Origin: Candidatus Nomurabacteria bacterium
GTDB taxonomy: Bacteria > Patescibacteriota > Minisyncoccia > Phycocordibacterales > UBA9973
DNA length: 64,000 nt
Assembly: GCA_023267275.1 (NCBI GenBank)
Contig: JAHFNO010000006.1
Location: 9,519 to 73,518 of the forward strand
Direction of reading: 5' to 3'
Shown here: piece after piece, positions 1-64,000 of the stretch
How positions within the stretch are numbered: the stretch's first letter is position 1
How the letters are laid out: the number at the start of each line of letters is the position of its first letter
Made by a program: the position numbers and the translations under genes
Notes under the pieces: model-generated
Databases searched by the model: none
What the model was told of the DNA's origin: nothing
The model's input: the letters and a program-made list of their open reading frames with translations, nothing else

Positions 1-2
1 AT

Positions 3-1379
3 CAGAATGTACGAGGTGGAACTATCGTTGGTGGTAGTAGTTCATTTACAAGTACCTATACAGGTGGAACAGTGGCAACCCCGCAGATTCCAGATCTTTC
101 AACATCAAATAAAGCTCGTGCTGACATAATGCAAACTGGATATACAGCACTTCAAAATATGTCAGATGTTATTTCAACAGACAATGCTGAATTCCAAAAT
201 GCACAAAGTTACCGTGACAACATATCACAAAAAAAAGCAAATTTAGAAACGAGCCATGCGATTGAGCGACAACTTCTTTCCTTGCTTAAGCGTATTGATT
301 TACTACCAACACTTAGTGGGTATCCAGGACCTACAGGGTCGCTTGATCTTGTTCCAACAATCTCACTTAATGGGGATAAAGTTGTTACAGTAAACCAGGA
401 TGATACCTATACTGATGCTGGAGCAACAGCAAAAGATACAACTGATGGAGATATCACAAACAAAATTATCACGACAAATAACGTAGACACTGCAACCCCA
501 GGAATATACACCATAACCTATGACGTTATAAACAAAGCGGGGATTACGGCAAATCAAGTTACCCGCACTGTTCGCGTGCTTGATCCAAACAACTCGGTTT
601 TACCAGACATACAAAACTATGCGGTAAAAAATGAACCGTTCTCAAAAACAAACCTATTGCCTGACATAGGTACTTTGGATGGATCAGGTACCGGATCAAC
701 ACCTATACGTGATTACAACAAAGACTTGCTTGCAATCAAAAACATGAGAGATATTTCATCTTTTACTGACTACGAACTAGAACTCAGGGCGATCAATAAT
801 ATTTTCAGTCAAATCGCACCATATATTCATGGAGTAGACGATCTCAATAGTGAACAAGCTGTTCTCGATACGATGATGCTCTCTTCAAATAATATTGCGA
901 CCTTTGATAAAACAACAGGGGAACTCACTGGCGGTGTTCTGAATCAATGTATAAAAACAACCACAAAGCCTGGATATAAGGGTCCAACTGCCCGCAAATT
1001 GTTTGCATACCTCGCATCAAATGATGGCACAATTAAAAAATTACCTGAATGGCTCACCACAAAACTTCCTCCGAGTCAGTCATTCCTTCCAGACTGGCAC
1101 TTTGCACAAGGAAACGGACAACAATTGGATGGAAAAAATTGGTTTCCTGGCGATGGAGAACCAGCATATCCACCAGATATACAAGGTAAACAATTTACTT
1201 TCCATAATTATAATGGCAATACAATGAAATTGAATGGGGGCACAATGATTGTAGAAGTAAATGGACCTGTCTCACTTGATGATGATAAACTTATTCGAAA
1301 TGATGATGTCGTCAATATGACCTGGCAACCAGTAATCAATGCAATGAAGGGTATCGAAAATCTCACAGGAATGTATTAG
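3..1379 (+). CDS. Surface protein with bacterial Ig-like (DUF5011-type) domain; 5' end outside window
   Basis: The reading frame is open from position 3, so the gene starts upstream of the window. The motif GDKVVTVNQDDTYTDAGATAKDTTDGDITNKIITTNNVDTATPGIYTITYDVINKAGITANQVTRTVRV matches the DUF5011/Ig-like consensus. Confidence 0.6.
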   Translation, partial: QNVRGGTIVGGSSSFTSTYTGGTVATPQIPDLSTSNKARADIMQTGYTALQNMSDVISTDNAEFQNAQSYRDNISQKKANLETSHAIERQLLSLLKRIDLLPTLSGYPGPTGSLDLVPTISLNGDKVVTVNQDDTYTDAGATAKDTTDGDITNKIITTNNVDTATPGIYTITYDVINKAGITANQVTRTVRVLDPNNSVLPDIQNYAVKNEPFSKTNLLPDIGTLDGSGTGSTPIRDYNKDLLAIKNMRDISSFTDYELELRAINNIFSQIAPYIHGVDDLNSEQAVLDTMMLSSNNIATFDKTTGELTGGVLNQCIKTTTKPGYKGPTARKLFAYLASNDGTIKKLPEWLTTKLPPSQSFLPDWHFAQGNGQQLDGKNWFPGDGEPAYPPDIQGKQFTFHNYNGNTMKLNGGTMIVEVNGPVSLDDDKLIRNDDVVNMTWQPVINAMKGIENLTGMY

Positions 1380-1424
1380 AATCAATAAACAATTGAACAC
1401 GGGAACAAGAAAGCAAAACACACA

Positions 1425-4022
1425 ATGAAACGATTCGCTCCACTTATTTTTACGATAGCCATCCTCGCTAGCACGTTGTTGCCTTTTTCTGCGACACTCA
1501 CTGCAAACCGGGCATATGCAGACAATACAACTTCCGTAAACACCACCTATACTCCGCCACAAGATGTTCAAGGATATCTTGAAGAATGCAGTATAAAAAC
1601 TTTTATTCCAGGATGTCTTGAACAACTAATATATTATATTCCGTACACATTCGGTTCATGGGCAATGTCTGTTGCGGCCGAGGCATTTGACGCAGCGGCA
1701 AATCTTACGCTTTCAAGCACGCTCTATACAACAGGAAGCAATTTCCTTGAAAAAGGATGGACGGTCACCCGCGACTTTGCGAATATTTTCTTTATTCTCA
1801 TTTTGCTTTTCATTGCCTTTTCTTTAGTACTCGACATCGAGATTGGTCACGCAAACCCAAAGAAAATGCTGACCTCTGTTATCTTAGTTGCCATACTTAT
1901 CAACTTCAGCTTTTTTGCTACCGAGGTTGTCATTGATATTTCCAACTCCATGGCGCTCGTCTTCTACAACCAGATCAGCGTGGTAAATGAAAGCGGGGGA
2001 GCAGTAAACAATGATGATGTTAACAAACAGCTAAAAGACACAAACAATCAATATATCAATGCAAGTGCTGTAAAACCACTGAGTGTTGCCTTAGTAAAAG
2101 CATTTACTCCGCAAGTTTTTTCAAACCCGGCGTTTTATGAAAAACTTAAAAAAGTTGGGTCAAGTGGTTTCTTTAATTCGAGTAGCAAAGTAGTAAATAC
2201 AAGCGACAAGATTGAAGCGATGGTCATCATTCCAATCATGCTCATGGTAGGAATGATGTTTCTCGTCGTTGCATATAGTTTTATTGTGGCACTCATCTCA
2301 CTCCTTGGTCGCCTTATTGGGCTTTGGATTGCAATTGTTTTTGCACCGCTCGCCTTTGTTTCCATGATTGTTCCATCCACAAAGGAAATTTCAGGATTTG
2401 GTTGGAATGACTGGAGTAGTTCGCTTCTCACCAATGCATTTGCAGCACCAATCTATTTCTTTTTCTTGCTTCTTATTTCGCTTCTCACACAAATTTCTAT
2501 TGTTCCCAAGACAATTCCTGATTCGCTTTCACCTGGAATACTCCTTGTGCTTGTCATCATCCAATTTGCAATTGTTATGACAATGCTTTTGAAAGCTACT
2601 TCATACGTAAAGAAGGCGGCTGGAGAAATTGGCAACATGGTAATGAAGGGAGCACAGGTACTCGTTGGCGGAGCAGCTGGACTTGCCGCAGGAACAGCAC
2701 TTGGCGCGGTGGCACTTGGCGGACAAGCTACAGTTGGGTTTGTGGGCAAGAGAATTTCTCAATCTGGAATGCTTAATAAATGGGCATCTGGTGAAGGTGG
2801 TGGTGGAAAATTTGGACGAGCCCTTAAGCAATTTACCGGAGAAAATGTTTTGAAGGGTAGCCAATTCCTTTCAAAATCAAGTTTTGATGCACGCCACACT
2901 GGTGTTGCCAACGCGCTCTCTTCTGCAACAGGTATTGGGCTCGGTAGTTTTGGAGCGCTCGCAGCAGCAAAAACCGCGGGTGGTCTTGAGGCCGCTGCAG
3001 CTCGCAAAGCAGAAAAAGATGAAAAGTTTGCAAATAGTCTGCGACAAAATTCCGCTCAAGAAGCAGAATTGAAGAAACTGAAAGGCGCTCGAGAAAAAGA
3101 ACTAGATGAAAAAGAAGCGGAACAAAAACTACAACAAAAATTAAAGGAGAATATTGATGCTGAGGTTCGCACACAAGAAACAATTCGTCGTGAAGCTAGT
3201 GAATTAATGAAAAATCTAAATGCTCAAGGCATTAAACCAGGAGACAAGAGATATGACGATGCACAAAAAGCCTTTGATGAAGCTCTTGTAAAATTAAATG
3301 ATGGACCCAGCGCACTCAAAAAACAAGCTGAGGATGCTCGAAAAGCTGCTCAAAAAATTAAAGAGGAAGCTGATGCAATTAAGCTTGGAAAAAGAAACGC
3401 TGATGGAACTCAAATTAAGGCAACTGAAGGGGAGACTAAAGCCGACGGAACAACAGTTACAAAAAAAGAAGCAGACAGTGGAAAAATTATCAGCAAAGAT
3501 TCTTTGTCCCTTTCAGACCTTGAAAAGCTTGTTGAAAATAGTAAAAAAGCTCCTGCACGCGCATATCTCGCATATCAAGCAGAAACATCTGGCTATCATA
3601 CAAATGTCACCCGAGACAAACTTGGTAACGTAACTGGTTTCCATGTAGACACCAGTCAACCGGGGGAAAGAAATTGGGCACGAGCTGGTATGCGCGTATT
3701 TGGTGCAGCAGCACTTGGCGGGCTTACTGGAAATATTGGACTGCTTACAACGGCTGTTAGTGGAATTGGTGGCGCAGTAACATTTGGTGTTGCAGCGGCA
3801 ATGCGAGATGTACTAGCTGAAATGGGTGGAGGAAAAACAGGTAGTAGTATTGTGGCTGGAGAGGCTGCCCATCACACAGCAGAGCCAGGTGGCAAACACG
3901 AACACGAACATGGTGTCTATCACTCACCAAACAAAGACTTCTTTGATCAGTTGAAATCAATCTTTACTGGCGGTGGAGGAGGTGGAGGTGGATCCAAACC
4001 TGCTGCAGCTGCACATCATTAA
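1425..4022 (+). CDS. VirB6/TrbL-like polytopic membrane protein with long coiled-coil, Gly-rich C-terminal tail
   Basis: An N-terminal signal peptide is followed by at least six hydrophobic helices, a Gly/Ala-rich segment, and a charged coiled-coil region (KAEKDEKFANSLRQNSAQEAELKKLK...). It sits inside a T4SS-like gene cluster. Confidence 0.5.
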   Translation: MKRFAPLIFTIAILASTLLPFSATLTANRAYADNTTSVNTTYTPPQDVQGYLEECSIKTFIPGCLEQLIYYIPYTFGSWAMSVAAEAFDAAANLTLSSTLYTTGSNFLEKGWTVTRDFANIFFILILLFIAFSLVLDIEIGHANPKKMLTSVILVAILINFSFFATEVVIDISNSMALVFYNQISVVNESGGAVNNDDVNKQLKDTNNQYINASAVKPLSVALVKAFTPQVFSNPAFYEKLKKVGSSGFFNSSSKVVNTSDKIEAMVIIPIMLMVGMMFLVVAYSFIVALISLLGRLIGLWIAIVFAPLAFVSMIVPSTKEISGFGWNDWSSSLLTNAFAAPIYFFFLLLISLLTQISIVPKTIPDSLSPGILLVLVIIQFAIVMTMLLKATSYVKKAAGEIGNMVMKGAQVLVGGAAGLAAGTALGAVALGGQATVGFVGKRISQSGMLNKWASGEGGGGKFGRALKQFTGENVLKGSQFLSKSSFDARHTGVANALSSATGIGLGSFGALAAAKTAGGLEAAAARKAEKDEKFANSLRQNSAQEAELKKLKGAREKELDEKEAEQKLQQKLKENIDAEVRTQETIRREASELMKNLNAQGIKPGDKRYDDAQKAFDEALVKLNDGPSALKKQAEDARKAAQKIKEEADAIKLGKRNADGTQIKATEGETKADGTTVTKKEADSGKIISKDSLSLSDLEKLVENSKKAPARAYLAYQAETSGYHTNVTRDKLGNVTGFHVDTSQPGERNWARAGMRVFGAAALGGLTGNIGLLTTAVSGIGGAVTFGVAAAMRDVLAEMGGGKTGSSIVAGEAAHHTAEPGGKHEHEHGVYHSPNKDFFDQLKSIFTGGGGGGGGSKPAAAAHH

Positions 4023-4105
4023 GTAAGCATCTGCTTCCCCTCCTTGTCGAGGAGGGGATTGAGGGGAGGTGATTAAAATTTTTTAAATGCTACAATAATA
4101 AATAT

Positions 4106-4933
4106 ATGGCTGACGAAGTAAAAAAAGTACCTGTTGTCTCTAGTACAACAAACACTCCATCGGTAAACGATCCTCAGTTTGACGAAATAAAAAGTGAGCT
4201 TTTTACTCGTTTCGAACTTCTTCCTGATGATATCAAAAAGGCAATTACTGATGACGGATACCAAACAAAACTCCTCACTATTGCAAAAGAACAAAAAATG
4301 ACCTATGAAGAACTTGGTATACTGGAGACAGAAACAACGATGGTACTTCTTGGAATGACAAAACCTGAAGATTATCGCGATGAACTGCAATTGCAATTGA
4401 AAAAGAACGATGCAGATATCGATACCTTGGTAAAAAAAGTAAATGAACAGGTATTCCTTCCTATCCGCGCATCACTTGAACGAGTATACGCAGCAAAAAA
4501 GGAACCAGCAGATTATATTCCGGAAAGTATTGTTACTGGGGTTGTAGAAAAAACACCTCCCACCACCCCGCCTGGAGTACCAGTCACCCCTCCTCAGGCA
4601 GGAAGGGAAATAATGAGCACACTGTCCACACAAGACAAATCAATTCTTGAAAAAACTGGTGTGGTGATCAATGAAACAAAACCTACTCCCAACCCTGTGC
4701 AAACTGCAGGAGTTGCAAATCGTAATGATTTGCTGAAGGGAATAGAAAACCCTCCAAAAGCACCGGTCATTGGAATGATGGCAAGCAAACTCAACACTAC
4801 CGGGCCAGCCATGCCAACAAAATCGACCGATTACTCAATATTGAAAAATGCGAGTACTCCACCTCCCACAAATATTCCTGTCGCACCAAAAACACAAGGA
4901 TCTGATCCGTATCGGGAACCAATCGGACACTAG
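4106..4933 (+). CDS. hypothetical protein, Pro-rich C-terminus
   Basis: Clean ORF following the terminator hairpin at 4040-4062; no recognisable motif. Confidence 0.5.
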   Translation: MADEVKKVPVVSSTTNTPSVNDPQFDEIKSELFTRFELLPDDIKKAITDDGYQTKLLTIAKEQKMTYEELGILETETTMVLLGMTKPEDYRDELQLQLKKNDADIDTLVKKVNEQVFLPIRASLERVYAAKKEPADYIPESIVTGVVEKTPPTTPPGVPVTPPQAGREIMSTLSTQDKSILEKTGVVINETKPTPNPVQTAGVANRNDLLKGIENPPKAPVIGMMASKLNTTGPAMPTKSTDYSILKNASTPPPTNIPVAPKTQGSDPYREPIGH

Positions 4934-5024
4934 AACAAGAAAACATAAAAACACGAGAACAAAAAATACAATTGTTCTCGTGTTTTGTTTTCATGATCTT
5001 GTGCTCTAGTGATATAATGACTCT

Positions 5025-5429
5025 ATGCGATTTTCTGTTCCACAATTTATTGATGTTGAGGACAAAATTTTTGGACCGCTCACGTTCAAACAATTCGTCT
5101 ATCTTGTAGGTGGGGGAGGAATGGTTTTTCTTTGCTATAAATTCTTGCCTTGGTATCTTTGGATCCCTCTTGGTCTTGGATTCGGCGGTCTCGGATTTGC
5201 ACTCGCCTTTGTTAAGGTAAATGAAAAACCGCTCATCAATACGATAGAGGCAATGTTCAATTACGGTATCAATGACAAGCTCTACGTTTGGAAGAAAGAA
5301 CACCCAACCAAAAAATCACAAGAACAAAAGAACAAGGAACAAGAAGTGCCCGTTCAATTACTCCCCCGAATTTCAGAATCCAAGTTGCACGATATAGCTT
5401 GGGGACTTGATGTTCTTGATAAGAGCTAA
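5025..5429 (+). CDS. PrgI-family (VirB3-like) small membrane protein of T4SS
   Basis: The N-terminus (VPQFIDVEDKIFGPLTFKQFVYL) is followed by two TM helices, and the gene lies immediately upstream of VirB4. A conserved TGnTATAAT promoter module ends 7 nt before the ATG. Confidence 0.5.
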   Translation: MRFSVPQFIDVEDKIFGPLTFKQFVYLVGGGGMVFLCYKFLPWYLWIPLGLGFGGLGFALAFVKVNEKPLINTIEAMFNYGINDKLYVWKKEHPTKKSQEQKNKEQEVPVQLLPRISESKLHDIAWGLDVLDKS

Positions 5430-5472
5430 AAATAAAATAACACAAGAACACTAAAACAAAAGAACAAGATAT

Positions 5473-5838
5473 ATGCAGGGAAATACTTACAGAGAAACAC
5501 TTAAAAATAAAATGGATCAGTATGTTCATTTTATTTATGGGATAACGAAATCATTTCCAAAAGAAGAAATATTCGGTTCAGTTTCTCAAATACGTAGGGC
5601 GGGGCTTTCTGTTGTTTTGAATTATACGGAGGGTTATGCACGAAGAAAACCCTTGGTTCTACTAAACTTTTATGAGATTGCATATGGCTCTCTTCAAGAG
5701 TCAAAATATTTACTTTTGTTTGCAAAAGACGAAAAATATATACCTGAGGATATATACAAAAAAGGAGAAATTATGGCAAACGAAATAGGTGCAATGCTTT
5801 GGAAAGAAATTCAATCAATAGAAAAATCTATTAAATAA
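5473..5838 (+). CDS. four-helix-bundle protein (TIGR02436, 23S rRNA IVS-like protein family)
   Basis: Family signature SQIRRAGLSVVLNYTEGYARRKPLVLLNFYEIAYGSLQESKYLLLFAKDEKYI. Confidence 0.75.
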   Translation: MQGNTYRETLKNKMDQYVHFIYGITKSFPKEEIFGSVSQIRRAGLSVVLNYTEGYARRKPLVLLNFYEIAYGSLQESKYLLLFAKDEKYIPEDIYKKGEIMANEIGAMLWKEIQSIEKSIK

Positions 5839-5884
5839 CAATTTTTGATTTAATGTTCTCTTGTTCTGGTGATATACTGTTCTC

Positions 5885-6541
5885 GTGGCTATCAGCGCAA
5901 CAGCAACTCAAGAATTTGTTCCAATCAAAGAAGTCCGTGAAGGAACCATCGTTCTTAAAGATGGTGGTCTCCGGGCTATTATTGCCGTCTCATCAGTAAA
6001 CCTTGCCCTCAAATCAAGCGACGAGCAAATTGCAACAATCAATCAATTTCAGTCATTTCTCAATTCGATCGATTTTCCTATTCAAATAGTTATTCAATCT
6101 CGCCGTCTTGATATTCGACCATATCTCCTTATGCTCGAAGGCAAAATGAAAGACCAGCACGAACCTCTCCTTAAACTACAGACCGCTGGATATATTAGTT
6201 TCATTCGTGAATTTACCGAACAAGTCGCCATCATGCGCAAATACTTTTACGTAGTTATTCCCTATGAAGAAGCAGCGATTTCAACAAAAAAAGGTTTTTT
6301 GGGTGGAATTTTTGGGAACAAACAATCTGGACAGACAAAACAAATGGCTGAAAATGCAAGCTTTGAAGAAAAGCGAACACAACTTGATGAGCGCGTAAGT
6401 GTGATCGCAAATGGACTTGGCAGTGTTGGTGCTCGTACTGAGCGCCTGCAAACGGAGGAGGTGATCGAGCTCTTCTACAAGACATTCAATCCTGGAGATA
6501 TTCAACCTGCAGTAAAACTCGCCGAAGTAGTAAATCAATAA
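5885..6541 (+). CDS. VirB4/TraE N-terminal domain encoded as a separate gene
   Basis: GTG start. Matches the CagE/TrbE/VirB4 N-domain pattern (EGTIVLKDGGLRAIIAVSSVNLALKSSDEQ ... FPIQIVIQSRRLDIRPYL ... MRKYFYVVIPYEE). It is in a different frame from the downstream ATPase gene and separated from it by a 103-nt intergenic region. Confidence 0.6.
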   Translation: MAISATATQEFVPIKEVREGTIVLKDGGLRAIIAVSSVNLALKSSDEQIATINQFQSFLNSIDFPIQIVIQSRRLDIRPYLLMLEGKMKDQHEPLLKLQTAGYISFIREFTEQVAIMRKYFYVVIPYEEAAISTKKGFLGGIFGNKQSGQTKQMAENASFEEKRTQLDERVSVIANGLGSVGARTERLQTEEVIELFYKTFNPGDIQPAVKLAEVVNQ

Positions 6542-6644
6542 CCAATGAAACGCAAAAACACCAGAACAACTAAACAACAAATGCAAAAACAAGAATGTCT
6601 TTCTGGTTATTATTGTTTTAATGTTTTTATGATTTACTGATTTT

Positions 6645-8495
6645 ATGTTTTCACTATTTGGAAAAAAGAAAAACCCAGCTGGGGAATCAACCCACATTCA
6701 GGCAAACGCAATGCCTATTTTTCCTGAGCAAATTTACGAAGCAGCCTCACTTGAACTCAAAGACATCATCGCTCCTTCAGCACTCAAAATCGAACCAAAA
6801 TCAATCAACCTTGGAGACAAAATTGCACGTACCTATTTTGTTATTTCCTACCCATCAACACTCACCGACAATTGGCTCTCTCCAGTCATCAACCTCGACA
6901 AGGTATTTGATATTTCAATAACAATTCATCCTGTAGAAACTGCACAAATTCTTCGTCAATTTCAAAAGAAAGTAGCCGAGGTACAAAGCCAAATCATGGA
7001 ACGTGAAGCAAAGGGAATGGTGCGCGACCCAATGCTCGATATGGCGAACAAAAATCTTGAGGATTTGCGCGACCGTCTCACTCAAGCACAAGAAAAAATG
7101 TTTGATGTTGGACTCTATCTCACGATTTACGCCGATAACGAAACTGAATTGTATAAAATTGAAAATGAAATCAAATCAATTCTTGAATCAAAACTCATTT
7201 ACTTTAAGCCTGCACTCTTTCAGCAAGATGATGGATTTAAGAGCGTGCTTCCACTTGAAGACGATCGTTTACAGATATACCAAAAGCTCAATTCGGAGCC
7301 ACTCTCGAGTTTTTTCCCATTTGTTTCGTTTGACCTTACGAGTGACAAAGGAATTCTCTACGGTGTAAACCGCCACAATTCCTCACTCATTATTTTTGAC
7401 CGTTTCAGTCTCGACAACTACAACTCAATTATTTTTGCTACATCGGGTGCTGGAAAATCATACGCCACAAAACTCGAAGTGATTCGTTGTCTCATGTTCG
7501 ATACCGAAGTGATTGTTATCGACCCAGAACGTGAATACGAACGTCTCGCCGAAGCACTCGGTGGACGCTACTTCAATATTTCGCTCAACTCTGGAAGTCA
7601 CATCAATCCGTTTGACCTTCCGCTTCCTGGAGAGGGGGAGACGGGTAATGACGTGCTTCGCGGAAATGTCATCAATCTTGTTGGACTCTTTCGTATCATG
7701 CTTGGCGGACTTACTGCCGAAGAAGACGCGCTCGTTGATCGCGCCATAATGGAAACATATGCGGTTAAAGACATCACTCCGGATTCTGATTTTTCTCAAA
7801 TCGAACCGCCGCTTCTTTCCGATTTCGAAATGGTACTCTCGGGCATGGAAGGAACTGAATCAATCGTTTCTCGTCTTTCAAAATATACCCACGGTTCGTG
7901 GGCAGGGTTTATCAACCAGCCATCAAACGTAGACATCAACAAAAAATTTGTGGTTTTCTCTGTGCGCGACATGGAAGACGACCTCAAACCTGCAGCCATG
8001 TATATCGTGACCCACTTCATTTGGAACGAAGTTCGTAAAAATATCAAAAAACGACTGCTTGTAGTGGATGAGGCATGGTGGATGATGAAATCCGACGATA
8101 CTGCCTCGTTCTTGTACTCGATTGCAAAGCGCGGCCGCAAATATTTCTTAGGACTTGCCACAATCACTCAAGACGTCGGAGATTTTATGAAGAGCCCATA
8201 CGGTATTCCAATCGTTACGAACTCATCACTGCAACTTCTCTTGAAACAATCGCCATCAACGGTAGATGTATTGCAAAAAACATTCAACCTCACTGATGAA
8301 GAGAAATATCTGTTGCTTGAATGTAACAAGGGGGAGGGAATCTTCTTTGCTGGACTCAAACATGTGGCGATTAAAGTGATTGCCTCGTACACAGAAGACC
8401 AGCTCATCACAAGCGACCCGTCACAAATCCTAGCATTACAAAAATCAAGAACAGAACTCGCAGAAGCTGTATCTGGAACACCTCCGGTTCAATAA
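6645..8495 (+). CDS. virB4: T4SS ATPase VirB4/TraC/CagE family (C-terminal ATPase half)
   Basis: Walker A ATSGAGKSYATK, Walker B LLVVDEAWWMM, and the VirB4 middle-region motif DIIAPSALKIEPKSINLGDKIARTYFVISYP. Confidence 0.85.
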   Translation: MFSLFGKKKNPAGESTHIQANAMPIFPEQIYEAASLELKDIIAPSALKIEPKSINLGDKIARTYFVISYPSTLTDNWLSPVINLDKVFDISITIHPVETAQILRQFQKKVAEVQSQIMEREAKGMVRDPMLDMANKNLEDLRDRLTQAQEKMFDVGLYLTIYADNETELYKIENEIKSILESKLIYFKPALFQQDDGFKSVLPLEDDRLQIYQKLNSEPLSSFFPFVSFDLTSDKGILYGVNRHNSSLIIFDRFSLDNYNSIIFATSGAGKSYATKLEVIRCLMFDTEVIVIDPEREYERLAEALGGRYFNISLNSGSHINPFDLPLPGEGETGNDVLRGNVINLVGLFRIMLGGLTAEEDALVDRAIMETYAVKDITPDSDFSQIEPPLLSDFEMVLSGMEGTESIVSRLSKYTHGSWAGFINQPSNVDINKKFVVFSVRDMEDDLKPAAMYIVTHFIWNEVRKNIKKRLLVVDEAWWMMKSDDTASFLYSIAKRGRKYFLGLATITQDVGDFMKSPYGIPIVTNSSLQLLLKQSPSTVDVLQKTFNLTDEEKYLLLECNKGEGIFFAGLKHVAIKVIASYTEDQLITSDPSQILALQKSRTELAEAVSGTPPVQ

Positions 8496-8600
8496 AACAA
8501 AAAATCACGAGAACACTAGAGCAAAAAGCCCCGCGCTACGCGCGGGGCTTTTTGTTACTTTTTGTTTTTATGTTCATTGTTCTAGTGATATACTGTTTCT

Positions 8601-9581
8601 ATGATACGCAAAGCGTTGTTTACTCTCACTTTTATTGCAATCGTTGTACCAGCTATTTCATTTGCTCAGGTGAACGATCAAATTTCTGTTTCTACTGATC
8701 CAATAAATCCTGGTGCAAACCAATCCGTCACCGTAACACTCCAAAGTTATTCTCTCGATCTTCAATCGTCTGAAATCGATTGGTCTCTTGATGGAAAACG
8801 AATGAAAGGAGGTATTGGAAACAATACGTTTACTTTCACCACAAAAAGTATCGGTTCACCGTCAACAGTTTCTGTAACAGTTATTCCTATTGGAGTTCCG
8901 CAAATAACCAAAACAATCACCATCAATCCAATGTCGGTGGATATTCTCTGGCAGGCAACCGATTCAATCGTACCTCCGTTGTATAAGGGCAAAGCAATGC
9001 CAACATCAGAATCTCAAATAAAATTTGTGGCTATTCCTCAAGTACAAACTGCTGGAGGATCGCTTGTAGCAAGTAGTTCACTTATCTATGACTGGAAAGA
9101 AAATTACATAAGTGATCAGAGTAATTCCGGTTATGGAAAAGATTTCTTTATCACTGCGATGGACTATCTCAATCCAACAAAAGATGTGAGTGTATCGGTA
9201 GGAACCCGCGATGGAGGAACAGCTACTGATGGCACGGTGGAAATTAAACCGATCAATCCTGAAGTTCTTTGGTATGCATCGAGCCCTCTCTACGGTCCGC
9301 TCTTTTCTGCAGCGCTGGGTGACAGTTACACTGTGGCCGGTAACGAAACTTCTCTCGTTGCAATGCCATACTTCTTTTCACCCTCAAATCCTGCATCAAA
9401 TCTTTTGAGTTACGCATGGCAAATCAATGGAACGGCGGTAGACACACCAACAATCCCAAATTCTCTCTACCTGCACCGCGATTCAAGCTCGACCGGGAGC
9501 GCAACGATCGACCTTTCTATCTCAAACACCACAAAGCTTTTTCAAGAAGCCACTACTCATCTAAATTTGTTGTTGCAATAA
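8601..9581 (+). CDS. secreted hypothetical protein (signal peptide)
   Basis: N-terminal signal peptide MIRKALFTLTFIAIVVPAISFA; the conserved promoter module lies upstream. Confidence 0.5.
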   Translation: MIRKALFTLTFIAIVVPAISFAQVNDQISVSTDPINPGANQSVTVTLQSYSLDLQSSEIDWSLDGKRMKGGIGNNTFTFTTKSIGSPSTVSVTVIPIGVPQITKTITINPMSVDILWQATDSIVPPLYKGKAMPTSESQIKFVAIPQVQTAGGSLVASSSLIYDWKENYISDQSNSGYGKDFFITAMDYLNPTKDVSVSVGTRDGGTATDGTVEIKPINPEVLWYASSPLYGPLFSAALGDSYTVAGNETSLVAMPYFFSPSNPASNLLSYAWQINGTAVDTPTIPNSLYLHRDSSSTGSATIDLSISNTTKLFQEATTHLNLLLQ

Positions 9582-9585
9582 GTAT

Positions 9586-11328
9586 ATGAATAAAAAAATA
9601 TTTATTTTTCTTTTTGTTATACTTTCTTTTTTTGTAAAAATCCCATTTACATCTGCGGGTTTGCAACCATTCCCCAGCCCAACAATAAAAATTGTCTCTC
9701 TGGGTGGAGAAAACTATTCGATCGAGTTAACTTTTACAATGGATTCAGTAACATTAGAATCCATTAAAGACAGTCCGTTCCGTGTATCCCTAGCTCATAA
9801 AAATAGCAAGAAGGGTGCTACTGTATCAGATTCAGATACAATGGAAACATGTGCAAGAGAAGGCTCAACTTCTTTATATACATGCCCAATACAAAACTTA
9901 AAAAATGGGGATACTGAGGTTTTTCAGGTTGGAATAAATAAAAATACAGCTTTGGGTGTTTCCTGGTCTCCTTTATACCAACCAGCAACAACAACAATAA
10001 ATGAACCAGTCTCAACACCTTCATTCACCCTTCAAGGAAAACCTGTGGTAAGTGGAATGACTGCAACTGCTACAGTAAACGCCTCAAACCTTCCAGCTCA
10101 AGGCGGAATATATTACCTTGAATTAGGAGATGCGATGTCAAAATCAGGTGCAAGCAACTACACATGTACAATGAATTCAGGTTTACGTTCACCAGAAATA
10201 CCTGCTGGACATGGAAATCCAAATACCATCAGTTACACATTCACATTGCCACTTCCCGGTGGGTACTGTGTTGGATTGTTACAAAAAAATCTTAATGGGA
10301 GTGTGCGAACCCCCGATGGTGTTCCTGAATATTTTCCTGACTCATTATTTTTTACAGACGGGGTCACTCCACCTCCTGGAGCAACACTTAGTGGAACAGC
10401 AAATAAACTTGGTTGTGTAGCTGGAGACGGCAATAGTGGATACTGTTTACTCGCACCGCTTCCTGGAATTGGAGACCCGAATACTGGATATATCGATGTT
10501 ACCAAAGGCATGGGTAACTATATCAACATGATTATCCGTCTTGTACTTGGTCTCATTGGTGTGCTTGCAGTATTTATGATTATTGTTGGTGGTATCGAAT
10601 ACATGTCGACGGTTTCGCTCGGAGAAAAAGAGGGTGCAAGAACCCGTATTACCAACGCACTATTTGGACTTCTCCTTGCTCTTGCTTCATATATTCTCTT
10701 AAATACAATCAATCCTAACCTTGTAAGTCTGAAAGTGGCTATTCCAAATGCAACTATTGAATATGCCTCAGATGAAGGAAATGAAACAAGCGATATAACC
10801 CCTCCAACTCCAAACATTTCTGGTATTCAAGTTTTCCCAAGCGACACAGCGCAAAATCTGGCAAAACAAATACTGAAAACGCCGGCAATTACCTACCGCA
10901 CACTTCAAGATGAAGCTACAGCAACACCAAAACAAAATATTGAAGATACTGCAGCTGGCAATTCTGCTATGACAAGTAGTAGAGGAGATGTGGGAGCTCA
11001 AAAGGTTGCGTTGGCTGCTCCAATGCTTACTGGATTACTCACAGCTGCAAAATTCTCTTCAATAGAAATTACTGAGATCACTGGGGGAAAACATAGCCCT
11101 GGATCAGCACATTATTTTGGTAGAGCGTTTGATGTTACTGCATCAAAAAATGACACTTCGAGAAATATACAAGTGATGAATGCTTGTCTTGCCGCAAAAG
11201 CAAAAATGAGTCAAATATTTGGACCCTGTTCAGGCTCTTACCGAAGCGATGGAAAATTTACAATATGTGCCGATACAGGGTATCTCACAAACAAAGACCA
11301 TCAAACACATATTCACTGTGGCTGGTAG
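9586..11328 (+). CDS. Secreted protein with pilin-like two-helix membrane hairpin and C-terminal peptidase M15-like (cell-wall hydrolase) domain
   Basis: A signal peptide, then a TM hairpin (NMIIRLVLGLIGVLAVFMIIVGGIEYM ... ITNALFGLLLALASYILLNTINPNLV) reminiscent of VirB2/TrbC pilins. The C-terminus carries an H-x6-D motif (SPGSAHYFGRAFDV) and a terminal HIHCGW, like Zn DD/LD-peptidases. Confidence 0.45.
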   Translation: MNKKIFIFLFVILSFFVKIPFTSAGLQPFPSPTIKIVSLGGENYSIELTFTMDSVTLESIKDSPFRVSLAHKNSKKGATVSDSDTMETCAREGSTSLYTCPIQNLKNGDTEVFQVGINKNTALGVSWSPLYQPATTTINEPVSTPSFTLQGKPVVSGMTATATVNASNLPAQGGIYYLELGDAMSKSGASNYTCTMNSGLRSPEIPAGHGNPNTISYTFTLPLPGGYCVGLLQKNLNGSVRTPDGVPEYFPDSLFFTDGVTPPPGATLSGTANKLGCVAGDGNSGYCLLAPLPGIGDPNTGYIDVTKGMGNYINMIIRLVLGLIGVLAVFMIIVGGIEYMSTVSLGEKEGARTRITNALFGLLLALASYILLNTINPNLVSLKVAIPNATIEYASDEGNETSDITPPTPNISGIQVFPSDTAQNLAKQILKTPAITYRTLQDEATATPKQNIEDTAAGNSAMTSSRGDVGAQKVALAAPMLTGLLTAAKFSSIEITEITGGKHSPGSAHYFGRAFDVTASKNDTSRNIQVMNACLAAKAKMSQIFGPCSGSYRSDGKFTICADTGYLTNKDHQTHIHCGW

Positions 11329-11412
11329 CTCTCGGTTGAATTGAGTCACCCTTTATACTTTATACTTGAGCTTTGCATAAGTGTCCCCTTATACTTTATA
11401 CTTGATTTACCC

Positions 11413-12687
11413 ATGTCTCGAAAAACAATTCTTATTCTCATTGCAATTCTCCTCGTCGCACTCGGTGTGTGGTTCTATTTTTCGAGCGGAACTCCTTCAG
11501 GAACAAATTCTTCTGGAACACAAAAAAGTCTTTTGAGTTCTCTTTTTCCTTTTGGCGCGGGGACCAACAATCAACAGAACATAAAAACACAAGAACAAGG
11601 AACAACAAATCCAACTGAAGAGACTCAGAGCTCGAATACTCCAGATAAACTCATTCAAATATCAAATCGATTGGTTGCTGGTTTTATTCCACTTGTCACA
11701 GACACTACACCCATCATTAAACACGACATTGGTGGCGGACCAGAGTCACAGATTACTCAAAGTATTTTCCCAACAGTTCGTTTTGCCGAAAAAGGCACGG
11801 GGTACATTTACGATATTGATGTAAAAGGACAGAACGAAAAAAAGATTTCTGAAACAGTGATCGCTCGAACAGCAGAAGCTCTTTTTGCAAACGGTGGTGT
11901 CAACGTATTGCTCCGCTATATTAAAACCGACAATACAACTATTGCCTCATTCCTCGGCACTGTTACAGCACCAGCAAATACCAATGCGGTCGGCACACTT
12001 ACTGGAAATTTCCTTGAGGAAAATATTCCGACTGTCACAACATCACCTGACAAAAAGAATTTTCTCTTTTTAATACCAACAAACACGGGTATCGCTGGTA
12101 TCAGTATGAAAGGCGATGGAAGCGGTAAGAAGCAATTGTTTACGAGTTCTTTCTCTGAATGGCTCCTCGATTGGGGAACGAGCCCAATGCTTACCAGCAA
12201 GGCTTCTAGCACTGTTCCTGGCTATGCATACACTGTACTTGCCGGTGGATCACTGCAAAAAGTACTGGGCAATATAGATGGCCTTACTACAAAGATTAGT
12301 CCGGATGGAAAGACACTACTCTATAGCGTTTCTGGTGGAGGAAGTCTCAATTTACACATCCTAACGCTAAAAACCGGAGTTGATACAAATACCGGTCTTA
12401 CAACACTTCCGGAAAAATGTACTTGGAATACAACGAGTACTGTCGTTTATTGCGGAGTAGGTACGGCAATAGTATCAGCAGAATATCCTGACTCATGGTA
12501 CAAAGGTGTCACTCATTTCACAGATTCATTTTGGAAAATAGACACAACCACAAAAACCACGACGGAAATAAATACGGGGGAGGGAAACAATCTTGATGTA
12601 ATAAATCCAAGCATCGACCCAACTAGTCAATATCTTATTTTCATAAACAAAACAAACGGTAGTCTTTGGTCTTTACAACTCAATTAA
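11413..12687 (+). CDS. membrane-anchored protein with TolB-like beta-propeller repeats
   Basis: The ORF track starts at 11341, but the Met at 11413 begins a TM anchor (MSRKTILILIAILLVALGVWFYF). PDGKTLLYS-type repeats are present. Confidence 0.45.
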   Translation: MSRKTILILIAILLVALGVWFYFSSGTPSGTNSSGTQKSLLSSLFPFGAGTNNQQNIKTQEQGTTNPTEETQSSNTPDKLIQISNRLVAGFIPLVTDTTPIIKHDIGGGPESQITQSIFPTVRFAEKGTGYIYDIDVKGQNEKKISETVIARTAEALFANGGVNVLLRYIKTDNTTIASFLGTVTAPANTNAVGTLTGNFLEENIPTVTTSPDKKNFLFLIPTNTGIAGISMKGDGSGKKQLFTSSFSEWLLDWGTSPMLTSKASSTVPGYAYTVLAGGSLQKVLGNIDGLTTKISPDGKTLLYSVSGGGSLNLHILTLKTGVDTNTGLTTLPEKCTWNTTSTVVYCGVGTAIVSAEYPDSWYKGVTHFTDSFWKIDTTTKTTTEINTGEGNNLDVINPSIDPTSQYLIFINKTNGSLWSLQLN

Positions 12688-12705
12688 TCACAAGAGCAAG
12701 AGAAC

Positions 12706-12853
12706 AATGAATTACCCCGAGCTTACGCTCGGGGTATCTTATATAGAAATACAGCAAAGCTGTATTTCCTTGTGTCCAGAGAGCCCAGGACACAAGAACT
12801 CGCTGCATCACGCGACCTTACGGTCGCGGTATTGGGTGGAAGCCCAGCGTAAT
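12706..12853 (+). repeat. 146-nt multi-hairpin repeat, copy 1 (identical copy at 28868-29015)
   Basis: Identical sequence at both loci. Hairpins CCCCGAGC-TTAC-GCTCGGGG, ATACAGC-AAA-GCTGTAT, TTGTGTCC-N10-GGACACAA and GCGACC-TTAC-GGTCGC, plus an outer CGCTG/CAGCG stem. Each copy is followed by a different intrinsic terminator. Confidence 0.7.
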
Positions 12854-12924
12854 AAAACAAAAATCAAAACCGCGCCTGGCGCGGTTTTGATTTAGTGTGT
12901 TTATGATTTCTTGTTCTGGTGTTT

Positions 12925-13431
12925 TTATGTTCTTGTGTCTCGATATCGAATAACAATGTGTCGTTTCATTCCATCACCCGCTGATTCGGTGTACACATCA
13001 GGGACTTCTCCGAGGAACTCGTGAATGATGCGGCGTTCGTGTGGAGGCATTGGGTCGAGATCAACACTTGATTTAAAATACCGTGCGCGTTCTGCCATCA
13101 TGTGTGCGATGGTTTTTAAATTGTCGATTTTCTTTTTCTCAACATTATTTGCATCAATCACCACACGTGGTCGAACTGTTTCTTCACGCATGATTTGTTC
13201 AACAACTTTTGTTGCCAAGTGATTGAGTGCAGTGAGTGCTTCACCATCACGATTTGAAAGAAGGCGAGTGTGCGGGGAAGTAATAGAAAACCAAATAGTA
13301 TTCATTTTCTCATCATACGAAACAGTAACATCAGCCTCAGTAAAACCGAGTTGAGCAAGCATGCCTTTTATATATGTATGTATTTGGTCGTGTTTCATAG
13401 CGTATATCTCAAATCCTATATTTTGTATCAA
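12925..13431 (-). CDS. jag: RNA-binding protein Jag/KhpB (KH + R3H domains)
   Basis: R3H motif ERRIIHEFL; conserved position downstream of yidC. Confidence 0.75.
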   Translation of the reverse strand: MIQNIGFEIYAMKHDQIHTYIKGMLAQLGFTEADVTVSYDEKMNTIWFSITSPHTRLLSNRDGEALTALNHLATKVVEQIMREETVRPRVVIDANNVEKKKIDNLKTIAHMMAERARYFKSSVDLDPMPPHERRIIHEFLGEVPDVYTESAGDGMKRHIVIRYRDTRT

Positions 13432-13471
13432 TTAGAGGAAAGCCCGCCGATAGGCGGGCTTTTAAGAAAGA

Positions 13472-14200
13472 TTAAGCTTGTTTCTTCGCCTTCATCTTGC
13501 TTCGTGTGTAGAGCTCCTGACCTATAGTAAAGATATTACTCGTAATCCAATAAAGCGCAACTGCTGAAGGAAAAAGGAAGTAAGAGAGTCCGGCAGTCAT
13601 AATAGGGAGTCCATAAATCATTTGTACCTGCATATTCTTGGCAAATTCGGCTTGCATACCAGTACCTGTTGGCTTTGCCTGACGACTCTGCATAAGTTTT
13701 GCTTGTACAAACTGTGTTACTCCAACCAAAACAGCAAATACAATACTGTGCTTCACCGAAAGATCGATAAATCCCAAGAAGTGGAGATTGATGAGTGCTG
13801 GCTGGTGTACAAATGAATAGAGTGTCGCTGGTTGAACAATAGTAAGGATTCCAAGAAAGGCTCGATAGAGAGCAATGAGTACCACAGCCTGGATCAAGAG
13901 TGGCATACAACTTGAAAACGGACTGATATTCTTTTCTTTATACAGTGCGAAAATTTGTTTGTTCTGTTCGGTTTTATCAGTAACTTTTTCTTTGATAGCA
14001 GCAACTTCATCTTGCACACTAGTCATTTTGATCTGGCCTTCGATTGCATGCTGGTTGAGCGGGAAGAGGGCGAGTTTGATAATAATTGTAAGAATAATAA
14101 CCGCAAGACCAAGGTCTCCGTGTGGCAAAATACCAATACCAAAGATCAGTGCATTGTAAAAAGGCTGATAAAAAACAGCGGTCCAAAAAGTGTGTAACAT
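13472..14200 (-). CDS. yidC: membrane protein insertase YidC (short form)
   Basis: Polytopic 242-aa protein in the conserved rnpA-yidD-yidC-jag order. Confidence 0.8.
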   Translation of the reverse strand: MLHTFWTAVFYQPFYNALIFGIGILPHGDLGLAVIILTIIIKLALFPLNQHAIEGQIKMTSVQDEVAAIKEKVTDKTEQNKQIFALYKEKNISPFSSCMPLLIQAVVLIALYRAFLGILTIVQPATLYSFVHQPALINLHFLGFIDLSVKHSIVFAVLVGVTQFVQAKLMQSRQAKPTGTGMQAEFAKNMQVQMIYGLPIMTAGLSYFLFPSAVALYWITSNIFTIGQELYTRSKMKAKKQA

Positions 14201-14310
14201 TGGGTCATTATATCACTAGAGCACGAGAACATGAAAACAAATAAAACCACGCCAGGCGCGGTTTTATTATATCGTGTTTTTATGATTTTTTGTTCTGGTG
14301 TTCTTGTGGT

Positions 14311-14592
14311 TCATGGAACCAGGTCTACACCTGGTGTATTGCGTGGATTACAACGAAGAAGTCGTTTTGATCCTAGATAAACACCTTTGATGGTGCCGTG
14401 TTTTTCAATAGCTTGCTTCATATATTCAGAGCATGTCGGGTAGTACATACACACCTTCCGATTAAGACCAAAAAATCGTGGAATACGTCCGGTGTCAAAA
14501 GACAAGAACTTTTGGTAAAAGATAATCAAAAATATAAAGGGTTTCTTAGAAATTGTGGTCACTGTTTTTATGATCTTTTGTTTATTGTTCAT
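14311..14592 (-). CDS. yidD: membrane protein insertion efficiency factor YidD
   Basis: CMYYPTCSEY motif. Confidence 0.8.
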   Translation of the reverse strand: MNNKQKIIKTVTTISKKPFIFLIIFYQKFLSFDTGRIPRFFGLNRKVCMYYPTCSEYMKQAIEKHGTIKGVYLGSKRLLRCNPRNTPGVDLVP

Positions 14593-14935
14593 TGACTCTA
14601 TATATTCGCGCTTGAATAAACGCTTTTTTGAGTTCTTCCCGCATTTCAGGAATGGTTGTCTTGATATCTGGGTTTGTATAAGAAACGAGGGCTACGGCAG
14701 TTGGGGAAAGAAAGGGGATAAGTGGTCGCACAGCATCATACCCTCGTCGGCGAAGCTTATTTCGAAGCACAGCTTTTGGTGCAATCTTCTTTGAGGCGCT
14801 GAAGGATACTTGGGGAGCTGTATGGGAAGGAATTTGTGTATACAAAACAAGAAAGCGCGAAGTTTTTAACCTTCGGCCCTTGAGAAGATGCTTTTCTATC
14901 GTTTGCTTCGTAATACGCGATCTCTTTGGAAGCAT
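14582..14935 (-). CDS. rnpA: ribonuclease P protein component
   Basis: Basic 117-aa protein immediately downstream of rpmH in the conserved context. Confidence 0.75.
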   Translation of the reverse strand: MLPKRSRITKQTIEKHLLKGRRLKTSRFLVLYTQIPSHTAPQVSFSASKKIAPKAVLRNKLRRRGYDAVRPLIPFLSPTAVALVSYTNPDIKTTIPEMREELKKAFIQARIYRVNEQ

Positions 14936-14994
14936 GTAATGAATTTCTAAATCCTAATGTCTAATTTCTAAAAAAGACCTAGGTATAAAGAAAA

Positions 14995-15129
14995 TTAGAG
15001 TGCGATTTTAGCGCGACCTTTCTGGCGTCTCTTTGCCAAGACTTTTCGTCCGGAAGTAGATTTTGAGCGAACGAGGAAACCGTGGGTTTTTGCTCGTTTT
15101 CTCTTTTTTGGCTGGTAGGTAAATGACAT
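14995..15129 (-). CDS. rpmH: 50S ribosomal protein L34
   Basis: [44 protein letters not shown]; the internal Met at 15129 is used rather than the longer ORF start. Confidence 0.9.
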
Positions 15130-15538
15130 AGAGCCAATATAGCACAAGAACATAAAAACACAAGAACAATAAAACAAAAAATATGAAAACCTGACTTATA
15201 GCTATAGGGTGTGTGTTGGTGGTCTAATGTTCCTTTGTTCTTGTGATTATGGTTCTTGTGATCTTGTAATTTAGTGTTCTATTGAATTTTTTGTTTTCAT
15301 GTTCATTTGTTCTTGTGTTATATTGGTTACCCACAGGTTATCAACAGAGATATGCATCGATATTTCTACTCAAAAAAACCTCGGCCTATATAATCGAACT
15401 TATGGATCCCGTAGTAGAAAATGACATTAAAGAAGCGGGACTGTAAGAGTGTGGTAAACATAAAAAGAAAACCGTTACTAGTATTAATTTAGAAAATGGG
15501 TCGCTTCTTTAAGAAGCAATGTCATTTCTCACTACGGG
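15130..15538. promoter_or_regulatory. candidate oriC part 1 / dnaA promoter region
   Basis: Strand switch between rpmH (-) and dnaA (+). DnaA-box-like 9-mers TTACCCACA, TTATCAACA and TGTGGTAAA each carry 1-2 mismatches to TTATCCACA. Multiple GTTCTTGTG repeats are present. Confidence 0.5.
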
Positions 15539-16900
15539 ATGGATACAAAAGAACTCTGGGACCACTGTTTAGTCGAGATTGAAAGTGAAGTTTCAAAGGC
15601 TAATTTCAGTACTTGGTTTAAAAACACTTCATTAGTAAAAGAAGATGCCGGAACGGTGTTTGTTGGTGTGCCAAATGAATTCGTCAAAGACTGGCTTTCA
15701 AACAAATTCCACAAACTCATCATGCGCGTACTCCGAAACGCATGGGAACACACTCGCAATGTTGAATACATGGTAGTAAAAGGCGATCCAAAGTCGCACA
15801 AAATTGAAGTTTCAAGCCAATTGAAGCCAGATTTTGCTATCAGCCAAGAACTTCCTCTCAAAGACCTCTATGTAAACAAGGATGACAACCTCAATCCTCG
15901 TTATACGTTCGATACATTCATCGTTGGACCATTCAACGAGCTCGCATATGCTGCCACACAAGCTGCAGTGGCTCGTCCAGGTAAGCAATACAACCCGCTT
16001 TTCATCTATGGATCGTCTGGTCTTGGAAAAACCCACCTCATTCAAGCAGTAGGGAATGCTATCAAGGAAAAATATCCAGAAAAAAAGGTGTACTACATCA
16101 CGCAGGAAAAATTTACGGTTGATTACATCAACTCAGTACAATCAAACCGTGGTGCTGGAAATACTTTTAAGGAAAAATATCGTAAGTATGATGCGATTAT
16201 TATTGACGACGTACAACTTGTAGGAAAAGCGGAAAAAACCCAAGAAGAATTATTCCATTTATTCAACAGCTATCACGAAGCAGGGAAGCAGATTGTCTTT
16301 TCTTCTGATAAACACCCAAACTTTATTCCGGGATTGGAAGATCGTATGCGCACTCGTTTTGCGCAGGGTATGATAGTGGATATTACCGAGCCTGAATATG
16401 AGTCTCGTCTCGCAATTTTACGTTCAAAAGTACAAGAACTTGGACTCAACCTTCCAGATGAGCTTATGGAATACATTGCAAGCGCTATTGCCGGTAATGT
16501 GCGTGAGCTCGAGGGTAGTTTGAATGCAATCGTGCTTCAATCTCAACTCAAAGGACGTTTTCCAACACTCCTTGAAACAAAAAACCTTCTAAAAAATAGT
16601 ATCAAACAAAAGAAAACCGCTTCCGTAAAAGAAGTAGTGAAGACGATTGCTGACTTTTATAATGTAGAAGAGGCTTCTATTTACGAAAAGACTCGCCGAA
16701 AGGAGATTGTGAAGGTTCGCCAAATCGTGATGTTTATTCTCCGTGAAGATTTTAGTGTGTCATATCCACTTATTGGACAAAAACTCGGGGGAAAAGATCA
16801 CACCACTGTTATCCATTCATGCTTAAAAATAAAGAACGATATGAAAAACGACATGCTTATTGCTCAAGAATTAGATCAAATACGGGCATTGTTCAAATAA
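15539..16900 (+). CDS. dnaA: chromosomal replication initiator DnaA
   Basis: AAA+ Walker A GSSGLGKTHL and a C-terminal DNA-binding domain; characteristic position next to dnaN. Confidence 0.95.
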   Translation: MDTKELWDHCLVEIESEVSKANFSTWFKNTSLVKEDAGTVFVGVPNEFVKDWLSNKFHKLIMRVLRNAWEHTRNVEYMVVKGDPKSHKIEVSSQLKPDFAISQELPLKDLYVNKDDNLNPRYTFDTFIVGPFNELAYAATQAAVARPGKQYNPLFIYGSSGLGKTHLIQAVGNAIKEKYPEKKVYYITQEKFTVDYINSVQSNRGAGNTFKEKYRKYDAIIIDDVQLVGKAEKTQEELFHLFNSYHEAGKQIVFSSDKHPNFIPGLEDRMRTRFAQGMIVDITEPEYESRLAILRSKVQELGLNLPDELMEYIASAIAGNVRELEGSLNAIVLQSQLKGRFPTLLETKNLLKNSIKQKKTASVKEVVKTIADFYNVEEASIYEKTRRKEIVKVRQIVMFILREDFSVSYPLIGQKLGGKDHTTVIHSCLKIKNDMKNDMLIAQELDQIRALFK

Positions 16901-17124
16901 TTGAAGGTTTTGGGTAAAGGTCTGTGGAAAAAGGGTGTGAATATGTGGAATGAATGTGAATAAAAAGAGTGATTTAAAACAAGAAAAAATAGGTGTGTGT
17001 ATAAGATTCTCATTATCAACAGTTGTATAAAAGAAAAAATACAGATTATAGGTTTACAATATAAAGGTATTTCAATCTTATACACATTTCCACAGGGTTA
17101 ATAGTAATAGTAATTTATATATAT
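16901..17124. promoter_or_regulatory. candidate oriC part 2 (dnaA-dnaN intergenic): DnaA-box cluster + AT-rich unwinding element
   Basis: Box-like sites TGTGGAAAA, TGTGGAATG, TGTGAATAA, TTATCAACA and TTTCCACAG, followed by taatagtaatagtaatttatatatat immediately before the dnaN ATG. Confidence 0.5.
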
Positions 17125-18222
17125 ATGATATTCGAAACTACTGTTGAAAAACTCATAACTATAATTGAAAATGCAGATCGTGTGACAGCACGAAATGCAT
17201 CACTCCCAGCACTAAGTACAATTCTTATGATTGTTTCCGGGAGTTCTCTAAAAGTACGAGCAACAAATCTTTCTCTTGGAGTTGAATTTGAAATACCAGT
17301 AAAAAAAGAAAAGGATGGTGTGATTGCACTCGACGGAAAAACACTCTATTCATTTTTAAGTACTCTTCCAAAAAACGAGAAAATAAAAATAGCACACAAT
17401 GAATCAACCCTCACTCTCACCACAGATCACAATCGCACTACAATCAAAACTCACCCATACGAAGATTTTCCTACACTCCCTTCTGTTTCAGGTACTCAAA
17501 TTCAAATACCACAGAAAGAATTTATTCGCGGTATAAAAAACACTTACTTTGCATCCGCTGTTTCTGATATCAAACCCGAGATTGCAAGTGTATTTATGTG
17601 TGCTGAAAAAAACACACTATTTTTTGTGGCTACAGACTCATTCCGTCTTGCTGAAAAGAAAGAAACAATCAAAAAAGCCGTAGAATTTTCTCCGATTCTC
17701 ATTCCATATAAAAACATTATTGAAATTGCTCGTATTCTTGAAAATAAAACAGAAGAAATAACACTTTCTATTAATGAAAATCAAATCGCAATAACGATTC
17801 CAGGAATATATATCACCTCACGACTTACTTCTGGAAGTTTTCCAGATTATAAGCAGATTATCCCCAAGGAATTTCTTACTGAAGTCGTAGTGTTGAAACA
17901 AGATTTACTTACTACACTCAAAACCGCAAACATTTTCTCAGATAAATTTAATCAAATTACGTTTTCTATTACGCCTTCCAAGAAAAAGTTTGAATGTGTA
18001 TCAAAAAATTCTGATGTTGGTGAATATTCTGGAGTAATCGACGCAACCCTCTCCGGAGATGATGTCTCAATCGCTCTCAATCAACGCTATTTGATTGAAT
18101 GTCTCTCATTCATCCCTCAAGACAGTATTACAATTGGACTCAATGGTGGCAGCAAGGCGGTCGTTATACGCGGTGTAGGAGATTCTTCATTCACATACCT
18201 CCTTATGCCGATGAATAGGTAA
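17125..18222 (+). CDS. dnaN: DNA polymerase III beta sliding clamp
   Basis: 365-aa protein directly after dnaA; three-domain clamp-like sequence. Confidence 0.85.
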   Translation: MIFETTVEKLITIIENADRVTARNASLPALSTILMIVSGSSLKVRATNLSLGVEFEIPVKKEKDGVIALDGKTLYSFLSTLPKNEKIKIAHNESTLTLTTDHNRTTIKTHPYEDFPTLPSVSGTQIQIPQKEFIRGIKNTYFASAVSDIKPEIASVFMCAEKNTLFFVATDSFRLAEKKETIKKAVEFSPILIPYKNIIEIARILENKTEEITLSINENQIAITIPGIYITSRLTSGSFPDYKQIIPKEFLTEVVVLKQDLLTTLKTANIFSDKFNQITFSITPSKKKFECVSKNSDVGEYSGVIDATLSGDDVSIALNQRYLIECLSFIPQDSITIGLNGGSKAVVIRGVGDSSFTYLLMPMNR

Positions 18223-18319
18223 ACCCAGGTGTTGGGTGTTTGGTTTTAGGTGTTAGAAAAATACAAATCAATTTTAAGATGATTTACTATTCCCTTAATC
18301 CTAATCCCTTTTCCCTACA

Positions 18320-18580
18320 ATGAAACAACTTAGCGAATTTTTAGAGCGATTTATAAAACTCGCACAATCAAGCGATGATGCAAAACAAGCAATCATTGAT
18401 GCCTTACAACAATCAGGTGTTCGGGTAAATGGGGGATTAGAAAGTGTTGTGATTCGCGGGACGATAGCCACACTTAAACTAAGTCCAATTCAAAAAAGCG
18501 AAGTGTCACTCCGACAAGCAAAAATTATTGCGCTCCTAAAAGAAAATCCCTTAACCAAACACCTCACAGTAGTGAGGTGA
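18320..18580 (+). CDS. small hypothetical protein downstream of dnaN
   Basis: ORF followed by the bidirectional terminator at 18598-18632. Confidence 0.4.
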   Translation: MKQLSEFLERFIKLAQSSDDAKQAIIDALQQSGVRVNGGLESVVIRGTIATLKLSPIQKSEVSLRQAKIIALLKENPLTKHLTVVR

Positions 18581-18678
18581 ACAAAAGAACAATAATTAAA
18601 AAAGCACCGCGGGCGAAGCCCGCGGTGCTTTTGTTCTTGTGTTCATTGTTTTTATGTTCTTCTGAAGATATAAATATT

Positions 18679-21195
18679 TTACTGAATATTTATCTCTTCA
18701 GAAGTGGTCCCTGTGGATTCAACTGTGTCAGTTCCTACCACCATCAATGTATTTGTTCCTGTTTGGAGGTTTGAAATCTGTTCAAGAGGAATCGAGAGGG
18801 TGGGGGTTGATCCATTTGTAGTACCAACATAATTATTGTTCAAGAACACATCCATTTTTTTAAGTGCATATGCTCCAGTAGAAGATATTGAAACAGTGAT
18901 CGTATCTTTTGTTGAAACAGTGCTTCCTTCCATCGGATTTGTTATTTTTATATGTGGTGCATTTGCAAGTGTGTGTACATCGTCATATCCAGCAGGTTTT
19001 TGAGCGAGTGTCACAATAGGGTATTTAGAACTATTTACCTTCCACCAATCCTGCACGGCCGTTTCCCAGTTGTTGTAGAGAGATTCACCTTGAGAGTTTC
19101 CCAAAAATCGATTGCGTGGATCAGTACGATTTACCCAATGAAGAATGTCGTGTACCTCAGTAACCACATATTCTTTTTGAGTTGCCTTTGGAGTCTGTGC
19201 CGTCGCAAGTTTTCCAGAGATAGTATCGACAACAAAACTCGTGTTTCCTTGCCAATATCCACGAAGCACCGGAGGAAGGGTGGCATAATCCGGATCAACC
19301 TCGGGTTTTTCAAATGTTTCAACCGGATAATTTTTTAGTGCCTCTTCCATAAATTGGTGCCAGATCGGTGCAGCAGTAATTCCTTTTCTCATAGCAGTGT
19401 TGTCATTTTTTCCAGCCCATACACCAGCAACGAGCGATGGTGTATATCCAATGGTCCACAAGTCTTTATAATCGTTTGTGGTACCTGTTTTCACTGCAAT
19501 CTGATGGTCGGGGAAGAAGAGTGGAGAAGTCGGGCTGTAGGTCAATCTACGCGCATTGTTGTCGGTGAGCACATCACTAATTTCCAAGGCAGCATTTTTA
19601 GGGAGTACTTGCATTGGATTGTCTTGCCAAGTTTCAAGCGTCGCTCCAGTATTGTCAGTAACCGAAAGAATTCCGTTGTATGGATGACGAACGCCGTTGT
19701 TGGCAAAAACCCCGTATGCACTTACTGCTTCGAGTAGCTTTACTTCACCACCTCCAAGTACAAGCGTTAGACCATAGCGTGACGAATCGGCAAGAGTGGT
19801 AATTCCCATGTCTTGTGCGGTTTTAATTGTATTTTGCACACCCACCATATAGAGCATTTTTACCGCAGGTACGTTCATAGAACTTCCGAGTGATGTGCGA
19901 ATATCGAGCGGGCCATGATAGGTTCCGTCGTAGTTTACTGGCATATAACATTCATCTTGTTTTGTGTTTGCATCTTTTGGATGGCCATATGGATTACAAC
20001 TTGCGTTGAATTCTGTTGGTACATCAAAAAGCACAGTGTCTGGCGTGTAACCATCTTCAAATGCCGTTGCATACATGTATGGTTTGAACGAGGATCCTGG
20101 CTGACGACGAGCTGTCGTCACATTGAAGTTTCCATCGATCTGCGTGTCGAAATAATTTCGGGAACCAACCATGACCAATAGTTGTCCTGTCTTTGGATCA
20201 ATCGCCACAAATCCAGCGTTCAAATCCTCGAGCTGTTTTTTGTCGCCGGTGGTATATTCTGCCACCGCGTTCTCGGCGATTTGCTGGAGATTGTAATCGA
20301 GTGTAGTAATCACTTTGAGTCCGCCAGATTCTACAGTATCGACTCCATATTTTTGTTCAAGATAATCTTTGATGAAAAAAACAAAGTGTGGAGCTTTAAT
20401 GCCTTGTGATTGTTGTGGCTTAAATACAACTTGTTCCGCTTTTGCTTGTGCATATTCTGTATCAGAAATAAATTTCAATTCATGTTCGCGAGCAAGCACG
20501 AGATTTTTGCGTGTTACCAAATCATCTTTATGTGTTCCGTAGGGAGAATAGTGTGTTGGTGCATTGGGAATAGCTGCAAGATAGGCAGCTTCGGCAACAG
20601 TCAAATCTTTTGGATCTTTGCCGAAAAATGTTTGTGATGCTTCTTGAATACCAAAAATATTTCCGCCATACGGAATTTCGTTGAGGTAAATTCCTAAAAT
20701 TTGATCTTTTGAATATGAGCGTTCAAGCTTGAGCGCCAAAATAATTTCCTTGAGTTTGCGTACAATCGTCTTGTCACTCGTGAGAAGACTTTGTTTGATT
20801 ACTTGTTGAGTGATAGTTGATCCACCTTGCACTGCACCCGCATGGGTAATGTTGGCAACAAGTGCGCGAAGCATTGCTTTTGGCTGAACACCAATGTGTT
20901 GATAGAAATTTGAATCTTCAATGGCAACAGTGGCATTTTTTATATTCGCTCCCATATCAGTATAGGGAATAGAGGTGCGGTGTGCGTCACTTCCCAAATC
21001 GTACAACACGATTTGCCCAGTACGGTCATATATTTTTGTGGAATTTACTTGTTTGCGGGAGTCGAACGAAGTGAAGTCGGGAAGCTTCATAAAGCTGATC
21101 CAAATGATGAGCACGCCAAAAATAAACGCCCCGATTCCGAGCACTGCGAATAATGTGTTACGAACATGATGCGTTTTTATGTTTGCTAATGCCAT
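18679..21195 (-). CDS. class A penicillin-binding protein (transglycosylase + transpeptidase)
   Basis: GT51 motifs EDSNFYQHIGV and GGSTITQQ; transpeptidase motifs SSFKP (SxxK) and KTGTT; N-terminal TM anchor. Confidence 0.85.
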   Translation of the reverse strand: MALANIKTHHVRNTLFAVLGIGAFIFGVLIIWISFMKLPDFTSFDSRKQVNSTKIYDRTGQIVLYDLGSDAHRTSIPYTDMGANIKNATVAIEDSNFYQHIGVQPKAMLRALVANITHAGAVQGGSTITQQVIKQSLLTSDKTIVRKLKEIILALKLERSYSKDQILGIYLNEIPYGGNIFGIQEASQTFFGKDPKDLTVAEAAYLAAIPNAPTHYSPYGTHKDDLVTRKNLVLAREHELKFISDTEYAQAKAEQVVFKPQQSQGIKAPHFVFFIKDYLEQKYGVDTVESGGLKVITTLDYNLQQIAENAVAEYTTGDKKQLEDLNAGFVAIDPKTGQLLVMVGSRNYFDTQIDGNFNVTTARRQPGSSFKPYMYATAFEDGYTPDTVLFDVPTEFNASCNPYGHPKDANTKQDECYMPVNYDGTYHGPLDIRTSLGSSMNVPAVKMLYMVGVQNTIKTAQDMGITTLADSSRYGLTLVLGGGEVKLLEAVSAYGVFANNGVRHPYNGILSVTDNTGATLETWQDNPMQVLPKNAALEISDVLTDNNARRLTYSPTSPLFFPDHQIAVKTGTTNDYKDLWTIGYTPSLVAGVWAGKNDNTAMRKGITAAPIWHQFMEEALKNYPVETFEKPEVDPDYATLPPVLRGYWQGNTSFVVDTISGKLATAQTPKATQKEYVVTEVHDILHWVNRTDPRNRFLGNSQGESLYNNWETAVQDWWKVNSSKYPIVTLAQKPAGYDDVHTLANAPHIKITNPMEGSTVSTKDTITVSISSTGAYALKKMDVFLNNNYVGTTNGSTPTLSIPLEQISNLQTGTNTLMVVGTDTVESTGTTSEEINIQ

Positions 21196-21252
21196 TCCAG
21201 TATCATATCACGACCCAAGGACAAAAAAGGGCATTTATGGTACAGTGCTTTT

Positions 21253-22623
21253 ATGAAATCTGTAGATATTGAAGAATTATTTTCTCGCGGAGCTGCGAGT
21301 TTTATAGACCCCGACAATGCATTCCGTAAAAAAGTGGAGGCAAAAATTGCGGGCAACTATCCAGGCGATATTGTTATCAAAATCGGTATGGATCCAACAC
21401 GACCAGACATTCATATCGGCCACGCCGTGATTCTTCGCAAACTTCGTTCATTCCAAGATATCGGCTGTAAGATCATTTTCCTTATCGGCGACTTTACTTC
21501 TCTCATTGGTGATCCGACCGGCAAAAGTAAAACTCGCCCCGAGATTAGTCAGCAAGAAATCGAGAACAATATGAAGACCTACCTCGACCAGGCAGGAAAA
21601 ATTCTTTCACTTGATCCAAAGGTATTTTCTTGGATTCGCAATTCTGATTGGTTTGTTTCTATCAACGACATTCTCGCTCCCGACAATCGAAAAGATCTTT
21701 CTTTTGGAGATATTTCCGTTTCTGTCGACAAACCACTTCCTGGTACACATATTTTGAACAAGGCGAGTTATTGGGTGGAGACACGCATGCAAAAAAATGC
21801 GATTCACAGTTTTTCATTCCTCAACGTTCTTTCTGTGCTTCGTCATGTTACCCACGCACGTCTCATTGAACGTGACATGTTTCAAGATCGTATAGAGAAA
21901 GGGGGAGAACTCTACATGCACGAAATGATGTATCCAGTATTGCAAGGAATCGATTCCACTGTCCTCGCAAACATTTACGGATCATGTGATCTTGAAATCG
22001 GAGGTACCGACCAGACATTCAACATGCTCATGGGACGCGATGTTATGCGTATGAACAAACAAGAAGAGCAATCAGTGCTCTCTATGGATATTCTCGAAGG
22101 ACTTGATGGAAAGGAAAAAATGAGTAAATCACTCGACAACTACATTGGTATCACTGATGAACCAAACAACATGTACGGCAAGGTGCTCTCTATTCCTGAC
22201 GCACTCATTCCACGCTATTTCGCACTTGCCACATACACACCGCTTGCCGAAACAAAAGAAATTGAAAAAACACTCGCGAGTGGAAACACAAATCCGCGTG
22301 ACTTAAAGATGCGCTTGGCACGAGAAATCGTTGCAATATACCACGGTGAATCTGCCGCAGAAGGCGCAGAAAAAAATTTTGTTGAAACGTTTTCACAAAA
22401 AAAGATTCCAGAAAATGTTTTGGAAATCTCTGGAGAATTTACTTCGATTGTTGACGCTATGATGAAAGCCGAAGTTGCTGAATCAAAAACAGATGCACGT
22501 CGTCTGATTGAAGCAGGTGCAGTGACATATCTCGAATCTGATACAAAAATTACTGACGCAACGACTGTACCAGAAAAAGGTACGTATCGTGTTGGAAAGA
22601 TTCGTTTTTTCCGAATCGGGTAG
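21253..22623 (+). CDS. tyrS: tyrosine--tRNA ligase
   Basis: HIGH motif (DIHIGHAV), GDFTSLIGDPTGKS, KMSKS, and a C-terminal S4-like domain. Confidence 0.75.
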   Translation: MKSVDIEELFSRGAASFIDPDNAFRKKVEAKIAGNYPGDIVIKIGMDPTRPDIHIGHAVILRKLRSFQDIGCKIIFLIGDFTSLIGDPTGKSKTRPEISQQEIENNMKTYLDQAGKILSLDPKVFSWIRNSDWFVSINDILAPDNRKDLSFGDISVSVDKPLPGTHILNKASYWVETRMQKNAIHSFSFLNVLSVLRHVTHARLIERDMFQDRIEKGGELYMHEMMYPVLQGIDSTVLANIYGSCDLEIGGTDQTFNMLMGRDVMRMNKQEEQSVLSMDILEGLDGKEKMSKSLDNYIGITDEPNNMYGKVLSIPDALIPRYFALATYTPLAETKEIEKTLASGNTNPRDLKMRLAREIVAIYHGESAAEGAEKNFVETFSQKKIPENVLEISGEFTSIVDAMMKAEVAESKTDARRLIEAGAVTYLESDTKITDATTVPEKGTYRVGKIRFFRIG

Positions 22624-22759
22624 AGTCACAAGAACAAAAGATCATCAGAGTATAAAAACACGAGAGCAGATAATATAAAAACAAAAAATACAAACCCCGC
22701 GCCTGGCGCGGGGTTTGTATTAATGTTCTAGTGATTATTGTTCTCGTGTTCTAGTGATT

Positions 22760-22939
22760 TTACAAGTCTGCTGTAGGCAAATCACTCTCGTCATCGTCTT
22801 CTGTGTCGACATCATCATCGGTGAGGGGAATATCATCTGCTAAAAATTCATCATCGATGTCCGTATCATCTGTCAAAGCAGTTCCGGTAAATTCTGGATC
22901 TTCATCGGATGGGCGAATTGTATCTTCTTCAAATTGCAT
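22760..22939 (-). CDS. small (59 aa) highly acidic hypothetical protein
   Basis: Manual translation gives MQFEEDTIRPSDEDPEFTGTALTDDTDIDDEFLADDIPLTDDDVDTEDDDESDLPTADL. It falls below the 60-aa ORF-track cutoff and sits between two terminator/repeat regions. Confidence 0.35.
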   Translation of the reverse strand: MQFEEDTIRPSDEDPEFTGTALTDDTDIDDEFLADDIPLTDDDVDTEDDDESDLPTADL

Positions 22940-23101
22940 ACTAAGAAAAAATTATAAGTAAGTAAAATAGTTTTCGAGCGACCTAATAACGACCTAATAA
23001 TGTACAGTTGTAACAGATGCAGTTTTTATTAGCAACACCTGTTTTACAAAAAAGTGTGGATATCTAAAAGAGTATGCGTACACAAAATGAATTGGCTCTT
23101 T

Positions 23102-23578
23102 TTATCGAATTTTTGCAATTGCAAAACAAGTGAGCGCTACAGCGATTGCATCCACTTCATCGTCAATCATTTTGCGTTCCGGAAGTTTGATGAGACGTGG
23201 CACCATGTCCATCACTCCGCGCTTGTCACTTTTTCCATAACCAGTAACCGCTACTTTTATTTCAAGTGGTGTGTATTCAAAAATAGGGATGTGCGCTCGA
23301 GCACCTTCATACAAAAGTACACCACGGGCCTCCGCTACCACCATCGCTGTTTTCGTGTTTGTTTCAAAAAACAATTTTTCGATTGCCATACCATCCGGAT
23401 TCCATTCGGTGATCACACGAGCGACTTCTTCTCCCAAGAGAAGAAGTCGCTCGCTGTGCGAAATTTTTGCCGATGTTTTAAAACACTCAGAAAATAAAAA
23501 TGTTTCCTTGTTGCCGATTTTTTCGATTACCGCAATACCGATTCGTTCAATTCCTGGATCAATTCCTAGGATTCTCAT
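23102..23578 (-). CDS. ruvC: Holliday junction resolvase RuvC
   Basis: N-terminus MRILGIDPGIERIGIAVIE. Confidence 0.85.
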   Translation of the reverse strand: MRILGIDPGIERIGIAVIEKIGNKETFLFSECFKTSAKISHSERLLLLGEEVARVITEWNPDGMAIEKLFFETNTKTAMVVAEARGVLLYEGARAHIPIFEYTPLEIKVAVTGYGKSDKRGVMDMVPRLIKLPERKMIDDEVDAIAVALTCFAIAKIR

Positions 23579-23590
23579 AATGTCTAATAA

Positions 23591-23971
23591 CTAATTTCTA
23601 ATTTCTAAAGAATTCGCCTTTGACTTGAGCGAAATGGTAACAAAGATTTTTCGAAGTTCTTCAGCTTCTTTGTATAGTTTTTCTAATTCAGTTCTATGAA
23701 CTTCTGTTTCAATAAGTAGTCGCAACCAGTACTCTGTTTCCTGAGCTTCTTTTTTGCAAATACCAATTTTATGTTCAAAATCCTTTCTTGACTCAGCTCC
23801 ATCAGCCTCATGATAGTTTGCACCAATGCTTGTTCCGGAGCGAATACATTGCAAAATTAAATTTTGGTTTGTCATATTCCTTTGTATTTTTTTGAGAGAA
23901 AAGATTAGATTCTTGCTAAACAAAAAAGTTCTTTCTTTCAAATCATATTTTTTTGTATTGCCATTAGACAT
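23591..23971 (-). CDS. four-helix-bundle protein (TIGR02436 family), second copy
   Basis: Family signature LQCIRSGTSIGANYHEADGAESRKDFEHKIGICKKEAQETEYWLRLL. Confidence 0.75.
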   Translation of the reverse strand: MSNGNTKKYDLKERTFLFSKNLIFSLKKIQRNMTNQNLILQCIRSGTSIGANYHEADGAESRKDFEHKIGICKKEAQETEYWLRLLIETEVHRTELEKLYKEAEELRKIFVTISLKSKANSLEIRN

Positions 23972-23996
23972 TAGAAATTAGAAGTTAGATATTGGG

Positions 23997-24521
23997 TTAC
24001 TCGGCGTTTGTTAGTACTTCTTGCACCTCATTATTGTTTTCTAGTTCATCAATGAGTTTTTCGAGTGCAACACCATCTTCTTCGGAGAGGGGAACAGTCA
24101 TTGTTGGAGTAAGTTCACCATCTACTTTTTGAAATGCCCACATAACACTACCGATGGATCCAAGCGAGGAACCATTTTTATCAAGTATATGACGAATCTC
24201 TTGTGCGGCGCGATTGCGTGAATCGGTAAGTGCTTCAATAATGATTCCGACTCCGCCCGGACCGTAGGCTTCGTAGACGATTGTTTCCAAATCTTTGGCT
24301 TCAGTAGCTTTGCTAATTGCTCGTTCAATAGTATCGACTGGCATATCTGCAGCACGAGCTTTATCGATAGCACTGCGTACTGCTACGGCATTGCGATCGC
24401 CACCAGCCACTTTTACCTGCGCGGAAATCATACGGGAAAGCTTTCCAAAGAGTTGGCTTCGCTTACTATCGCTCGCACCTTTTTGACGTTGTATTTGTGA
24501 CCATTTGTTATGACCTGACAT
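23997..24521 (-). CDS. YebC/PmpR-family transcriptional regulator (short form)
   Basis: MSGHNKWSQIQRQKGASDSKRSQLFGKL ... YEAYGPGGVGIIIEALTDSRNRAAQEIRH; lies between ruvC and ruvB as in many bacteria. Confidence 0.75.
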   Translation of the reverse strand: MSGHNKWSQIQRQKGASDSKRSQLFGKLSRMISAQVKVAGGDRNAVAVRSAIDKARAADMPVDTIERAISKATEAKDLETIVYEAYGPGGVGIIIEALTDSRNRAAQEIRHILDKNGSSLGSIGSVMWAFQKVDGELTPTMTVPLSEEDGVALEKLIDELENNNEVQEVLTNAE

Positions 24522-24607
24522 ATTGCCCAGTATAAATTATCTTTTTCTAAGTAGAAAGGGTTTGACAAATATATAAAAAGGAGGATAATCGAAAAAAACT
24601 AACGCTT

Positions 24608-24862
24608 ATGTATCGCAAACATTTACAGTTTATAACAGAGTTTGGTCCAGCAAACTTTATAATTAGAAAGCAAATAGATCTCGGACACATAGAAGACCAG
24701 GATGTCTTAGATTTTATAAAAATAAGAACCGGAAAAAACTCCTTGGACGAAAACATAAAATATGAGCTGAGGCGCTTACGGAAAAAAGATATTCGATACA
24801 TTCCTTTCGGTGTGATTAATATCACAAAACCCGAATTATGTGTCGAATCTATTGAATGTTAA
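24608..24862 (+). CDS. small hypothetical protein
   Basis: ORF ends 20 nt before the terminator hairpin ATACAGCCCTGCATGCAGGGCTGTAT. Confidence 0.3.
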   Translation: MYRKHLQFITEFGPANFIIRKQIDLGHIEDQDVLDFIKIRTGKNSLDENIKYELRRLRKKDIRYIPFGVINITKPELCVESIEC

Positions 24863-25242
24863 AACGATATTGTATTTATTTATACAGCCCTGCATGCAGG
24901 GCTGTATTTTTTTAAAACCAAATATCCGGGTATTGTATAAACACAGCAACATGCTAGTATTTGTTTCAAATCCACCGCCCATGTTCTCAATACCAATCGC
25001 CCTCCTTATTTACAAATGCCGGCATTTCGTGATGCTTTATTCTGTAAAAGCAATCATTGTCGTCGCCAACTGTATCGATGAATTACACAGATCAAAAACA
25101 GGTATGTTTTTTATCAAAACAGCAGAAGCATTTGCAAAATTATCAATGTAACAGCCTGTCACTCATGATAGGCTGTTTTTCATTTCCAGATTTAGATTGC
25201 TTGTATTCCTTAAAAAGAGTGCTATTGTGAAGAAAAACTATT

Positions 25243-25767
25243 ATGAAACTTATTGATTTTAGAAAAGATCTCGATACATTCAAAAATGAATTACAGGAGA
25301 TTTTTGGAGAAAACTTCTCTCAGATAACAGAATTTCCACTTCCATTGTTTCCCGCGCTCTTCTATTTCAAACAACGGTTTAAATATGGTGAAGAAAAGGA
25401 GTATACAGTGACCCATACCCATCGTATTACGAATATTGATCCATCGAGATACCCATTTCGTGGAGCAATAGGACTCGAGAAGGATTCTTTCTCTTCATGC
25501 AGTTTCGTACTCTACGGCGGAAAATTTGAAAAGAGCGAAGAAGACCAGCTTATGTGGGTGAAAGAGGTGTTCCGATTGCGCGGAGGGATTTTTGATAAAA
25601 ATATGCCAGCTTTGAATGGCGAAGAAAAGCTCAATATCAATGCACAATTTGATTTTTCCTTGTTGCTTGATACAAAAAAAGAATTGCAGTTTATTGCAAA
25701 CATGTTCTCTGAAATAGCAGATTTATATGATTTGATGAATTCAAAAATTGAAAGCGTAAAACTATAA
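25243..25767 (+). CDS. hypothetical protein
   Basis: ORF followed by the terminator AAAAATCCCCATATTACGGGGATTTTT. Confidence 0.5.
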   Translation: MKLIDFRKDLDTFKNELQEIFGENFSQITEFPLPLFPALFYFKQRFKYGEEKEYTVTHTHRITNIDPSRYPFRGAIGLEKDSFSSCSFVLYGGKFEKSEEDQLMWVKEVFRLRGGIFDKNMPALNGEEKLNINAQFDFSLLLDTKKELQFIANMFSEIADLYDLMNSKIESVKL

Positions 25768-25837
25768 AGTAAAAATCCCCATATTACGGGGATTTTTTTG
25801 TTACTCAAACAAGTTTTTTGGAATACCCTAAAGCAAA

Positions 25838-26830
25838 TTATTGCTCGGGCGCGTCGAACCCTAAATGTTCGTAAGCCTTTTTTGTCACCGTGCGTCCGCG
25901 AGTGGTTCGCTCAAGGAGTCCGCGTTGAATGAGATACGGTTCAATCACTTCTTCGATCGTTGCTTCTTCTTCACTCGTCGCTGCCGCAATCGTGTTGAGT
26001 CCCACTGGTCCACCATTGAATTTCTCAATGATTACTTGGAGTACTTGGCGGTCGGATTCTGAAAGACCGAGTTCGTCGATACCCAAGAGGGAAAGTGCAA
26101 GAAATACAGTTTTTTTATCTAAATCTTTTTTATGCACCTGTGCGTAGTCACGGCAACGTTTCAAAAAATAGTTTGCGGTGCGGGGAGTAAAGCGCGCACG
26201 TTTTGCGATTTCTGCTACGGCATCATCGTCAATGGTTACGCCAAGCACTTTTGCTGAGCGATGAATGATCTTCGCAATTTGTTCTTCGGTATAAAATTCC
26301 AAACGAAATGTTCCACCAGAAAAACGTGAGCGGAGTGGGGCAGAAAGAAGCGCGATGCGTGTGGTTGCTGCGATAAGAGTGAATGCAGGAAGGTCGAGTT
26401 GGATTGTACGAGCGCTTGGACCTTTGCCGATAATAATATCGAGTACGCCACTTTCCATGGCAGGGTAGAGGACTTCTTCAATAGTCTTATTCAAGCGATG
26501 AATCTCGTCGACAAACAAAATATCTCCCGGTTGCAGGTTTGTAAGTATGGAAGCAAGGTCGCCAACTTTTTCAATTGCCGGCCCACTCGTCGATTTGAGC
26601 GAGCGTCCAGTTTCTTTTGCAATCAAATGGGCGAGCGTTGTCTTTCCCAATCCTGGTGGACCATAAAAAAGAATATGTTCGGCAGGATGATTGCGTTCCG
26701 AAGCAGCTTGCAAAAGAATTTTTAAATTTTCTTTGATGGATTCCTGACCAATATACTCATCAAATGAGCTTGGGCGGAGTGTCTGGTCAAGATATGAGTC
26801 GTTTTCTTTTTTTTCTTCGTTATTTTCCAT
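25838..26830 (-). CDS. ruvB: Holliday junction branch-migration ATPase RuvB
   Basis: LRPSSFDEYIGQ ... ILFYGPPGLGKTTLA. Confidence 0.9.
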   Translation of the reverse strand: MENNEEKKENDSYLDQTLRPSSFDEYIGQESIKENLKILLQAASERNHPAEHILFYGPPGLGKTTLAHLIAKETGRSLKSTSGPAIEKVGDLASILTNLQPGDILFVDEIHRLNKTIEEVLYPAMESGVLDIIIGKGPSARTIQLDLPAFTLIAATTRIALLSAPLRSRFSGGTFRLEFYTEEQIAKIIHRSAKVLGVTIDDDAVAEIAKRARFTPRTANYFLKRCRDYAQVHKKDLDKKTVFLALSLLGIDELGLSESDRQVLQVIIEKFNGGPVGLNTIAAATSEEEATIEEVIEPYLIQRGLLERTTRGRTVTKKAYEHLGFDAPEQ

Positions 26831-27381
26831 TGTTTTTTAGAATTATTTAGCTTCGTTTTGGTGTTCCTTTAGACATTAGTCATTAGACCTTAGGATTTGG
26901 GTTATAAATGACCACTCTTGACATTTGCAACCTGCTATGCTAGACTAGCAGTAATTAAATCAATACCCACTTTATACACAGGGTATACACACAGTATACC
27001 ACCTGGCCCCATAAATTTCTTTCGGGACTCAGGGTACTATAATTGGGAGGCGATTTTTTATTTTTTAGGATATACATAAATGGCGCATTTCTGAATCAGC
27101 AGATTCACTCTTGGAGGAAGTTGCTTCGCTCGTTTGTTCCCGCAATGTACCCCGTGTACATTTTGGTCACAAGCCTCGCTCGCGCCTCGAACTGCATCCA
27201 TTTCTGTTAAATCCTATTTAAGAAGGCATAAATCTCTAAGTGATCAAGTTTTCGGACTGTATAGGATCTCGTAAAGGACGTTTTGGCTCCCAGGCTCGTT
27301 TCTGGAAGTGCTGCAGCTATCCTCCGCGGTCTCCTTACTTTTAACACCTAGTTGTTGAAAGGATTATTTAGAGATTTATGC

Positions 27382-27520
27382 TTTTTTTGTTGTCAAAATA
27401 GTAAAAAAATATGTCGTTTTGAAAGACACGAAAATTTTTTGCTAAAAATTTTCTCTGTCCGTCGCCGGTCGCTCCTCCCAAGGTCTTTCAAAACGACATA
27501 CTATTTTTACAACAAAAAAA
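27382..27520. repeat. long imperfect inverted repeat (~40-bp arms, ~55-nt spacer)
   Basis: Left arm TTGTTGTCAAAATAGTAAAAAAATATGTCGTTTTGAAAGAC pairs with right arm GTCTTTCAAAACGACATACTATTTTTACAACAA. It lies inside the 0.78-kb gene-free island 26831-27617. Confidence 0.7.
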
Positions 27521-27617
27521 CAAAACTCTCTGGGTGGGGAGATGGGGGAAAATGTGAACCCAATACATTGCTAATGTTGATACTAGTTTTTTATTTATGA
27601 AAAAACCACCCAAATAA

Positions 27618-28223
27618 TTAGGTGGCTTCATTTTTTGCTACAAGCGCTGCAATTGAAAAAATTGCAGATTTACTTTTTTGAGGAAGGATATCTGGAAGAA
27701 GGATATTGCCATAGAGTTCTATTAGTTTTATTGGCATTTTTTCCCACCAGAAACTAAAGCGTTCTTTGTTGCTCATGTGTATAGAGGGTGCTTTTCTTTC
27801 AGATAAAATGACTGCATCTCGCAAAAGACAGATTTTTTCATAGGAATCTCCTTTGTATTTTTCACTCAACCACAGCACATACGGAAGTTTGCGGATCAGG
27901 CATCCTTTGATAAAAACAAGTTTTAATAACTCGGCATACCAGGCAAGAATTTCTTTTTCTTGTTTATTTGGTCCGCGACTTGTTTCCGGATCGATGATAA
28001 GACCAATACAACAATTACTCTCATCTACAATGTTTAGCAAGCTTACATTGAGTTTTTTTATTCCACCTTCAGCTCGCGGGTTTGGTACGAGCCCAAATTG
28101 AGTAATGAGAGCAAGGTTTAATACAAATTGAGCAATCGCTATGTCTAGTATTGGATGTTTTGATTCAACACAGACAATTCCTTTTTTAAGGTCATTTTTA
28201 AGAATCAAAGAAGATGTATTCAT
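27618..28223 (-). CDS. hypothetical protein
   Basis: ORF with a terminator hairpin (CCACC-N10-GGTGG plus T-run) just beyond its stop. Confidence 0.45.
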   Translation of the reverse strand: MNTSSLILKNDLKKGIVCVESKHPILDIAIAQFVLNLALITQFGLVPNPRAEGGIKKLNVSLLNIVDESNCCIGLIIDPETSRGPNKQEKEILAWYAELLKLVFIKGCLIRKLPYVLWLSEKYKGDSYEKICLLRDAVILSERKAPSIHMSNKERFSFWWEKMPIKLIELYGNILLPDILPQKSKSAIFSIAALVAKNEAT

Positions 28224-28329
28224 AAGAGTTGTTTTGCTTACTTATACTCAATCCTGCTCCGTATGTCAAAAATTCATGCATTGCTTTATTTTAGGGAAAG
28301 GTGTTTACTGAAGAAAAATTGACAACAGT

Positions 28330-28872
28330 ATGGAAAATCAAAATGTTCCACCATTGACGCTTGTTCCTCGTGTTATTGATGAGGAGACAGAAAAATGGCT
28401 TAAAAAATGGATAGAGTATATTAAAAATGTTTCTCCACGGATTCTCATTTCATCAATATTAGATGAGGATTTTAAGGAAAGAAGAAGATTGTTGATGGAA
28501 AGTATCCATCTGTATTTATGTGATGGCGACCCTAACGACACTTCAACAATTACAAATCTTAACGAGAATGACATATTATTTTTTCTCGCCATCAATCTTG
28601 CTCTTGGTGCAGAACCCCAAAAATATGCATTTAAGGATATTTGCATTTTTTGTTCAAAAGATAGGGCATTTTTTACTAAATACGAAGGATTCGATTTTGA
28701 AAACGAAAAATTTTTTCTAGGACACCGTCCAGAGGATGAGGACGAACATTGGTCTTCCTCATATTGCCACGATGTTATTTTTAATAAGTGGGAAGTTATA
28801 CTTCCTATGTTTATCAACAGATTCGCTGAGGAGTGGAAAGAAAAAGTACCACCATTTCCCGGTACACAATGA
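28330..28872 (+). CDS. hypothetical protein
   Basis: Plus-strand ORF preferred over the overlapping antisense ORF 28338-28973, which is Ser-rich and runs into the 146-nt repeat. Confidence 0.4.
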   Translation: MENQNVPPLTLVPRVIDEETEKWLKKWIEYIKNVSPRILISSILDEDFKERRRLLMESIHLYLCDGDPNDTSTITNLNENDILFFLAINLALGAEPQKYAFKDICIFCSKDRAFFTKYEGFDFENEKFFLGHRPEDEDEHWSSSYCHDVIFNKWEVILPMFINRFAEEWKEKVPPFPGTQ

Positions 28873-29015
28873 ATTACCCCGAGCTTACGCTCGGGGTATC
28901 TTATATAGAAATACAGCAAAGCTGTATTTCCTTGTGTCCAGAGAGCCCAGGACACAAGAACTCGCTGCATCACGCGACCTTACGGTCGCGGTATTGGGTG
29001 GAAGCCCAGCGTAAT
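28868..29015 (+). repeat. 146-nt multi-hairpin repeat, copy 2
   Basis: Identical to 12706-12853; followed by the terminator AAAAAACGGTTTGCGCTAAGCGCAAACCGTTTTTC. Confidence 0.7.
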
Positions 29016-29093
29016 AAAAAACGGTTTGCGCTAAGCGCAAACCGTTTTTCTTTTTGTATTTTTCTAGAAACTAGACCCTAGAACCTGCCATCA

Positions 29094-30788
29094 CTATTCT
29101 TCCGTGAGGTCGACCACTGACTGCACTTCTTCGATTGAAGTAATTCCTGAGAGAATTTTTACTACACCGTCTTCTTGCATATTAAATATTCCTTGTGTGT
29201 TGGCGACGCGCTTGATTTCGCGTTCACTCGGATTTGTCGGAATAATTTTCTCGATTGCCTCATCTGTTTTGATTGCTTCAAAAATTCCGATACGTCCTTT
29301 AAATCCTGTGCCACTACACTGATCACAACCAGGAGCAGTGTAGAGTTTGATCGGCATATCTGCGGTGAGTTTGTAAGCAGCAAGATCTTTTCCTGCGTCG
29401 CTCGCACCTTTCAAAATTTTCCGAAGCAATGTTTCTTCTTCTGGTTTTATTGGTCGCTCAACTTTACAGTTTGGGCACAATTTTCGCACAAGGCGTTGTG
29501 CCATTGAGAGCGAGAGAGCAGAGACAAGAATTTTTGGATTGACGTCGAGGTCGATGAGGCGGGGGATAACACCAGCAGCATTGTTGGTATGCAATGTTGA
29601 GAACACAATGTGTCCGGTGAGCGCCGATTCCACCGCGATTTTTGCTGTTTCTCCATCACGAATTTCTCCCACCATGATTACATCAGGATCTTGACGCAGT
29701 GCACCACGCAGTCCTTCCAAAAAAGAATAGCCTGGTTCTACTTGTGTTTGAATGATACCCGGCAAATGGTATTCCACTGGATCTTCAATGGTGATGATTT
29801 TTATTTCCGGAGAATAAATTTTGCGCAAGAATGCGTAGAGTGTTGTTGTCTTTCCACTTCCTGTCGGACCGGTAATGAGAATAAGTCCATTTGGTTTTCG
29901 GATTTCTGCATCGATGACGGAAAAGAGGCGTGGTTCAATACCGATATTTGCGAGATCTACCTGAATCGATTTTGGATCAAGAATACGCATCACGATGGAT
30001 TCGCCGTATTCTCCTGGCACAGTAGAAGTACGCATAGAAATTTCCACGCCGTCGAGAATAACACTGAAGCGACCATCCTGCGCGCGAGTGACAATGGTGA
30101 GTTTGAGTCCGGCAACGAGTTTGATGCGCGAGTTCAAAAGGTGATAGAACTTGGGATCAAGAAAAAGAATATCTTGCAGCACACCATCGAGACGATAGCG
30201 CACACGCATGCGTTTTTCTTCTGGCTCGATGTGCACGTCGGAACACTGAAGCGAGATTGCGCCGGCAAGAATCACTTCAAGCAAGTGTGAGGTCGTATGT
30301 ATTTCGTGTGCGGCGGTGATTTGGTCGACGAGTGTTTTGACATCGGCCATTGTTTTGATTTTTTTCTGCAGATCAAGCAATGTATCGCTTGAAACTTCAA
30401 GACCTCCACGACGTGATTCTTCGGCAAAAGAAATTTCTTTGTAGCGCGCCCATGCTCGCTCGAGCGAGGCATGACTTGCCATGTAGGGAATAGCTTTGAA
30501 TCCTTTGCGTCCCAAATCTTCGAGATATGCTTTTGTTGCGTCATCTTCTGGTGAGAGTACGGCAACATGTGCTTCTTTTCCAAAAATTTTAAATGGAGCC
30601 ACCATTATTTTGCGTGCCTCGGCCTCGTCGATGAGGCGAAGTGCCTCATTTTGCACTGCAGTTGTAGACAAATCGACGTACGGAATGCCATATCTGTTGC
30701 TTGCAAGCACGGAAGCGAGCGCTTCCTCTTCTTGGGCTCGATATTCTTCTACTTTTTTATCAATTTTGTCGTCGTAATCCTGGGGCAT
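29094..30788 (-). CDS. pilB: type II secretion/type IV pilus assembly ATPase (GspE/PilB family)
   Basis: T2SE N-terminal domain; Walker A ITGPTGSGKTTT; GEIRDGETAKIAVESALTGHIVFSTLHTN; C-terminal CxxC...CxxC. Confidence 0.85.
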   Translation of the reverse strand: MPQDYDDKIDKKVEEYRAQEEEALASVLASNRYGIPYVDLSTTAVQNEALRLIDEAEARKIMVAPFKIFGKEAHVAVLSPEDDATKAYLEDLGRKGFKAIPYMASHASLERAWARYKEISFAEESRRGGLEVSSDTLLDLQKKIKTMADVKTLVDQITAAHEIHTTSHLLEVILAGAISLQCSDVHIEPEEKRMRVRYRLDGVLQDILFLDPKFYHLLNSRIKLVAGLKLTIVTRAQDGRFSVILDGVEISMRTSTVPGEYGESIVMRILDPKSIQVDLANIGIEPRLFSVIDAEIRKPNGLILITGPTGSGKTTTLYAFLRKIYSPEIKIITIEDPVEYHLPGIIQTQVEPGYSFLEGLRGALRQDPDVIMVGEIRDGETAKIAVESALTGHIVFSTLHTNNAAGVIPRLIDLDVNPKILVSALSLSMAQRLVRKLCPNCKVERPIKPEEETLLRKILKGASDAGKDLAAYKLTADMPIKLYTAPGCDQCSGTGFKGRIGIFEAIKTDEAIEKIIPTNPSEREIKRVANTQGIFNMQEDGVVKILSGITSIEEVQSVVDLTEE

Positions 30789-30991
30789 ATAATTTTTTAT
30801 TGGTTTGGAATTTCACCCTTTAAATACAAGGTGAAAATGAGTTTGTAAGAAGTACTTGTATAGTATAGCGCATAACGAAGCGAGAGGCGATAGACCCCTT
30901 GACTTTTTTCTCAATCTGGTGTAAAATATATTCGAAAATTATATTTATTCTTTAATAAAAAAACAAACAAAAACCATAAAAAACGTAGCTT

Positions 30992-32452
30992 ATGAAGCAG
31001 ATTTTGTTATTCGCCATCTGTGTGATGGTAAGTTTTTTTGCAAATGCAAAAAAAAGGCCGTATGCTGGCCATGTTTACAAACATACGAAACAAGAAATTG
31101 TATCGTGTGCAGATCTGGATTCAGGTCTGACAGATAAAAAATTTTTTACACACCATGCAAGAGGCTGGAACAAGAATCTTGATTCAGTGGCTCTGGTTAC
31201 AAACGGGGAAATAACATCGGAAGGTGTCTATATTCCCGTAGTTGGTGGTGAAAAAAAATTTCTTCATTATGTCGATGTAAACGACATGAAAGAAATATTC
31301 AGTCTTTCCCGAGTGGTTTCCAGCAAAAATATTACGACTGTTATGACCTCTGCTTGGATTTTTGAAGAGCCAGGTTATATCTTTTTTGAAAGGCGATTGC
31401 GTAAGATCAAAATTCCCGAAAAAAAAGATTCTGTTAGTGAAAGTTTTTTAGCAGAAAGTATTGGCGAGTTCTATAAAATACCGGAACTTAACACAATATT
31501 GTTTCTTTTTTGCGGTGATATTTGCTTGAACCCGAATGTTTTGCCAATTTTTCTTCAACCAGAAAAAGTAGAAAAAATGGAGGAAAACCGGCCGTCAAAA
31601 GAGGTAGTACGCGAGAACGTTGAAGATGTGGAAAATATTGAGGATGACAATCAAACCGTGATTGTTAAAAAAGAAACAATTGTCATCGAGTCACAAAACC
31701 CAGCGTATTCAGGAGTGTCTTATGGAGCGTCATCCTATTTGTCGTTTGGTTTGGGTGTGGGTTTGTATTGTGGAGTGTCGAGCACGTACGGTATTTCGTA
31801 TCCGTTTAACTATGGATATCAATATCCACCGTGTTATTACTCAGCATGTTCAAACGGTAGTTATTCTCCGTCTTCAACTACGGTAAATAACAATTTTTAC
31901 AACACGTATGTGGCTAGCACCACAACTCGTGACCATGGTGTTACGCAAAACAGCCCCGGTGTAAATGGGGGAATTCATGGTGTGACACCCAATGGTCATA
32001 GTAATGGCGGAGGTCACAACATTACTCCTGGTGGAAATAATAACAGTGGAAGCCATTCCGGTTTACCCAATGGCTCCGCCGATGGTGGAAACCATGGGAT
32101 CTCACCAAAACCAGGACGTACGAATCGCTCGCTTGCTTCAAATTCGAATCAGAGGCATTATGCGAGTAATGAAAGGCATGGACTGGGACGAGCTCTGTTT
32201 GGCCCATCTCGCTCGCATGGTGACTATGTTCATAGTAACCAGCGCTCTCAAGGAAGAAATTATGGTGGCGGACAGCCGCAAAATTATTCCAATAATGGAA
32301 GAAGTTTTGCAGGTGGAGGCAATGGCGGTCAACGCCAACAGCCAGTAATGATGCAACCACAAAATCGTGGCGGAGGCGGTGGTGTACAACGTATGTCTGC
32401 TCCAGCGCCACAAAGCCGTGGCGGAAATTATGGTGGCGGAGGACGTCGCTAA
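30992..32452 (+). CDS. secreted protein with Gly/Asn/Arg-rich low-complexity C-terminus
   Basis: Signal peptide MKQILLFAICVMVSFFANA; RGG/NGG repeats in the C-terminal third. Confidence 0.5.
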   Translation: MKQILLFAICVMVSFFANAKKRPYAGHVYKHTKQEIVSCADLDSGLTDKKFFTHHARGWNKNLDSVALVTNGEITSEGVYIPVVGGEKKFLHYVDVNDMKEIFSLSRVVSSKNITTVMTSAWIFEEPGYIFFERRLRKIKIPEKKDSVSESFLAESIGEFYKIPELNTILFLFCGDICLNPNVLPIFLQPEKVEKMEENRPSKEVVRENVEDVENIEDDNQTVIVKKETIVIESQNPAYSGVSYGASSYLSFGLGVGLYCGVSSTYGISYPFNYGYQYPPCYYSACSNGSYSPSSTTVNNNFYNTYVASTTTRDHGVTQNSPGVNGGIHGVTPNGHSNGGGHNITPGGNNNSGSHSGLPNGSADGGNHGISPKPGRTNRSLASNSNQRHYASNERHGLGRALFGPSRSHGDYVHSNQRSQGRNYGGGQPQNYSNNGRSFAGGGNGGQRQQPVMMQPQNRGGGGGVQRMSAPAPQSRGGNYGGGGRR

Positions 32453-32588
32453 GTTTAGTTTTTTAAAAAAAGTATCAACCCGAAGTTTTTTGCAAAACAA
32501 AAAACTTCGGGCACTATTTAAATCTTTAATGAGAGTTGAGGATTTAACGGTGCGTTCGAAACACCTACATTATAAAAATATTATTAGT

Positions 32589-35216
32589 ATGAAAAATAAT
32601 TATATGAAAAAAATATATTCATTCGCCTTCGGCTTGCTTATGCTTGCCGGCTTTGTTGTATCTGCACCAGTTGCACATGCTGCATTCAATGACGGTTCGC
32701 TCGGTTCAGATTGTCCAACACTCACTGTTGGCCATGCTCTTTCTGATGGTTGTGCAGGTCTTAGTACCACAGCAACTCCAGGATCTACTGTAAACGTAGT
32801 TTTTTACATTCATAACACCAATGTAAATTCTGCTGACAATGTTGTGCTCCGTCTTTCACCACAGTCTGCAAGTTCTACAACTTCACAGACTTTTTCTGGA
32901 AGTATTACATCAAGTAATGCAGGCAGTACTTCAGGTTCTGCTTCAGTAACTATCAGTTCACCAGCATCGCTTTCATTCAATTCTGCACAGTGGTATACAG
33001 ACAAGAACAGCTACACCACTCCACTTCCGAATGGACAGACTGGTTCTGAAATTTTTGGTAGTGGTCTCAATCTCGGATCAATTCCAGGATATGGAACTTG
33101 TGCCTATGTTGGTGGCGTACGCGACGTATTTTGTCACCAGGGATGGTTGCTCGTTTCGTTCAACGTTTCTGGTACAACCTCAGCTCTCTGTAAAATAAAC
33201 TCATTCACTTCAAGTGCAGGTACAGGCACGATTCCATCTGGATCAAGTGCAACACTTTCTTGGGATGCACCAAACTGTAATCAGTTCTTGCTCTCGGGCG
33301 GAATATTTAACACCACTCCAGCTGGTTCTGGTGTAAGTACTGGTGCGTTGTTTCAAACAACCCCATACACACTCACTGCAATCGGCTCAAATGGTATGCG
33401 CGATACTGCGGTTACCACTGTAAATGTTGGAACAGTTTCTACTGCGTGTTATATCAACAATTTTTCTACAAGTACTCCAACAGTAACTACTGGCGGATAT
33501 GCCACACTCAATTGGAATTCAAATTGTGCGACGGTTACAATTACTGGTCCAAACGCACCAGCAACCTCAAATCCAAATGGTCCAATTACCGTTGGTCCAC
33601 TCTACAGTGCAACAAACACATATAGTATTGTTGGTTACAGCACTTCTGGTCTTTCAACTACAGCTACGCCAGTCACCGTGTATGTAAATACAATCGCAAA
33701 CAACTGTACTGCAAACCTTTCTGCAAATCAGACTTGGGTTTCAAGTGGAATGTCAACAGCACTTACTTGGACAAGTTCAGGTTGTACGTATGTAACAGTT
33801 TCTGGTCCAAACGGAACACTTTCTTCTGGAGCAATGTATGGAACTGTCCAGACTCCTGCAATCTATGGACCAACAGTATTCAATCTTGTTGCGGGTGGTA
33901 CAAACACCGTCAATCAATCAGTTACTGTTTCTGTAAACAATAATCAGACAGGAACAACTCCTGTAGTTTCAACCTATGCAGCAACAGGTGCTGTAGGTAC
34001 TACTGCAACACTCAATGGGTACATTAGTACAAATAATAGTTGTGGATGGCCATACTACTTGTGTGGTTCTTCATACACAAATTATTATTTCCAGTACGGA
34101 ACAAGTCAGTACGCACTCACCATGCAGACTCCTACACAGTCATTCACTCAAAATTCAGGATCTGTATCTGCGTATGTAACAAACTTGCAGCCAAATACAA
34201 CATATTATTTCCAACTTATCGGTTCAAATAGTAATGGTCTTGGATACGGTGGAATTCTTTCATTTAATACATATGGAAATGCATACGTACCAATCACTGC
34301 CATTACATCTGTTGCAACCAATGTTGTTTCAAGCTCAGCTCGTCTCAATGGTGTAGTTACAGCTCCACAAGGAGCAACAAACGTGACTGCTCACTTTGAG
34401 TATGGAATCAGTACAATGCTCGCTCTTCGTACAAACGATCAGATTGTTTCTGGTAATGGTGCGACAAACTACTTCGATACAGTGAATACATTGCCAAATA
34501 CAACCTACTACTACCGCATCGTTGGAATTTCAGGAGGACAAGCATATTACGGAGCAACTGTTTCGTTTACGACACCAGCAGCTGACACCGGTACTGTTGT
34601 TGTTACTCATGTAACTTCTGGAACAGGAAATGGTTCAGCATATGTTTCGCTTTCAATCACTGACCAATCACAAAACGTGTACCCTGGCGATACAATCAAT
34701 TACCTTGTTTCGTACCAAAACATTTCAAAAGTTACACTTAGCAACGCCGTGCTCAATGTTATCTTGCCAACAGGTGTGACATTCCGTCAGTCATCACAAG
34801 GTGTGCTTACAACAAACAACACTGTTGCGGTAACGCTTGGAACACTCATCCCAGCACAACAGGGAACAGTTTCAATCACCGCTGTTGCTGATCAGGGTAT
34901 TGCCGCTGGAAACAATTTTGTAACCACTGCAACACTCGCATTTACAACACCTTCAACCGCACAAGATAGTGCAATCGCATATGTATTGAACAACACAGGA
35001 TCACAAAATAGTCTTGCTGGTCTTGCGCTCTTTGGAACAGGATTCTTCCCAAATTCATTCTTTGGTTGGATTATCCTTCTCCTTCTTGTTCTCATCCTTG
35101 CTCTCATCGCACGATACTTCTATCATCGCGCAAATGAATCAAAGGCCGCTGTACAGCAACCAACGTACAACAACGGAGGACATGGTTCATACCCAAACAA
35201 CAATTTGCCTCACTAA
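32589..35216 (+). CDS. large Ser/Thr/Asn-rich cell-surface protein with FN3-like repeats and C-terminal TM anchor
   Basis: Internal start (MKNNYMKKIYSFAFGLLMLAGFVVSAPVAHA signal peptide) is chosen over the ORF-track start at 32367, which overlaps the upstream gene. Repeated ...TYYFQLIGSN... and ...TYYYRIVGISGG... units; C-terminal GWIILLLLVLILALIARYFY. Confidence 0.55.
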   Translation: MKNNYMKKIYSFAFGLLMLAGFVVSAPVAHAAFNDGSLGSDCPTLTVGHALSDGCAGLSTTATPGSTVNVVFYIHNTNVNSADNVVLRLSPQSASSTTSQTFSGSITSSNAGSTSGSASVTISSPASLSFNSAQWYTDKNSYTTPLPNGQTGSEIFGSGLNLGSIPGYGTCAYVGGVRDVFCHQGWLLVSFNVSGTTSALCKINSFTSSAGTGTIPSGSSATLSWDAPNCNQFLLSGGIFNTTPAGSGVSTGALFQTTPYTLTAIGSNGMRDTAVTTVNVGTVSTACYINNFSTSTPTVTTGGYATLNWNSNCATVTITGPNAPATSNPNGPITVGPLYSATNTYSIVGYSTSGLSTTATPVTVYVNTIANNCTANLSANQTWVSSGMSTALTWTSSGCTYVTVSGPNGTLSSGAMYGTVQTPAIYGPTVFNLVAGGTNTVNQSVTVSVNNNQTGTTPVVSTYAATGAVGTTATLNGYISTNNSCGWPYYLCGSSYTNYYFQYGTSQYALTMQTPTQSFTQNSGSVSAYVTNLQPNTTYYFQLIGSNSNGLGYGGILSFNTYGNAYVPITAITSVATNVVSSSARLNGVVTAPQGATNVTAHFEYGISTMLALRTNDQIVSGNGATNYFDTVNTLPNTTYYYRIVGISGGQAYYGATVSFTTPAADTGTVVVTHVTSGTGNGSAYVSLSITDQSQNVYPGDTINYLVSYQNISKVTLSNAVLNVILPTGVTFRQSSQGVLTTNNTVAVTLGTLIPAQQGTVSITAVADQGIAAGNNFVTTATLAFTTPSTAQDSAIAYVLNNTGSQNSLAGLALFGTGFFPNSFFGWIILLLLVLILALIARYFYHRANESKAAVQQPTYNNGGHGSYPNNNLPH

Positions 35217-35331
35217 GGAACCCAGGCGTTAGGAAATACAACACACGGGGCGCTTTCCAGAGGAAAGCGCCCCGTGCTAGTATTCGGATGTCATCCTGAA
35301 CTTGATTCAGGATCCTGGTCTTGAATTTATT

Positions 35332-35778
35332 ATGCAAAAAACATTTTCAAAAACCGAAATCCCAAAAATCGCCAAGGCGATTTTGGCCTCCCTAAAACCT
35401 AAAACTAAACACCAAACAGCTGGTGGTGCAACTGTAATCACACTCTCCGGCGAGCTCGGAGCAGGGAAGACCACACTCACGCAAACAATCGCTCGTGACC
35501 TTGGCGTGAAAGAGAACGTGATTTCTCCTACCTTTGTGATTATGAAAAGCTACAAGATTGTTGATTCGAGATTTAAAACACTCGTTCATATCGACGCATA
35601 TCGTCTCGATTCTGCAAAAGAACTTGAGCGACTTGGATGGGCTGCATTAATCGCCGACCCAGAAAATTTAATTCTCATTGAATGGCCGGAGCGAGTACCC
35701 GAAGCTATCCCAGCAACCGCACACAAGGTTTTTCTCTCTCATAAAAACGAGGACGAACGCGAAATTCGATTCGTGTAA
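35332..35778 (+). CDS. tsaE: tRNA threonylcarbamoyladenosine biosynthesis protein TsaE
   Basis: P-loop LSGELGAGKTTLTQ; the ORF-track start at 35302 lies inside a conserved palindrome, so the Met at 35332 is preferred. Confidence 0.7.
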   Translation: MQKTFSKTEIPKIAKAILASLKPKTKHQTAGGATVITLSGELGAGKTTLTQTIARDLGVKENVISPTFVIMKSYKIVDSRFKTLVHIDAYRLDSAKELERLGWAALIADPENLILIEWPERVPEAIPATAHKVFLSHKNEDEREIRFV

Positions 35779-35856
35779 TGTGCTTGTAACATTCTGTATT
35801 TGTGCTATTTTGAAGGGGATAATTGGATTTTCAACTTCTTTTAAATATATATAGTT

Positions 35857-36357
35857 ATGAAAGATGCATCAGGAATTTTTTTCGAACCAGGCAAGTGGTC
35901 TGAGTTTAAAAAATATAATTCATCGGTTGTGTATAAGATAAACAACATATATGAACTTGTTTTTGCCGTTGATCAATTTGTCTTTTTTAAGGACGATACT
36001 AAAGATAGTAAAACAGGAATAATAGATATTCCTCACCTCGGAGAAATAAAAAAATCACTTCTTATCGCTTTTCTTGAAAAGAATCCGGACATCGCAGAGA
36101 AGGAAGGAATTATTTTTCAAAAAAGAGAAATTAAAGAGAAGCTCGATCTCTTTGGCTATAAAGATTCAACCAACAGTAATCTTTTAAGTCGGAGTGTTGT
36201 TGTGAAAGGAGTTGGTATGCCAGTGTTTGGTTTTACCTCTTTCATAAAGTTTCATTTATTAAATGAAGAGCAATTTCAAATACTCACCGACCTTGCTCGA
36301 AAAAATGAAATACAATACATCTATAATTTTCTAATCAAATTACTCTATCTTCAATAA
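35857..36357 (+). CDS. hypothetical protein
   Basis: ORF followed by the terminator AAACCAGGCATAGCCTGGTTTTT. Confidence 0.45.
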   Translation: MKDASGIFFEPGKWSEFKKYNSSVVYKINNIYELVFAVDQFVFFKDDTKDSKTGIIDIPHLGEIKKSLLIAFLEKNPDIAEKEGIIFQKREIKEKLDLFGYKDSTNSNLLSRSVVVKGVGMPVFGFTSFIKFHLLNEEQFQILTDLARKNEIQYIYNFLIKLLYLQ

Positions 36358-36436
36358 AACCAGGCATAGCCTGGTTTTTGTTTTGACTTTCCTAAAAAAT
36401 ATTGTAGTATAACCTCAAACAAATTTTTTAAAAAAA

Positions 36437-37564
36437 ATGAAAAAGATATTAGGTATTAAATTTACGGTAACGACAATTATATCCGTAGGATGTTTTCTCG
36501 CGGCCGTAATTATCGGCCTAACGTGTCTTGCAGGAAAAATTTTTTTCAAGACAGAAGATTCAGTATATATAACCCAGTATGTCTGGTTGGGGTATATGGC
36601 TTTTATTTTTTTATTTATAGCCATTATTGTTCCTTTGTTTAGAAGGCTTTGGGTATATTTGAGAATAAAACACAATCCATTGCTCAGAAAGCTGTGGATG
36701 TACTCAAAAATTACACCCTTATTTAGGAGGTTGTTGATGTATTTGAGAATCAAACATAATCCGATTGATGGTCTTGCAACAATATTGCTTGCAGTATTTT
36801 CTTCCATACCACTTGTTTTTTTGTGGTGGATAACTTTTTTTCTTTTAAAAAGGTATCCAATAGGTAAATACAAAATAGTAAGATTTACTTGCAGGGTTAC
36901 AACTATTCTTATCGGAGCGTTTGTATTTATTCATGGTAAACGTGATAAAAATGCACCCTTTGTGATTGCTCCGCACACAGCGTGGCTTGATTACTTGCTC
37001 GGCATACTTATTATGGATGAAGATGAACTATTTAATATTGTATCTGGGATCAATCTAAGCGATCTAAAACTGCAAAAAACAAAACCAACATTTTGGGATA
37101 AATGTATTGCAATTACAATCGGGAGATTGGTGAGGGATTATTCAATACCGATTGATAGAGATGATGAAGAGTCTCGCAAAAGGGTGGCATTGCGAATTAT
37201 TCGTGATGTAAAAGATGGAAGAAGTATTATGCTGTATCCCGAGGGTACACGAATGCTTAAATCTAAAATTAAACAAGGTGTTCTATTGCAAGATTTTCAG
37301 GACGGAATATTTCGAATTGCATTCGAGATAAAAAAACCTATCCAACCCGTTGTGTTTATTTGGCCAGTTATGTGGCGAGGAAAAGGAGATGATTGGTGGG
37401 GTGTTCATCCTGGTCGCACAGACTTGTATTACTTACCTCCAATAAATCCTTGCGAATATGAAAATTACGAAGAATTTCGTGATGCCTGCTGGAATGCAAT
37501 GTATGAAAAACTAAAATCTTCAAAAAAAGTGCAACGTTTTGTAAAAGAATTACAAGTAAATTAG
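36437..37564 (+). CDS. membrane-anchored lysophospholipid acyltransferase (PlsC/LPLAT family)
   Basis: HX4D motif (APHTAWLD) and PEGTR motif; N-terminal TM helices; internal tandem duplication LFRRLWVYLRIKHNP / LFRRLLMYLRIKHNP. Confidence 0.6.
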   Translation: MKKILGIKFTVTTIISVGCFLAAVIIGLTCLAGKIFFKTEDSVYITQYVWLGYMAFIFLFIAIIVPLFRRLWVYLRIKHNPLLRKLWMYSKITPLFRRLLMYLRIKHNPIDGLATILLAVFSSIPLVFLWWITFFLLKRYPIGKYKIVRFTCRVTTILIGAFVFIHGKRDKNAPFVIAPHTAWLDYLLGILIMDEDELFNIVSGINLSDLKLQKTKPTFWDKCIAITIGRLVRDYSIPIDRDDEESRKRVALRIIRDVKDGRSIMLYPEGTRMLKSKIKQGVLLQDFQDGIFRIAFEIKKPIQPVVFIWPVMWRGKGDDWWGVHPGRTDLYYLPPINPCEYENYEEFRDACWNAMYEKLKSSKKVQRFVKELQVN

Positions 37565-37631
37565 TAAAAAGTCCGTACCGAGATAATCGGCCGGACTTTT
37601 TTATTTATCTCAATCCGCGTATACTTTCACC

Positions 37632-40040
37632 ATGCCTGAGAAATCTAAAAAAACTACTAAATCTGCCAAGCCTGCCAAGGCAAAACGACTTGTTTTGCTT
37701 GATGCCCATGCCATCATTCACCGCGCCTATCATGCCATGCCTGAGTTTGCGAGTAGTAATGGTGAGCCCACGGGTGCCCTCTACGGCATTTGCTCTATGC
37801 TCATGAAGATAGTGACCGATCTCAAGCCCGACTATATTGTGGCGTGTTATGACCTTCCACAAAAGACCTTCCGTCATGAAGCCTATGAGGCATACAAAGG
37901 TACTCGTTCAAAAGCTGACGATGGGCTCGTTTCGCAAATAAAGCGTTCACGCAGTATTTTCGAAGCATTTAATATTCCCATGTATGACGTGCCTGGTTTT
38001 GAGGCCGATGATATTTTGGGTACGATTGTTGCGCAAACAAAAGCCGACAAGAACATCAACATTGTGATCGCTTCCGGCGATATGGACACACTGCAACTTG
38101 TGGACGACAAAAAAGTGCAGGTGTTTACTTTGAAAAAAGGATTGAACGATACCGTTATGTATGACGAAGATGCAGTCGTGGCACGCTTCGGTTTTTTACC
38201 GAAACTACTTCCTGACTACAAAGGACTTCGCGGTGATCCTTCCGACAACATTGTTGGTATTGCTGGCATTGGAGAAAAGACAGCTACCGATTTGATTGTG
38301 CAGTTTGGTTCAATCGAAGATTTATATAAAAAATTGAAAAAAGATGAGGCTGCAGTTTTGGCAGTGGTGAAGCCACGCATTGTCGAACTTTTGAAAAATG
38401 GGGAAGAGGAGGCACTCTTTTCAAAAACACTCGCCACGATTCGTCGCGATGCGCCAATCACATTTGAACTTCCAAAAAAAGAATTTATGGAAGGCGTGGA
38501 AGTAGAAAAAATCGAAGCCCTATTTCGTGAGCTCGAATTTCGTGGACTTACTCCACGCGTGCACACTATTTTTGGCAAATCAGAAGCTACCGAAGCAAAG
38601 GAACAAGAAGCGAATGAGATTATTGATCCTGAAGAATTGCGCAAACTCGCTATTGGACTTTGGTTGCTCAATTCTGACCTGACCAATATTGGCTACGGTG
38701 ATATTTCAAGTTATAAGGGTTCGAAAAATTTTGCCGAAGGGAAAGCAAAAATCCTCGCCGATATTAAAGAGCGAAATCTTACTTATGTGTATGAAGACAT
38801 TGAGCTTCCCATCTTGCCTGTCGTTGAATCGATGGAAAAGTACGGTATTAGCGTCGATGTGAAAAAGATGGAGAAACTATCGGTGGAAGGTCACAAAGAA
38901 CTTTCTGTTATTGAGAAAAAAATTTGGGGATATGCTGGACGTGAATTTAATATCAATTCTCCAAAACAGCTCGGTGAAATTTTGTTTGATGAACTCAAAG
39001 TAGGCGAAGGGTCAGGAGTCAAAATGAAGAAGACTGAAGGGGGAGCGCGCTCGACTCGTGAAAGCGAGCTCATGAAATTGCAGGGTATTCATCCGATCAT
39101 TGATGAGATTTTGCAGTATCGCGAACTTTCAAAATTGCTCTCTACCTATATTGATACATTGCCATCACTCGTTGCTCCCGATGGACGGCTCCATGCCACA
39201 TTCAACCAGGCGGGCACTACAACAGGACGATTCAATTCTTCAAATCCGAATTTACAGAATATTCCCGTGGGTGACGGTTTCGCCAAAGAAATCCGCGGAG
39301 CATTTATTGCTGCACCAGGACATACTTTTATTGCATTCGATTATTCGCAAATCGAATTGCGTGTTGCCGCGCTCATGTCTGGCGATGATTATTTGATTGA
39401 TACATTTGAGGCAGGCAAAGATATTCACTCCGCTGTGGCGTCGCGTGTGTTTGGAGTACCGGAAGACAAGGTGACACATGACATGCGTCGTAAGGCAAAG
39501 GTGATTAACTTCGGCATTTTGTATGGAATGGGTGTGACTGCACTGCAACAAAATCTCGGTACCGACAGAAAGGAAGCACAATCATTCCACGACAATTACT
39601 TTGCTAGTTTTCCTGCGATTGCTGGCTACATGGAGAGCACGACTGAATTTGCTAAAAAGAATGGGTATACTGAAACACTCTTTGGTCGTCGCCGTTATTT
39701 TCCATTACTGAAATCACCACTGCCATTTTTGCGTGCTGGTGCTGAGCGTCAGGCAGGGAACGCACCACTGCAGGGTACGGCAGCCGATTGTATCAAGATT
39801 GCCATCCGCGATGCCGACCAGGCACTTCGCAATGAAAACCTTATCGACAAAGCTCACCTTGTACTTCAGGTGCACGACGAGCTCGTGTTTGAGGTGGAAG
39901 AATCAGTCGTAGACAAAGTTTCTGTGCTTGTGGAGAATGCTATGAAAAATGTACTCCCACGAGAATTTTTGAAAGGCAAACGACCTGTGCCACTAGAAGT
40001 CCATGTCTCAGTGGGTAAAAACTGGGGTGAATTAAAGTAA
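37632..40040 (+). CDS. polA: DNA polymerase I
   Basis: 5'-nuclease N-terminus; polymerase motifs DYSQIELRVAA, RRKAKVINFGILYGMG and QVHDELVFE. Confidence 0.9.
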   Translation: MPEKSKKTTKSAKPAKAKRLVLLDAHAIIHRAYHAMPEFASSNGEPTGALYGICSMLMKIVTDLKPDYIVACYDLPQKTFRHEAYEAYKGTRSKADDGLVSQIKRSRSIFEAFNIPMYDVPGFEADDILGTIVAQTKADKNINIVIASGDMDTLQLVDDKKVQVFTLKKGLNDTVMYDEDAVVARFGFLPKLLPDYKGLRGDPSDNIVGIAGIGEKTATDLIVQFGSIEDLYKKLKKDEAAVLAVVKPRIVELLKNGEEEALFSKTLATIRRDAPITFELPKKEFMEGVEVEKIEALFRELEFRGLTPRVHTIFGKSEATEAKEQEANEIIDPEELRKLAIGLWLLNSDLTNIGYGDISSYKGSKNFAEGKAKILADIKERNLTYVYEDIELPILPVVESMEKYGISVDVKKMEKLSVEGHKELSVIEKKIWGYAGREFNINSPKQLGEILFDELKVGEGSGVKMKKTEGGARSTRESELMKLQGIHPIIDEILQYRELSKLLSTYIDTLPSLVAPDGRLHATFNQAGTTTGRFNSSNPNLQNIPVGDGFAKEIRGAFIAAPGHTFIAFDYSQIELRVAALMSGDDYLIDTFEAGKDIHSAVASRVFGVPEDKVTHDMRRKAKVINFGILYGMGVTALQQNLGTDRKEAQSFHDNYFASFPAIAGYMESTTEFAKKNGYTETLFGRRRYFPLLKSPLPFLRAGAERQAGNAPLQGTAADCIKIAIRDADQALRNENLIDKAHLVLQVHDELVFEVEESVVDKVSVLVENAMKNVLPREFLKGKRPVPLEVHVSVGKNWGELK

Positions 40041-40042
40041 AT

Positions 40043-40089
40043 TCCTAAAAGCCCTTATTCGGTTGTCACTTGACAACCGAATAAGGGCT
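40043..40089. terminator. strong intrinsic terminator hairpin after polA
   Basis: AAAGCCCTTATTCGGTTGTCA-CTT-GACAACCGAATAAGGGCTTT: 21-bp perfect stem with an A/T-flanked bidirectional design. Confidence 0.75.
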
Positions 40090-40105
40090 TTGATATTATT
40101 AGCTG

Positions 40106-41893
40106 ATGAATAATAATGACTATATTTCAACAACCGATCTTGCTCGCATACTAGGGGTTACCAGACAAGCCATTCAAAAAAAATTAAAGGGAGAAGATGA
40201 GCTAAAAACCAAAGAAGTTGGTACTGGTTTTTTATATCAAATTGGGAGTTTACCTCAATCTATTAGAGATAGAATAAAAACAGAACAAGAAACAGCCAAG
40301 GAAAAAGCAATTTCGAAAAAAATCGGTGATAACCATCATGATCTTAATTTTGAGAAAGAGCTTTGGGCAGCCGCAGACAAACTCCGTGGAAATATCGATG
40401 TTTCCGAATATAAAAATATTGTTCTCGGACTTCTTTTTTTAAAATATATTTCTGATTCATTTTACAAGCGTCGTGAAGAACTTGAAGTGATGACTCGTGA
40501 TACCAAAAATGAGGATTTTTATGTTCCAAATGATGAATCACGCAAGCAGATTCTTGAGACAAAAGATTTTTACACGAGCGTTGGAGTTTTTTATGTTCCT
40601 GAAAAATCCCGTTGGGAATATCTTCAAACAAAAATATTGAACCCAGAATTGGCAAAAATTCTTGATGGCGCGATGGATTTGATTGAACAAGATAATCGAG
40701 CCCAACTCGAGGGAGTTCTTCCGAAAGTGTATACAAAAACGACTCTTGATCACGCGGTGCTTGGCGAACTAGTTAATATTTTTTCTCGGATTTCTTTTGA
40801 TCACAATTTCGACAGAGAAAAAGATATCCTTGGTCGCATCTATGAATATTTCCTTGGGCAGTTTGCTTCATCCGAGGGAAAACGTGGAGGTGAGTTTTTT
40901 ACTCCACGATCAATCGTTAAACTACTCGTAGAAATTCTTGAACCATATGAAAACGCGCGTGTCTTAGATCCTGCTTGTGGTAGCGGAGGTATGTTTGTAT
41001 CTATGGGTGAATATTTACATACTCATAAAATGGATCCATCAAAACTTTCTATAAGCGGACAGGAAAGCAATCAAACTACGCTTCGTCTTGCGAAAATGAA
41101 TCTTGCAATTCGGGGGCTTTCGGGGAAAATTGAGCTGGGAAACACTTACTATCAGGATAAGTTTCCAAACCTTCAAGCTGATTTTGTGATTGCCAATCCT
41201 CCGTTTAATGGCGAATGGGAACCGTCAAAACTTTCAGATAATGACCCTCGTATTATTCTTGGCACTCCGCCGTCTGGTAATGCAAATTTTATGTGGGTGC
41301 AACATTTTGCTCATCACCTTGCTCCGAATGGTCAGGCAGGGTTTGTTATGCCGAATGGCGCGCTTGCAGTGTCAGGTAAAGAAGGAGATTTGCGAAAAAA
41401 ATTAATCGAGGCAGATTTGGTCGACGTAATCATTTCTTGTCCCGGAAAACTTTTTTATAACGTTTCGCTTCCAGTTTCTTTATGGTTTTTGGCAAAAAAT
41501 AAATCCGGCGACCGCTTTCGTAAACGAAAAGGGGAAACACTCTTTATTGATGCGCGCGACACCTTTGAACAAATTTCACGCAAGCAAGTTGTTTTTAATC
41601 CTAAAAATATTGAGAAAATTACAAATACTGTTCGCGCATGGCGAGGAGAAAAAGGTGCCGATAAGTATGAAAATATTGCCGGTTTTTGTAAATCTGCAGC
41701 TCTGAAGGAAATTGAAAAAAATGGGTATGTACTTACTCCCGGCCGATATGTTGGGCTTGCGGATGTCGAAGATGATGGAATTTCATTTGAAGAAAAAATG
41801 CAAAAGCTTTCCAGCGAACTTCGTGCCGCTTTTCTGAAGGGTCGAGATTTGGAAAAACAGATTGAAAATAATTTGAAAGAATTGGGATTTTAA
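40106..41893 (+). CDS. hsdM: type I restriction-modification system methyltransferase subunit HsdM (with extra N-terminal HTH-like segment)
   Basis: Catalytic NPPFNG motif (VIANPPFNGEW) and an AdoMet-binding region. Confidence 0.85.
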   Translation: MNNNDYISTTDLARILGVTRQAIQKKLKGEDELKTKEVGTGFLYQIGSLPQSIRDRIKTEQETAKEKAISKKIGDNHHDLNFEKELWAAADKLRGNIDVSEYKNIVLGLLFLKYISDSFYKRREELEVMTRDTKNEDFYVPNDESRKQILETKDFYTSVGVFYVPEKSRWEYLQTKILNPELAKILDGAMDLIEQDNRAQLEGVLPKVYTKTTLDHAVLGELVNIFSRISFDHNFDREKDILGRIYEYFLGQFASSEGKRGGEFFTPRSIVKLLVEILEPYENARVLDPACGSGGMFVSMGEYLHTHKMDPSKLSISGQESNQTTLRLAKMNLAIRGLSGKIELGNTYYQDKFPNLQADFVIANPPFNGEWEPSKLSDNDPRIILGTPPSGNANFMWVQHFAHHLAPNGQAGFVMPNGALAVSGKEGDLRKKLIEADLVDVIISCPGKLFYNVSLPVSLWFLAKNKSGDRFRKRKGETLFIDARDTFEQISRKQVVFNPKNIEKITNTVRAWRGEKGADKYENIAGFCKSAALKEIEKNGYVLTPGRYVGLADVEDDGISFEEKMQKLSSELRAAFLKGRDLEKQIENNLKELGF

Positions 41894-41897
41894 ATTT

Positions 41898-42563
41898 ATG
41901 GATTTGCAAGACTTAAAAAAGAAGTTTATCAAAGATGAGCTACAGATCACCGAAGATTACGGGAAGATTTTCGCTTTCATCGATTTCTCAAATGTAAATA
42001 AGTGGTTTCAAAACGACAACCAGGATTGGGAGAACAAACTACTTGCTCTCGATGAAAAGTTATCAATAGACTTAGAAAAACTAAAATTATTCGTGGATAT
42101 TTTTAGTGAGAGAGCTAGAATCTACTATGGAGAAAATCCTAAAAACCAAAAGTCTCTCAGTTTTACCTATGTTATGCGGAAAGTTTTTGGCAAGAGAGAT
42201 GTAATGACCAAAGACATTCAAAAAATTAGGCATTATTTTGAGACGGGCGAACATATTCCTGATAAATATGTTGAAACAGACGCAGATGGTAAAAAATTTA
42301 TAGAAATCAGAAAATCAAATTTTGATGTAGAGATTTCTGTAGATGCACTAAGGATGCTTGAACACTATGATACCTTCTGTATTTTTTCCGGAGATGCTGA
42401 TTTTGTGTATTTAAATAATTACTTAAAACGAAAAGGTAAGAAAGTGATTATAGTGAAGGGTGGATATATTTTGACAAAATTCAGAGAGTCGGCTGATTTA
42501 GTCGTAAATGCGCAGAATATTAAGAAGCATATTGCCAAGGTAGAAAAACAAAAACCTGACTAG
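41898..42563 (+). CDS. NYN/LabA-like (PIN-fold) nuclease-domain protein embedded in type I RM operon
   Basis: FIDFSNV ... EISVDALRMLEHYDTFCIFSGDADFVYLNNYLKRKGKKVIIV fits the NYN-domain acidic-residue pattern. It sits 4 nt after the hsdM stop. Confidence 0.5.
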   Translation: MDLQDLKKKFIKDELQITEDYGKIFAFIDFSNVNKWFQNDNQDWENKLLALDEKLSIDLEKLKLFVDIFSERARIYYGENPKNQKSLSFTYVMRKVFGKRDVMTKDIQKIRHYFETGEHIPDKYVETDADGKKFIEIRKSNFDVEISVDALRMLEHYDTFCIFSGDADFVYLNNYLKRKGKKVIIVKGGYILTKFRESADLVVNAQNIKKHIAKVEKQKPD

Positions 42564-42667
42564 GTCAGGTTTTTGTGGAAAGTCATCCCGAATTGACCTC
42601 GGGCAGGTATGGAAGGAGTATAACATTCACCACCCTCAAAATCAAGAGTTATCAACAGAACAAAAAT

Positions 42668-43912
42668 ATGAGCAAATTATTGGAACAAATAAAAAAAAAT
42701 AAAGAAACCAAGCGATTGGGGGATTTAGTTGTGATCAATCAATCGTCAATCACAAAGGATTTTCCGCATAAAGTCATTGAGTATATTGATACTTCTTCTG
42801 TGACACGAAATTCTTTTGATAAACCAGAAATTCTGAATATAAACGAAGCCCCGAGTCGAGCAAAACGATTGGTTAAAGACGGAGACACGATACTTTCTAC
42901 AGTAAGGCCCAGCCAGCATCATTATGGTTTTATCCGAGCTCCTAAACCAAACACAATTGTTTCAACAGGATTTGCTGTCCTGACTCCCCAAAACGATATT
43001 GATCCATTTTATTTATATTCATATTTAACTCAGGATTCAGTGACAAGTATTCTGAATGCGATAGCCGAAGCAACTACCACGACCTTCCCAGCATTTAGAC
43101 CTGAAGTTCTTTCAGATATGGAAATAGAAATTCCGGATCTACCAACTCAAAAGAAAATTGCAGAAATTTTGGGCGCTTATGACGCAAAGATTGAGAATAA
43201 CAATCAAATAATAAAAAATCTTGAATTGACGGCACAAACTATTTTCGATGAATGGTTTGTAAAATTTCGATTTCCTGGGCATGGGAAAGTGAAAATGGTT
43301 GAGAGTGAAATGGGGGAGATTCCTGAAGGGTGGGAAGTAAAGAAGGTTTCTGATGTTGCTCATCTTAACAAGGGTGTTTCTTATACATCAGCCGAAATAA
43401 ACACTGAGCATAAAGGTGCAGCGTTAATTAATCTAGGAAACTTTCTGAGAGGAGGAGGTTTTAATTCTGATGGAATAAAATATTACACAGGCGAATATAA
43501 ATCAACCCATATTGTAAAACCCGGACAAATTTTAATTGCTATGACTGATTTAACTTCCAACAGAGAAGTCATTGGTCATCCAGCTAGACTGCCTGAAAAT
43601 TTTAAGGAAGCTGTAATTTCTCTTGATGTCTGTTCTCTTAGCCCCGGAAAAGATATATATCTTGAATTTATCTACAATTCTATGCTGAAGAGAAGTTTTT
43701 CTAAATTGATGGCTAGTTGTGCGTCCGGAACAAATGTTTCTCATCTCAAGAAAGAAAACATTGAAGGATATGATCTAATATTTCCCGAGGAATCATTATT
43801 GGTTCAATTTAACAATTTTACGCAACCCGTTTTTACCAAACAAGCTATCTTAGAAGAAGAAAATCAAAGATTAAAACAGTCGAGAGATCAATTACTGGCA
43901 AAACTAATTTAA
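42668..43912 (+). CDS. hsdS: type I RM specificity subunit HsdS (two target-recognition domains)
   Basis: Position between hsdM and hsdR; two-TRD architecture with conserved central and C-terminal coiled regions. The Met at 42668 is preferred to the ORF-track start at 42575. Confidence 0.7.
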   Translation: MSKLLEQIKKNKETKRLGDLVVINQSSITKDFPHKVIEYIDTSSVTRNSFDKPEILNINEAPSRAKRLVKDGDTILSTVRPSQHHYGFIRAPKPNTIVSTGFAVLTPQNDIDPFYLYSYLTQDSVTSILNAIAEATTTTFPAFRPEVLSDMEIEIPDLPTQKKIAEILGAYDAKIENNNQIIKNLELTAQTIFDEWFVKFRFPGHGKVKMVESEMGEIPEGWEVKKVSDVAHLNKGVSYTSAEINTEHKGAALINLGNFLRGGGFNSDGIKYYTGEYKSTHIVKPGQILIAMTDLTSNREVIGHPARLPENFKEAVISLDVCSLSPGKDIYLEFIYNSMLKRSFSKLMASCASGTNVSHLKKENIEGYDLIFPEESLLVQFNNFTQPVFTKQAILEEENQRLKQSRDQLLAKLI

Positions 43913-43917
43913 ATTTT

Positions 43918-44598
43918 ATGGATAAAACTAATTTAACTGAATTCCAACAATACTTATATGATCAACACAAGGAAACATCTGAAATGAGGTCAAAATTCGG
44001 GCGTGAATTCCTGACTATTTTTAGCAATGCCAATAAATCAAGGATTGAACTTTCTAAACATATCACCATGCTCACTGTTGGATTGCTTGCTGTGGGTGTT
44101 TTTTGGCAAACTGGAAGTTTATATGCGAAGGTTGGATTTGGTTTTGCGCTGATAACTATTGTTTTTACCGTATTCTTTCTACGCGAAAGAATTGATCAAG
44201 AGGGAAGAGAAGCTGTAACGATGATAAAGGTTTACAATGCGATGTTTGATAAATACCTTAGCATAATTCTCGCAGCAGTTAAAAAAGATAACCCCAAAGA
44301 ATATTTCCAAAACCTAAATAATTTTCTCGAGAAAGATCCTGATTTTTTGAACATTCAGAATAATTACGAAAGTAGTTTAATTAGAAACGAGATTCTTGAT
44401 TACGGTGGAGAAGTCGTGAATTTTCTATTTCTTTCTACACTAACATTCTATGTATTAGCTTTTTTATCAATCCAGTTTAATTTTATTTTGGTAGTATTAG
44501 TTATCACCCTTACTTTTTCATTTTCAGTATTTGAAACAGCAAGTTTTATTCTCCGACCTTTAAATAGATGGTTAAATAAAAATATATCTAGGAAATAA
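43918..44598 (+). CDS. hypothetical 4-TM membrane protein inside the RM locus
   Basis: Hydrophobic helices (LTVGLLAVGVFW, FGFALITIVFTVFFL, two C-terminal); no known motif. Confidence 0.5.
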   Translation: MDKTNLTEFQQYLYDQHKETSEMRSKFGREFLTIFSNANKSRIELSKHITMLTVGLLAVGVFWQTGSLYAKVGFGFALITIVFTVFFLRERIDQEGREAVTMIKVYNAMFDKYLSIILAAVKKDNPKEYFQNLNNFLEKDPDFLNIQNNYESSLIRNEILDYGGEVVNFLFLSTLTFYVLAFLSIQFNFILVVLVITLTFSFSVFETASFILRPLNRWLNKNISRK

Positions 44599-44599
44599 T

Positions 44600-44666
44600 A
44601 TGAACCCCTCAACGAAAAAAACATAGCGGAAGAATCCCTCATCGACTGGCTGAAAGGTGAGGGGGG
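44600..44666 (+). pseudogene. degenerate duplicate of the hsdR 5' end (frameshifted fragment)
   Basis: About 65 nt are near-identical to 45890-45956 but one C is missing from the C-run, so it reads MNPSTKKT-stop. Confidence 0.7.
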
Positions 44667-44754
44667 TGAATACTCAAAAACCAACTTTTAATATACCTTT
44701 ACTTATTAAAAGTTAAATGCTAAACTTTTAATATAAATAATCATATTATAACTT

Positions 44755-45885
44755 ATGCAACAAATATTTAAAGCAGGTATATATAGACAACAACTGGAAT
44801 ACAAGAGTTTCAGCCCTTTTCCTATCAATAAACAATTTGAGTGGACTGATAAGAAAATAAATATGCTTTCAGATGAGGCTATGCGTCTTTTGGGTGAACT
44901 TAATGCTTATTCCACACTCGTTCCTGATGTGAATTATTTTATAAAAATGCACATCGCAAAAGAAGCGACGAAATCAAGCCGAATTGAAGGTACAAAAACA
45001 AATATCGATGAAGTGCTTCTTTCTAAAGAAGATGTTGATCCTGAACGACGAGATGATTGGAAGGAGGTGCATAATTATATTGTAGCGATGAATCAGGCAA
45101 TAAAAGAACTCTCAACCCTACCACTTTCAATGCGTCTTTTGAAAAACGCTCATAAAATACTTTTAACACACGTGCGCGGAGAGCACAAAACCCCAGGGGA
45201 GATTCGCATCAGTCAAAATTGGATAGGTGGTTCAAGTCTAAAAGACGCGTTCTTTATACCACCTCATCCAAGTGAAGTTGGAGAACTTATTTCTGATCTT
45301 GAAAAATTTTGGCACAACAGAAATCTTGAAATTCCATTCCTAATAAAAATGGCAATAAGTCATTATCAGTTTGAGACAATTCACCCGTTCCTAGATGGCA
45401 ACGGAAGAATAGGACGACTGCTCATTACTTTGCAGTTAGTTGATAAAAAGATACTCCAGAGACCGACCTTGTATCTTTCCGATTTTTTTGAAAGAAACAA
45501 AGGTTCGTATTATGATTCGCTGACCCTTGTTCGTTCTTCTAACAATATAGAGCAATGGATTAAATTTTTTCTTTCAGGTGTAATTGAAACAGCCCATAAG
45601 GGTAAGGAAACATTTGAAAAAATAATCGTATTGCGCCAAAAATATGAGCAAAAAATCATGAAATTGGGTCGTCGAGCCGAACTCGGACAGCGGTTGCTAA
45701 TTAAACTCTTTTCTCAACCGATATTAAATGTAAATCAGATTGCAAAGGAATTGGATATTACATTTCCTACAGCATCGTCGCTTGTGGACGAGTTTGAGCA
45801 AAAAGGCATTCTAAAGGAAGTTACCGGTTTTTCAAGAAACCGTTCTTTTGAGTTGTTTGAGTATGTTGAATTGTTTAGGAATTAA
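44755..45885 (+). CDS. fic: Fic/DOC family protein (AMPylation-type motif)
   Basis: Fic motif [12 protein letters not shown]; C-terminal winged-helix-like region. Confidence 0.85.
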
Positions 45886-45889
45886 TTAT

Positions 45890-48800
45890 ATGAACCCCCT
45901 CAACGAAAAAAACATAGCGGAAGAATCCCTCATCGACTGGCTGAAAGGCGAGGGGTATGAGTATGTAAAAGGTACAGATATCGCCCCGGGGCAGCCTCGT
46001 GCGGAGCGCGAGGATTTCCGGGGTGTGGTTTTAAAAGACCGCCTGCTTGGAGCTATTCGTAGGATCAATCCACAACTGCCTGCTGAACAGGCGGAACAAG
46101 TTGTTGTCGATATTGCCTCGTATCACAATGCTGATTTAATGCTCGGAAACAAGGAGATGTTTTCTTTTATTACAGAAGGAGTAAAAAGGACTTGGCAAGA
46201 ACAAGGAAATGAAAAAACAGAAATAGTAAAGTTGATTGATTTCGAGAATAAAGATGCGAATGAGTTCCTTGTAGTCAATCAATTTACGGTGCAGGGGGTT
46301 GACTCACTCGGTCGTCCCGATGTCGTTATTTTCATAAATGGATTGCCACTTGCGGTGTTCGAGCTGAAGAGCCCGGTACGACAAACCGCTGATATCCGTG
46401 AGGCATACAGAGATATTGAGGATTACAAAAAAGAAATACCGAAACTTTTTTTCTACAACCAGATTGTAGCGATTTCGGATTTATTCCACGCGCATCATGG
46501 AACGATCTCATCTTCGTGGGAACGTTATGGCACATGGAAGGGAATAAAAAATGAAACTGATGTTCCGAAAGATACAGAGGAACTCGAAGTGTTATTGAAA
46601 GGGCTTTTCAATAAGGAGCGGCTTTTGGATGTGATCGAAAACTTTATTGTTTTTGAAGCAAGTGGTGATGGTGATGCCGTAACATATACAAAAAAGATGT
46701 GTTTGTATCATCAGTATTATGGTGTCAATAAAACAATTGAGAGTACGATTCGCTCAGTTCTCGGCAAGCAAGATAGAAAAATCGGCGTATTTTGGCACAC
46801 ACAAGGATCAGGCAAATCGCTCTCAATGGTTTTTTATGTGAACAAAACAAAAAATATACCTGAGCTCAAAAGTCCGGCGTATGTGTTTTTGACTGATCGT
46901 GAAGATTTAGACGACCAGTTGTTTAAGACATTCAATCACACCGGATATGGAACTCTAGCCAAGAAGGCCTCAAGCATCAAAGATTTGCGCAGTCGACTTA
47001 CGTATATTGGCGGGGAACTTATTTTCACGACAATTCAAAAGTTTCAAGAAGATCCTGACGCGCATGAGGCCTTGAGTTTGCGCGAGAACATTATTGTTTT
47101 GGCCGACGAAGCGCACCGCACGCAGTATAGCAATCTGGCAGGCAATGTTCGTCTTGCACTGCCGAATGCGAGTTTTTTGGGAGTCACAGGTACGCCGATT
47201 GCTCGGAATGACAAAGATACAGTACGGGTGTTTGGCCCAGTTGTGAGTTCGTATAAGATCAGTCAATCAGTCAAAGACAAATCAACCGTGCCAATTTATT
47301 ACGAGGGGCGGCTTGTGCCACTCCATCTCGCTGATCAATTAATCGACAGCAAATTCGACGCGGTTCTCGGTGAAGTTGTGCCGGATGATAACGCACGAAT
47401 GCGTAAGGAGTATGCAGTGCTTGAGGAAGTCGTGGGCGCACCGAGCCGAATAGAGAAAATCGCACAGGATGTCATACATCATTTTAATAATCATCCAATT
47501 GAAGGTAAGGCCATGATTGTGACGATGAGCCGCCGAATCGCGGTGCTTATGTATGAGGCCATCCAAAAGATACCTAGTGTTCCAGAAGTGGCAGTCGTGA
47601 TTTCAAACAACGATGAATATAGTTCAAGAATTCAAAAGGAACATAATATAAAAACTTTAGAGCGAAGGTTTAAAGATGACAAAGATCCGCTCAAAATCGC
47701 CATTCTTTGTGATATGTGGCTCACCGGTTTTGACGTTCCGTGTATGCATACACTGTATCTCGATAAGCCTCTCAAAAATCATGGCTTGATGCAGGCGATA
47801 GCTCGCGTGAATCGAGTGTATAAAGACAAGCCAGGAGGTTTGGTTGTGGACTATATTGGTATTGCAGAGAATTTGAAAAAAGCACTTGCGTGGTATGACT
47901 CCGACATACAAAATGATGCGCTTGTTCCTATTTCCGAAGTTGTAGAGCAAATGAATATTCTCCGTGATCAAGTCACCAAATTTTTCGGGAAACTCGACTA
48001 TACTGCATGGAAGAAACTAAAAGGTATTGAGCTTGTCACAATTATGCAGGCAGGAATGAATGAGGTCATCACTCAAGGTGGCATATTAAATGACGAACAG
48101 AAGATGAAATACATGGGTACAGTTTCTAAGCTTTCAAAATTACACGCACTTGTAATGCCGGGGGATGAAGCTATGAAAATAATATCGGATCTCCAATTTT
48201 TTCAGGCTATACGAGAGGCAATTCGCAAACAAACTGTTTTGCCGCATGCGATATTCCCTGAAGAAACGGAAAGCGCGATTCGTAGCCTGATGCATAATTC
48301 AATTCAGGCTGAGGGCATCGTTGATCTTTTTAGCGTCCCAGGAGAAGAGAAGAAAAGTATTTCGATATTTGATGAGAAGTTTATTGAAGGTATCCGAAAA
48401 TCACACTACCAGAATTTTGCAGTCGATTCTGTGCGAAAATTGCTCGATCAGGAAATACGATCACGAATGCGATTGAATAATGCTCGATACGAAACAATGC
48501 TCTCGCTTCTTGAGGGTTTGATTGAAAAATATGAGAACAATGTAATTAGTTCTGCTGAAATTATAAAGCAGTTGCTTGAAATTGCAGATGGTATTAAAAA
48601 GCTAGATCAAGAAAGTAAGGAAACAGGACTCTCGAATGAAGAAATTGTTTTTTATGATTCTTTAGCCACCGACCCTGATCTAAAAAAAGCCGGAATTGAT
48701 ATTAAAGAATTTGTAAAGGAATTAACAAGGCGTATTCGACGTGATTTGGCAATCGATTGGACAAACAATGAAACAATCAAAGCTCGTATTCGTCAGAATG

Positions 48801-48919
48801 TGAGATTACTTTTATTACAAAAAGGGATTGTTGAGGAGATGCAGACGAAGCGACTAATTGAGTCGATATATCAAGAGACAGTAAGAGTATATAGAGGATT
48901 TTTACCTACAGTCTTATAA
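45890..48919 (+). CDS. hsdR: type I restriction enzyme R subunit HsdR
   Basis: N-terminal nuclease region; SF2 helicase motifs (GSGKS-like P-loop, DEAH-box VLADEAHRTQY); ~1010 aa. Confidence 0.85.
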   Translation: MNPLNEKNIAEESLIDWLKGEGYEYVKGTDIAPGQPRAEREDFRGVVLKDRLLGAIRRINPQLPAEQAEQVVVDIASYHNADLMLGNKEMFSFITEGVKRTWQEQGNEKTEIVKLIDFENKDANEFLVVNQFTVQGVDSLGRPDVVIFINGLPLAVFELKSPVRQTADIREAYRDIEDYKKEIPKLFFYNQIVAISDLFHAHHGTISSSWERYGTWKGIKNETDVPKDTEELEVLLKGLFNKERLLDVIENFIVFEASGDGDAVTYTKKMCLYHQYYGVNKTIESTIRSVLGKQDRKIGVFWHTQGSGKSLSMVFYVNKTKNIPELKSPAYVFLTDREDLDDQLFKTFNHTGYGTLAKKASSIKDLRSRLTYIGGELIFTTIQKFQEDPDAHEALSLRENIIVLADEAHRTQYSNLAGNVRLALPNASFLGVTGTPIARNDKDTVRVFGPVVSSYKISQSVKDKSTVPIYYEGRLVPLHLADQLIDSKFDAVLGEVVPDDNARMRKEYAVLEEVVGAPSRIEKIAQDVIHHFNNHPIEGKAMIVTMSRRIAVLMYEAIQKIPSVPEVAVVISNNDEYSSRIQKEHNIKTLERRFKDDKDPLKIAILCDMWLTGFDVPCMHTLYLDKPLKNHGLMQAIARVNRVYKDKPGGLVVDYIGIAENLKKALAWYDSDIQNDALVPISEVVEQMNILRDQVTKFFGKLDYTAWKKLKGIELVTIMQAGMNEVITQGGILNDEQKMKYMGTVSKLSKLHALVMPGDEAMKIISDLQFFQAIREAIRKQTVLPHAIFPEETESAIRSLMHNSIQAEGIVDLFSVPGEEKKSISIFDEKFIEGIRKSHYQNFAVDSVRKLLDQEIRSRMRLNNARYETMLSLLEGLIEKYENNVISSAEIIKQLLEIADGIKKLDQESKETGLSNEEIVFYDSLATDPDLKKAGIDIKEFVKELTRRIRRDLAIDWTNNETIKARIRQNVRLLLLQKGIVEEMQTKRLIESIYQETVRVYRGFLPTVL

Positions 48920-48932
48920 AATGAGGGAAGGG

Positions 48933-48988
48933 TATACCCGCACACTTCCTTTTTTGACCCTTTCCAAAAAGGAAGTGTGCGGGTATAC
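48933..48988. repeat. 23-bp perfect palindrome (arms equal to the inverted repeats flanking the GIY-YIG gene)
   Basis: GTATACCCGCACACTTCCTTTTT-N10-AAAAAGGAAGTGTGCGGGTATAC; the core ACCCGCACACTT(C/A)CTTTTT also flanks 50240-50494. Confidence 0.8.
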
Positions 48989-48995
48989 TTCGCGT

Positions 48996-49481
48996 ATGGA
49001 TCCTATCGAAACACAAAAAAACCCAGGACTTTCTGTGCACCAGATACTGGCTCAAGGGTACTTGATCTACCTCGCTGCTATCGTGGTTGGGTTTGGTGCA
49101 AGCTATCTTTGGCCAGAAACACTCTCATTTCCGTTCGAATCTCCATTTGGTTTTGTGTTGATTGTGCTTGGCACACTCGTAATCTACTGGGCGCAGTATG
49201 CGACAGGTTCTACTTCGGCAAAGCGAAATATACAGGAAGCAGTCATTACCAAGGAACATTTTTTTGTTGGACCGTACAAATATTCTCGTTCACCAACACA
49301 GTACGGACTATTCTTGATGGCGTTTGGACTCGCACTTTTGTACGGGTCACTCTATATGACAATCACTACTGCAATCGCGCTTCTTGTTGGAAAATTCTTT
49401 ATCATCCCGCATGAAGAAAAAAATTTGGCACGCCGATACGGACAGCCCTATTTGGAATATAAAAAAGAAGTTAGACTCTAA
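48996..49481 (+). CDS. isoprenylcysteine carboxyl methyltransferase / PEMT-family membrane methyltransferase
   Basis: GPYKYSRSPTQYGLF ... IIPHEEKNLARRYGQPYLEYKKEV family signature. The Met at 48996 is used because the ORF-track start at 48921 overlaps the palindrome. Confidence 0.65.
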   Translation: MDPIETQKNPGLSVHQILAQGYLIYLAAIVVGFGASYLWPETLSFPFESPFGFVLIVLGTLVIYWAQYATGSTSAKRNIQEAVITKEHFFVGPYKYSRSPTQYGLFLMAFGLALLYGSLYMTITTAIALLVGKFFIIPHEEKNLARRYGQPYLEYKKEVRL

Positions 49482-49487
49482 TTTGTT

Positions 49488-50210
49488 ATGCTCACTGTTC
49501 TTGTAGGAAATGACACTGGAAAACGAGCCAAGCGACTCGATGTACTTCTCGCGCCAGCACAAAAAAGTGGCGGGGATATTCAAGTATTCAGCGACGTAAA
49601 TTTTGATGCAACTATTTTTCGTACGATAGCAGAAAGTATGTCGCTCTTTGGCGGAACAAGTACGGTAATCCTTTCTGGTGTTGGTGATGTTGCAGAGCTT
49701 CGCGACTCGCTCGAAAAAATATTGCCGATACTTTCTGAATCACCACACACATTTATTGTTTCCGAAACAAGTTTGCTCGCTCCTTTTTTGAAGAAGGTTC
49801 AATCAAGTGGGGGAGCGATAGAAAAATTTGAACTTGCAGAAAAAATAAAAAAAGGAGAAGCGTTCAATTCATTTCTTTTGACCGATGCATTTTCCGAACG
49901 GAAGCGTTCTGTTGCGTGGCCACTCTATCGTAAAGCGATTGATCTTGGTGTTGAACCGCGTGAACTCGCCGGCAAAATTTTTTGGGCAACAAAAAATATG
50001 CTTCTCGCAAAAAAAACTACTGGAGCAAGTGAGTCTGGTTTAAATCCATTTGTGTATTCAAAAGCAAAACTTGGGAGTAAAAATTTTTCTGATGCAGAGC
50101 TCGAAAAAATTGCGACCGAGCTCACCATTCTTTTTCATGAATCAATGTTTTCTTCCGTAGAATTTGAACCAGCACTCGAAGCATTTATTTTGCGCGTGCT
50201 CGCAAAATAA
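49488..50210 (+). CDS. holA: DNA polymerase III delta subunit-like (HolA-like, short)
   Basis: Weak clamp-loader delta pattern only: an N-terminal Rossmann-like half and a C-terminal helical domain. Confidence 0.4.
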   Translation: MLTVLVGNDTGKRAKRLDVLLAPAQKSGGDIQVFSDVNFDATIFRTIAESMSLFGGTSTVILSGVGDVAELRDSLEKILPILSESPHTFIVSETSLLAPFLKKVQSSGGAIEKFELAEKIKKGEAFNSFLLTDAFSERKRSVAWPLYRKAIDLGVEPRELAGKIFWATKNMLLAKKTTGASESGLNPFVYSKAKLGSKNFSDAELEKIATELTILFHESMFSSVEFEPALEAFILRVLAK

Positions 50211-50513
50211 ACCCGCACACTTACTTTTTTATTACTCTCATGTTTTATGTATATGTTTTGAAAAGTAAAAAAGATGAAGAATTGTACATTGGTTCAACCA
50301 ATGATCTTAAGCGTAGAATAAAAGAACATGAGAGTGGAGAGAGTTTTTCAACAAAGCTGAGGAGACCTTTTGATTTAATTTATTACGAAGCATATAAAGA
50401 TGAGAAGGACGCAAGAAAGAGAGAGTCATCATTGAAACTTCGTGGAAGGTCTCGTTTTCATTTAATGCAAAGATTAAAAAACTCTCTCCTATAAAAAAGT
50501 AAGTGTGCGGGTA
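50211..50513 (+). mobile_element. GIY-YIG gene bracketed by perfect 20-bp inverted repeats (putative mini mobile element)
   Basis: Left inverted repeat ACCCGCACACTTACTTTTTT at 50211-50230; its exact reverse complement at 50494-50513; the CDS between them is GIY-YIG. Confidence 0.55.
50240..50494 (+). CDS. GIY-YIG (URI-domain) nuclease family protein, 84 aa
   Basis: MFYVYVLKSKKDEELYIGSTNDLKRRIKEHESGE ... matches the short stand-alone GIY-YIG family. Confidence 0.8.
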   Translation: MFYVYVLKSKKDEELYIGSTNDLKRRIKEHESGESFSTKLRRPFDLIYYEAYKDEKDARKRESSLKLRGRSRFHLMQRLKNSLL

Positions 50514-50899
50514 AAAAAAGAGCCTGCGATATATTTCCGAAACTCAGAAACATGTCGCAGGCTCTTTGATATTCGCACTAGCCTTTAGCTGGAGAATGTT
50601 ATTCTCCTTTTTGTTTTGTAAAGAATAGAACAAAGAGTGAGTAGTAATTTTTCAACTGATCAATTTTTTATAATAGCCACTTACTTCTATTATTGAAATC
50701 GTATCTATGAAGTTGAAAGCTCTTTGCGAAATGTGGTTGTAGTATTTGATGTATGTCCCGAAGTGGGTAACTTGAATGCTACAGTACTCCGCTATTTCTG
50801 CTTGCGTCTATTATATCGCATCAAAGAAGAACAAAAGGTGGATAAATAAAATTCTTGTGGATAACTTATTCGTTCGCCACAGCGAGTGCTATTAAACCC

Positions 50900-51436
50900 T
50901 TATTTTGAGCCACGCTTTGCCACAATGAGCAGGAAGAGCAATACAGTGAATCCAATGAGTCCCATTACGGGAATGGTGATAAAACCATATTCATTCACAT
51001 ATTTAATAAGACATGATGGACCGGATGCTTCGCAAGAGAAAGCTGAGTATCCGATGTTTTCTGAAATCACGTGATAGAGACTGACAAGTGTGCCTGCAAT
51101 CGTGAGTACAAGTGTGTAGTCAATAATTCGAAAATCTTTTTTCCAGATAGCCATTCCAAATAGAAAAACTTGCGGATAGAAAAAAATTCGCGCGTACCAA
51201 CACAAGAGGCATGGTGGAAACCCAATGATGTTTGAATAGGTGAGACTAGAGACGAGTGCTACGAGTGAAGTGAAAAATCCAAGAATCAAAATATTTTTTT
51301 GTACAAATAGTTGAATTTGTTTTGCAAAAAAATATTCAGGGACAAAAAGTGTAAATAATAAAACACAGCTTACAATAATGCCGAAGAATACACCCAGGCT
51401 CATTATTTGATTCCAAACGAGAATAAAATGTTCCAT
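50900..51436 (-). CDS. disulfide bond formation protein B (DsbB/BdbC-like)
   Basis: Four TM helices; Cys pairs PCLLC and SCEASGPSC in the predicted loops. Confidence 0.65.
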   Translation of the reverse strand: MEHFILVWNQIMSLGVFFGIIVSCVLLFTLFVPEYFFAKQIQLFVQKNILILGFFTSLVALVSSLTYSNIIGFPPCLLCWYARIFFYPQVFLFGMAIWKKDFRIIDYTLVLTIAGTLVSLYHVISENIGYSAFSCEASGPSCLIKYVNEYGFITIPVMGLIGFTVLLFLLIVAKRGSK

Positions 51437-51439
51437 AGA

Positions 51440-52057
51440 TTATTTTTGTGTATCTTCAACAAGTGGAACACCAGAAATTTCTGAGAGACGTTGCAATGTA
51501 GCCTCACCGCGCAACTGAGCACTTGGAAGAAATGTCCATACATCGCCAGTGTGTGTTGGTGGAACATCACTCGCTACTATTTCACCGGAAGGAAATACCC
51601 AGCGTCTAAAATATTCAGATGCCCAGTTTGTAGTACAACGAGGATCTTCACCGGGAACATTTGGAGCGATAGAACAAATTTCTGGAGCTTTTGCACTTGT
51701 TATAGAAATGCCTTTTGGAAAAGTCCATGTCGGATAACTTTCAATTTTATTTTCATCACAAATAGGGAAGCGGCTTCGATCAGCATGTTCGCATTCTTTA
51801 TACAAACCCTCTGCTGTAAGTTTTTGTCGAGATGCCTCGAACCATTTTTCTTGTTCTTGGCAGTGTGGACACCAAAATGCTCCGTAGAAAGCCACGCCTT
51901 CTTTTACCAATGCTTTTGCAAAAGTATCGTATTTACCCGAAGTTGATGAGCCACGTATAACAATCGTCATCATGACGATGATTGCAACCATGACAAGAAC
52001 GAAAATAATAAGACGCGAATTTTTTGTTTCTGTTTTCATTTGTTGATTATAACCCAC
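51440..52057 (-). CDS. membrane-anchored thioredoxin-fold thiol:disulfide oxidoreductase (DsbA/BdbD-like)
   Basis: N-terminal TM helix plus a WCPHC active site; adjacent to the DsbB-like gene. Confidence 0.65.
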   Translation of the reverse strand: MGYNQQMKTETKNSRLIIFVLVMVAIIVMMTIVIRGSSTSGKYDTFAKALVKEGVAFYGAFWCPHCQEQEKWFEASRQKLTAEGLYKECEHADRSRFPICDENKIESYPTWTFPKGISITSAKAPEICSIAPNVPGEDPRCTTNWASEYFRRWVFPSGEIVASDVPPTHTGDVWTFLPSAQLRGEATLQRLSEISGVPLVEDTQK

Positions 52058-52193
52058 TTTGATTTTGAGCGACAGACAAGTTGTTTCTTGATTTAAAGGT
52101 TGTTTTATGGTATTTTCGAGAGGTTAACAAATATCCCTAAATCCGCGGTAGCGGATCGGGCGAACAAATTCGCTCGAAGAGAATTTGTTTTAG

Positions 52194-52266
52194 CCGCCCG
52201 TAGCTCAGCTGGTAGAGCAGCTCCCTTTTAAGGAGAGGGTCGCAGGTTCGATTCCTGCCGGGCGGA
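52194..52266 (+). tRNA. tRNA-Lys (anticodon UUU)
   Basis: Manual fold: acceptor CCGCCCG/CGGGCGG, D-loop AGCTGGTA, anticodon loop CTTTTAA, T-arm GCAGG-TTCGATT-CCTGC, discriminator A. No CCA is encoded. Confidence 0.85.
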
Positions 52267-52373
52267 CACTTACAAAAATGAGCTCGACTTTTAGGTCGAG
52301 CCATTTTTGTGTGTCCGCCCGGAGAAAGCCAACTTCTCATTCAGCAGAATGACTCTTGGAGTAAGGCTTTCGT

Positions 52374-52463
52374 CAGGAATCGAAAGACTTTTCGTTACCG
52401 AAGTTTACTTCGGTCGAAAAGTATCTGGCGACGTGGTCGCCGATCCGTGTACTCACTTCCTGC
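52374..52463 (+). ncRNA. conserved 90-nt structured element downstream of tRNA (copy 1)
   Basis: Shares CAGGAATCGAAAGACTTTTC ... GAAAAGTAYCTG ... CGATCCGTGTACTCACTTCCTGC with 58335-58424. The two internal hairpins differ at every base pair between copies but stay fully paired. Confidence 0.5.
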
Positions 52464-52505
52464 TGCATTCAATAACTTTCGATAAGAGTACTCGCGATCC
52501 TGCTT

Positions 52506-53255
52506 TTATTTATATTGTATCTGTATTCCACCCGGCACAATTTTCATACCTTTGATCTCTTTCCCAGACTGCATTTTTTTACGGAGCACGTATTTCTTAA
52601 AAATTTCATCGAGTAGAGGGTTTACCTTATCTTTTGCTTTCCAGGTTAAAAGGAGCCCCGCGTCGATCTTTCTTGTTTCTTTTGGTATTGTAAGAAAATC
52701 TCCATTCTGAACAATAGTCCCAGAAACTTTTACATCTACGGTCGAAACAATAGTTGCTTTAAAAGTAAGATGATCACCTTCCTTGTTTATTTCGATATTG
52801 TAGAGTTCCGATTTGTCACCCTTTTCTTTCATACTTGTTACAATCATATCTTCAAAACTTTTTCGAAATTCTGTCAGATTTATCACTACCGGTGGATTTT
52901 CCACTTTTTTCATTTCAGCTTTTTTATCCAGACCCGCAATTATTTTTTCCGGAATCGGTTTTGGCGAGTAGGGAATACTTTCTGTGATGAGCAATTTTGC
53001 TGGTGCGGGTTCTAGTTTGTCGATATAGGTTGCTTCAATTTCTTTTTTCAACGTGTCGTGCGATACAAGCGTGCTTGTAGTATCACTCACTGTTTTTGCA
53101 GATTGCTCGGTTTTAGGTTTTTCAGTTTTGTGATGATTTTGTTGTTCGGAACTTTCGCCAGGGTGCATTAACATAGCTCCTGCGAGCACTGCCGTTTTAA
53201 AAATAGTGCCTCGTTTATTTTCAGCTTCTTTGTGTATTTTTTTGAATCCTTCCAT
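52506..53255 (-). CDS. secreted/membrane-anchored hypothetical protein
   Basis: N-terminal hydrophobic segment AVLAGAMLM; Lys/Glu-rich. Confidence 0.5.
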   Translation of the reverse strand: MEGFKKIHKEAENKRGTIFKTAVLAGAMLMHPGESSEQQNHHKTEKPKTEQSAKTVSDTTSTLVSHDTLKKEIEATYIDKLEPAPAKLLITESIPYSPKPIPEKIIAGLDKKAEMKKVENPPVVINLTEFRKSFEDMIVTSMKEKGDKSELYNIEINKEGDHLTFKATIVSTVDVKVSGTIVQNGDFLTIPKETRKIDAGLLLTWKAKDKVNPLLDEIFKKYVLRKKMQSGKEIKGMKIVPGGIQIQYK

Positions 53256-53312
53256 TCGGCTATTATATGCCTATTTCAAAACTGAATCAAAAGCTTTTTG
53301 TTTTGACAGACT

Positions 53313-53810
53313 TTGTGTATGATGCGAGCGATGACAAAAACACACGAAGCAGTCCTTATTCTTCCCGACATTCGCAGCACACACAATGTGGGTGCTATTT
53401 TCCGTACGGCAGATGCGCTCGGAATTGCAAAGATATATCTTGTTGGAACCACGCCAGCACCGCTCGACCGATTTGGACGAGTGCGGAGCGATATCGCAAA
53501 AACAGCACTTGGTGCTGAAAATACTGTGCCCTGGGAATCAAAGGCCACACTTGCACCGCTACTCACAAAACTAAAAAAAGAAGGATTCACCATCGTCGCA
53601 ATCGAGCAATCAGAAAAATCGGTTGATTACAAAAAAGTAAAATCGAGCGAGAAAACGGTATTTATTGTAGGAACAGAAGTCACTGGTCTGCCAAAATCGG
53701 TTTTGCAAAAATGTGACATTATTGCTGAGATTCCAATGGCGGGAATGAAAGAATCACTCAATGTGTCGGTGGCAACAGGTGTGGCACTGTTTCGTATATT
53801 GGGTAAATAG
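53313..53810 (+). CDS. SpoU/TrmH-family RNA 2'-O-methyltransferase (TrmL-like size)
   Basis: SPOUT motifs NVGAIFRTADALG and a C-terminal SLNVSVATGVALF knot region. Confidence 0.7.
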   Translation: MCMMRAMTKTHEAVLILPDIRSTHNVGAIFRTADALGIAKIYLVGTTPAPLDRFGRVRSDIAKTALGAENTVPWESKATLAPLLTKLKKEGFTIVAIEQSEKSVDYKKVKSSEKTVFIVGTEVTGLPKSVLQKCDIIAEIPMAGMKESLNVSVATGVALFRILGK

Positions 53811-53890
53811 GTACAATTTTTAATTTTGTAAACAATGTTTTAATATCCAAATATTTTAAAAATTAAAAATGGAAAAATTATAAAATTCAT

Positions 53891-54913
53891 TTAGTATTCT
53901 TTTTGATGTACTGGGCAAAAGTGCGCACTGCGTCCGCCAACAACGATGCGGTGAATTGTTCCACTGCATCCGCGTTTTTTACACGGTGTTTTTGCGAGGC
54001 GATAGGCATTGTGCTCGTGACTGAAATCGCCACGCGTGCCATCGATTTGTCGATAGTCACTCGTAGAATCACCACGAAAATCGATGCCTTTTTTAAGTAC
54101 ACTTTGCACCGCATGAAAAAGCGCGAGCGCTTTTTCATGCGGAATTTTTGCCACCACAGAAAGCGGATGAACACCAGCGAGCCAAAGTGCTTCGTCGGAA
54201 TAAATATTGCCAACACCAGAAAGTATCGATTGATCCATGAGTACTGATTTTATTTTTCCTTTTGGTTTGCGATTGATACATTCGCTAAATTGTTTGAAAT
54301 CGAAATGCTTTTCGAGTGGCTCTGGTCCAAGATTGTCGAGATGCCTGCCCGAACGGCTGAAGCCATTCAGTCGGGCGGGTTTTGTAGCGTGTGCATCTAC
54401 TGTGGAGAGGAGAGTGACTTTCGCAAATTTGCGCACATCGGAGAGTACCAAACTTTTTCCATTGGTAAACGTAATTACAAAATGGAGAAATCTATTGAAT
54501 GGATCACGTAATGCACCATTCTTTTCTTTTGGGCTCGGTTCCCAGTATTCAACTTTTGACTTTACGCTTTCAGCTTTAGACCTCTTGATGTACGTTCCGT
54601 ACATCAAGTGCCCAGTCATTTTCATATGAATGAGAATAGTCTTACCCGAGCACGAGCCGTCGTGCTTTAGGGTCTTTTCATTTGAAAGATTGATAAGAAT
54701 ATTTTTTGCTCGGCGTTCAGCAGAAACAATCTTTGCTCCATGCACAGATTTTTTGAACTGCTCGAAAAAGGGGAGATACTTGATTGAATCTTTGTAATCT
54801 GGACGATTGATATTTTTGCGTGCTAAATCAGTCCACACCGCTGAGATGGTGAGTCCAACAACAGTCTTCTTGAGACCGTTCACTGTAGTTTGTACTTCGG
54901 GGAGTTCGGGCAT
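53891..54913 (-). CDS. mutM: formamidopyrimidine-DNA glycosylase (Fpg/Nei family)
   Basis: N-terminus MPELPEV; C-terminal zinc finger ending CPVHQ. Confidence 0.8.
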   Translation of the reverse strand: MPELPEVQTTVNGLKKTVVGLTISAVWTDLARKNINRPDYKDSIKYLPFFEQFKKSVHGAKIVSAERRAKNILINLSNEKTLKHDGSCSGKTILIHMKMTGHLMYGTYIKRSKAESVKSKVEYWEPSPKEKNGALRDPFNRFLHFVITFTNGKSLVLSDVRKFAKVTLLSTVDAHATKPARLNGFSRSGRHLDNLGPEPLEKHFDFKQFSECINRKPKGKIKSVLMDQSILSGVGNIYSDEALWLAGVHPLSVVAKIPHEKALALFHAVQSVLKKGIDFRGDSTSDYRQIDGTRGDFSHEHNAYRLAKTPCKKRGCSGTIHRIVVGGRSAHFCPVHQKEY

Positions 54914-54919
54914 AAAAGG

Positions 54920-55162
54920 TTAATAATCCTGATATGTATTGTCGTCTCGATATCCGACGTCAAGAATTGCAGATTCGTGTCCATCTCTTTGGAAAATGAT
55001 CCGTACCCTCCCTATGCGAACTCGAAACTTATTTTTTGAATCTTTTAATTTCTTGCAATGAAGCCCGGAAAGATCATCCCGTAGGATGCGGGCGACAGTT
55101 TCTTCAATGAGAAGACGCATTCCAGGGTCTATCTTTTTTAAGAACTTATCGATTTTGTTCAT
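54920..55162 (-). CDS. type II toxin, RelE/ParE superfamily
   Basis: FRVRIGRVRIIFQRDGHESAILDVGYRDDNTY matches the RelE/ParE C-terminal pattern; overlaps the upstream antitoxin gene by 17 nt. Confidence 0.55.
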   Translation of the reverse strand: MNKIDKFLKKIDPGMRLLIEETVARILRDDLSGLHCKKLKDSKNKFRVRIGRVRIIFQRDGHESAILDVGYRDDNTYQDY

Positions 55163-55412
55163 GCTTTCTCAGGCGTTTCAAACTCGCCAAAACCTCTTCT
55201 GCGGGGACTCCGCCTTTTCTGATCTTTGTAAAATCAACAAGCGTTTTCCATGCACCTTCGTCACCCCATTCGTCGACAGGAGCGGAGATTTTGAGGATCG
55301 GTTTTGATCTGCGGACAATGGTAAATGACTTGCCGAGAGCCACGGCGTTGATATATTTATCTGAGTTTTCCCGGAATTCTTTAAAACCAATGATATGTGA
55401 TTTGATAGCCAT
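55146..55412 (-). CDS. type II antitoxin, Phd/YefM family
   Basis: IGFKEFRENSDKYINAVALGKSFTIVRRSKPILKI matches the Phd/YefM N-terminal fold pattern. Confidence 0.55.
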   Translation of the reverse strand: MAIKSHIIGFKEFRENSDKYINAVALGKSFTIVRRSKPILKISAPVDEWGDEGAWKTLVDFTKIRKGGVPAEEVLASLKRLRKHEQNR

Positions 55413-55505
55413 ACACAAAGATTATCTTAAGATAATCTTTGTGTCAACCGTTGGTATATTACGCTCTTACTTATTATTATTGACAAAAAGTTTTTATGCA
55501 GTAGT

Positions 55506-56057
55506 GTGAAGAAAAACCATTTCATGAACGAACAAATACTAGCATTTTGGCAATTGTACGATCAATACGTGCAAACAGAAAATAAGGATATAAGACCGAG
55601 ACTCTCAAGTCTTCTTAGTGAGATTGAAGAAAAAGATCGGAGAAAACAGCTTTTACGACCTGAAAAAGGCTGGAATACAATTCTTGCATGGCAGGTATTA
55701 CGTACACAAGAATTTATTTTTTCTGATAACGTAATTTTCAGACTATACACAGGAGATGTTCTTGTTTGGGAACCGCATTGGGATCGTGATATTTTACTCA
55801 CACGATTTCCGATGGAAACCAATATTATTTCAGGAAGAATTTTAAAACCAGGATTTGAGATGACTCACGAAGATAAAGGAGAGCTCTCTGATTACGAATG
55901 GAATCAACAAATACGCAGTCTTGGCATCACAAATGAAAAAGGTCTGTATCTTCCTGTTTATGAATCCGATACGCTCAAAAAGTTTTGCTTGTCACAAATT
56001 GCGGAGATGCAAAAAGGAATATTTTCTTACCTAGGAAAAGAATTAAATATTTTTTAA
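55506..56057 (+). CDS. hypothetical protein
   Basis: ORF with a terminator-like hairpin after its stop. Confidence 0.45.
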   Translation: MKKNHFMNEQILAFWQLYDQYVQTENKDIRPRLSSLLSEIEEKDRRKQLLRPEKGWNTILAWQVLRTQEFIFSDNVIFRLYTGDVLVWEPHWDRDILLTRFPMETNIISGRILKPGFEMTHEDKGELSDYEWNQQIRSLGITNEKGLYLPVYESDTLKKFCLSQIAEMQKGIFSYLGKELNIF

Positions 56058-56086
56058 TTAAAAACCATCCAGAATATCGGGTGGTT

Positions 56087-56671
56087 TTATTTTTTTCCTA
56101 AAATTTTAAGGGCCTCTTTAATACGCGCGTTTGTTCCGATGATTTCGGCAGGCACTTCTTTGAGTGCATCGCGAGCTTCGTTTTGAGAATAGCCGAGTGC
56201 TTTGAGTGCTTCAACAACATCAGACTCGGCGCGGAGTTCATGTGGATTTTCTTTTGTATCGGCATGCGCTTTGAGCTTGTCGCGCAATTCGAGCACTACT
56301 TTTTCTGCAGTCTTGCGGCCGATGCCAGAAACTTTTGTGAGATAACTCGTGTCGCCAGTAGCGATTGCTTTCTTGAGTGTGTTGGTCGATGTTGCACTCA
56401 AAATTGCGAGTGCACCTTTTGGTCCGATACCAGAAACAGAAATAAGGAGCTGAAAAAAATCTTCTTCCTCGCGAGAAACAAATCCGTACAAATCGAGTGC
56501 ATCTTCACGTACGACAAGATAGGTAAAAAGCGATGCCGGTGTATCTTCGCGAAGTTGGGCAAGGGTATCGGTTGAACAATATACTTTGTAGCCAACGCCA
56601 CGAACGTCGATGACTGCAAATTTTTCACTGAGTTCGATGATGGTGCCTGTTAAATGCGATATCATGAACAT
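56087..56671 (-). CDS. ruvA: Holliday junction DNA helicase RuvA
   Basis: MISHLTGTIIE...VIDVRGVGYKV OB-fold N-terminus and HhH motifs (GIGPKGALAIL, GIGRKTAEKV). Confidence 0.85.
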   Translation of the reverse strand: MFMISHLTGTIIELSEKFAVIDVRGVGYKVYCSTDTLAQLREDTPASLFTYLVVREDALDLYGFVSREEEDFFQLLISVSGIGPKGALAILSATSTNTLKKAIATGDTSYLTKVSGIGRKTAEKVVLELRDKLKAHADTKENPHELRAESDVVEALKALGYSQNEARDALKEVPAEIIGTNARIKEALKILGKK

Positions 56672-56834
56672 AGTATACAGTATTCAGTATACGGTATACA
56701 GTATAGGTATCAGACCCTTGAATATCTAAAGTATTTCTGGTATAGTGTTTTTGCCTAAGTATGGTGTCTCGTATTTGGGTCGTTTTATTTCATACTGTAT
56801 ACGAAATACCGTATACTTAATACTAATTCAATCT

Positions 56835-57089
56835 ATGCCAATCACCAGTTCAGCAAAAAAGGCCATTCGCGTTTCAAAGCGCAAGAAGCTCATCAACGAT
56901 CGTCGCACAAAAAACATGAAAGAGGCGATCAAGAAGCTTGAAAAAACACTTAAAGCAGGAACAAAAGAAGAGGCAGCAAAGATGCTCCCAGCTGCGTTCC
57001 AAGCTGTAGACAAGGCTGCAAAGCGCGGTGTTATCAAGAAAAACACAGCATCTCGCAAAAAAGCTCGCCTTGCCCGTCTTACAAAGTAG
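56835..57089 (+). CDS. rpsT: 30S ribosomal protein S20
   Basis: MPITSSAKKAIRVSKRKKLINDRRTKNMKEAIKKLEK...; the internal Met is preferred over the ORF-track start at 56745. Confidence 0.8.
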   Translation: MPITSSAKKAIRVSKRKKLINDRRTKNMKEAIKKLEKTLKAGTKEEAAKMLPAAFQAVDKAAKRGVIKKNTASRKKARLARLTK

Positions 57090-57241
57090 GAATAGGGTCT
57101 CGCCCGTATCATAAAATAATCACGTAAACCACAAGAGTACTAAAACAAGAGAACATAAAAACAACAACAAATGCCCCTAACGGGGCATTTGTTGTATACT
57201 GTTTTTGTATTTATTAGCTAATATCTAGAGCCTAATTATCT

Positions 57242-57499
57242 ATGAGCCTAATAAACTTTTATGGAACCGAATGTCCTCATTGTAAAACAATGGAGCCAAT
57301 CATTGCAGTGTTTGAAAAAGAAACAGGATTGACCGTGGAGCGCAAAGAAGTCTGGCACGATCAAGACAATATGAAAGTCATGGACGGATACGACAAGGGC
57401 GTGTGTGGGGGAGTGCCGTACTTCTTCAATACCGAAACAGGTAAATCGATTTGCGGAGAAGCGACTGTGGAAGAGCTCAAGGAATGGGCTGGAAAATAG
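57242..57499 (+). CDS. glutaredoxin/NrdH-like small redox protein
   Basis: CPHC active-site motif near the N-terminus; 85 aa. Confidence 0.55.
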   Translation: MSLINFYGTECPHCKTMEPIIAVFEKETGLTVERKEVWHDQDNMKVMDGYDKGVCGGVPYFFNTETGKSICGEATVEELKEWAGK

Positions 57500-57599
57500 T
57501 TGTAAAATAAGGATAAAATGATAAAAGCCATATGTATTGACATACGGCTTTTATTGTGCTATCATACGGCTAAACTTTAAAAAACAAAAAAACGCAACG

Positions 57600-58043
57600 A
57601 TGGCAAAAAATTTGAATGTTGACCCAAAAAAGGTTCAATCTATTAAGAGCTTGATTGCAAGCTCACCACTCGCATCAGAGTTCACAAGGAAAATTTGTTT
57701 CCAATTGTTGGAGCAATATCAAAAAACAGGAAATACTGTTTCGATCACACTTTTTGAATCAGAAGAAATTTCCCGTTTTGATATGATTAAGGCAACGGGG
57801 GAGTTTGAAGATTTGAGCAGTAGTGCTCGTTGTACAAAATTAAATACTGTGGTTGCAAAACTCGGTATCTCAATGGAATTTATGGCTGGACTTGGCTACT
57901 ACAACGAAGATCAGCAATTTTTCAACAAGTTTATTCCCACTGAAAATGGGGACAAAGCCGCAACCACTTTTTGGTTCTGCATTCATGGTCAGCATCATAA
58001 AAGTGAGCATCTTATATTTAAAGAAAGGTTTGAAATGGTATAG
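57600..58043 (+). CDS. hypothetical protein
   Basis: The Met at 57600 is preferred over the ORF-track start at 57537. Confidence 0.4.
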   Translation: MAKNLNVDPKKVQSIKSLIASSPLASEFTRKICFQLLEQYQKTGNTVSITLFESEEISRFDMIKATGEFEDLSSSARCTKLNTVVAKLGISMEFMAGLGYYNEDQQFFNKFIPTENGDKAATTFWFCIHGQHHKSEHLIFKERFEMV

Positions 58044-58191
58044 ATAATCATTTTAATCAATTACACAAAACATCCGTATACAACGCGGGTGTTTTTTATT
58101 CTCTATTTACTAATTTAGCAAAATAACGTATAGTCTAACTCTGTATAAGTGTTCCCTTAGCGTGTTAATTCGTTTTTTGGCTAATAAATAT

Positions 58192-58263
58192 GATCCTGTC
58201 GTTCAACGGATAGGACACTCCCCTGCGAAGGGAGAAATGCAGGTTCGATTCCTGCCAGGATCA
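58192..58263 (+). tRNA. tRNA with anticodon GCG (reads Arg codon CGC), variable loop 4 nt
   Basis: Manual fold: acceptor GATCCTG/CAGGATC, D-arm GTTC-AACGGATA-GGAC, anticodon stem CTCCC/GGGAG with loop CTGCGAA, T-arm GCAGG-TTCGATT-CCTGC, discriminator A. Confidence 0.65.
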
Positions 58264-58334
58264 CAAAAAGAAAAAGCACCCATTAGGGTGTTTTTTCTTT
58301 TTGTGTCCTGAGCGAGCCAACTGTTTGGCTCGCG

Positions 58335-58424
58335 GCAGGAATCGAAAGACTTTTCTATGTTTTGTTTACAAAACAAGAAAAGTACCTGCCTATGTAATAG
58401 GCGATCCGTGTACTCACTTCCTGC
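58335..58424 (+). ncRNA. conserved 90-nt structured element downstream of tRNA (copy 2)
   Basis: See 52374-52463. Hairpins TTTTGTT/AACAAAA and CCTAT-GTA-ATAGG replace CCGAAGT/ACTTCGG and GCGAC-GTG-GTCGC. Confidence 0.5.
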
Positions 58425-58578
58425 CAGGATCACCAAGTCGTGACTACTCACGAGGAGCTTAAAATGCTCTAAATATAGCCAAATCAAAAAACTACCCGAT
58501 TGGGTAGTTTTTTGATTTGGCTATTACTGTTTATTTGCGAGAGAAGTAAATTCAAACCCCTGAGGGCTATGACATCCT

Positions 58579-58848
58579 ATGTTTAATGAAACTAAGTACA
58601 CTATCGCCATAAGTATGGGCGAGGCTTTGGAAGAGCATCAAAAACGTCTTGAAGAAGAGATTAGAAAAACATATTATAACGGGCAAAGAGAAAAAGGTGA
58701 TGAGTTGACCCGTGAAAAAGTGAATACGCTTTATGCTTACTTTCCTGTAAAAATAGACCACGAAAATGATTCTAATAATATGTCACTCGTTAAAAGATTT
58801 AATGTGTTAAGACAAGGTATTGAGAAGTTGTTTCGACGGAAAAAATAA
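58579..58848 (+). CDS. hypothetical protein
   Basis: ORF only. Confidence 0.4.
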   Translation: MFNETKYTIAISMGEALEEHQKRLEEEIRKTYYNGQREKGDELTREKVNTLYAYFPVKIDHENDSNNMSLVKRFNVLRQGIEKLFRRKK

Positions 58849-59024
58849 TTTTCACTTTTAATAAAAATACTCAAACATATCAAAATTTCGAGTTTTAAAT
58901 CGGTATCGTTCCAGAAAACATAAGACTACCAAACATGTTGATTTGTTAGGAAATAATTTTACATAATAAAACCCCCTGACAATTTTGCCAGAGGGTTTGA
59001 ATATTTTATTCCCGCTTTACTTAA

Positions 59025-59570
59025 TTACTGCACCGTTTTTTTCCTAAAAACAAGAAAATCCGGTATCAACAATTTTAACGAAACTTCCTTGTTGCCAGCT
59101 TCCTTCATTCTCTCTAATGTTCCGAGTGGGTCAATCAGAAAACTAACACCAACAAGGACAATTAGAAACCCTACTAAAGTGAGGAGAACAAATCTGAAAA
59201 CCTCGTCACCAGCAGTGCTTAAGAAATGATCTTGTCCGGGTGTTATCCCGTGAGAATCATGGTGACACTCAACTTTAATCCCGTTAGGAGTCGATTTTAC
59301 ATAATAAAACCGATGGTCTTCATTAACATTGGGGAAAACCGTAACCCAGCTTTTTTCAACATTTGGATAAAAGTAAGATTTTACTATATCAAATGATGTT
59401 AAATTTAAACCAGCCACCGGAATACCCCGCCCGTTTTCAAAGCTGTATTTTTGAGGCTCAAATCTTTGATTCTCAATGTATGCTTTGATTGGGAAAAGTG
59501 GTAGTACGATTAGAGCTATGCTCATAATACGTAGCAGTGCTGCGCGATGCGCAAGAACAAACTTTTTCAT
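59025..59570 (-). CDS. hypothetical membrane protein (N- and C-terminal TM segments)
   Basis: Hydrophobic segments MSIALIVLPLF and FVLLTLVGFLIVLVGVSFLI. Confidence 0.45.
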   Translation of the reverse strand: MKKFVLAHRAALLRIMSIALIVLPLFPIKAYIENQRFEPQKYSFENGRGIPVAGLNLTSFDIVKSYFYPNVEKSWVTVFPNVNEDHRFYYVKSTPNGIKVECHHDSHGITPGQDHFLSTAGDEVFRFVLLTLVGFLIVLVGVSFLIDPLGTLERMKEAGNKEVSLKLLIPDFLVFRKKTVQ

Positions 59571-59643
59571 TTAATACGTTTTTGAGTTGAACATTGTTTT
59601 GGTGCCTTAGACCCGTGTCTAAGACTATCCGGTAGTTATTTCT

Positions 59644-60135
59644 TTAGGATTTTGGCTTCATTAACGTGTCTTCGTTTATACTCCTCAAGCATTCCAAGTC
59701 GTGTTCCTTTTCAGCAATTTTCTGAAAAGCATTCCTTGTTGCTTGTGGTGTTCGGCCGTTAGATAAATACCAATCATACCCATCTCCGCTAAACCTTTTG
59801 CGGAGAAACCTCGCAGTACTATCCGGCCCCAAAGTCCGCTCAAGTACCAAAATGGCGTCATGCGTAAGCTTGAGGTAGTTTGTGTGGTCTATCCAAGCTA
59901 TACGTGTAAACGCTATTTTAATTGCGCTTGCTTTCAGGGTGTCATTTGGACGCACTAGGTACGTCTTCATGGTGTCCAGGGATAATCGTTCAACTAGCGA
60001 CACTCTTACACCAGGGTAAACCGTAGTGTCGTCAGTGATTATAATTCCAGCGTTACTATTTTTCGCGCTGTTTTTTTGATCGCAATAAGCGATTGTGCCT
60101 ATAACAAGCAAAGCGGCGATGATAAAGCTTCTCAT
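59644..60135 (-). CDS. secreted hypothetical protein
   Basis: The Met at 60135 begins a signal peptide (MRSFIIAALLVIGTIAYC); the ORF-track alternative start is 60201. Confidence 0.45.
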   Translation of the reverse strand: MRSFIIAALLVIGTIAYCDQKNSAKNSNAGIIITDDTTVYPGVRVSLVERLSLDTMKTYLVRPNDTLKASAIKIAFTRIAWIDHTNYLKLTHDAILVLERTLGPDSTARFLRKRFSGDGYDWYLSNGRTPQATRNAFQKIAEKEHDLECLRSINEDTLMKPKS

Positions 60136-60534
60136 ATGTCTATTGTGTTGTTTTTGTGGCGTAAAGCCGTTTTTTGAATTGGTTGCCCCAAGGGCTATCA
60201 AGCCATTCAGGCAACCAATTCAAGTTAAAGCAACCTTATTTTCAAAGGATATACTTATGTTTAGTATAACATATACATCATAAAAAGTCAAGCAAAATAA
60301 CCTTGTAAAATAAGGGTAGAAAAGCTAAGAAGAGTATAAAAATGGGGAATTTTGACCCAAAATCTGCCATAGATTATATTAACTAATCGTTATTTCCTTA
60401 GCGAACTTTTTCAGCAGAAAAAGATTTGTGACCGATACGTGTACTCATTTCCTGTCAGGATCACATCCTCGTGATGGCTCATGAGGAGTTTAAGAAGCTC
60501 TACATAAAGTACCCCCCCAATTGGTTTAAATGTA

Positions 60535-61449
60535 TTACTTTTTTCCTATACTTTCCTTATATATTTTGCTTTGCCTTAAGATAAAATCCCAATATCCTGG
60601 TATGAACTGATGTGCAGCACGCACTGCTACTTCTCCAAGAAATTTGTCAGCTTCATCATTATTAGGATGACGAAAACCCTCAGTTAATTTTTTGACTATT
60701 TCACTATCCAAAGATTCTTGAAATCTAACACCAATGGAAATATAGGAATTACCACGATTGTCAGTCATGTAATTATTGCGAGGTTCCATAGGATCTCCCT
60801 CGAAGCAGCGGACGCGAAATTGCACCAATGCATAAATCCATGGGTCAGATCTAGAGAATTTAGTGTACCCTGTAAAAAGTTCTTTGTCTCCACTAGGTCT
60901 GTCGTCTAAAAATTCTAAACTTCTCGTACTCACCATTTTTTGTTTTTGTTGATCAAAAATACCTCCGCTAGCTCCAGTACCCGAGCCACGTTCTTCGTCC
61001 GTTACATTTCCTATGCCATATGAGACAAAATTGATACGCGGATCATGTTTTATGAGCTCAAGAGTTTTGTTCACTAATTTTTCTTGAAGCGCTCTTTCTA
61101 AAGCTTTAGGATCCTCGGTTGGATCTTCTTTTTTTGGTTCAACAGCGTCAACTGAAGATTTATTGCTTGAGCTCATTTTTAGAATTTCACCACGAATTGC
61201 TTCGGTGGCATACTCATCTGCAGTTTTTCTTGCTTCGTCAGCAATAATATTAAGAGATTCTTTCGATGTCGTTGTAGGAGCCAAGTTTATTTCTTTATCA
61301 TTTGGAATTCTGTCGATATTATTTTTTGCAGCAAGTGCTCCAATCTCCGCCAAGTCTTTATTATCAAGACTAGCTTTGTTTATATCTTCTAGGGTAAATT
61401 TCGCCGGTTCCACGTTTATTATATTACAATGAATTGTAGATTTCGACAA
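60535..61449 (-). CDS. hypothetical protein
   Basis: ORF only; a 2x23-nt tandem repeat lies in its upstream region. Confidence 0.45.
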   Translation of the reverse strand: MSKSTIHCNIINVEPAKFTLEDINKASLDNKDLAEIGALAAKNNIDRIPNDKEINLAPTTTSKESLNIIADEARKTADEYATEAIRGEILKMSSSNKSSVDAVEPKKEDPTEDPKALERALQEKLVNKTLELIKHDPRINFVSYGIGNVTDEERGSGTGASGGIFDQQKQKMVSTRSLEFLDDRPSGDKELFTGYTKFSRSDPWIYALVQFRVRCFEGDPMEPRNNYMTDNRGNSYISIGVRFQESLDSEIVKKLTEGFRHPNNDEADKFLGEVAVRAAHQFIPGYWDFILRQSKIYKESIGKK

Positions 61450-61476
61450 CGATATTTTCGCACCCCATTTTCTGTC

Positions 61477-61523
61477 TAGGTCTTGCCTAGGCTATGCAAT
61501 AGGTCTTGCCTAGGCTATGCAAA
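61477..61523. repeat. tandem direct repeat, 2 x ~23 nt (AGGTCTTGCCTAGGCTATGCAA)
   Basis: Exact tandem copies, each containing a CCTAGG palindrome. The repeat lies between the start of 60535-61449 (-) and the stop of 61487-62239 (-). Confidence 0.8.
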
Positions 61524-62239
61524 TACTCATACGCCTTAGGAATCCACGTATCAATATCCGGATTGTATAACCAAAGCTTTCTTAAATATTCATAATATTT
61601 TTGATGGCCTGGATATCCAAAGTATTCTATTTCTCCTTGCATCTCTTTGAATTCAGGAAGGGTTTGTATTACATCATTAAACAATTCTGCCAACATCCAG
61701 AAGATTCCAGTATTTTTGTCGAGTGTTCCAAAAATCTCTGGAAATTTTTTAACTGCATAATCATAAAAAAAGAAATGCAGTATTTCATGAATTGCAATTT
61801 CATTTGAACCATTTTTGTGTTTGTAAAAAACCTGAAATGTTTTGGTGTCGAGGAATCGGGGATTGCAATTGATTGTCGATATATATCCAACCCATTTACC
61901 ATCAGGTTTGAGGGGATTTTTAAAAACAGTATTCAATTGTTTCGTAAATACATTTTCAATTTTTACCCAGTCGGTTTGAAACTGAGATACATATTGTTCC
62001 AACTCCGTTTTGTGCTCGTCATAATATGTATCAAAATATTCTCCAATAATTCTTTTTTGTTCATCCTCGTGTAAATCTTTTATGCTTGCAAGCGTTGGAT
62101 GAAAATCGGTAACGTTCTTCGAAAAATCAACACCAGCAATTTTGCTGGATTTGTTGAGAAAAACAAAAGCCATTTCTTTGTCGAGTTCTTTATTCAATTC
62201 GAATGTAATGCCTAGATTCATATGCGGAGATTGTACCAT
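61487..62239 (-). CDS. hypothetical protein with HExxH motif (possible metallopeptidase)
   Basis: AIHEILHFFF contains HEILH; no other support. Confidence 0.4.
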   Translation of the reverse strand: MVQSPHMNLGITFELNKELDKEMAFVFLNKSSKIAGVDFSKNVTDFHPTLASIKDLHEDEQKRIIGEYFDTYYDEHKTELEQYVSQFQTDWVKIENVFTKQLNTVFKNPLKPDGKWVGYISTINCNPRFLDTKTFQVFYKHKNGSNEIAIHEILHFFFYDYAVKKFPEIFGTLDKNTGIFWMLAELFNDVIQTLPEFKEMQGEIEYFGYPGHQKYYEYLRKLWLYNPDIDTWIPKAYEYLHSLGKTYCIA

Positions 62240-62267
62240 GACCCCAATAGTATTTTCTTATTTATTA

Positions 62268-62298
62268 CCTGGATCCTGAATCAAGTTCAGGATGACCC
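62268..62298. promoter_or_regulatory. 8-4-8 palindrome ATCCTGAA-N4-TTCAGGAT (second copy at 35288-35320); candidate operator
   Basis: A 29-nt block (GTCATCCTGAACTTGATTCAGGATCC(T/A)GG) is near-identical at the two loci. This copy sits in the divergent marR / HExxH-gene intergenic region. Confidence 0.45.
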
Positions 62299-62392
62299 AG
62301 AAACCCATGAATCAAAGCAGGGGAATTTGCCAAATCCGCCCGAATACGTTATATTAGTTTAGCTAATTATTAGATAAACTAACTATTTACCC

Positions 62393-62818
62393 ATGGCCAC
62401 ACATGAACATACAACGGTCACTTTGGAGGATCTCATTCTGACATTTCGCCGAAAAATTATCGACGTGTGTCGCAGAGAGGGTTTGCCATACGACCTCACA
62501 CTTTCTCAAGCAGAAATTGTTCGCTACATCGGTATGACAGGGCATGTTCCTATGAAGGACATTGCCGAGCATTTGAAAATTACTCCACCATCGGCCACTG
62601 TTGCCATTGCCGAACTAGAGAAGAAAGGAGTTGTCATGCGAGTATCTGACAAAAATGATCGCCGAATCGTTTCCATATCACTCACAAAGAAAGCTGAAAA
62701 AATATATCACTCAATGCAAAAGCATAAAGAGACCGTGCTCAAAGAAATGCTTTCACGATTGAATGAAGCCGACAAAAAAACACTTGAACGAATTATTACT
62801 ATTCTTATAAAAGACTAA
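62393..62818 (+). CDS. MarR-family transcriptional regulator
   Basis: Winged-helix region LSQAEIVRYIGMTGHVPMKDIAEHLKITPPSATVAIAELEKKGVVMRVSDKNDRR. Confidence 0.8.
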   Translation: MATHEHTTVTLEDLILTFRRKIIDVCRREGLPYDLTLSQAEIVRYIGMTGHVPMKDIAEHLKITPPSATVAIAELEKKGVVMRVSDKNDRRIVSISLTKKAEKIYHSMQKHKETVLKEMLSRLNEADKKTLERIITILIKD

Positions 62819-62823
62819 TCAGT

Positions 62824-64000
62824 ATGAAACAAAAATTGCACACATTTATCAATACACCAAACCATGTAGCTATGACCTCAATCGCGATTGCGCTTTTGAT
62901 TGGTATTTTTGGCTACATGCAAATTCACCGCGCGCCAACATATACATTTGCAACTGCGGGAGCGGGAACAATTGCACAACTCTCTGGAAATCAATCAACA
63001 CGTAGTCTGACACTCGGATTTGTTTCTGGTGGACGCATTGCAACTGTTTCGGTAAAAGTAGGCGACAGTGTAAGGAAGGGAGCAGTACTCGCTTCGCTTG
63101 ATGCAGGCAATGCTGCCGGCGTTCTCGCGCAAGCAAAAGCGAATTATCAAAAAGTAGTGAATGGCGCTACGAGTCCAGCTATTGATGTGGCGAAGGCAAC
63201 AGTAAATAGTGCGCAAGTAGCACTCACTGAGGCAACAAAACAACAGACAACGCTTGTTGGAAATGCACTCCGCACATTGCTCAATTCATCACTCGTTGCA
63301 GAAAATACAACGAACGCAACACTGACTCCACCAACAATTTCTGGAACATACACTGGCACAGAACAGGGAACAATTTCATTTACGATTCATCAGACTGGAA
63401 GTGCAGCGTACGCAACACTTTCAGGAATGGTTTCCGGAACAGAAAACCTGGTTTCAGGGGGAGCTACACCGATTGCTGACACAGGGCTCTTTCTTACCGT
63501 ATCAAACCTGAGTGCATATGCCGATACACAATGGAATATTCAGATTCCAAACGTAAAAGCGGTTAGTTATGTTGCAAATTACAACGCATATCAATCTGCA
63601 CTTCAGACAAAAAGTCAGGTGCTCGCAAGTGCGCAGGCAAATCTTGATCAGGCAAATGCAGCACTCACTGCGCTTGTAAGTGCGGCGCGACCAGAAGATA
63701 TTGCGGGAGCTCAAGCACAAGTAGAAATTGCGCAGGCTGCGTATGAAAATACCGTCATTGTTGCTCCAGCAGATGGCACGGTCACTGCAGTACTTGTTGC
63801 ACCAGGACAGATTGCCACAGCAAACGCAGGAGCTATTGAATTGCAGGCACTTTCTACTGAAAAAAATGTTGCCATTGCTGTGCCAGTAAGTGCAATCTTT
63901 TCTCGTAATGGAATCTCTTATGTGCTTTTGCAGAAAGGCAACAGTGTTGTGGAGCAGGCAGTAACGCTCGGTGATAAAGATGCAGTGCTTGTTGAAATCA
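62824..64000 (+). CDS. efflux transporter periplasmic adaptor (HlyD/membrane-fusion protein family); 3' end outside window
   Basis: Absent from the ORF track because no stop falls in the window. Manual translation of frame 1 from ATG 62824 stays open to position 64000. It has an N-terminal TM segment, a lipoyl-like hairpin (GRIATVSVKVGDSVRKGAVLASLD), a coiled coil, and TVIVAPADGTVTAVLVAPGQIA. Confidence 0.7.
   Translation, partial: MKQKLHTFINTPNHVAMTSIAIALLIGIFGYMQIHRAPTYTFATAGAGTIAQLSGNQSTRSLTLGFVSGGRIATVSVKVGDSVRKGAVLASLDAGNAAGVLAQAKANYQKVVNGATSPAIDVAKATVNSAQVALTEATKQQTTLVGNALRTLLNSSLVAENTTNATLTPPTISGTYTGTEQGTISFTIHQTGSAAYATLSGMVSGTENLVSGGATPIADTGLFLTVSNLSAYADTQWNIQIPNVKAVSYVANYNAYQSALQTKSQVLASAQANLDQANAALTALVSAARPEDIAGAQAQVEIAQAAYENTVIVAPADGTVTAVLVAPGQIATANAGAIELQALSTEKNVAIAVPVSAIFSRNGISYVLLQKGNSVVEQAVTLGDKDAVLVEI

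Follow-up and report, generated by a model that had tools for sequence, protein, structure and literature searches.

The SsnA proteins are site-specific nucleases of single-stranded DNA that bind SRM/NTS-like hairpins, and the layout of the Ssn system has been likened to that of an insertion sequence (IS) (Chenal et al. 2025, Nat Commun, PMC11893778). The REP/RAYT family is defined by GTAG-tagged REP hairpins in inverted orientation (PMC3733652). These are, in that order, the closest known systems to the locus described here, a GIY-YIG nuclease gene set between inverted repeats within a 64-kb stretch of DNA, the whole of which we refer to as the window.

Like the Ssn/SRM system, represented by SsnA of Neisseria meningitidis, the family to which this locus belongs combines a single-domain GIY-YIG protein of about 85-95 aa (84 aa in the window) with copies of a hairpin-forming repeat that flank the gene on both sides and are also dispersed elsewhere in the genome. 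In both, a given variant of the repeat goes with a given variant of the protein, and the layout is IS-like. There are, however, differences. The repeat of the window family lacks the single-stranded CGTC/GTC tag and has the core ACCCSCACAC, on a stem of 20-26 bp as against the 7-9 bp of SRM. In about half of its loci the gene lies inside one hairpin, whereas the Ssn gene lies between two complete hairpins, and its gene-less copies hold structured cargo in discrete size classes. The window protein, furthermore, is without the GFxxKY insert and the C-terminal extension, and the family is hosted by Patescibacteria at low copy number (two elements in the 64 kb of the window).

With REP/RAYT the family shares a dispersed extragenic palindrome whose inverted copies lie on either side of a nuclease gene, a presumed recognition of folded single-stranded hairpins, gene-less copies located at gene ends and the lack of a target-site duplication. 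The enzymes differ, however, RAYT being an HUH Y1 protein related to IS200/IS605, and the window arms carry no GTAG tag, each arm amounting to half a hairpin and not to a complete REP. UPF0213 proteins (E. coli YhbQ, B. subtilis YazA, PDB 1zg2 and 1ywl) resemble the window protein in size and fold, and YazA is 40% identical to it, with a common xTKxRRPxxL motif. Nevertheless, yazA is an ordinary operon gene that overlaps trmNF and rsmI, and an association with a cognate repeat is known for the window's family only.

The cassette and a gene-less palindrome upstream

The arm-gene-arm unit in the window is about 302 bp long (50211-50512). Its left arm, ACCCGCACACTTACTTTTTTAT (50211-50232, plus strand), has the conserved core ACCCGCACAC at its outer end, and its right arm, ATAAAAAAGTAAGTGTGCGGGT (50491-50512, plus strand), is the perfect reverse complement, giving a 22-nt inverted repeat whose arms are separated by 258 nt. 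A stand-alone gene matching Pfam GIY-YIG and encoding 84 aa lies between them (50240-50494 including the stop, plus strand). The original prediction, that inverted repeats bracket this gene, is therefore confirmed, although its coordinates were off by one base in places. The 20-mer from which it started, ACCCGCACACTTACTTTTTT, does begin at 50211, directly 3' of the TAA stop codon (50208-50210) of a holA-like gene (49488-50210, plus strand; DNA polymerase III delta, C-terminal domain), which abuts the left arm. The exact reverse complement of this 20-mer is also present, but at 50493-50512 and not at 50494-50513; its first base is the second one of the GIY-YIG stop codon, at 50492-50494, which the right arm overlaps, and not the last one as had been proposed.

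A gene-less ('solo') palindrome of 57 nt, assigned to neither strand, shares the cassette's core and lies 1.2 kb from it, between hsdR and a PEMT-like gene (48932-48988). It begins 12 nt past the hsdR stop codon. The 23-nt perfect arms claimed for it were recovered (48932-48954 and 48966-48988), with a start at 48932 instead of 48933 and a spacer of 11 nt instead of 10; if one mismatch is allowed, the arms extend to 26 nt with 5 nt between them. Both strands of the palindrome fold as single-stranded DNA with a dG of -28.5 kcal/mol (z = -9.4). The window holds exactly four copies of the 19-mer core ACCCGCACACTTMCTTTTT, and these are the four arms; 0.08 copies are expected per dinucleotide-shuffled window, and four were reached in 0 of 100 shuffles. 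The arm pairs of cassette and solo palindrome differ at a single position (A versus C) that is compensated in the partner arm. Judged from its sequence, 48932-48988 appears to be a gene-less copy of the cassette's hairpin repeat. In a related locus, L084, only the right half-arm is found at this site, and synteny with the window starts in the loop. Short gene-less hairpins with the same core are also present in five other loci (L009, L019, L040, L071 and L078).

Other core-like 9-mers in the window (at 13268, 18417 and 57403) have no partner arm and were treated as chance occurrences, two of them overlapping open reading frames of at least 80 aa. As a separate observation on the window, an apparent UAA-suppressor tRNA proved to be a tRNA-Lys read in the wrong register.

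Protein and repeat across related loci

The Pfam GIY-YIG domain spans residues 1-71 of the 84-aa protein (E = 8e-19) and is its sole domain, accompanied by matches to the clan relatives T5orf172 and MUG113. Catalytic-type residues Y3, Y5, Y16, G18, R26 and E50 were invariant among 30 homologues. A search of NCBIfam found no model specific to the protein, and the sole match to a group I intron endonuclease model there covered residues 4-34 and, at 24.7 bits, fell below the cut-off of 56. More than 1294 homologues with 60-87% identity were found; Patescibacteria predominate among them, and the family is also present in Cloacimonadota, Elusimicrobia, Omnitrophota and Clostridia metagenome-assembled genomes. 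A nuclease that is purely selfish is not usually conserved to this degree from order to order, and a host function could be the reason. Between the window and L084, identity at the three codon positions is 0.83, 0.96 and 0.55, which argues for purifying selection on the gene.

Among solved structures the UPF0213 protein BH0048 was the best match, the top entries being 1zg2 (E = 1.3e-9) and 1ywl (E = 5e-7). The protein is 36-44% identical to the products of 94-97-aa GIY-YIG genes of Rhizobium, Sinorhizobium and Azospirillum, which are flanked by canonical SRM/NTS-like repeats. In BLASTP these SRM-flanked proteins scored 50.4, 44.7 and 43.5 bits, respectively, and YazA (UPF0213) 48.9 bits; with the A1 profile, YazA scored 50.9 and the SRM-flanked proteins 43.5-45.6. 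By these scores the window protein appears equidistant from Ssn-like proteins, whose clade is cd10448, and UPF0213 proteins, whose entry is cd10456.

We collected 80 homologous loci, of which 76, mostly from Patescibacteria, were usable. The core ACCC[G/C]CACAC lies within 250 nt of the gene in 65 of the 76 and on both sides of it in 45. Near the gene there are 3.3 copies per kb, as against 0.067 per kb at a greater distance and 0.007 per kb in shuffled loci; copies dispersed away from the gene are about 10 times as frequent as chance predicts. The repeat has a conserved stem base, (T/A)ACCC[G/C]CACAC[T/C][A/T]A, and an inner stem that is variable between loci and complementary within each. 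About 35 to 39 loci resemble the window in having the gene nested between the arms, while at many loci it adjoins complete hairpins instead of sitting within one. The same core thus flanks homologues in dozens of unrelated genomes, which supports the inverted-repeat family with a GIY-YIG-bearing member put forward in the original prediction; recognition of the palindrome by the protein had been its alternative. Orthologues lacking flanking repeats would have spoken against the prediction, but by these counts orthologues do carry them. The arrangement of gene and repeat is a trait of the family and not a local accident. Repeat and protein variants are also correlated: alignment column 80 holds G in all 39 loci with a G-type core and S in 18 of 24 with a C-type core, a tracking that may be simple co-inheritance.

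The published SRM pattern, HGTCWYN(0-2)YYVSBRHN(0-5)WNVSBRGN(0-2)RNCYNB, had no match in the 64-kb window and three in 426 kb of homologous loci, none of them within 300 nt of the gene at any of the 80 loci. In the alphaproteobacterial positive controls L081 and L083 the flanking copies were found, and in a further control, L082, one match lay 200 nt upstream, the gene-adjacent copies fitting by eye but missing the pattern. A literature search found the Patescibacteria family described nowhere beyond the general Ssn paper.

The breadth of this association bears on one reading of the repeats, that they are ordinary bidirectional intrinsic terminators, similar by chance, with the GIY-YIG gene between two of them. 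Both sites do lie at gene ends, in a genome that has long palindromic terminators (for example at 40048-40091, 58262-58305 and 58475-58524), but a terminator scan called neither the arms nor the palindrome. The T-run is loop-proximal, inside the stem, and a 3' U-tract is absent from both strands, the 3' flanks being CTTCGCG on the plus strand and CCTTCCC on the minus strand. A 258-nt 'loop' would, moreover, be unable to terminate transcription, and a separate bidirectional terminator-like hairpin (AAAGAGCCTGCGA...TCGCAGGCTCTTT; 50517-50567, assigned to neither strand) follows the right arm directly, outside the element. With the core flanking homologues in dozens of genomes family-wide, a negative scan and no 3' T-tract, the repeats are neither unique to these two sites nor built as terminators, and we regard this reading as effectively refuted.

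Arm pairing, discrete units and rival readings

Within loci, arm complementarity is 0.69-1.0 at positions 2-21 and drops to about 0.25 past that stretch; between loci, arm identity is high chiefly at the core, positions 2-10. Two variable core positions covary between the arms in 15 of 34 and 16 of 34 cases, with at most one broken pair each. Between the window and L084, whose proteins are 87% identical, all 44 arm positions are the same (22/22 in each arm), against 55% of third codon positions and 43-69% of flanking positions, which argues for purifying selection on the arms. Selection thus acts on the arms and on their pairing alike.

Gene-less arm pairs fall into spacing classes of about 20-30, 60-62, 97-100 and 124-132 nt. 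Elements of the 60-62-nt class, which are 71-73 nt long, have a Y-shaped fold with compensatory double changes in 15 of 29 pairs. What occupies the orthologous site after the rpsG stop codon varies between genomes, both in cargo and in the presence of truncated tandem copies, and gene-less elements with the same core were found in both orientations at one site. Two paralogous cassettes in one locus, L018, are homologous exactly arm to arm and have unrelated flanks. The 72 open reading frames that neighbour nested cassettes fall into 67 clusters, and homologues at 77-87% identity occupy four different gene contexts. Comparison of these loci shows discrete arm-to-arm units in many unrelated insertion contexts. 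An empty site was found in L087, in which the holA stop codon is followed directly by a terminator-like hairpin equivalent to the one at 50517-50567 and the cassette is absent; this was the only relative that a metagenome scan with the holA-like protein as query returned and, at 47% identity, is too distant to tell insertion from deletion at the holA site.

No direct repeats indicative of a target-site duplication flank the 35 nested cassettes or the L018 paralogues. A recurrent right flank, 'TTTACC', was considered as a duplication and rejected: it is the end of rpsG (TGG TAA A) and therefore marks a conserved orthologous site.

These results can be set against a reading of the cassette as an IS with its miniature derivatives (MITEs), moving by cut-and-paste or copy-paste, in which the arms would be terminal inverted repeats bound as duplex, the GIY-YIG protein would act as transposase and the gene-less elements would be mobilised in trans. 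Terminal inverted repeats with conserved tips, an autonomous form alongside shorter non-autonomous ones, and numerous insertion contexts are what such a reading would lead one to expect, and Chenal et al. themselves compared the architecture of the related system to an IS. The inner arm positions, however, are unconserved between loci yet complementary within each, which argues for folding and not for duplex protein-binding sites, and the internal helices of the 72-nt class covary. Neither target-site duplications nor a transposase domain were found, and no transposase chemistry is known for proteins of the GIY-YIG fold. We consider this reading very unlikely. The miniature-element idea in the original prediction survives in part, since gene-less members do exist in discrete size classes; but, given the lack of a target-site duplication, a classical DDE-transposon 'MITE' is probably wrong, and an Ssn/SRM or REP/RAYT logic fits better.

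The same lack of duplication would suit classical homing, in which the 84-aa protein would be a double-strand homing endonuclease whose target, the intact palindrome, is split by its own gene, and the solo palindrome at 48932-48988 an uninvaded homing site. GIY-YIG homing genes of the I-TevI type, which are intron-encoded or stand free in phage, are known in filled and empty states, and here too a sequence that is also found intact is split exactly into its halves by a gene with a GIY-YIG domain. Characterised GIY-YIG homing endonucleases, however, need a C-terminal DNA-binding domain and reach about 245 aa, whereas the window protein is a bare catalytic domain of 84 aa. Nor does homing explain the non-coding cargo classes of 60, 100 and 127 nt, the Y-shaped elements or the many loci at which the gene lies beside complete hairpins and not inside one, and a search for intron RNA families gave no match that would indicate an intron context. 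Homing of this kind therefore seems improbable.

A further reading places the function of the arms in RNA. They would pair in the transcript around the open reading frame, so that the nuclease mRNA is processed, stabilised or kept from being translated, possibly because RNase III cleaves the 22-bp stem or the start codon is sequestered; the solo hairpins would be REP-like 3'-end mRNA stabilisers after stop codons, and the link between gene and repeat would be regulatory. The whole element folds as RNA at -100.5 kcal/mol (z = -9.7) with the start codon within a helix, and the arms covary as base pairs. Often 0-20 nt separate an element from the stop codon of the gene before it, which is read in the same direction; of 38 loci, 27 have an upstream neighbour on the same strand. 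No promoter-like site was called within the cassette, which is therefore probably co-transcribed with holA.

Folded alone, the interior (50233-50490, plus strand) is predicted to form two long-range helices within the closing stem, 50234-50335, which holds the start codon, and 50336-50489 (z = -4.1); L084 has the same topology (z = -3.5), and a similar two-branch minimum-free-energy topology was seen in about half of the nested homologues. A family-wide RNAalifold consensus recovered the closing stem alone and no internal helices, so the Y shape of the coding cassette's interior is tentative. No Rfam family matched the element: the window gave only sub-threshold, microRNA-like palindrome matches, and the sole match in 17 related loci was to the unrelated DUF3800-II RNA. 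Pairing alone, moreover, leaves unexplained a 10-nt core that is nearly invariant across phyla and accompanies the gene into unrelated contexts, as well as the arm-to-arm duplication units and the gene-less elements found in both orientations at one site. As a full account of the locus, RNA-level regulation in cis is unlikely, but it is compatible with the cassette reading that we prefer and does not exclude it.

A proposed nuclease cassette and its implications

The explanation that we consider probable is that 50211-50512 is one copy of a Patescibacteria-wide set of hairpin-bounded cassettes, each pairing a nuclease with its cognate hairpin repeat, that are mobile or gene-converting. The hairpin would hold in its loop a small gene for its cognate single-domain GIY-YIG nuclease, and this nuclease, by analogy with Ssn and NTS, would recognise the folded repeat in single-stranded DNA, for which the lagging-strand template, repair intermediates and incoming transforming DNA are candidate sources. 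It would read the conserved stem base and cut adjacent to it; repair of the break, or recombination, templated by another copy would then copy or swap the content between the arms. In this way gene-bearing cassettes and gene-less derivatives could propagate without a target-site duplication. Nuclease activity on the repeat, specificity for single strands and spread by break repair are all steps that we infer. GIY-YIG enzymes are hydrolytic, with no known strand-transfer activity, and any transposition step would therefore need host functions.

A bolder version, which we put forward only tentatively and think rather doubtful, is that the unit of about 300 bp is an autonomous mobile element, one of the smallest known, and would represent a new mechanistic class: a GIY-YIG 'hairpin-homing' cassette. 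Folded copies of its own hairpin would be cut in single-stranded DNA and the cassette copied into the loop by repair, with non-coding structured cargo likewise exchanged between hairpins. If this were true, Patescibacteria and their gene-transfer partners would carry dispersed, recombination-prone hairpins that mark synteny breakpoints, an example being the edge of the type I restriction-modification/Fic region at 48932-48988.

The association extends the Ssn/hairpin-repeat principle, biochemically characterised only in 2025, to another protein clade, a much longer and untagged repeat and a gene-in-loop layout, in a family to which the published SRM search pattern is blind. Should the enzyme prove to be a sequence- and structure-specific single-stranded DNA nuclease whose specificity, for the ACCCSCACAC stem base, is new, it would be an addition to the toolbox proposed by Chenal et al., and if the cassette is truly mobile, the question of how REP-like hairpins spread would become testable in a very compact system. 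For the Patescibacteria themselves, small stand-alone GIY-YIG genes, which are among their commonest 'hypothetical nuclease' genes, travel with a specific conserved hairpin, and the hairpins of this family are likely recombination points, as well as annotation traps, in ultra-small genomes.

Inverted repeats around the GIY-YIG gene and their gene neighbourhood

The presence of a GIY-YIG gene between perfect inverted repeats was confirmed, with one-base corrections to the coordinates of the original prediction: the arms are 22 nt long, ACCCGCACACTTACTTTTTTAT at 50211-50232 (+) and its reverse complement at 50491-50512 (+), and enclose an 84-codon ORF at 50240-50494 (+). The left arm begins directly after the TAA stop codon of the holA-like ORF upstream, and the right arm overlaps the GIY-YIG stop codon. 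The same core forms the predicted gene-less palindrome 12 nt past hsdR, at 48932-48988 (starting one base before the predicted 48933), with 23-nt perfect arms set 11 rather than 10 nt apart or, read differently, 26-nt arms with one mismatch and 5 nt between them. As single-stranded DNA this solo palindrome folds with dG -28.5 kcal/mol (z = -9.4) on either strand. These four arms hold the only occurrences of the 19-mer core in the 64 kb (0.08 expected by chance), and the one position at which cassette and solo arms differ is compensated in the partner arm. Three further long perfect or near-perfect palindromes (40048-40091, 58262-58305 and 58475-58524) pair an A-tract with a T-tract around a GC clamp, a layout unlike that of the GIY-YIG repeat, and appear to be the usual bidirectional terminators of this genome.

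The ORF encodes nothing but a GIY-YIG catalytic domain (Pfam E = 8e-19, residues 1-71), in which the residues expected of an active site are invariant in alignments with homologues. More than 1294 homologues were found; the best 120 of these share 66-87% identity, are nearly all 83-90 aa long and come mostly from Patescibacteria metagenome-assembled genomes (MAGs). Upstream of the cassette lie genes for a type I restriction R subunit, a PEMT-like methyltransferase and the holA-like protein; downstream, a separate terminator-like hairpin (50517-50567) is followed by convergent DsbB-like and thioredoxin-like genes. The longest PEMT-like ORF (48921-49481, 186 aa) has a start that would read through the solo palindrome, and gene callers chose the equivalent start in two homologous loci (L085 and L086), while the 162-aa orthologue in the syntenic relative L084 begins past the half-arm there. 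The true start is probably ATG 48996, which would make 48921 an annotation trap.

Further downstream, ARAGORN calls a tRNA-Stop with anticodon TTA at 52194-52267 (+). By the Rfam tRNA alignment (68.8 bits), the anticodon loop reads CUUUUAA, giving anticodon UUU, and the T-arm is like that of bacterial tRNA-Lys; tRNA-Lys(UUU), not a suppressor, is most likely. At 52258-52322 the tRNA 3' acceptor strand and following bases (CCGGGCGGACACTTACAAA) recur inverted about 27 nt downstream, enclosing a small hairpin (GAGCTCGAC...GTCGAGC); these arms are unlike the GIY-YIG repeat core.

The hairpin repeat across the gene family

We scanned the flanks of 80 homologous loci taken from species-representative genomes, 76 of which were usable for core counts. 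In most loci an inverted repeat of 14-26 nt brackets the gene, compared with at most about 8-15 nt in shuffled flanks, and the repeats share a common core, ACCC[G/C]CACAC[C/T][A/T]A. Typically, no more than about 10 nt separate the left arm from the ATG (the two overlap at times), and no more than about 15 nt lie between the stop codon and the right arm. The core was found within 250 nt of the gene in 65/76 loci and on both sides in 45/76, with strict-core densities of 3.3 per kb near the gene, 0.067 per kb farther off and 0.007 per kb in shuffled sequence; the nested layout of the window recurs in about 35-39 loci. Together with the existence of gene-less relatives, these counts support the predicted element family in which one member carries a GIY-YIG gene. 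The family also occurs in MAGs labelled Cloacimonadota, Elusimicrobia, Omnitrophota, WOR-1 and Clostridia. The hairpin repeat is a property of the GIY-YIG gene family. Rfam holds no family matching the Patescibacteria repeat, and our literature searches found no paper describing it.

Within a locus, arm complementarity is 0.69-1.0 at positions 2-21 and at background (~0.25) beyond, while conservation between loci is limited to the core, implying that the inner stem covaries. The two variable core positions show joint changes of both arms (G-C to C-G and T-A to C-G), seen in 15 and 16 of 34 sequences, with at most one broken pair at each. L084, which has the same PEMT-holA-GIY-DsbB order and 87% protein identity to the window, matches both arms at 22/22 positions, against 55% of third codon positions and 43-69% of neighbouring DNA; in this alignment the arms are conserved above synonymous sites. 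Protein residues track the G or C core variant, a pattern that fits co-evolution and may also reflect simple co-inheritance. The same arm pairing may serve a role in RNA, since the whole cassette is predicted to fold with z = -9.7, placing the start codon within a helix; such a role could coexist with one in DNA.

At core position 5 we observed a recurrent A-G mismatch (CCCGAACAC opposite GTGTGCGGG) in elements of loci L003, L005, L006, L021 and L042, several of them rpsG-adjacent; L006 and L008 show it mirrored. The mismatch may lend the hairpin a polarity.

A discrete unit in many genomic contexts

Locus L018 carries two cassettes 2.1 kb apart, whose ~85% homology begins and ends exactly at the arms; their flanks are unrelated and no direct repeats surround them, nor were target-site duplications found around cassettes. 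The 72 ORFs beside nested cassettes fall into 67 clusters, so the cassette is placed differently in nearly every genome. Even homologues at 77-87% identity occupy four contexts: holA/DsbB, an 870-aa/71-aa gene pair, a 534-aa gene beside a transketolase-like gene, and the fusA side/rpsG. At the holA site, where the original prediction proposed comparing genomes, the cassette is present in L084 and absent from the more distant L087 (holA-like protein 47% identical), in which 17 nt separate the holA stop from the terminator hairpin. The cassette often directly abuts a stop codon (TAA|ACCCGC), as in the window, L095 and the rpsG sites.

Gene-less arm pairs fall into spacing classes of ~19-29, 60-62, 97-100 and 124-132 nt. 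The 60-62-nt class comprises elements of 71-73 nt, predicted to fold into a Y shape of a long stem and two small hairpins, with double compensatory changes in 15/29 pairs and almost no broken pairs; both orientations occur at one and the same site. Many Paceibacteria-type genomes carry the GIY-YIG gene within the str operon region, where it sits between rpsG and fusA and is convergent to rpsG (L089 1-3756, L001, L003-L006, L009-L015, L021 and L029). Hairpin elements there begin exactly after the rpsG stop codon, identical arms enclose differing cargo between genomes, and truncated tandem copies are also present. Two layouts are common: the gene inside one hairpin, as in the window, and the gene beside complete hairpins, the rpsG type, which resembles NTS-ssnA-NTS. 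In the rpsG-fusA interval, the antisense GIY-YIG gene, hairpin elements and a 162-aa ORF break the normally contiguous operon. Locus L006 also carries a DUF3800-II RNA (5234-5297; Rfam RF02961, 64.5 bits), which lies some 2 kb away from its GIY-YIG gene and has no relation to the hairpin elements. GIY-YIG genes are flanked by near-identical 109-nt gene-less elements in two MAGs, one of Cloacimonadota and one of Clostridia (L034 1766-2267 and L048 3305-3413), which suggests that the elements crossed phyla recently or that binning went wrong.

In L084, the closest relative of the window, the solo palindrome has a counterpart (1680-1720) that retains only the right half-arm and loop, and DNA similarity to the window begins inside this loop. 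Nothing in the 64-kb window corresponds to the 574-aa gene that precedes the half-arm in L084, and no counterpart of the Fic and type I R-M genes of the window (44755-48919) is present in the 5.1 kb of L084 examined. The solo palindrome thus coincides with a synteny breakpoint bordering the Fic/type I R-M genes and may mark an island edge; this single case is compatible with recombination at the hairpin.

Relationship to Ssn/SRM systems

SsnA of N. meningitidis, a 94-aa single-domain GIY-YIG protein (cd10448), is a site-specific ssDNA nuclease that binds the NTS hairpin repeat; repeats (SRMs) flank 42% of ssnA-homologous genes on both sides, an IS-like and REP/RAYT-like layout that was remarked on without mobility being demonstrated (Chenal et al. 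2025, PMC11893778). SRMs correspond to the REPs with a CGTC tag described by Di Nocera et al. (2013), repeats that had lacked a known dedicated enzyme. At 36-44% identity, the window protein matches GIY-YIG genes of 94-97 aa on replicons of Rhizobium, Sinorhizobium and Azospirillum, and canonical SRMs flank these genes. The repeat in Azospirillum agrees with the NTS consensus at 26/28 positions, the two differences being mutually complementary. On Azospirillum lipoferum plasmid AZO_p3 (L083 1379-1890), a 97-aa Ssn-like GIY-YIG gene with four NTS-like repeats is inserted in the operon for Fe-S cluster assembly, separating sufB from sufC.

These matches imply homologous proteins and a shared logic, but sequence comparison does not establish the window family as an Ssn/SRM member. 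The published SRM pattern is absent from the window and from the gene surroundings in homologous loci; stems measure 20-26 bp rather than 7-9 bp and lack the CGTC tag, and the protein, equally similar to UPF0213 (B. subtilis YazA), lacks the GFxxKY insert and C-terminal extension of Ssn-like proteins. The cassette family is an Ssn/SRM-like and REP/RAYT-like variation, not a categorically new system.

The reading to which we commit is that of a nuclease and its cognate hairpin repeat. The nuclease would recognize the conserved stem base of a folded single strand and cut next to it, and repair from another copy would then duplicate or exchange what lies in the loop. Under this reading several findings fall into place together: units bounded arm to arm and free of target-site duplications, stems that covary, cargo that comes in classes and turns over at one site, and arms conserved above synonymous sites. 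The published motif search overlooks this family, which is widespread in Patescibacteria and makes a compact system in which to test the spread of hairpin repeats and their nucleases.

What the first reader, a model, noticed from the sequence alone, without database searches (positions are those of the whole stretch)
52267..52470. Conserved structured 90-nt RNA-like module downstream of both tRNA genes, with complete compensatory covariation
After tRNA-Lys (52374-52463) and after the GCG-anticodon tRNA (58335-58424) the same element appears. It has conserved single-stranded blocks (CAGGAATCGAAAGACTTTTC, GAAAAGTAYCTG, CGATCCGTGTACTCACTTCCTGC), an outer stem CAGGAA/TTCCTG, and an inner stem GACTTTTC/GAAAAGT. 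It has two internal hairpins whose sequences are completely different in the two copies yet remain perfectly paired. The first is CCGAAGT/ACTTCGG versus TTTTGTT/AACAAAA. The second is GCGAC-GUG-GUCGC versus CCUAU-GUA-AUAGG. Covariation of every base pair is the classical signature of selection on RNA secondary structure. Between the tRNA and the module, each locus also has a terminator-like hairpin and a short segment complementary to the tRNA's own 3' acceptor strand (gtgtccgcccgg at locus 1, gtgtcctg at locus 2). Upstream of tRNA-Lys, a CGGGCG segment is complementary to the tRNA's own 5' acceptor strand. A third, partial copy (GATACGTGTACTCATTTCCTGTCAGGATCAC...) lies at 60423-60455. I could not match the element to hammerhead (no CUGANGA core), T-box, or any riboswitch I know. 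It may be a small ribozyme, a tRNA-processing or regulatory element, or the RNA component of an integration system that uses tRNA genes.
Basis: seen in the sequence. Interest (0 to 1): 0.75.

Follow-up and report, generated by a model that had tools for sequence, protein, structure and literature searches.

The report
tRNA-tail structured RNA insertion element
The 90-base module is real and is the core of a widespread, apparently undescribed family of small non-coding elements that sit just after tRNA and tmRNA genes, fold into a conserved RNA structure, and carry arms copied from the 3' end of the neighbouring tRNA.

Summary
Two 90-nt modules (52374-52463 and 58335-58424, + strand) share identical unpaired blocks and have fully different but paired hairpins. 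A covariance model found 31 further copies. In these, 94.6% of cells are paired, against 62.7% in shuffles, and 28 of 29 pairs show compensatory change.

The module is only the core of a larger element of about 130-220 nt. Its order is: tRNA, terminator-like palindrome, inverted copy of the acceptor 3' strand, conserved hairpin, inverted copy of the T-stem/T-loop, three-way-junction module, direct copy of the tRNA 3' end.

The conserved hairpin alone hit at least 120 metagenome contigs. It lies behind 34 anticodon types and behind tmRNA genes, in Patescibacteria and in at least one betaproteobacterium. A second module type, found 99 times, has a conserved G.U pair. This places the RNA on the tRNA strand.

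No Rfam family, paper or linked protein gene was found. Orthologous tRNA loci carry different module types, tandem copies and truncated older copies lying further from the tRNA.

Best reading: a protein-less, tRNA-3'-end-specific structured-RNA insertion element. The insertion mechanism is inferred, not shown.

The parts
52194..52266 (+). tRNA-Lys(UUU) gene, the host of element copy 1
   Evidence: Rfam tRNA model, 68.8 bits, anticodon loop CUUUUAA. ARAGORN calls it 'Stop tta', probably because it uses a different register of the anticodon stem.
52258..52322 (.). Palindrome that joins the tRNA acceptor 3' strand, a bidirectional terminator-like hairpin (core 52282-52301) and the acceptor complement
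   Evidence: Inverted repeat I21, arms 52258-52276 and 52304-52322. Terminator-like sites on both strands.
52311..52322 (+). (a): GTGTCCGCCCGG, an inverted copy of the tRNA acceptor 3' strand plus trailer
   Evidence: Read from the sequence. General feature of the family.
52323..52372 (+). Conserved hairpin HP (AGCC AACU..UUGG..GGCU), here with a 26-nt sub-hairpin inserted in its loop
   Evidence: Read from the sequence. The same expanded variant sits at tRNA-Arg in relative L132.
52374..52463 (+). Type A module, copy 1. P1 5' strand (b) 52374-52379; J1 UCGAAAG 52380-52386; P2 52387-52422; J2/3 52423-52427; P3 52428-52440; linker 52441-52446; 3-bp block hairpin 52447-52456; P1 3' strand (c) 52457-52463.
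   Evidence: Fold; covariance model R1, 104.7 bits; pair counts.
52479..52503 (+). Remnant of an older copy: TCGATAAG-AGTACTCGC-GATCCTGC, which is the block plus (c)
   Evidence: Read from the sequence. It matches the block consensus in alignment A4.
58192..58263 (+). tRNA-Arg(GCG) gene, the host of element copy 2
   Evidence: Rfam tRNA model, 64.2 bits; ARAGORN.
58262..58305 (.). Terminator-like palindrome that starts inside the tRNA 3' end
   Evidence: Inverted repeat I12, 20-nt arms, 95% complementary; terminator scan.
58303..58310 (+). (a): GTGTCCTG, the complement of CAGGA(T)CAC
   Evidence: Read from the sequence.
58311..58334 (+). Canonical conserved hairpin HP: AGCGAGCCAACTGTTTGGCTCGCG
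   Evidence: Pattern match. The same hairpin occurs in at least 120 metagenome contigs. The covarying position is A-T 86, G-C 57, G-T 1 and A-C 0.
58335..58424 (+). Type A module, copy 2. P1 5' strand (b) 58335-58341; J1 58342-58348; P2 58349-58383; J2/3 58384-58388; P3 58389-58401; linker 58402-58407; block 58408-58417; P1 3' strand (c) 58418-58424.
   Evidence: Fold; model R1, 95.4 bits.
58425..58435 (+). (c'): a direct copy of the tRNA-Arg acceptor 3' strand plus discriminator, followed by CCA. The tRNA gene itself does not encode CCA.
   Evidence: Repeat D4; CCA tabulation.
58475..58524 (.). Perfect 23-bp palindromic terminator that bounds the element on its right
   Evidence: Inverted repeat I5; terminator scan.
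60400..60465 (+). 5'-truncated older element: the P3 end of a type B module, then block, (c) and (c'). The 77-nt repeat runs on to 60509.
   Evidence: Repeat D1. It is orthologous to the intact type B + block element next to tRNA-Arg in L132 and L133.

Best explanation
The module is the core of a small (about 130-220 nt), protein-less, non-coding element. The family lives immediately 3' of tRNA and tmRNA genes, on the same strand.

ANATOMY. Read 5' to 3', an element has these parts:
- (a), an inverted copy of the tRNA acceptor 3' strand;
- a conserved hairpin (HP);
- (b), an inverted copy of the T-stem 3' strand plus T-loop;
- junction J1, GAAA;
- a long hairpin P2, often with tandem G.A pairs;
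- a second domain P3, of type A, B or C;
- sometimes a 14-nt block;
- (c) and (c'), a direct copy of the tRNA 3' end running from the T-loop to the discriminator.

SHOWN. As RNA on the tRNA strand, (b) pairs with (c) and (a) pairs with (c'). The element therefore forms a rod that copies the acceptor/T-arm helix of its own tRNA. HP stands where the D and anticodon arms would be, and the three-way-junction module stands in place of the T-loop. The structure is under selection. The arms match the neighbouring tRNA. Copies are gained next to the tRNA, older copies lie further from it and decay, and module types are exchanged.

INFERRED. The element propagates as a selfish insertion. The tRNA-derived arms give it base-pairing or homology to the highly conserved tRNA 3' end. 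Insertion duplicates that end, so the tRNA stays intact. Host recombination, or another trans-acting host enzyme, does the DNA work. The conserved RNA core is needed for a step in that cycle or for processing of the read-through transcript.
For: STRUCTURE
- Type A: 31 copies, 94.6% of cells paired against 62.7% in shuffles and 39-52% with the partner slid. 28 of 29 pairs show a change on both sides.
- Type B/C: 74 copies aligned, 87.5% paired against 67.6%, 22 of 23 pairs compensatory. 25 more copies turned up in the other loci.

STRAND
- In type A, G.U 20 against A.C 5, and G.A 24.
- A P3 pair in type B/C is G.U in 47 of 72 sequences and never G-C.

TARGET
- 105 of 134 HP hits lie just after a same-strand tRNA, covering 34 anticodon types. 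Others follow tmRNA genes.

ARMS (n=98; own tRNA against other isoacceptors)
- (b): longest exact complement 9.8 nt against 5.6.
- (a): 6.8 nt against 3.7.
- (c): direct copy 13.9 nt against 6.1.
- In L001-B the T-stem has G.U pairs. The element carries the exact complement of the 3' strand, not a copy of the 5' strand.
- (a) follows acceptor-stem differences between close relatives.

TURNOVER
- The orthologous tRNA-Lys site holds type A in the window, type B in L130 and a mosaic in L127.
- The orthologous tRNA-Arg site holds type A plus a remnant in the window. It holds B + A + a remnant in L132, B + a remnant in L133, and A in L135.
- Tandem copies occur in L014, L086, L107 and L115. Copies truncated at either end also occur.
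- The ten closest module pairs all sit at different tRNA isoacceptors.

NO PARTNER, NO ANNOTATION
- No enriched neighbouring protein family.
- No Rfam hit.
- No match in plasmid or phage records.
- No paper found.

OTHER
- Saccharibacteria are naturally competent (abstract of bioRxiv 10.1101/2023.05.02.539146, listed; published version PMC10633639). Recombination-driven spread is therefore plausible.
Against: - No insertion event was caught. There is no filled/empty pair of otherwise identical sequences, so mobility is inferred from turnover.
- No mechanism explains how the interspersed arms (a), (b) and (c) become matched to a new tRNA while HP and the module stay constant.
- A terminator-like hairpin lies between most tRNAs and the element, and no promoter-like site was found before the element. 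Transcription is therefore unproven.
- The element is very common (roughly a third to two thirds of tRNA genes in positive contigs). Junction nucleotides are perfectly conserved between old sub-lineages, for example W1 against W2. Both facts would also fit a host function.
- The structural alignments were fitted to the model, which inflates the pairing percentages.
Confidence: 0.5

Rival explanations
1. A host-beneficial, cis-encoded tRNA-like small RNA or 3'-trailer domain. The element is read through from the tRNA promoter. The long duplex formed by the tRNA 3' end, the terminator and (a), or the minihelix-like end formed by (a) with (c'), directs RNase III, P or Z processing. The released tRNA-mimicking RNA, or the structure itself, then acts in tRNA maturation, quality control, or as a decoy for factors that bind tRNA ends.
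For: - The element is present at a large share of tRNA genes and persists at orthologous loci across deep divergence.
- Unpaired nucleotides are 100% conserved between sub-lineages whose stems have fully diverged.
- The family spans phyla.
- The predicted fold of the whole tRNA-Arg + element transcript is a 'giant tRNA'. The tRNA 5' strands pair with (c) and (c'), with z = -13.6.
- 10 of 54 (c) copies carry CCA where the tRNA gene copy does not.
Against: - Individual copies decay freely. Copies truncated at the 5' or 3' end and mosaic copies are common.
- Module types are interchangeable at one and the same locus.
- Tandem arrays occur.
- A terminator-like hairpin separates most elements from the tRNA.
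- Many tRNA genes in the same contigs lack the element.
Confidence: 0.25
2. A non-autonomous retroelement or ribozyme-based mobile RNA. The element RNA is co-transcribed with the tRNA. Its bipartite complement (a)+(b) works like a primer-binding site or guide for the tRNA 3' end. A reverse transcriptase supplied in trans, or a self-cleaving/ligating core, copies or inserts it next to the tRNA gene.
For: - (a)-HP-(b) has a guide-hairpin-guide layout, complementary to the last 20 nt or so of the tRNA.
- The core is a conserved three-way junction with invariant junction nucleotides and a conserved G.U pair.
- 5'-truncated copies keep the 3' end.
- The closest relative's genome encodes a DGR-type reverse transcriptase.
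- Some (c) copies carry CCA.
Against: - No reverse transcriptase is enriched near the elements. The window itself shows none near them.
- 3'-truncated copies are as common as 5'-truncated ones.
- No known ribozyme family matches.
- (a) includes the complement of the gene's trailer, not of CCA. This points to DNA or the precursor rather than mature tRNA.
Confidence: 0.12
3. Leftover attachment sites of integrase-mediated genomic islands or prophages that target the T-loop of tRNA and tmRNA genes. These would be CIME-like attL/attR remnants built up by repeated integration and deletion.
For: - The position at tRNA and tmRNA 3' ends, the direct repeat of the tRNA 3' end starting in the T-loop, and the build-up of remnants away from the tRNA are all classic features of such sites.
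- Real integrase islands do occur at these genes in related contigs: L128 and L036.
Against: - No integrase is enriched nearby.
- The whole unit is only 130-220 nt.
- One conserved hairpin and module accompanies 34 different tRNA types, which one integrase family would not explain.
- The sequence left of (c) does not resemble a core-type inverted site.
- RNA-type covariation, strand-specific G.U and tandem G.A pairs are not expected of protein-binding arms.
Confidence: 0.06

Closest known systems
Integrative elements at tRNA/tmRNA genes (T-loop sublocation of tyrosine integrases) and their gene-less CIME remnants
   Same: Sits at the 3' end of tRNA and tmRNA genes. Duplicates the tRNA 3' end from the T-loop onward, so the tRNA stays intact. 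Repeated events leave a row of remnants leading away from the tRNA.
   Different: Only 130-220 nt, with no integrase nearby. Adds an inverted copy of the tRNA end. Has a conserved structured-RNA core with covariation. One family serves at least 34 tRNA types.
Bacterial MITE-like mosaic repeats (BOX, ERIC, Correia, RPE)
   Same: Short, non-coding, multi-copy, modular or mosaic, foldable, and often found next to terminators.
   Different: No fixed terminal inverted repeats. The arms are rewritten to match each target tRNA. Strict tRNA/tmRNA target. Found across phyla. Strand-specific RNA signals.
tRNA-like RNA domains (tmRNA tRNA-like domain, viral 3' tRNA-like structures, YrlA, mascRNA)
   Same: An acceptor-like helix stacked on a T-stem-like helix, with a 3' discriminator and sometimes CCA. 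The rest of the tRNA is replaced by other structure.
   Different: The T-loop itself is replaced by the module. The helix sequence copies whichever tRNA is next door. Neither the tRNA nor the tmRNA model recognises it.
Site-specific elements co-transcribed with a host RNA gene (R2/SIDE in 28S rDNA; group I introns in Patescibacteria tRNAs, PMC13011429)
   Same: Live inside or beside a conserved RNA gene. Use pairing with host-gene sequence. Have a structured RNA core. Leave truncated copies.
   Different: No reverse transcriptase, no endonuclease and no group I core (tested against Rfam). The element lies after the gene, not within it. It carries its own copy of the host 3' end.
Bipartite guide RNAs (H/ACA pocket; IS110 bridge RNA loops)
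   Same: Two guide segments flanking a hairpin pair with one continuous target strand.
   Different: No partner protein gene. In cis the 'target' is the element's own (c) segment. The resemblance is topological only and was not tested.
Small self-cleaving ribozymes with three-way junctions (hammerhead and others)
   Same: A compact three-way junction with invariant junction nucleotides and freely covarying stems.
   Different: No CUGANGA core. No Rfam ribozyme family matches at E<=1-10. Cleavage was not tested.

Membership tests
Hammerhead ribozyme | Three-way junction with a CUGANGA and GAAA core, recognised by the Rfam hammerhead models | tested here: not met
   No hammerhead hit in the window at E<=10 or in 17 loci at E<=1. 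J1 has GAAA, but no CUGANGA is present.
Other curated self-cleaving ribozymes (twister, twister-sister, pistol, hatchet, HDV-like, hairpin) | A match to the family covariance model | tested here: not met
   cmscan against all 4227 Rfam 15 families found only tRNA, tmRNA and unrelated hits. This held for type A, B and C elements.
Self-cleaving ribozyme (any class) | Site-specific self-cleavage of the transcript | not testable with these tools
   Needs an in-vitro transcription and cleavage assay.
tRNA / tmRNA gene | Cloverleaf, or tRNA-like domain with an intact T-loop, recognised by ARAGORN or by Rfam RF00005 / RF00023 | tested here: not met
   ARAGORN and Rfam call only the upstream tRNAs. 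The element has no T-loop, because those nucleotides are paired in P1.
tRNA-like minihelix mimic | An acceptor-like helix continuous with a T-stem-like helix, plus discriminator and NCCA at the 3' end | tested here: inconclusive
   The helices are present in about half of copies: 46 of 98 have a full (c'). Among the 69 loci where a direct copy of the tRNA 3' end was located, CCA follows the copy in 21. W1 lacks (c'). Recognition by RNase P or the CCA-adding enzyme was not tested.
T-box / riboswitch leader | Lies upstream of a regulated gene on the same strand and matches a curated aptamer model | tested here: not met
   No Rfam match. Downstream genes are unrelated and often convergent.
Integrase attachment-site remnant (CIME-like) | Direct repeat of the tRNA 3' end flanking the inserted DNA | tested here: met
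   The (c) copy averages 13.9 nt of exact identity to the element's own tRNA, against 6.1 nt in controls. It usually begins at T-loop position C56.
Integrase attachment-site remnant (CIME-like) | A cognate tyrosine or serine integrase in the same or a tandem element | tested here: not met
   Clustering 759 neighbouring ORFs from about 120 loci gave no integrase or transposase cluster. The isolated integrases in L036 and L128 belong to other insertions.
MITE | Constant terminal inverted repeats recognised by a transposase, plus a short fixed-length target-site duplication | tested here: not met
   The terminal arms differ with each tRNA. The duplicated segment is 6-68 nt.
Group I intron | P1-P9 core recognised by Rfam RF00028, interrupting the gene | tested here: not met
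   RF00028 hits only unrelated positions in L031. The element follows an intact tRNA.
Retroelement (non-LTR, SINE-like, retron) | An associated reverse transcriptase, or an excess of 5'-truncated copies | tested here: inconclusive
   No reverse transcriptase is enriched nearby. A DGR reverse transcriptase exists about 1.3 kb from the tRNA-Arg site in L132 only. Copies truncated at either end occur.
IS110-type bridge RNA | Encoded in the end of an element that carries a DEDD recombinase gene | tested here: not met
   There is no ORF inside the elements (hairpin start to end of the tRNA copy is 99-220 nt in 45 of 46 loci). No recombinase cluster was found.
Evolutionarily conserved structured RNA (generic) | Compensatory base-pair changes well above shuffled and slid controls, with strand-specific G.U | tested here: met
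   Caveat: the alignments were fitted to the models.

The most novel reading that the evidence does not exclude
These elements are a new class of protein-less mobile RNA/DNA. The guide-hairpin-guide segment (a)-HP-(b) and the identical-sense segment (c) can between them pair with both strands of the tRNA gene's 3' end. They would thereby direct homing to tRNA and tmRNA genes using only host enzymes, and the arms would be re-templated from the target at each move. This would be an RNA-programmed insertion system with no dedicated recombinase.
Probability: 0.2. Interest if true: 0.95.

Novelty: categorically new. Interest (0 to 1): 0.82.

Why it matters
If this reading holds, many tRNA and tmRNA genes of Patescibacteria, and of at least some Proteobacteria, carry an unannotated structured RNA element. 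The element mimics and duplicates the 3' end of its host tRNA.

- It would add a new kind of genetic parasite or tRNA-linked RNA to very small genomes.
- It would explain recurrent 'partial tRNA' fragments and long intergenic regions behind tRNA genes.
- It would mark hot spots where foreign DNA enters these genomes. In the window, a 2-kb insert lies between two copies.
- It poses a clear mechanistic puzzle: how three interspersed arms stay matched to each target tRNA without a linked protein.
- It gives two ready covariance models for annotation, and a candidate for new RNA catalysis or RNA-guided recombination.

Tried and rejected
LED NOWHERE
- An exact composite pattern of the type A blocks gave only one genome hit (L001), no metagenome hit, and three chance hits inside viral coding regions.
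- HP was absent from viral contigs.
- BLAST against plasmid and phage records found nothing.
- Seven literature searches found nothing relevant, including one for the hairpin sequence itself. The nearest paper concerns group I introns in Patescibacteria tRNA anticodon loops (PMC13011429). A genomic-language-model preprint on intergenic features does not mention tRNA.
- Pfam on nine neighbouring window ORFs gave only a small GIY-YIG protein.
- A plain MAFFT + RNAalifold run on 14 copies recovered only two helices, because length-variable hairpins misaligned. Covariance models fixed this.

CONSIDERED AND REJECTED
- A protein-coding reading of the minus strand. The similarity between copies is explained by the RNA blocks, and there is no long ORF.
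- A degenerate inverted tRNA gene. The segment order does not fit.
- A spliceable intron in the T-loop. The W copies lack a full T-loop in (c), and the upstream tRNA is already intact.
- An HDV-like or group I reading of the conserved G.U pair. No model matches and the splice-site context is wrong.
- P3 of W1 and W2 being copied from the local tRNA. The same P3 variants occur in other genomes at other tRNAs.
- The upstream CGGGCG as part of the element. It is at chance level.
- A larger autonomous version with an ORF between (b) and (c). The few long cases hold unrelated genes.
Full report
**1. Checking the observation**

The window has two tRNA genes: Lys(UUU) at 52194-52266 and Arg(GCG) at 58192-58263. 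About 107 and 72 nt after them lie two 90-nt segments, 52374-52463 and 58335-58424.
- Their unpaired blocks are identical, and two of their hairpins are completely different yet paired.
- The block patterns occur nowhere else in the 64 kb. Chance expectation is 0.21 and 0.03 matches.
- Each copy folds into the same outer stem, long hairpin, second hairpin and 3-bp hairpin, with z = -4.3 and -5.7.

- The 'third copy' is at 60434-60464. It belongs to a 77-nt repeat, 58402-58478 against 60433-60509.
- The CGGGCG upstream of tRNA-Lys is not a feature of the family. Over 93 loci the upstream complement averages 3.38 nt, against 3.54 nt in controls.

**2. The module is part of a bigger, tRNA-matched element**

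One genome hit is a Saccharibacteria MAG (L001). There the 'outer stem' is CTGGGAA/TTCCCAG, which is the T-stem of that locus's tRNA-Pro. In the window it is GCAGGAA/TTCCTGC, the T-stem of both window tRNAs.

Reading outward gave a constant order:
1. the tRNA;
2. a spacer, usually an A/T-flanked bidirectional terminator-like palindrome;
3. (a), the complement of the acceptor 3' strand;
4. a conserved hairpin HP, AGCRAGCCAACUGCUUGGCUYGCG;
5. (b), the complement of the T-stem 3' strand and T-loop;
6. the module;
7. (c), a direct copy of the tRNA 3' end.

A second element in L001 follows a tRNA-Arg whose T-stem has G.U pairs. That element carries the exact complement of the 3' strand, not a copy of the 5' strand.

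**3. Distribution**

The contigs come from groundwater, sludge, wetland and soil. HP was not found in viral contigs.
- 105 of 134 HP hits lie just after a same-strand tRNA, median 43 nt. They cover 34 anticodon types. Others follow tmRNA genes or are tandem copies.
- In these contigs many further tRNAs carry elements with a variant HP or none.
- The window's relatives are named Pacebacteria and Nomurabacteria.
- High-GC contigs also carry the element. One of them, L033, is from Usitatibacteraceae, a betaproteobacterial family.

Arm statistics (n=98):

| Arm | Measure | Own tRNA | Other isoacceptors |
|---|---|---|---|
| (b) | longest exact complement | 9.8 nt | 5.6 nt |
| (a) | longest exact complement | 6.8 nt | 3.7 nt |
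| (c) | longest exact direct copy | 13.9 nt | 6.1 nt |

**4. It is a structured RNA on the tRNA strand**

*Type A.* Model R1, built on the window type, found 31 copies at E<1e-4.
- 94.6% of cells are paired, against 62.7% in shuffles and 39-52% with the partner slid.
- 28 of 29 pairs show changes on both sides.
- The covariation score is 0.687, against 0.177 in shuffles.

*Type B/C.* Model R2, built on the commoner type, found 74 + 25 copies. 87.5% of cells are paired, against 67.6%, and 22 of 23 pairs are compensatory.

*Strand evidence.*
- In type A, G.U pairs outnumber A.C 20 to 5, with 24 G.A cells.
- One P3 pair in type B/C is G.U in 47 of 72 sequences and never G-C.
- Where (b) reads GAGAA instead of UCGAA, it forms tandem G.A pairs with the CGA of (c).
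- HP stems vary freely, while the HP loop AACUGCUU is kept.

*Shared architecture.* All types share P1 (b:c), junction J1 GAAA, and P2, which often has a GAGC/GCGA tandem G.A motif. P3 differs by type. In type A it is preceded by GUACYG and has a YGURR pentaloop. An optional 14-nt block, a 3-bp covarying stem around UACU, sits inside the T-loop copy. Hybrids of type B with the block exist.

*Caveat.* These alignments were fitted to the models, so the pairing percentages lean toward the structure.

*Whole-transcript fold.* The predicted fold of the full tRNA-Arg + element transcript looks like a 'giant tRNA'. The tRNA's 5' acceptor and T-stem strands pair with (c') and (c). The tRNA's own 3' end pairs with (a) and (b). 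The energy is -122.8 kcal/mol, z = -13.6.

**5. Behaviour over evolutionary time**

Orthologous loci were fetched through neighbouring proteins.

| Locus | tRNA-Lys site | tRNA-Arg(GCG) site |
|---|---|---|
| Window | type A + a block remnant (52479-52503) | type A, then a 2-kb insert, then a 5'-truncated type B + block remnant (60400-60465) |
| L130/L132 (RuvA 92% identical) | type B; its (a) and (b) match its changed T-stem, but it keeps the old (c) | intact type B + block, then a type A, then a remnant |
| L127 | mosaic of decayed B and A pieces | - |
| L128 | tRNA cut by an integrase island | - |
| L133 | - | type B + remnant |
| L135 | - | a different type A |

(tRNA-Lys. tRNA-Arg.)

- The pattern is consistent with new copies appearing next to the tRNA and older ones being displaced and decaying.
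- (a) follows acceptor-stem differences among these relatives.
- Tandem arrays and copies truncated at either end are common.
- The ten most similar module pairs, 75-85% identical, all sit at different tRNA isoacceptors. Several of these come from sister samples.
- W1 and W2 belong to two sub-lineages. Each P3 variant recurs in another genome: W1's in L001 and L127, W2's in L034. Their unpaired nucleotides are nevertheless identical, which implies sequence-level selection on the core.

**6. What it is not**

- No Rfam 15 family matches any type.
- ARAGORN does not call the element as a tRNA or tmRNA.
- No integrase, transposase or reverse transcriptase is enriched among 759 neighbouring ORFs.
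- No ORF-bearing 'autonomous' version was seen.
- Neighbouring window ORFs have no Pfam domains.
- No similar DNA is present in plasmid or phage records.
- No paper was found.

**7. Interpretation**

*Shown:* a conserved, strand-specific RNA structure; arms that match the adjacent tRNA; specificity for tRNA and tmRNA 3' ends; multiplicity and turnover; no linked protein.

*Inferred:* the family is a selfish, protein-less insertion element.
- It duplicates the tRNA 3' end, which leaves the tRNA intact.
- It uses its tRNA-derived arms for pairing or homology with this highly conserved target.
- Host recombination probably does the DNA work. Saccharibacteria are naturally competent (abstract listed).
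- The conserved core serves a step of that cycle, or processing of the transcript.

*Unexplained:* how the three interspersed arms become matched to a new tRNA while HP and the module remain constant, and whether the terminator-like hairpin lets the element be transcribed at all.

*Main rival:* a host-useful tRNA-like small RNA or processing domain. Retroelement/ribozyme and att-remnant readings are less likely.

**8. Verdict**

The finding is real and not chance. Its mechanism is open. Interest is high.

Noticed in passing
window 52194-52267; also L125, L127, L130/L132: ARAGORN labels this tRNA 'Stop, anticodon tta'. The Rfam tRNA model aligns a canonical CUUUUAA loop, which gives Lys(UUU). 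Each of the two anticodon-stem registers has one mismatch. It is probably an ordinary tRNA-Lys rather than a UAA suppressor.
   Followed up: partly
L132 2270-3754 (GCA_964456475.1, the closest relative): A DGR-type reverse transcriptase (RVT_1, 339 aa) and a bAvd-like gene lie between S20 and RuvA. The window has no such insert at that place.
   Followed up: no
L128 about 2790-2840 and 1726-2646: The orthologous tRNA-Lys is cut in its anticodon loop by an island that carries a tyrosine integrase. This is a classical integrative element, unrelated to the small element.
   Followed up: partly
window 58434-60400: A 2-kb segment with three ORFs (89, 181 and 185 aa, no Pfam hits) lies between element copy 2 and the older remnant. 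It is bounded by the 77-nt repeat. It looks like foreign DNA that entered by recombination at the repeated tRNA-tail sequence.
   Followed up: partly
L015 about 6152-6240: A tRNA-like chimera: the 5' half of a class II tRNA (acceptor, D arm, a stem-loop) is joined to the 3' part of a type C module, followed by the acceptor 3' strand and CCA. ARAGORN does not call it.
   Followed up: no
L031 245-478 and 714-1004: Two Rfam group I introns lie next to or within tRNA genes of a Patescibacteria-like contig. This is in line with PMC13011429.
   Followed up: no
window 61477-61522: An exact tandem duplication of a 23-nt unit, TAGGTCTTGCCTAGGCTATGCAA, at the end of, or just after, the 250-aa ORF.
   Followed up: no
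window 56671-56825: A pair of 34-nt inverted repeats rich in GTATAC, about 88 nt apart, in the RuvA/S20 intergenic region.
   Followed up: no
window 52323-52372 and L132 about 823-870: The HP loop can hold an extra 26-nt sub-hairpin (CAUUC AGCA GAAUG...). The same expanded variant sits at tRNA-Lys in the window and at tRNA-Arg in the close relative.
   Followed up: partly
window 50240-50494: A small stand-alone GIY-YIG domain protein (84 aa).
   Followed up: no

Follow-up and report, generated by a model that had tools for sequence, protein, structure and literature searches.

What does it mean when the 3' end of a tRNA gene recurs downstream of that gene? Such repeats suggest the scars of site-specific integration. 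We asked whether this reading holds for a 64,000-nt stretch of a Candidatus Nomurabacteria contig (JAHFNO010000006.1), here called the window. The 16-mer TTCCTGCCAGGATCAC is found on its + strand three times, at 58249-58264, 58418-58433 and 60449-60464. Copy 1 is the 3' end of a tRNA-Arg(GCG) gene, copy 2 is exact, and copy 3 carries one mismatch (C to T). All three 16-mers belong to structured modules, a family located at tRNA 3' ends of Candidatus Paceibacterota.

The repeats in the window

A search of the window with up to two mismatches found these three sites only. In 100 dinucleotide shuffles the mean was 0.03 matches and three matches were obtained in 0 of 100, so the three-fold repeat reported in the initial annotation is real and non-random. 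Its position for copy 2 was accurate; copies 1 and 3 had been placed at 58243-58258 and 60440-60455, which is 6 and 9 nt too low. The hairpin TCGTGA-N4-TCAYGA with the tail GGAGYTTAA..GCTCTA, said to follow both downstream copies, was located at 58438-58471 (3' of copy 2) and 60469-60502 (3' of copy 3), with no third match in the window at up to three mismatches (chance expectation 0.00). The real repeat is longer than the 16 nt noted: 58402-58478 and 60433-60509 share 79% identity over 77 nt, including 16 nt 5' of the 16-mer. A plain attL/attR pair is not supported for copies 2 and 3; the repeat unit is 77 nt long with similar flanks on both sides, unlike attL/attR.

Architecture of the tRNA-Arg module

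The tRNA-Arg gene and the module behind it consist of the following parts.

58192-58263, + strand: tRNA-Arg(GCG) (ARAGORN; Rfam tRNA, 64.2 bits)
58246-58264, + strand: segment X, copy 1, the last 16-21 nt of the gene (3' part of the T-loop, 3' strand of the T-stem, acceptor 3' strand and discriminator)
58262-58305, + strand: cap hairpin T1, a 20-bp stem with 95% complementarity (inverted repeat and terminator scans)
58303-58310, + strand: segment (a), GTGTCCTG, first part of X'
58311-58334, + strand: hairpin S1, AGCGAGCC-AACTGTTT-GGCTCGCG, exactly at the acceptor/T-stem junction of X'
58335-58346, + strand: segment (b), GCAGGAATCGAA, second part of X', pairing with copy 2
58347-58417, + strand: cargo with hairpins P1 (58349-58383), P2 (58388-58402, GTA triloop) and P3 (58408-58417)
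58418-58433, + strand: copy 2, or segment (c), the second X, whose pairing with (b) and (a) closes the module
58438-58471, + strand: hairpins S4 (TCGTGA-CTAC-TCACGA) and S5 (GAGC-TTAAAAT-GCTC), following copy 2 and repeated after copy 3
58475-58524, + strand: T2, a 23-bp perfect palindrome resembling a bidirectional terminator (inverted repeat and terminator scans)

A promoter-like site lies upstream of the tRNA (58106-58134). T1 starts at the tRNA discriminator, continues directly into segment (a) and forms the tip of a long X/X' hairpin; it resembles a bidirectional terminator. Segment (a) corresponds, but for one deleted base, to the reverse complement of the acceptor 3' strand and discriminator (GTGATCCTG), and segment (b) is the exact reverse complement of the T-loop and the T-stem 3' strand (TTCGATTCCTGC, 0 mismatches). 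The P3 mini-hairpin reads GTG-TACT-CAC. Minimum free energy folds of the module, computed as RNA and as DNA, gave z = -8.2. In the single-stranded DNA fold of 58192-58530 the tRNA 3' half pairs with X' through T1 (z = -17). Copies of this kind close modules behind at least 15 tRNA isoacceptors, so copy 2 is no simple att scar. It supplies the 3' strand of a helix, opposite a 5' strand (58303-58346) that is the reverse complement of the tRNA end. S4 and S5 were not found in other genomes.

A sister module after tRNA-Lys

A second tRNA gene in the window is followed by a module of the same kind.

52194-52266, + strand: tRNA-Lys(UUU)
52267-52503, + strand: sister module (cap hairpin, (a), long S1, (b), cargo, P3, (c), second P3-(c))
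52313-52322, + strand: segment (a), GTCCGCCCGG, matching tRNA-Lys and not tRNA-Arg
52323-52372, + strand: long S1
52373-52384, + strand: segment (b), TCAGGAATCGAA
52385-52456, + strand: cargo of the same type as in the tRNA-Arg module, with P3 at 52447-52456
52457-52463, + strand: segment (c), TTCCTGC
52481-52503, + strand: second P3-(c) unit, GATAAGAGTACTCGCGATCCTGC

ARAGORN called 52194-52266 as "Stop tta". This call was rejected as a register error; the gene is tRNA-Lys(UUU). The module and the ORF at 52506-53255 together form a 1.06-kb insertion relative to genomes in which tRNA-Lys abuts trmH. Both module-bearing tRNA genes of the window lack an encoded CCA, as do most others seen. The initial annotation had offered as an alternative that the repeats belong to a structured module; this is partly borne out by copy 2, which closes the module, and by the same module after tRNA-Lys.

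The cassette and a second, decayed module

The segment between copies 2 and 3, and the DNA to its right, contain the following features.

58434-60448: 2.0-kb integrase-less cassette between copies 2 and 3
58579-58848, + strand: ORF, no Pfam match
59025-59570, - strand: ORF, no Pfam match; 0 homologues in 5.8 billion clusters
59644-60138, - strand: ORF, no Pfam match
60406-60448, + strand: decayed 3' end of a second, "type C" module, matching type C 3' ends elsewhere
60406-60423, + strand: hairpin of the type C remnant, CTTTTTCAGCAGAAAAAG
60426-60433, + strand: motif of the type C remnant, TTGTGACC
60439-60448, + strand: P3 of the type C remnant, GTG-TACT-CAT
60449-60464, + strand: copy 3, TTCCTGTCAGGATCAC, the right cassette boundary
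60469-60502, + strand: hairpins S4' and S5', following copy 3
62393-62818: MarR gene

The stretch 60406-60448 resembles the 3' ends of type C modules at five other loci (L043, L076, L233, L266 and L279). No X'/(b) segment was found upstream of it, and the remnant folds weakly (z = -2.2), in agreement with decay. On these matches copy 3 is read as the 3' end of a second, decayed module. Its S4' and S5' hairpins each contain one G.T wobble on the + strand.

The absence of an integrase noted earlier was confirmed: a Pfam search of the six ORFs in 57600-62239 found no integrase, recombinase, transposase or any other family. The idea of an island that reaches the MarR gene as one bounded unit had to be given up, as no further copy of the 16-mer is present in the window beyond 60464. 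Nor is the proposed island foreign in composition: its GC content is 0.35-0.40 across 58-62 kb vs about 0.40 in the window, which is not atypical. The flanks of the tRNA-Arg gene have no homologues in relatives.

The module family in Paceibacterota

On the tRNA-sense strand the modules have the order X, cap hairpin, X', structured cargo and second X, in a total of about 130-200 bases. X is the last 16-21 nt of the tRNA gene and X' is its reverse complement, usually interrupted by S1 at the acceptor/T-stem junction; S1 is optional in the family and is missing from modules of the L061 type. The cap is a terminator-like stem, a GCGAAGC mini-hairpin or a bare 4-nt loop. The cargo (70-130 nt) forms two or three hairpins, and a terminator is often found 3' of segment (c). 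X' is able to pair with either copy of X, and the two folds are mutually exclusive.

Sampling of 143 Paceibacterota loci (about 1.7 Mb) found 102 modules behind at least 15 tRNA isoacceptors. They were scored as the tRNA's own anti-T 12-mer (up to one mismatch) within 200 nt downstream, present for 102 of 261 scorable tRNAs, and 159 are without a module. In the upstream direction, a first set of 188 tRNAs had no anti-T 12-mer better than two mismatches. Direct 13-mer copies of the tRNA's own 3' end number 69 downstream vs 4 upstream. The 8-mer of segment (a) matches the local tRNA with zero or one mismatch in 55 of 97 modules. X and X' follow the local tRNA sequence, and the cargo is common to different tRNAs and genomes. 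Some modules are located 1-3 kb from the tRNA or beside decayed tRNA ends (L011, L020 and L037). In the Rfam search only the two tRNAs reached the thresholds, with nothing credible at E<=10 in the module regions. No description of such a module was found in the searchable literature, and the family is apparently undescribed.

Conservation of structure and the folded strand

In the family alignment pairing covers 93.9% of the cells, double changes are seen in 36 of 38 pairs, and covariation scores 0.55, compared with 0.146 for shuffles and 0.06-0.10 for slid partners, on an alignment that was fitted to the model and leans towards the structure. The S1 helix has compensatory changes in nine of nine pairs (98% of cells paired), the (b)/(c) helix in five of six (90% paired), and the cargo helices (3-7) also covary. 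At L029, (b) and (c) covary away from the tRNA (GCAGAA/TTCTGC).

Loop motifs differ between the strands. GCGAAGC occurs 26 times on the tRNA-sense strand vs twice for its complement, 10 times the background, and GNA triloops are counted 58 vs 7. As DNA, the GCGNAGC mini-hairpin is exceptionally stable; its RNA form is far less so (PMC13037366). G.U pairs account for about 2-4% of module pairs, and neither strand folds better than the other; the copies may be young, which would account in part for the low G.U content. UNCG shows no enrichment among the loops (6 vs 4). A terminator-like cap precedes the module in the window and at many loci, and no promoter-like site was found inside the module or between tRNA and module. 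The evidence leans towards DNA over RNA, and the folded substrate predicted by these models is probably single-stranded DNA of tRNA-sense polarity. There are also RNA-like traits: some unpaired nucleotides are conserved, the type C cargo may contain a tandem G.A internal loop, and GNRA loops (mostly GAAA) number 20 on the sense strand vs 2.

Evidence on mobility

In five genomic loci (L013, L015, L028, L018 and L009) tRNA-Lys lies 1-3 nt from the start codon of trmH, leaving an empty site. Perfect head-to-tail arrays are found as 3 x 134 nt (L018), 2 x 134 nt (L238 and L278) and 3 x 152 nt (L239); the repeating unit is X-cap-X'-cargo where readable (L238, L239 and L278). As in the window, X copies bound integrase-less cassettes of 0.5-2 kb in several genomes (L020, L029, L039 and L062), which encode a pilin-like protein, a zeta toxin, a GIY-YIG nuclease and ORFans but no recombinase. 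Empty sites, head-to-tail arrays and X-bounded integrase-less cassettes support an integration-type origin. The scar reading of the initial annotation thus survives as to integration and fails as to a simple att scar. It was to be abandoned if the repeat proved part of a conserved module after many tRNAs with no insertion polymorphism; the module does follow many tRNAs, and insertion polymorphism is also present. The modules mark places where extra DNA is inserted in CPR bacteria.

The P1-P2 cargo (about 60 nt) of a tRNA-Lys module (L024) and a tRNA-Arg module (L053) differs at only one or two positions; the genes of the two share only 66-74% identity, and the modules have different caps, S1 and X. 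Such near-identical cargo with different arms could equally result from cargo swapping by homologous recombination between resident modules. At L021 the second copy runs 17 nt past the tRNA end; therefore the gene was copied, and not the mature tRNA. Contigs L082-L089 are identical to the window and show no presence/absence difference among them.

Several searches count against integrative cassettes: the window's island has no recombinase or transposase gene, no recurrent protein family adjoins the modules in the 143 loci, no excised circle or circular contig was found, and no modules were found on viral contigs. The tRNA-specific X and X' also count against, as they would require of a fixed element either one lineage for every tRNA or re-templating of both arms upon insertion.

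Comparison with known systems

Integrons carry arrays of small, mostly promoter-less cassettes of accessory genes (toxin-antitoxin systems, ORFans), and CALINs are clusters of attC sites without an integrase. The attC site is an imperfect palindrome, conserved in structure rather than sequence, of which one specific strand folds. The modules likewise keep their structure while the sequence varies, one strand appears to fold (covariation and strand-specific loops), and X copies bound small cassettes with a zeta toxin or ORFans. They differ in lacking the R''/R' core boxes (RYYYAAC/GTTRRRY); their arms, GCAGGAATCGAA / (GA)TTCCTGC plus acceptor sequence, are local tRNA copies. Their anchor is a tRNA gene and not attI, with no adjacent IntI gene or Pc, and many units are gene-less, with larger and branched sites (S1, P1-P3).

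In the integrative mobile elements of the CTX-phage type (IMEX), two inverted target copies pair in one strand and rebuild a double-stranded target that host XerCD recombines. CTX phage has no recombinase of its own, and successive integrations give arrays beside a regenerated target. The modules share the inverted copy (X' is the reverse complement of X in 102 modules, and the predicted single-stranded DNA fold pairs them), the arrays and the lack of their own recombinase. In contrast to CTX, their target is the 3' end of many tRNA genes instead of dif, the arms vary with the tRNA, and the units are 130-200 nt or small cassettes and not phages.

Prophages, ICEs and islands of tyrosine integrases, with their cis-mobilisable remnants (CIMEs), resemble the modules in that a direct repeat of the tRNA 3' end flanks the insert, the element restores the tRNA, units accrete at one tRNA, and relatives have an empty site (here for tRNA-Lys). 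The modules have no integrase, carry an inverted core copy in every unit and a conserved hairpin architecture, and form gene-less 134-152-nt units in perfect tandem; their composition is not foreign. Tandem acceptor-like and T-like helices, stacked coaxially with a branch at the junction, are also known from tRNA-like RNAs (tmRNA TLD, viral TLS, mascRNA and YrlA). In the modules, however, the complement of the T-loop, AATCGAA, stands in its place together with an extended helix and the cargo, so that no intact elbow is left; the helices are identical in sequence to the neighbour tRNA, not merely tRNA-shaped, and have no Rfam match. PATEs, miniature elements derived from IS200/IS605, have subterminal hairpins, a short target motif of 4-5 nt and no target duplication, with TnpA(Y1) encoded in the genome. 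They were rejected as a candidate: the modules do have hairpins, yet direct target repeats of 16-21 nt flank each unit.

Possible origin of the modules

We tentatively regard the modules as attachment sites of small non-autonomous integrative DNA that fold from single-stranded DNA, similar to attC and to CTX attP and belonging to neither family; this is possible rather than probable. In the free element, circular or single-stranded, one X would be paired with X', and the duplex would mimic the double-stranded 3' end of the tRNA gene. A recombinase encoded elsewhere would join the element X with the X of the tRNA gene. Insertion would restore the tRNA end, as the element supplies its own X and cap/terminator while the old X is pushed downstream, giving X-cap-X'-cargo-X, and repeated events at any X would build arrays and cassettes. 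For the window this means that the 2-kb cassette would have entered the tRNA-Arg module already present (58262-58433) by recombination within X. The partner would be a circle with a related site (type C cargo-P3-X-S4-S5), and copies 2 and 3 would share flanks on both sides because this circle carried the type C site. A more specific form is doubtful: a recombinase-less, structure-guided mobile cassette, in which the hairpin is a single-stranded DNA replica of the occupied tRNA's 3' end and both arms are re-specified at each insertion. If so, a common cargo could colonise many tRNA genes and build integron-like arrays in CPR bacteria.

The same fold could instead be that of a tRNA-like noncoding RNA, which we consider unlikely. 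There (a)/(c) would mimic the acceptor stem and (b)/(c) an extended T stem, with S1 in place of the D and anticodon arms and the cargo as an expanded T-loop. RNase P and RNase Z would cut the co-transcript of tRNA and module, as for mascRNA or a tRNA-linked small RNA. The product would titrate or regulate, as decoy or sponge, a protein that recognises the cognate acceptor/T minihelix, or it would base-pair with the tRNA 3' half via X'. This fits a three-way junction that exactly reproduces the acceptor and T stems of the neighbour tRNA with S1 at the natural junction, the strong covariation with conserved unpaired motifs, and the identity of the tRNA-sense strand with the folded strand. Moreover, caps made of GCGAAGC or CACA only leave no terminator between tRNA and module, and a terminator is frequent after (c). 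However, tRNA and module are split by a strong terminator-like hairpin, complete with T-run, in the window and at many loci, with no promoter-like site in between. With the T-loop destroyed, the fold should escape enzymes that recognise the tRNA elbow. The low G.U content with no strand bias in stability and the absence of an Rfam family speak against an RNA; the loops are of the DNA type (GNA, GCGAAGC) and not UNCG, yet GNRA is enriched on the sense strand. An RNA also leaves unexplained the arrays, the decayed right-end fragments, the X-bounded cassettes and the copies that extend past the mature tRNA end.

Conventional integration, in which phages, plasmids or islands of Paceibacterota inserted at tRNA 3' ends as double-stranded DNA by a tyrosine integrase and were then mostly deleted, would make X the attL/attR cores. 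Cap, X' and cargo would be attP arm regions, the hairpins arm-type binding sites, and the remnants dead or mobilisable in cis. Inserted DNA is indeed bounded by direct repeats of tRNA 3' ends, and the regions downstream of tRNA-Arg, tRNA-Lys and tRNA-Ser are hypervariable among relatives. At L014, 45 nt of tRNA-Lys, its 3' half from the anticodon loop to the end, are duplicated in classical fashion 1.4 kb downstream, which indicates that conventional integration does happen at these tRNAs. As the source of the modules it is quite improbable: 0 integrase-bearing full-length elements were seen in 143 loci vs more than 100 modules, and remnants would not retain 94% pairing with compensatory changes. 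An inverted core copy matched to each tRNA, perfect 134-152-nt tandem arrays and strand-specific DNA-hairpin loop motifs are not expected of it either. Least credible, and very improbable, is a cis element of the tRNA gene, with the X/X' hairpin as a reinforced terminator or as 3' protection or processing of CCA-less precursors, and with the second X releasing the tRNA 3' half as an anti-sequestering strand. The hairpin does begin exactly at the discriminator and takes in the acceptor 3' strand, the lack of an encoded CCA fits, and X' can pair with either X in mutually exclusive folds. Against it, most orthologous tRNAs have no module (159 vs 102 scorable) and some abut the next gene; modules also lie 1-3 kb away or at decayed tRNA ends, and tandem arrays, cassettes and horizontally shared cargo are left unexplained.

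CPR bacteria (Patescibacteria) have tiny genomes with few recognisable mobile elements and many ORFan genes. The family would mark a widespread hotspot of gene acquisition at tRNA 3' ends for which no resident integrase gene is needed. If the reading as folded single-stranded DNA is true, the attC/CTX principle, a folded strand mimicking a double-stranded target, extends to tRNA genes, with the site tracking its target. For annotation, a direct repeat of a tRNA end alone does not imply an integrase scar. A module is recognised by two features together, the tRNA's own anti-T 12-mer at most 200 nt downstream and a repeat of the 3' end, and this signature can be used to delimit islands in these genomes.

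Three copies of a tRNA-Arg 3' end and the DNA between them

The window derives from a member of Candidatus Paceibacterota (CPR). Its RuvA is 89% identical to RuvA of the MAG JAGOPR010000024, and the 80 closest loci all belong to Paceibacterota, Minisyncoccia or Parcubacteria. The genome occurs in the samples ERZ27279942, ERZ27279977 and SRR14366796. The initial annotation had described three copies of a 16-mer (TTCCTGCCAGGATCAC) at and behind a tRNA gene. All three copies were found; copy 2 had been placed correctly and copies 1 and 3 had been placed 6 and 9 nt too low. The sites are as follows.

58249-58264: copy 1, 3' end of tRNA-Arg(GCG) (gene 58192-58263)
58418-58433: copy 2, exact
60449-60464: copy 3, one mismatch

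The number of 16-mer matches expected from shuffled sequence is 0.03. A chance origin was ruled out by the shuffles and by the recurrence of a hairpin and tail 3' of the 16-mer, which are present after copies 2 and 3 only. The full repeat is 77 nt long with 79% identity (58402-58478 and 60433-60509) and takes in 16 nt 5' of the 16-mer. The ORFs between 57600 and 62239 matched no Pfam family, which bears out the earlier remark that the island carries no integrase. The GC content of this region, a check proposed with the annotation, is ordinary. ORF homologs were absent from 142 related loci except for a weak p250 match, and 59025-59570 is an ORFan without homolog. It was concluded that the repeats bound inserted DNA, as had been proposed, and that they are components of a widespread structured module mimicking the tRNA rather than plain att-site-like scars.

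Module architecture

The tRNA at 52194-52266 is tRNA-Lys(UUU), with the anticodon loop CUUUUAA and one mismatched stem pair in the Rfam alignment. A suppressor tRNA or recoded phage, as the ARAGORN call 'tRNA-Stop(tta)' at 52194 might imply, was rejected as a register error on the basis of the Rfam anticodon loop. The same 'Stop' miscall of tRNA-Lys occurs in three related loci (L002, L007 and L008). Some 3 kb upstream of the tRNA-Lys locus (46087-48919, - strand) is a type I restriction enzyme R subunit (HSDR_N, ResIII, T1RH-like_C), as called on L082, a contig identical to the window. tRNA-Arg and tRNA-Lys(UUU) share the same downstream architecture. With X as the last 16-21 nt of the tRNA gene and X' as its reverse complement, made of (a) and (b), the parts in 5' to 3' order are:

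Cap hairpin: begins at the discriminator
Segment (a): GTGTCCTG after Arg, GTCCGCCCGG after Lys; reverse complement of the own tRNA acceptor 3' strand
Hairpin S1: between (a) and (b)
Segment (b): GCAGGAATCGAA or TCAGGAATCGAA; reverse complement of the T-loop and T-stem 3' strand
Cargo: hairpins P1, P2 and P3, 3' of (b)
Segment (c): direct copy of the tRNA 3' end (second X), 3' of the cargo

Segment (c) of the tRNA-Arg module is copy 2 of the 16-mer; by pairing with (b) and (a) it closes the module on itself. In the folds the closing helices have the sequence of the T and acceptor stems of the own tRNA. When tRNA and module were folded jointly, the tRNA 3' half paired with (a) and (b) through the cap hairpin. 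The Lys module has a second P3-(c) unit (52481-52503), which is a leftover right end.

Modules across tRNAs and genomes

Across the window and 80 related genome loci, 174 tRNAs could be scored. For 30 of them the 12-mer of the tRNA's own T-loop and T-stem recurs as its reverse complement (≤1 mismatch) within about 30-170 nt downstream; for none does it recur upstream. The inverted copy tracks the tRNA: GGGGGATTCGAA is found behind tRNA-Ser having TTCGAATCCCCC, GTTGGAATCGAA behind tRNAs having CCAAC, and AGAAGACTTGAA behind tRNA-Val having TTCAAGTCCTCT. A metagenome scan with a pattern of the S1 loop and (b) yielded 62 further loci. Modules in total were found at 102 of 261 scorable tRNAs (Arg GCG/UCU/CCG/CCU, Lys UUU/CUU, Ser UGA, Val UAC/GAC, Trp, Leu, Cys and Glu). 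Ser CGA, Phe and Pro tRNAs, too, are followed by direct copies of their own 3' end, and direct 13-mer copies of the own 3' end number 69 downstream vs 4 upstream.

A covariance model built from 17 modules found 40 in the genome loci. In its alignment 93.9% of cells hold standard pairs, and 36 of 38 pairs show changes on both sides. The covariation score is 0.55, compared with 0.146 for shuffles and 0.06-0.10 for slid partners, in an alignment that leans towards structure as it was fitted to the model. This alignment replaced a 7-mer test of (b) and (c) against tRNA identity, which was too strict and uninformative because (c) begins at differing T-loop positions in different cargo types.

No Rfam family matches the modules; ribozymes, riboswitches, T-box, omega/HEARO-type RNAs and tmRNA were rejected (nothing in Rfam at gathering or E≤10). 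Full-text literature searches gave nothing relevant on such modules or on folded single-stranded att sites at tRNA genes. Exact two-motif scans of genome and metagenome collections returned 0 matches, the pattern being too strain-specific.

Inserted DNA, arrays and cassettes

An empty site in relatives, a check that the annotation had suggested for the 58.4-62.3 kb segment, is present at tRNA-Lys. In L013, L015, L028, L018 and L009 tRNA-Lys and the start codon of trmH/SpoU downstream are 1-3 nt apart; in the window the distance is 1.06 kb, made up of the module (52267-52503) and an ORFan (52506-53255). Orthologous tRNA-Arg genes beside ruvA have differing cargo types or no module. Four loci contain perfect, gene-less head-to-tail arrays:

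L018 2607-3040: 3 × 134 nt
L238 1009-1400: 2 × 134 nt
L278 2560-2860, - strand: 2 × 134 nt
L239 11889-12450: 3 × 152 nt

L238, L239 and L278 repeat the unit X-cap-X'-cargo. The first unit of L018 is not repeated whole; the later repeats there run from (b) to (c) with a truncated second cargo. We also found gene cassettes of 0.5-2 kb, free of recombinase genes and bounded by two X copies:

L020: membrane protein, then a full second module
L029: pilin-like protein with N_methyl motif
L039: zeta toxin and small partner
L062, tRNA-Ser: GIY-YIG nuclease (77-aa ORF), the only gene
Window 58434-60448: three ORFans

Larger 'cassettes' of 6-9 kb in L065 and L269 were rejected, being housekeeping genes before a chance or paralogous 13-mer near-match.

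In the P1-P2 part of the cargo (~60 nt) the module behind tRNA-Lys in L024 and the one behind tRNA-Arg in L053 differ at only 1-2 positions. Identity between the genes of these loci is only 66-74%, and the two modules have different caps, S1 and X parts. It follows that cargo is exchanged horizontally and that the arms which match the tRNA are local. In L011, L014 and L020 displaced modules are found 1-3 kb downstream of a tRNA, and in L037 one stands beside a decayed tRNA end, so further DNA enters between tRNA and module. In L014 (13650-13910) the 3' half of tRNA-Lys, from the anticodon loop to the 3' end, recurs as a classical 45-nt duplicate at a distance of 1.4 kb downstream of the gene (12268-12341); the displaced cap-X'-S1-(b) module comes next. 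The sequence arrangement indicates an insertion of the conventional integrase type between the tRNA and its module. That the modules themselves are decayed remnants of ordinary integrase elements is improbable in our estimate; the arrays are perfect repeats, and 2108 downstream ORFs, when clustered, gave no recombinase beside modules, only syntenic housekeeping families.

The third copy in the window

Copy 3 has no X' upstream. The DNA before it is the 3' end typical of a different cargo, type C, and matches the type C modules of L043, L076, L233, L266 and L279:

60406-60423: hairpin CTTTTTCAGCAGAAAAAG
Before P3: motif TTGTGACC
60439-60448: P3, GTG-TACT-CAT

Copy 2 thus has cargo A-P3 on its 5' side and hairpins S4-S5-T2 and genes on its 3' side; for copy 3 the corresponding neighbors are cargo C-P3 and S4'-S5'. 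Campbell-type recombination within X would yield exactly this arrangement if the resident module met a circle with three genes and a related site (cargo C-P3-X-S4-S5). No additional X copy bounds the two remaining ORFs (60535-62239).

DNA or RNA fold

Pairing is almost entirely of the Watson-Crick type: G.U pairs number 27-29 of ~670 in minimum-energy folds of either strand and make up ~2% of paired cells in the covariance-model alignment. Neither G.U pairs nor fold energy showed strand bias; the strand was assigned by loop motifs, which are strongly strand-specific. In module regions the tRNA-sense strand carries 26 copies of GCGAAGC vs 2 of its complement (10 times background) and 58 GNA triloops (50 are GTA, the P2 loop) vs 7. 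The sequence GCGNAGC, the 'mini-hairpin DNA' motif, has extraordinary stability as DNA and considerably lower stability as RNA; it has been described in single-stranded replication initiation sites (PMC13037366). UNCG tetraloops show no enrichment (6 vs 4). GNRA loops, mostly GAAA, are enriched on the sense strand (20 vs 2), which fits the DNA reading less cleanly. No promoter-like site was found inside the window module. The second X can reach 17 nt beyond the tRNA end (as in L021 Ser) and X' runs on into the locus-specific cap, so the gene was copied and not the mature tRNA. Pairing, loops, signals and copied extent together favor a fold of the sense DNA strand, short of proof.

A tRNA-like RNA is a less likely identity for the module, to which we give about one chance in four; an RNA would likewise be compatible with the unpaired nucleotides that are conserved and with the possible tandem G.A loop of type C cargo. 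A cis element for tRNA 3'-end formation is very improbable. The window cap is a strong terminator-like hairpin; the caps between X and X' in L238, L239 and L278 are a GCGAAGC-type mini-hairpin or a 4-nt loop, not a terminator.

Possible mechanism

Architecture, match to the local tRNA, covariation, insertion polymorphism, arrays, cassettes and strand asymmetry were all observed. We tentatively read the modules, at somewhat below an even chance, as folded-site integrative cassettes whose X/X' fold is acted on by a recombinase encoded elsewhere. With X paired to X', one strand of the element would rebuild the duplex 3' end of the tRNA gene. The recombinase would exchange strands between element X and tRNA X; the element would bring a new tRNA end with cap or terminator, and the old X would be pushed downstream. 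Any X would be reusable, giving arrays and cassettes. For the tRNA-Arg module the predicted circle junction is ...GTGTACTCAC-TTCCTGCCAGGATCAC-AAAAAGAAAAAGCACCC and the predicted empty site tRNA...TTCCTGCCAGGATCAC-CAAGTCGTGACTAC; that of the 2-kb cassette is GTGTACTCAC-X-ATCCTCGTGATGG.

Against this reading, no recombinase was found among the island ORFs or module neighbors, and no circular contig or excised circle was found. Exact-protein look-ups gave no strain-level polymorphism (contigs identical to the window, or protein without record). Three motifs gave only chance matches on viral contigs, 0 being confirmed by the module profile. The reading also does not explain why both arms match each tRNA. 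Integron attC × attI recombination works alike but differs in that R boxes and IntI are absent here; CTX-phage attP × dif works alike but the target here is not dif. tRNA-primed reverse transcription with X' as primer-binding site was set aside: complementarity runs past the end of the mature tRNA into the locus-specific flank, and S1 interrupts it. IS110 bridge-RNA, TnpB/IscB guide RNA and TIGR arrays were likewise set aside (no associated protein gene; X and X' mutually complementary). On the integrative-cassette reading the modules would be a new form of integrative cassette with a folded site and a tRNA anchor. They would be a categorically new kind of element should the arms be re-templated at every insertion.

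Other features of the window

Cumulative GC skew (36000-63000) climbs from ~36 kb, peaks at 58-59 kb and declines thereafter. This local maximum coincides with the tRNA-Arg/module/cassette region and could stem from gene orientation or a replication terminus, 64 kb being too short to decide. A perfect 23-nt tandem duplication (TAGGTCTTGCCTAGGCTATGCAA × 2, 61477-61522) covers that end of ORF 61487-62239 (- strand) which holds the stop codon, together with the short interval separating it from ORF 60535-61449. Between ruvA and rpsT there are GTATAC/TATAC-rich imperfect inverted repeats (56671-56704 and 56792-56825, 79-85% complementary). A stand-alone GIY-YIG nuclease ORF of 84 aa (50240-50494; PF01541, E = 8e-19), related to the 77-aa ORF of the L062 cassette, lies between the two arms of a perfect 21-bp inverted repeat, CCCGCACACTTACTTTTTTAT (50211-50231) and ATAAAAAAGTAAGTGTGCGGG (50492-50512). 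The segment 50211-50512 looks like a tiny inverted-repeat-bounded element between holA and a DsbB-like gene.
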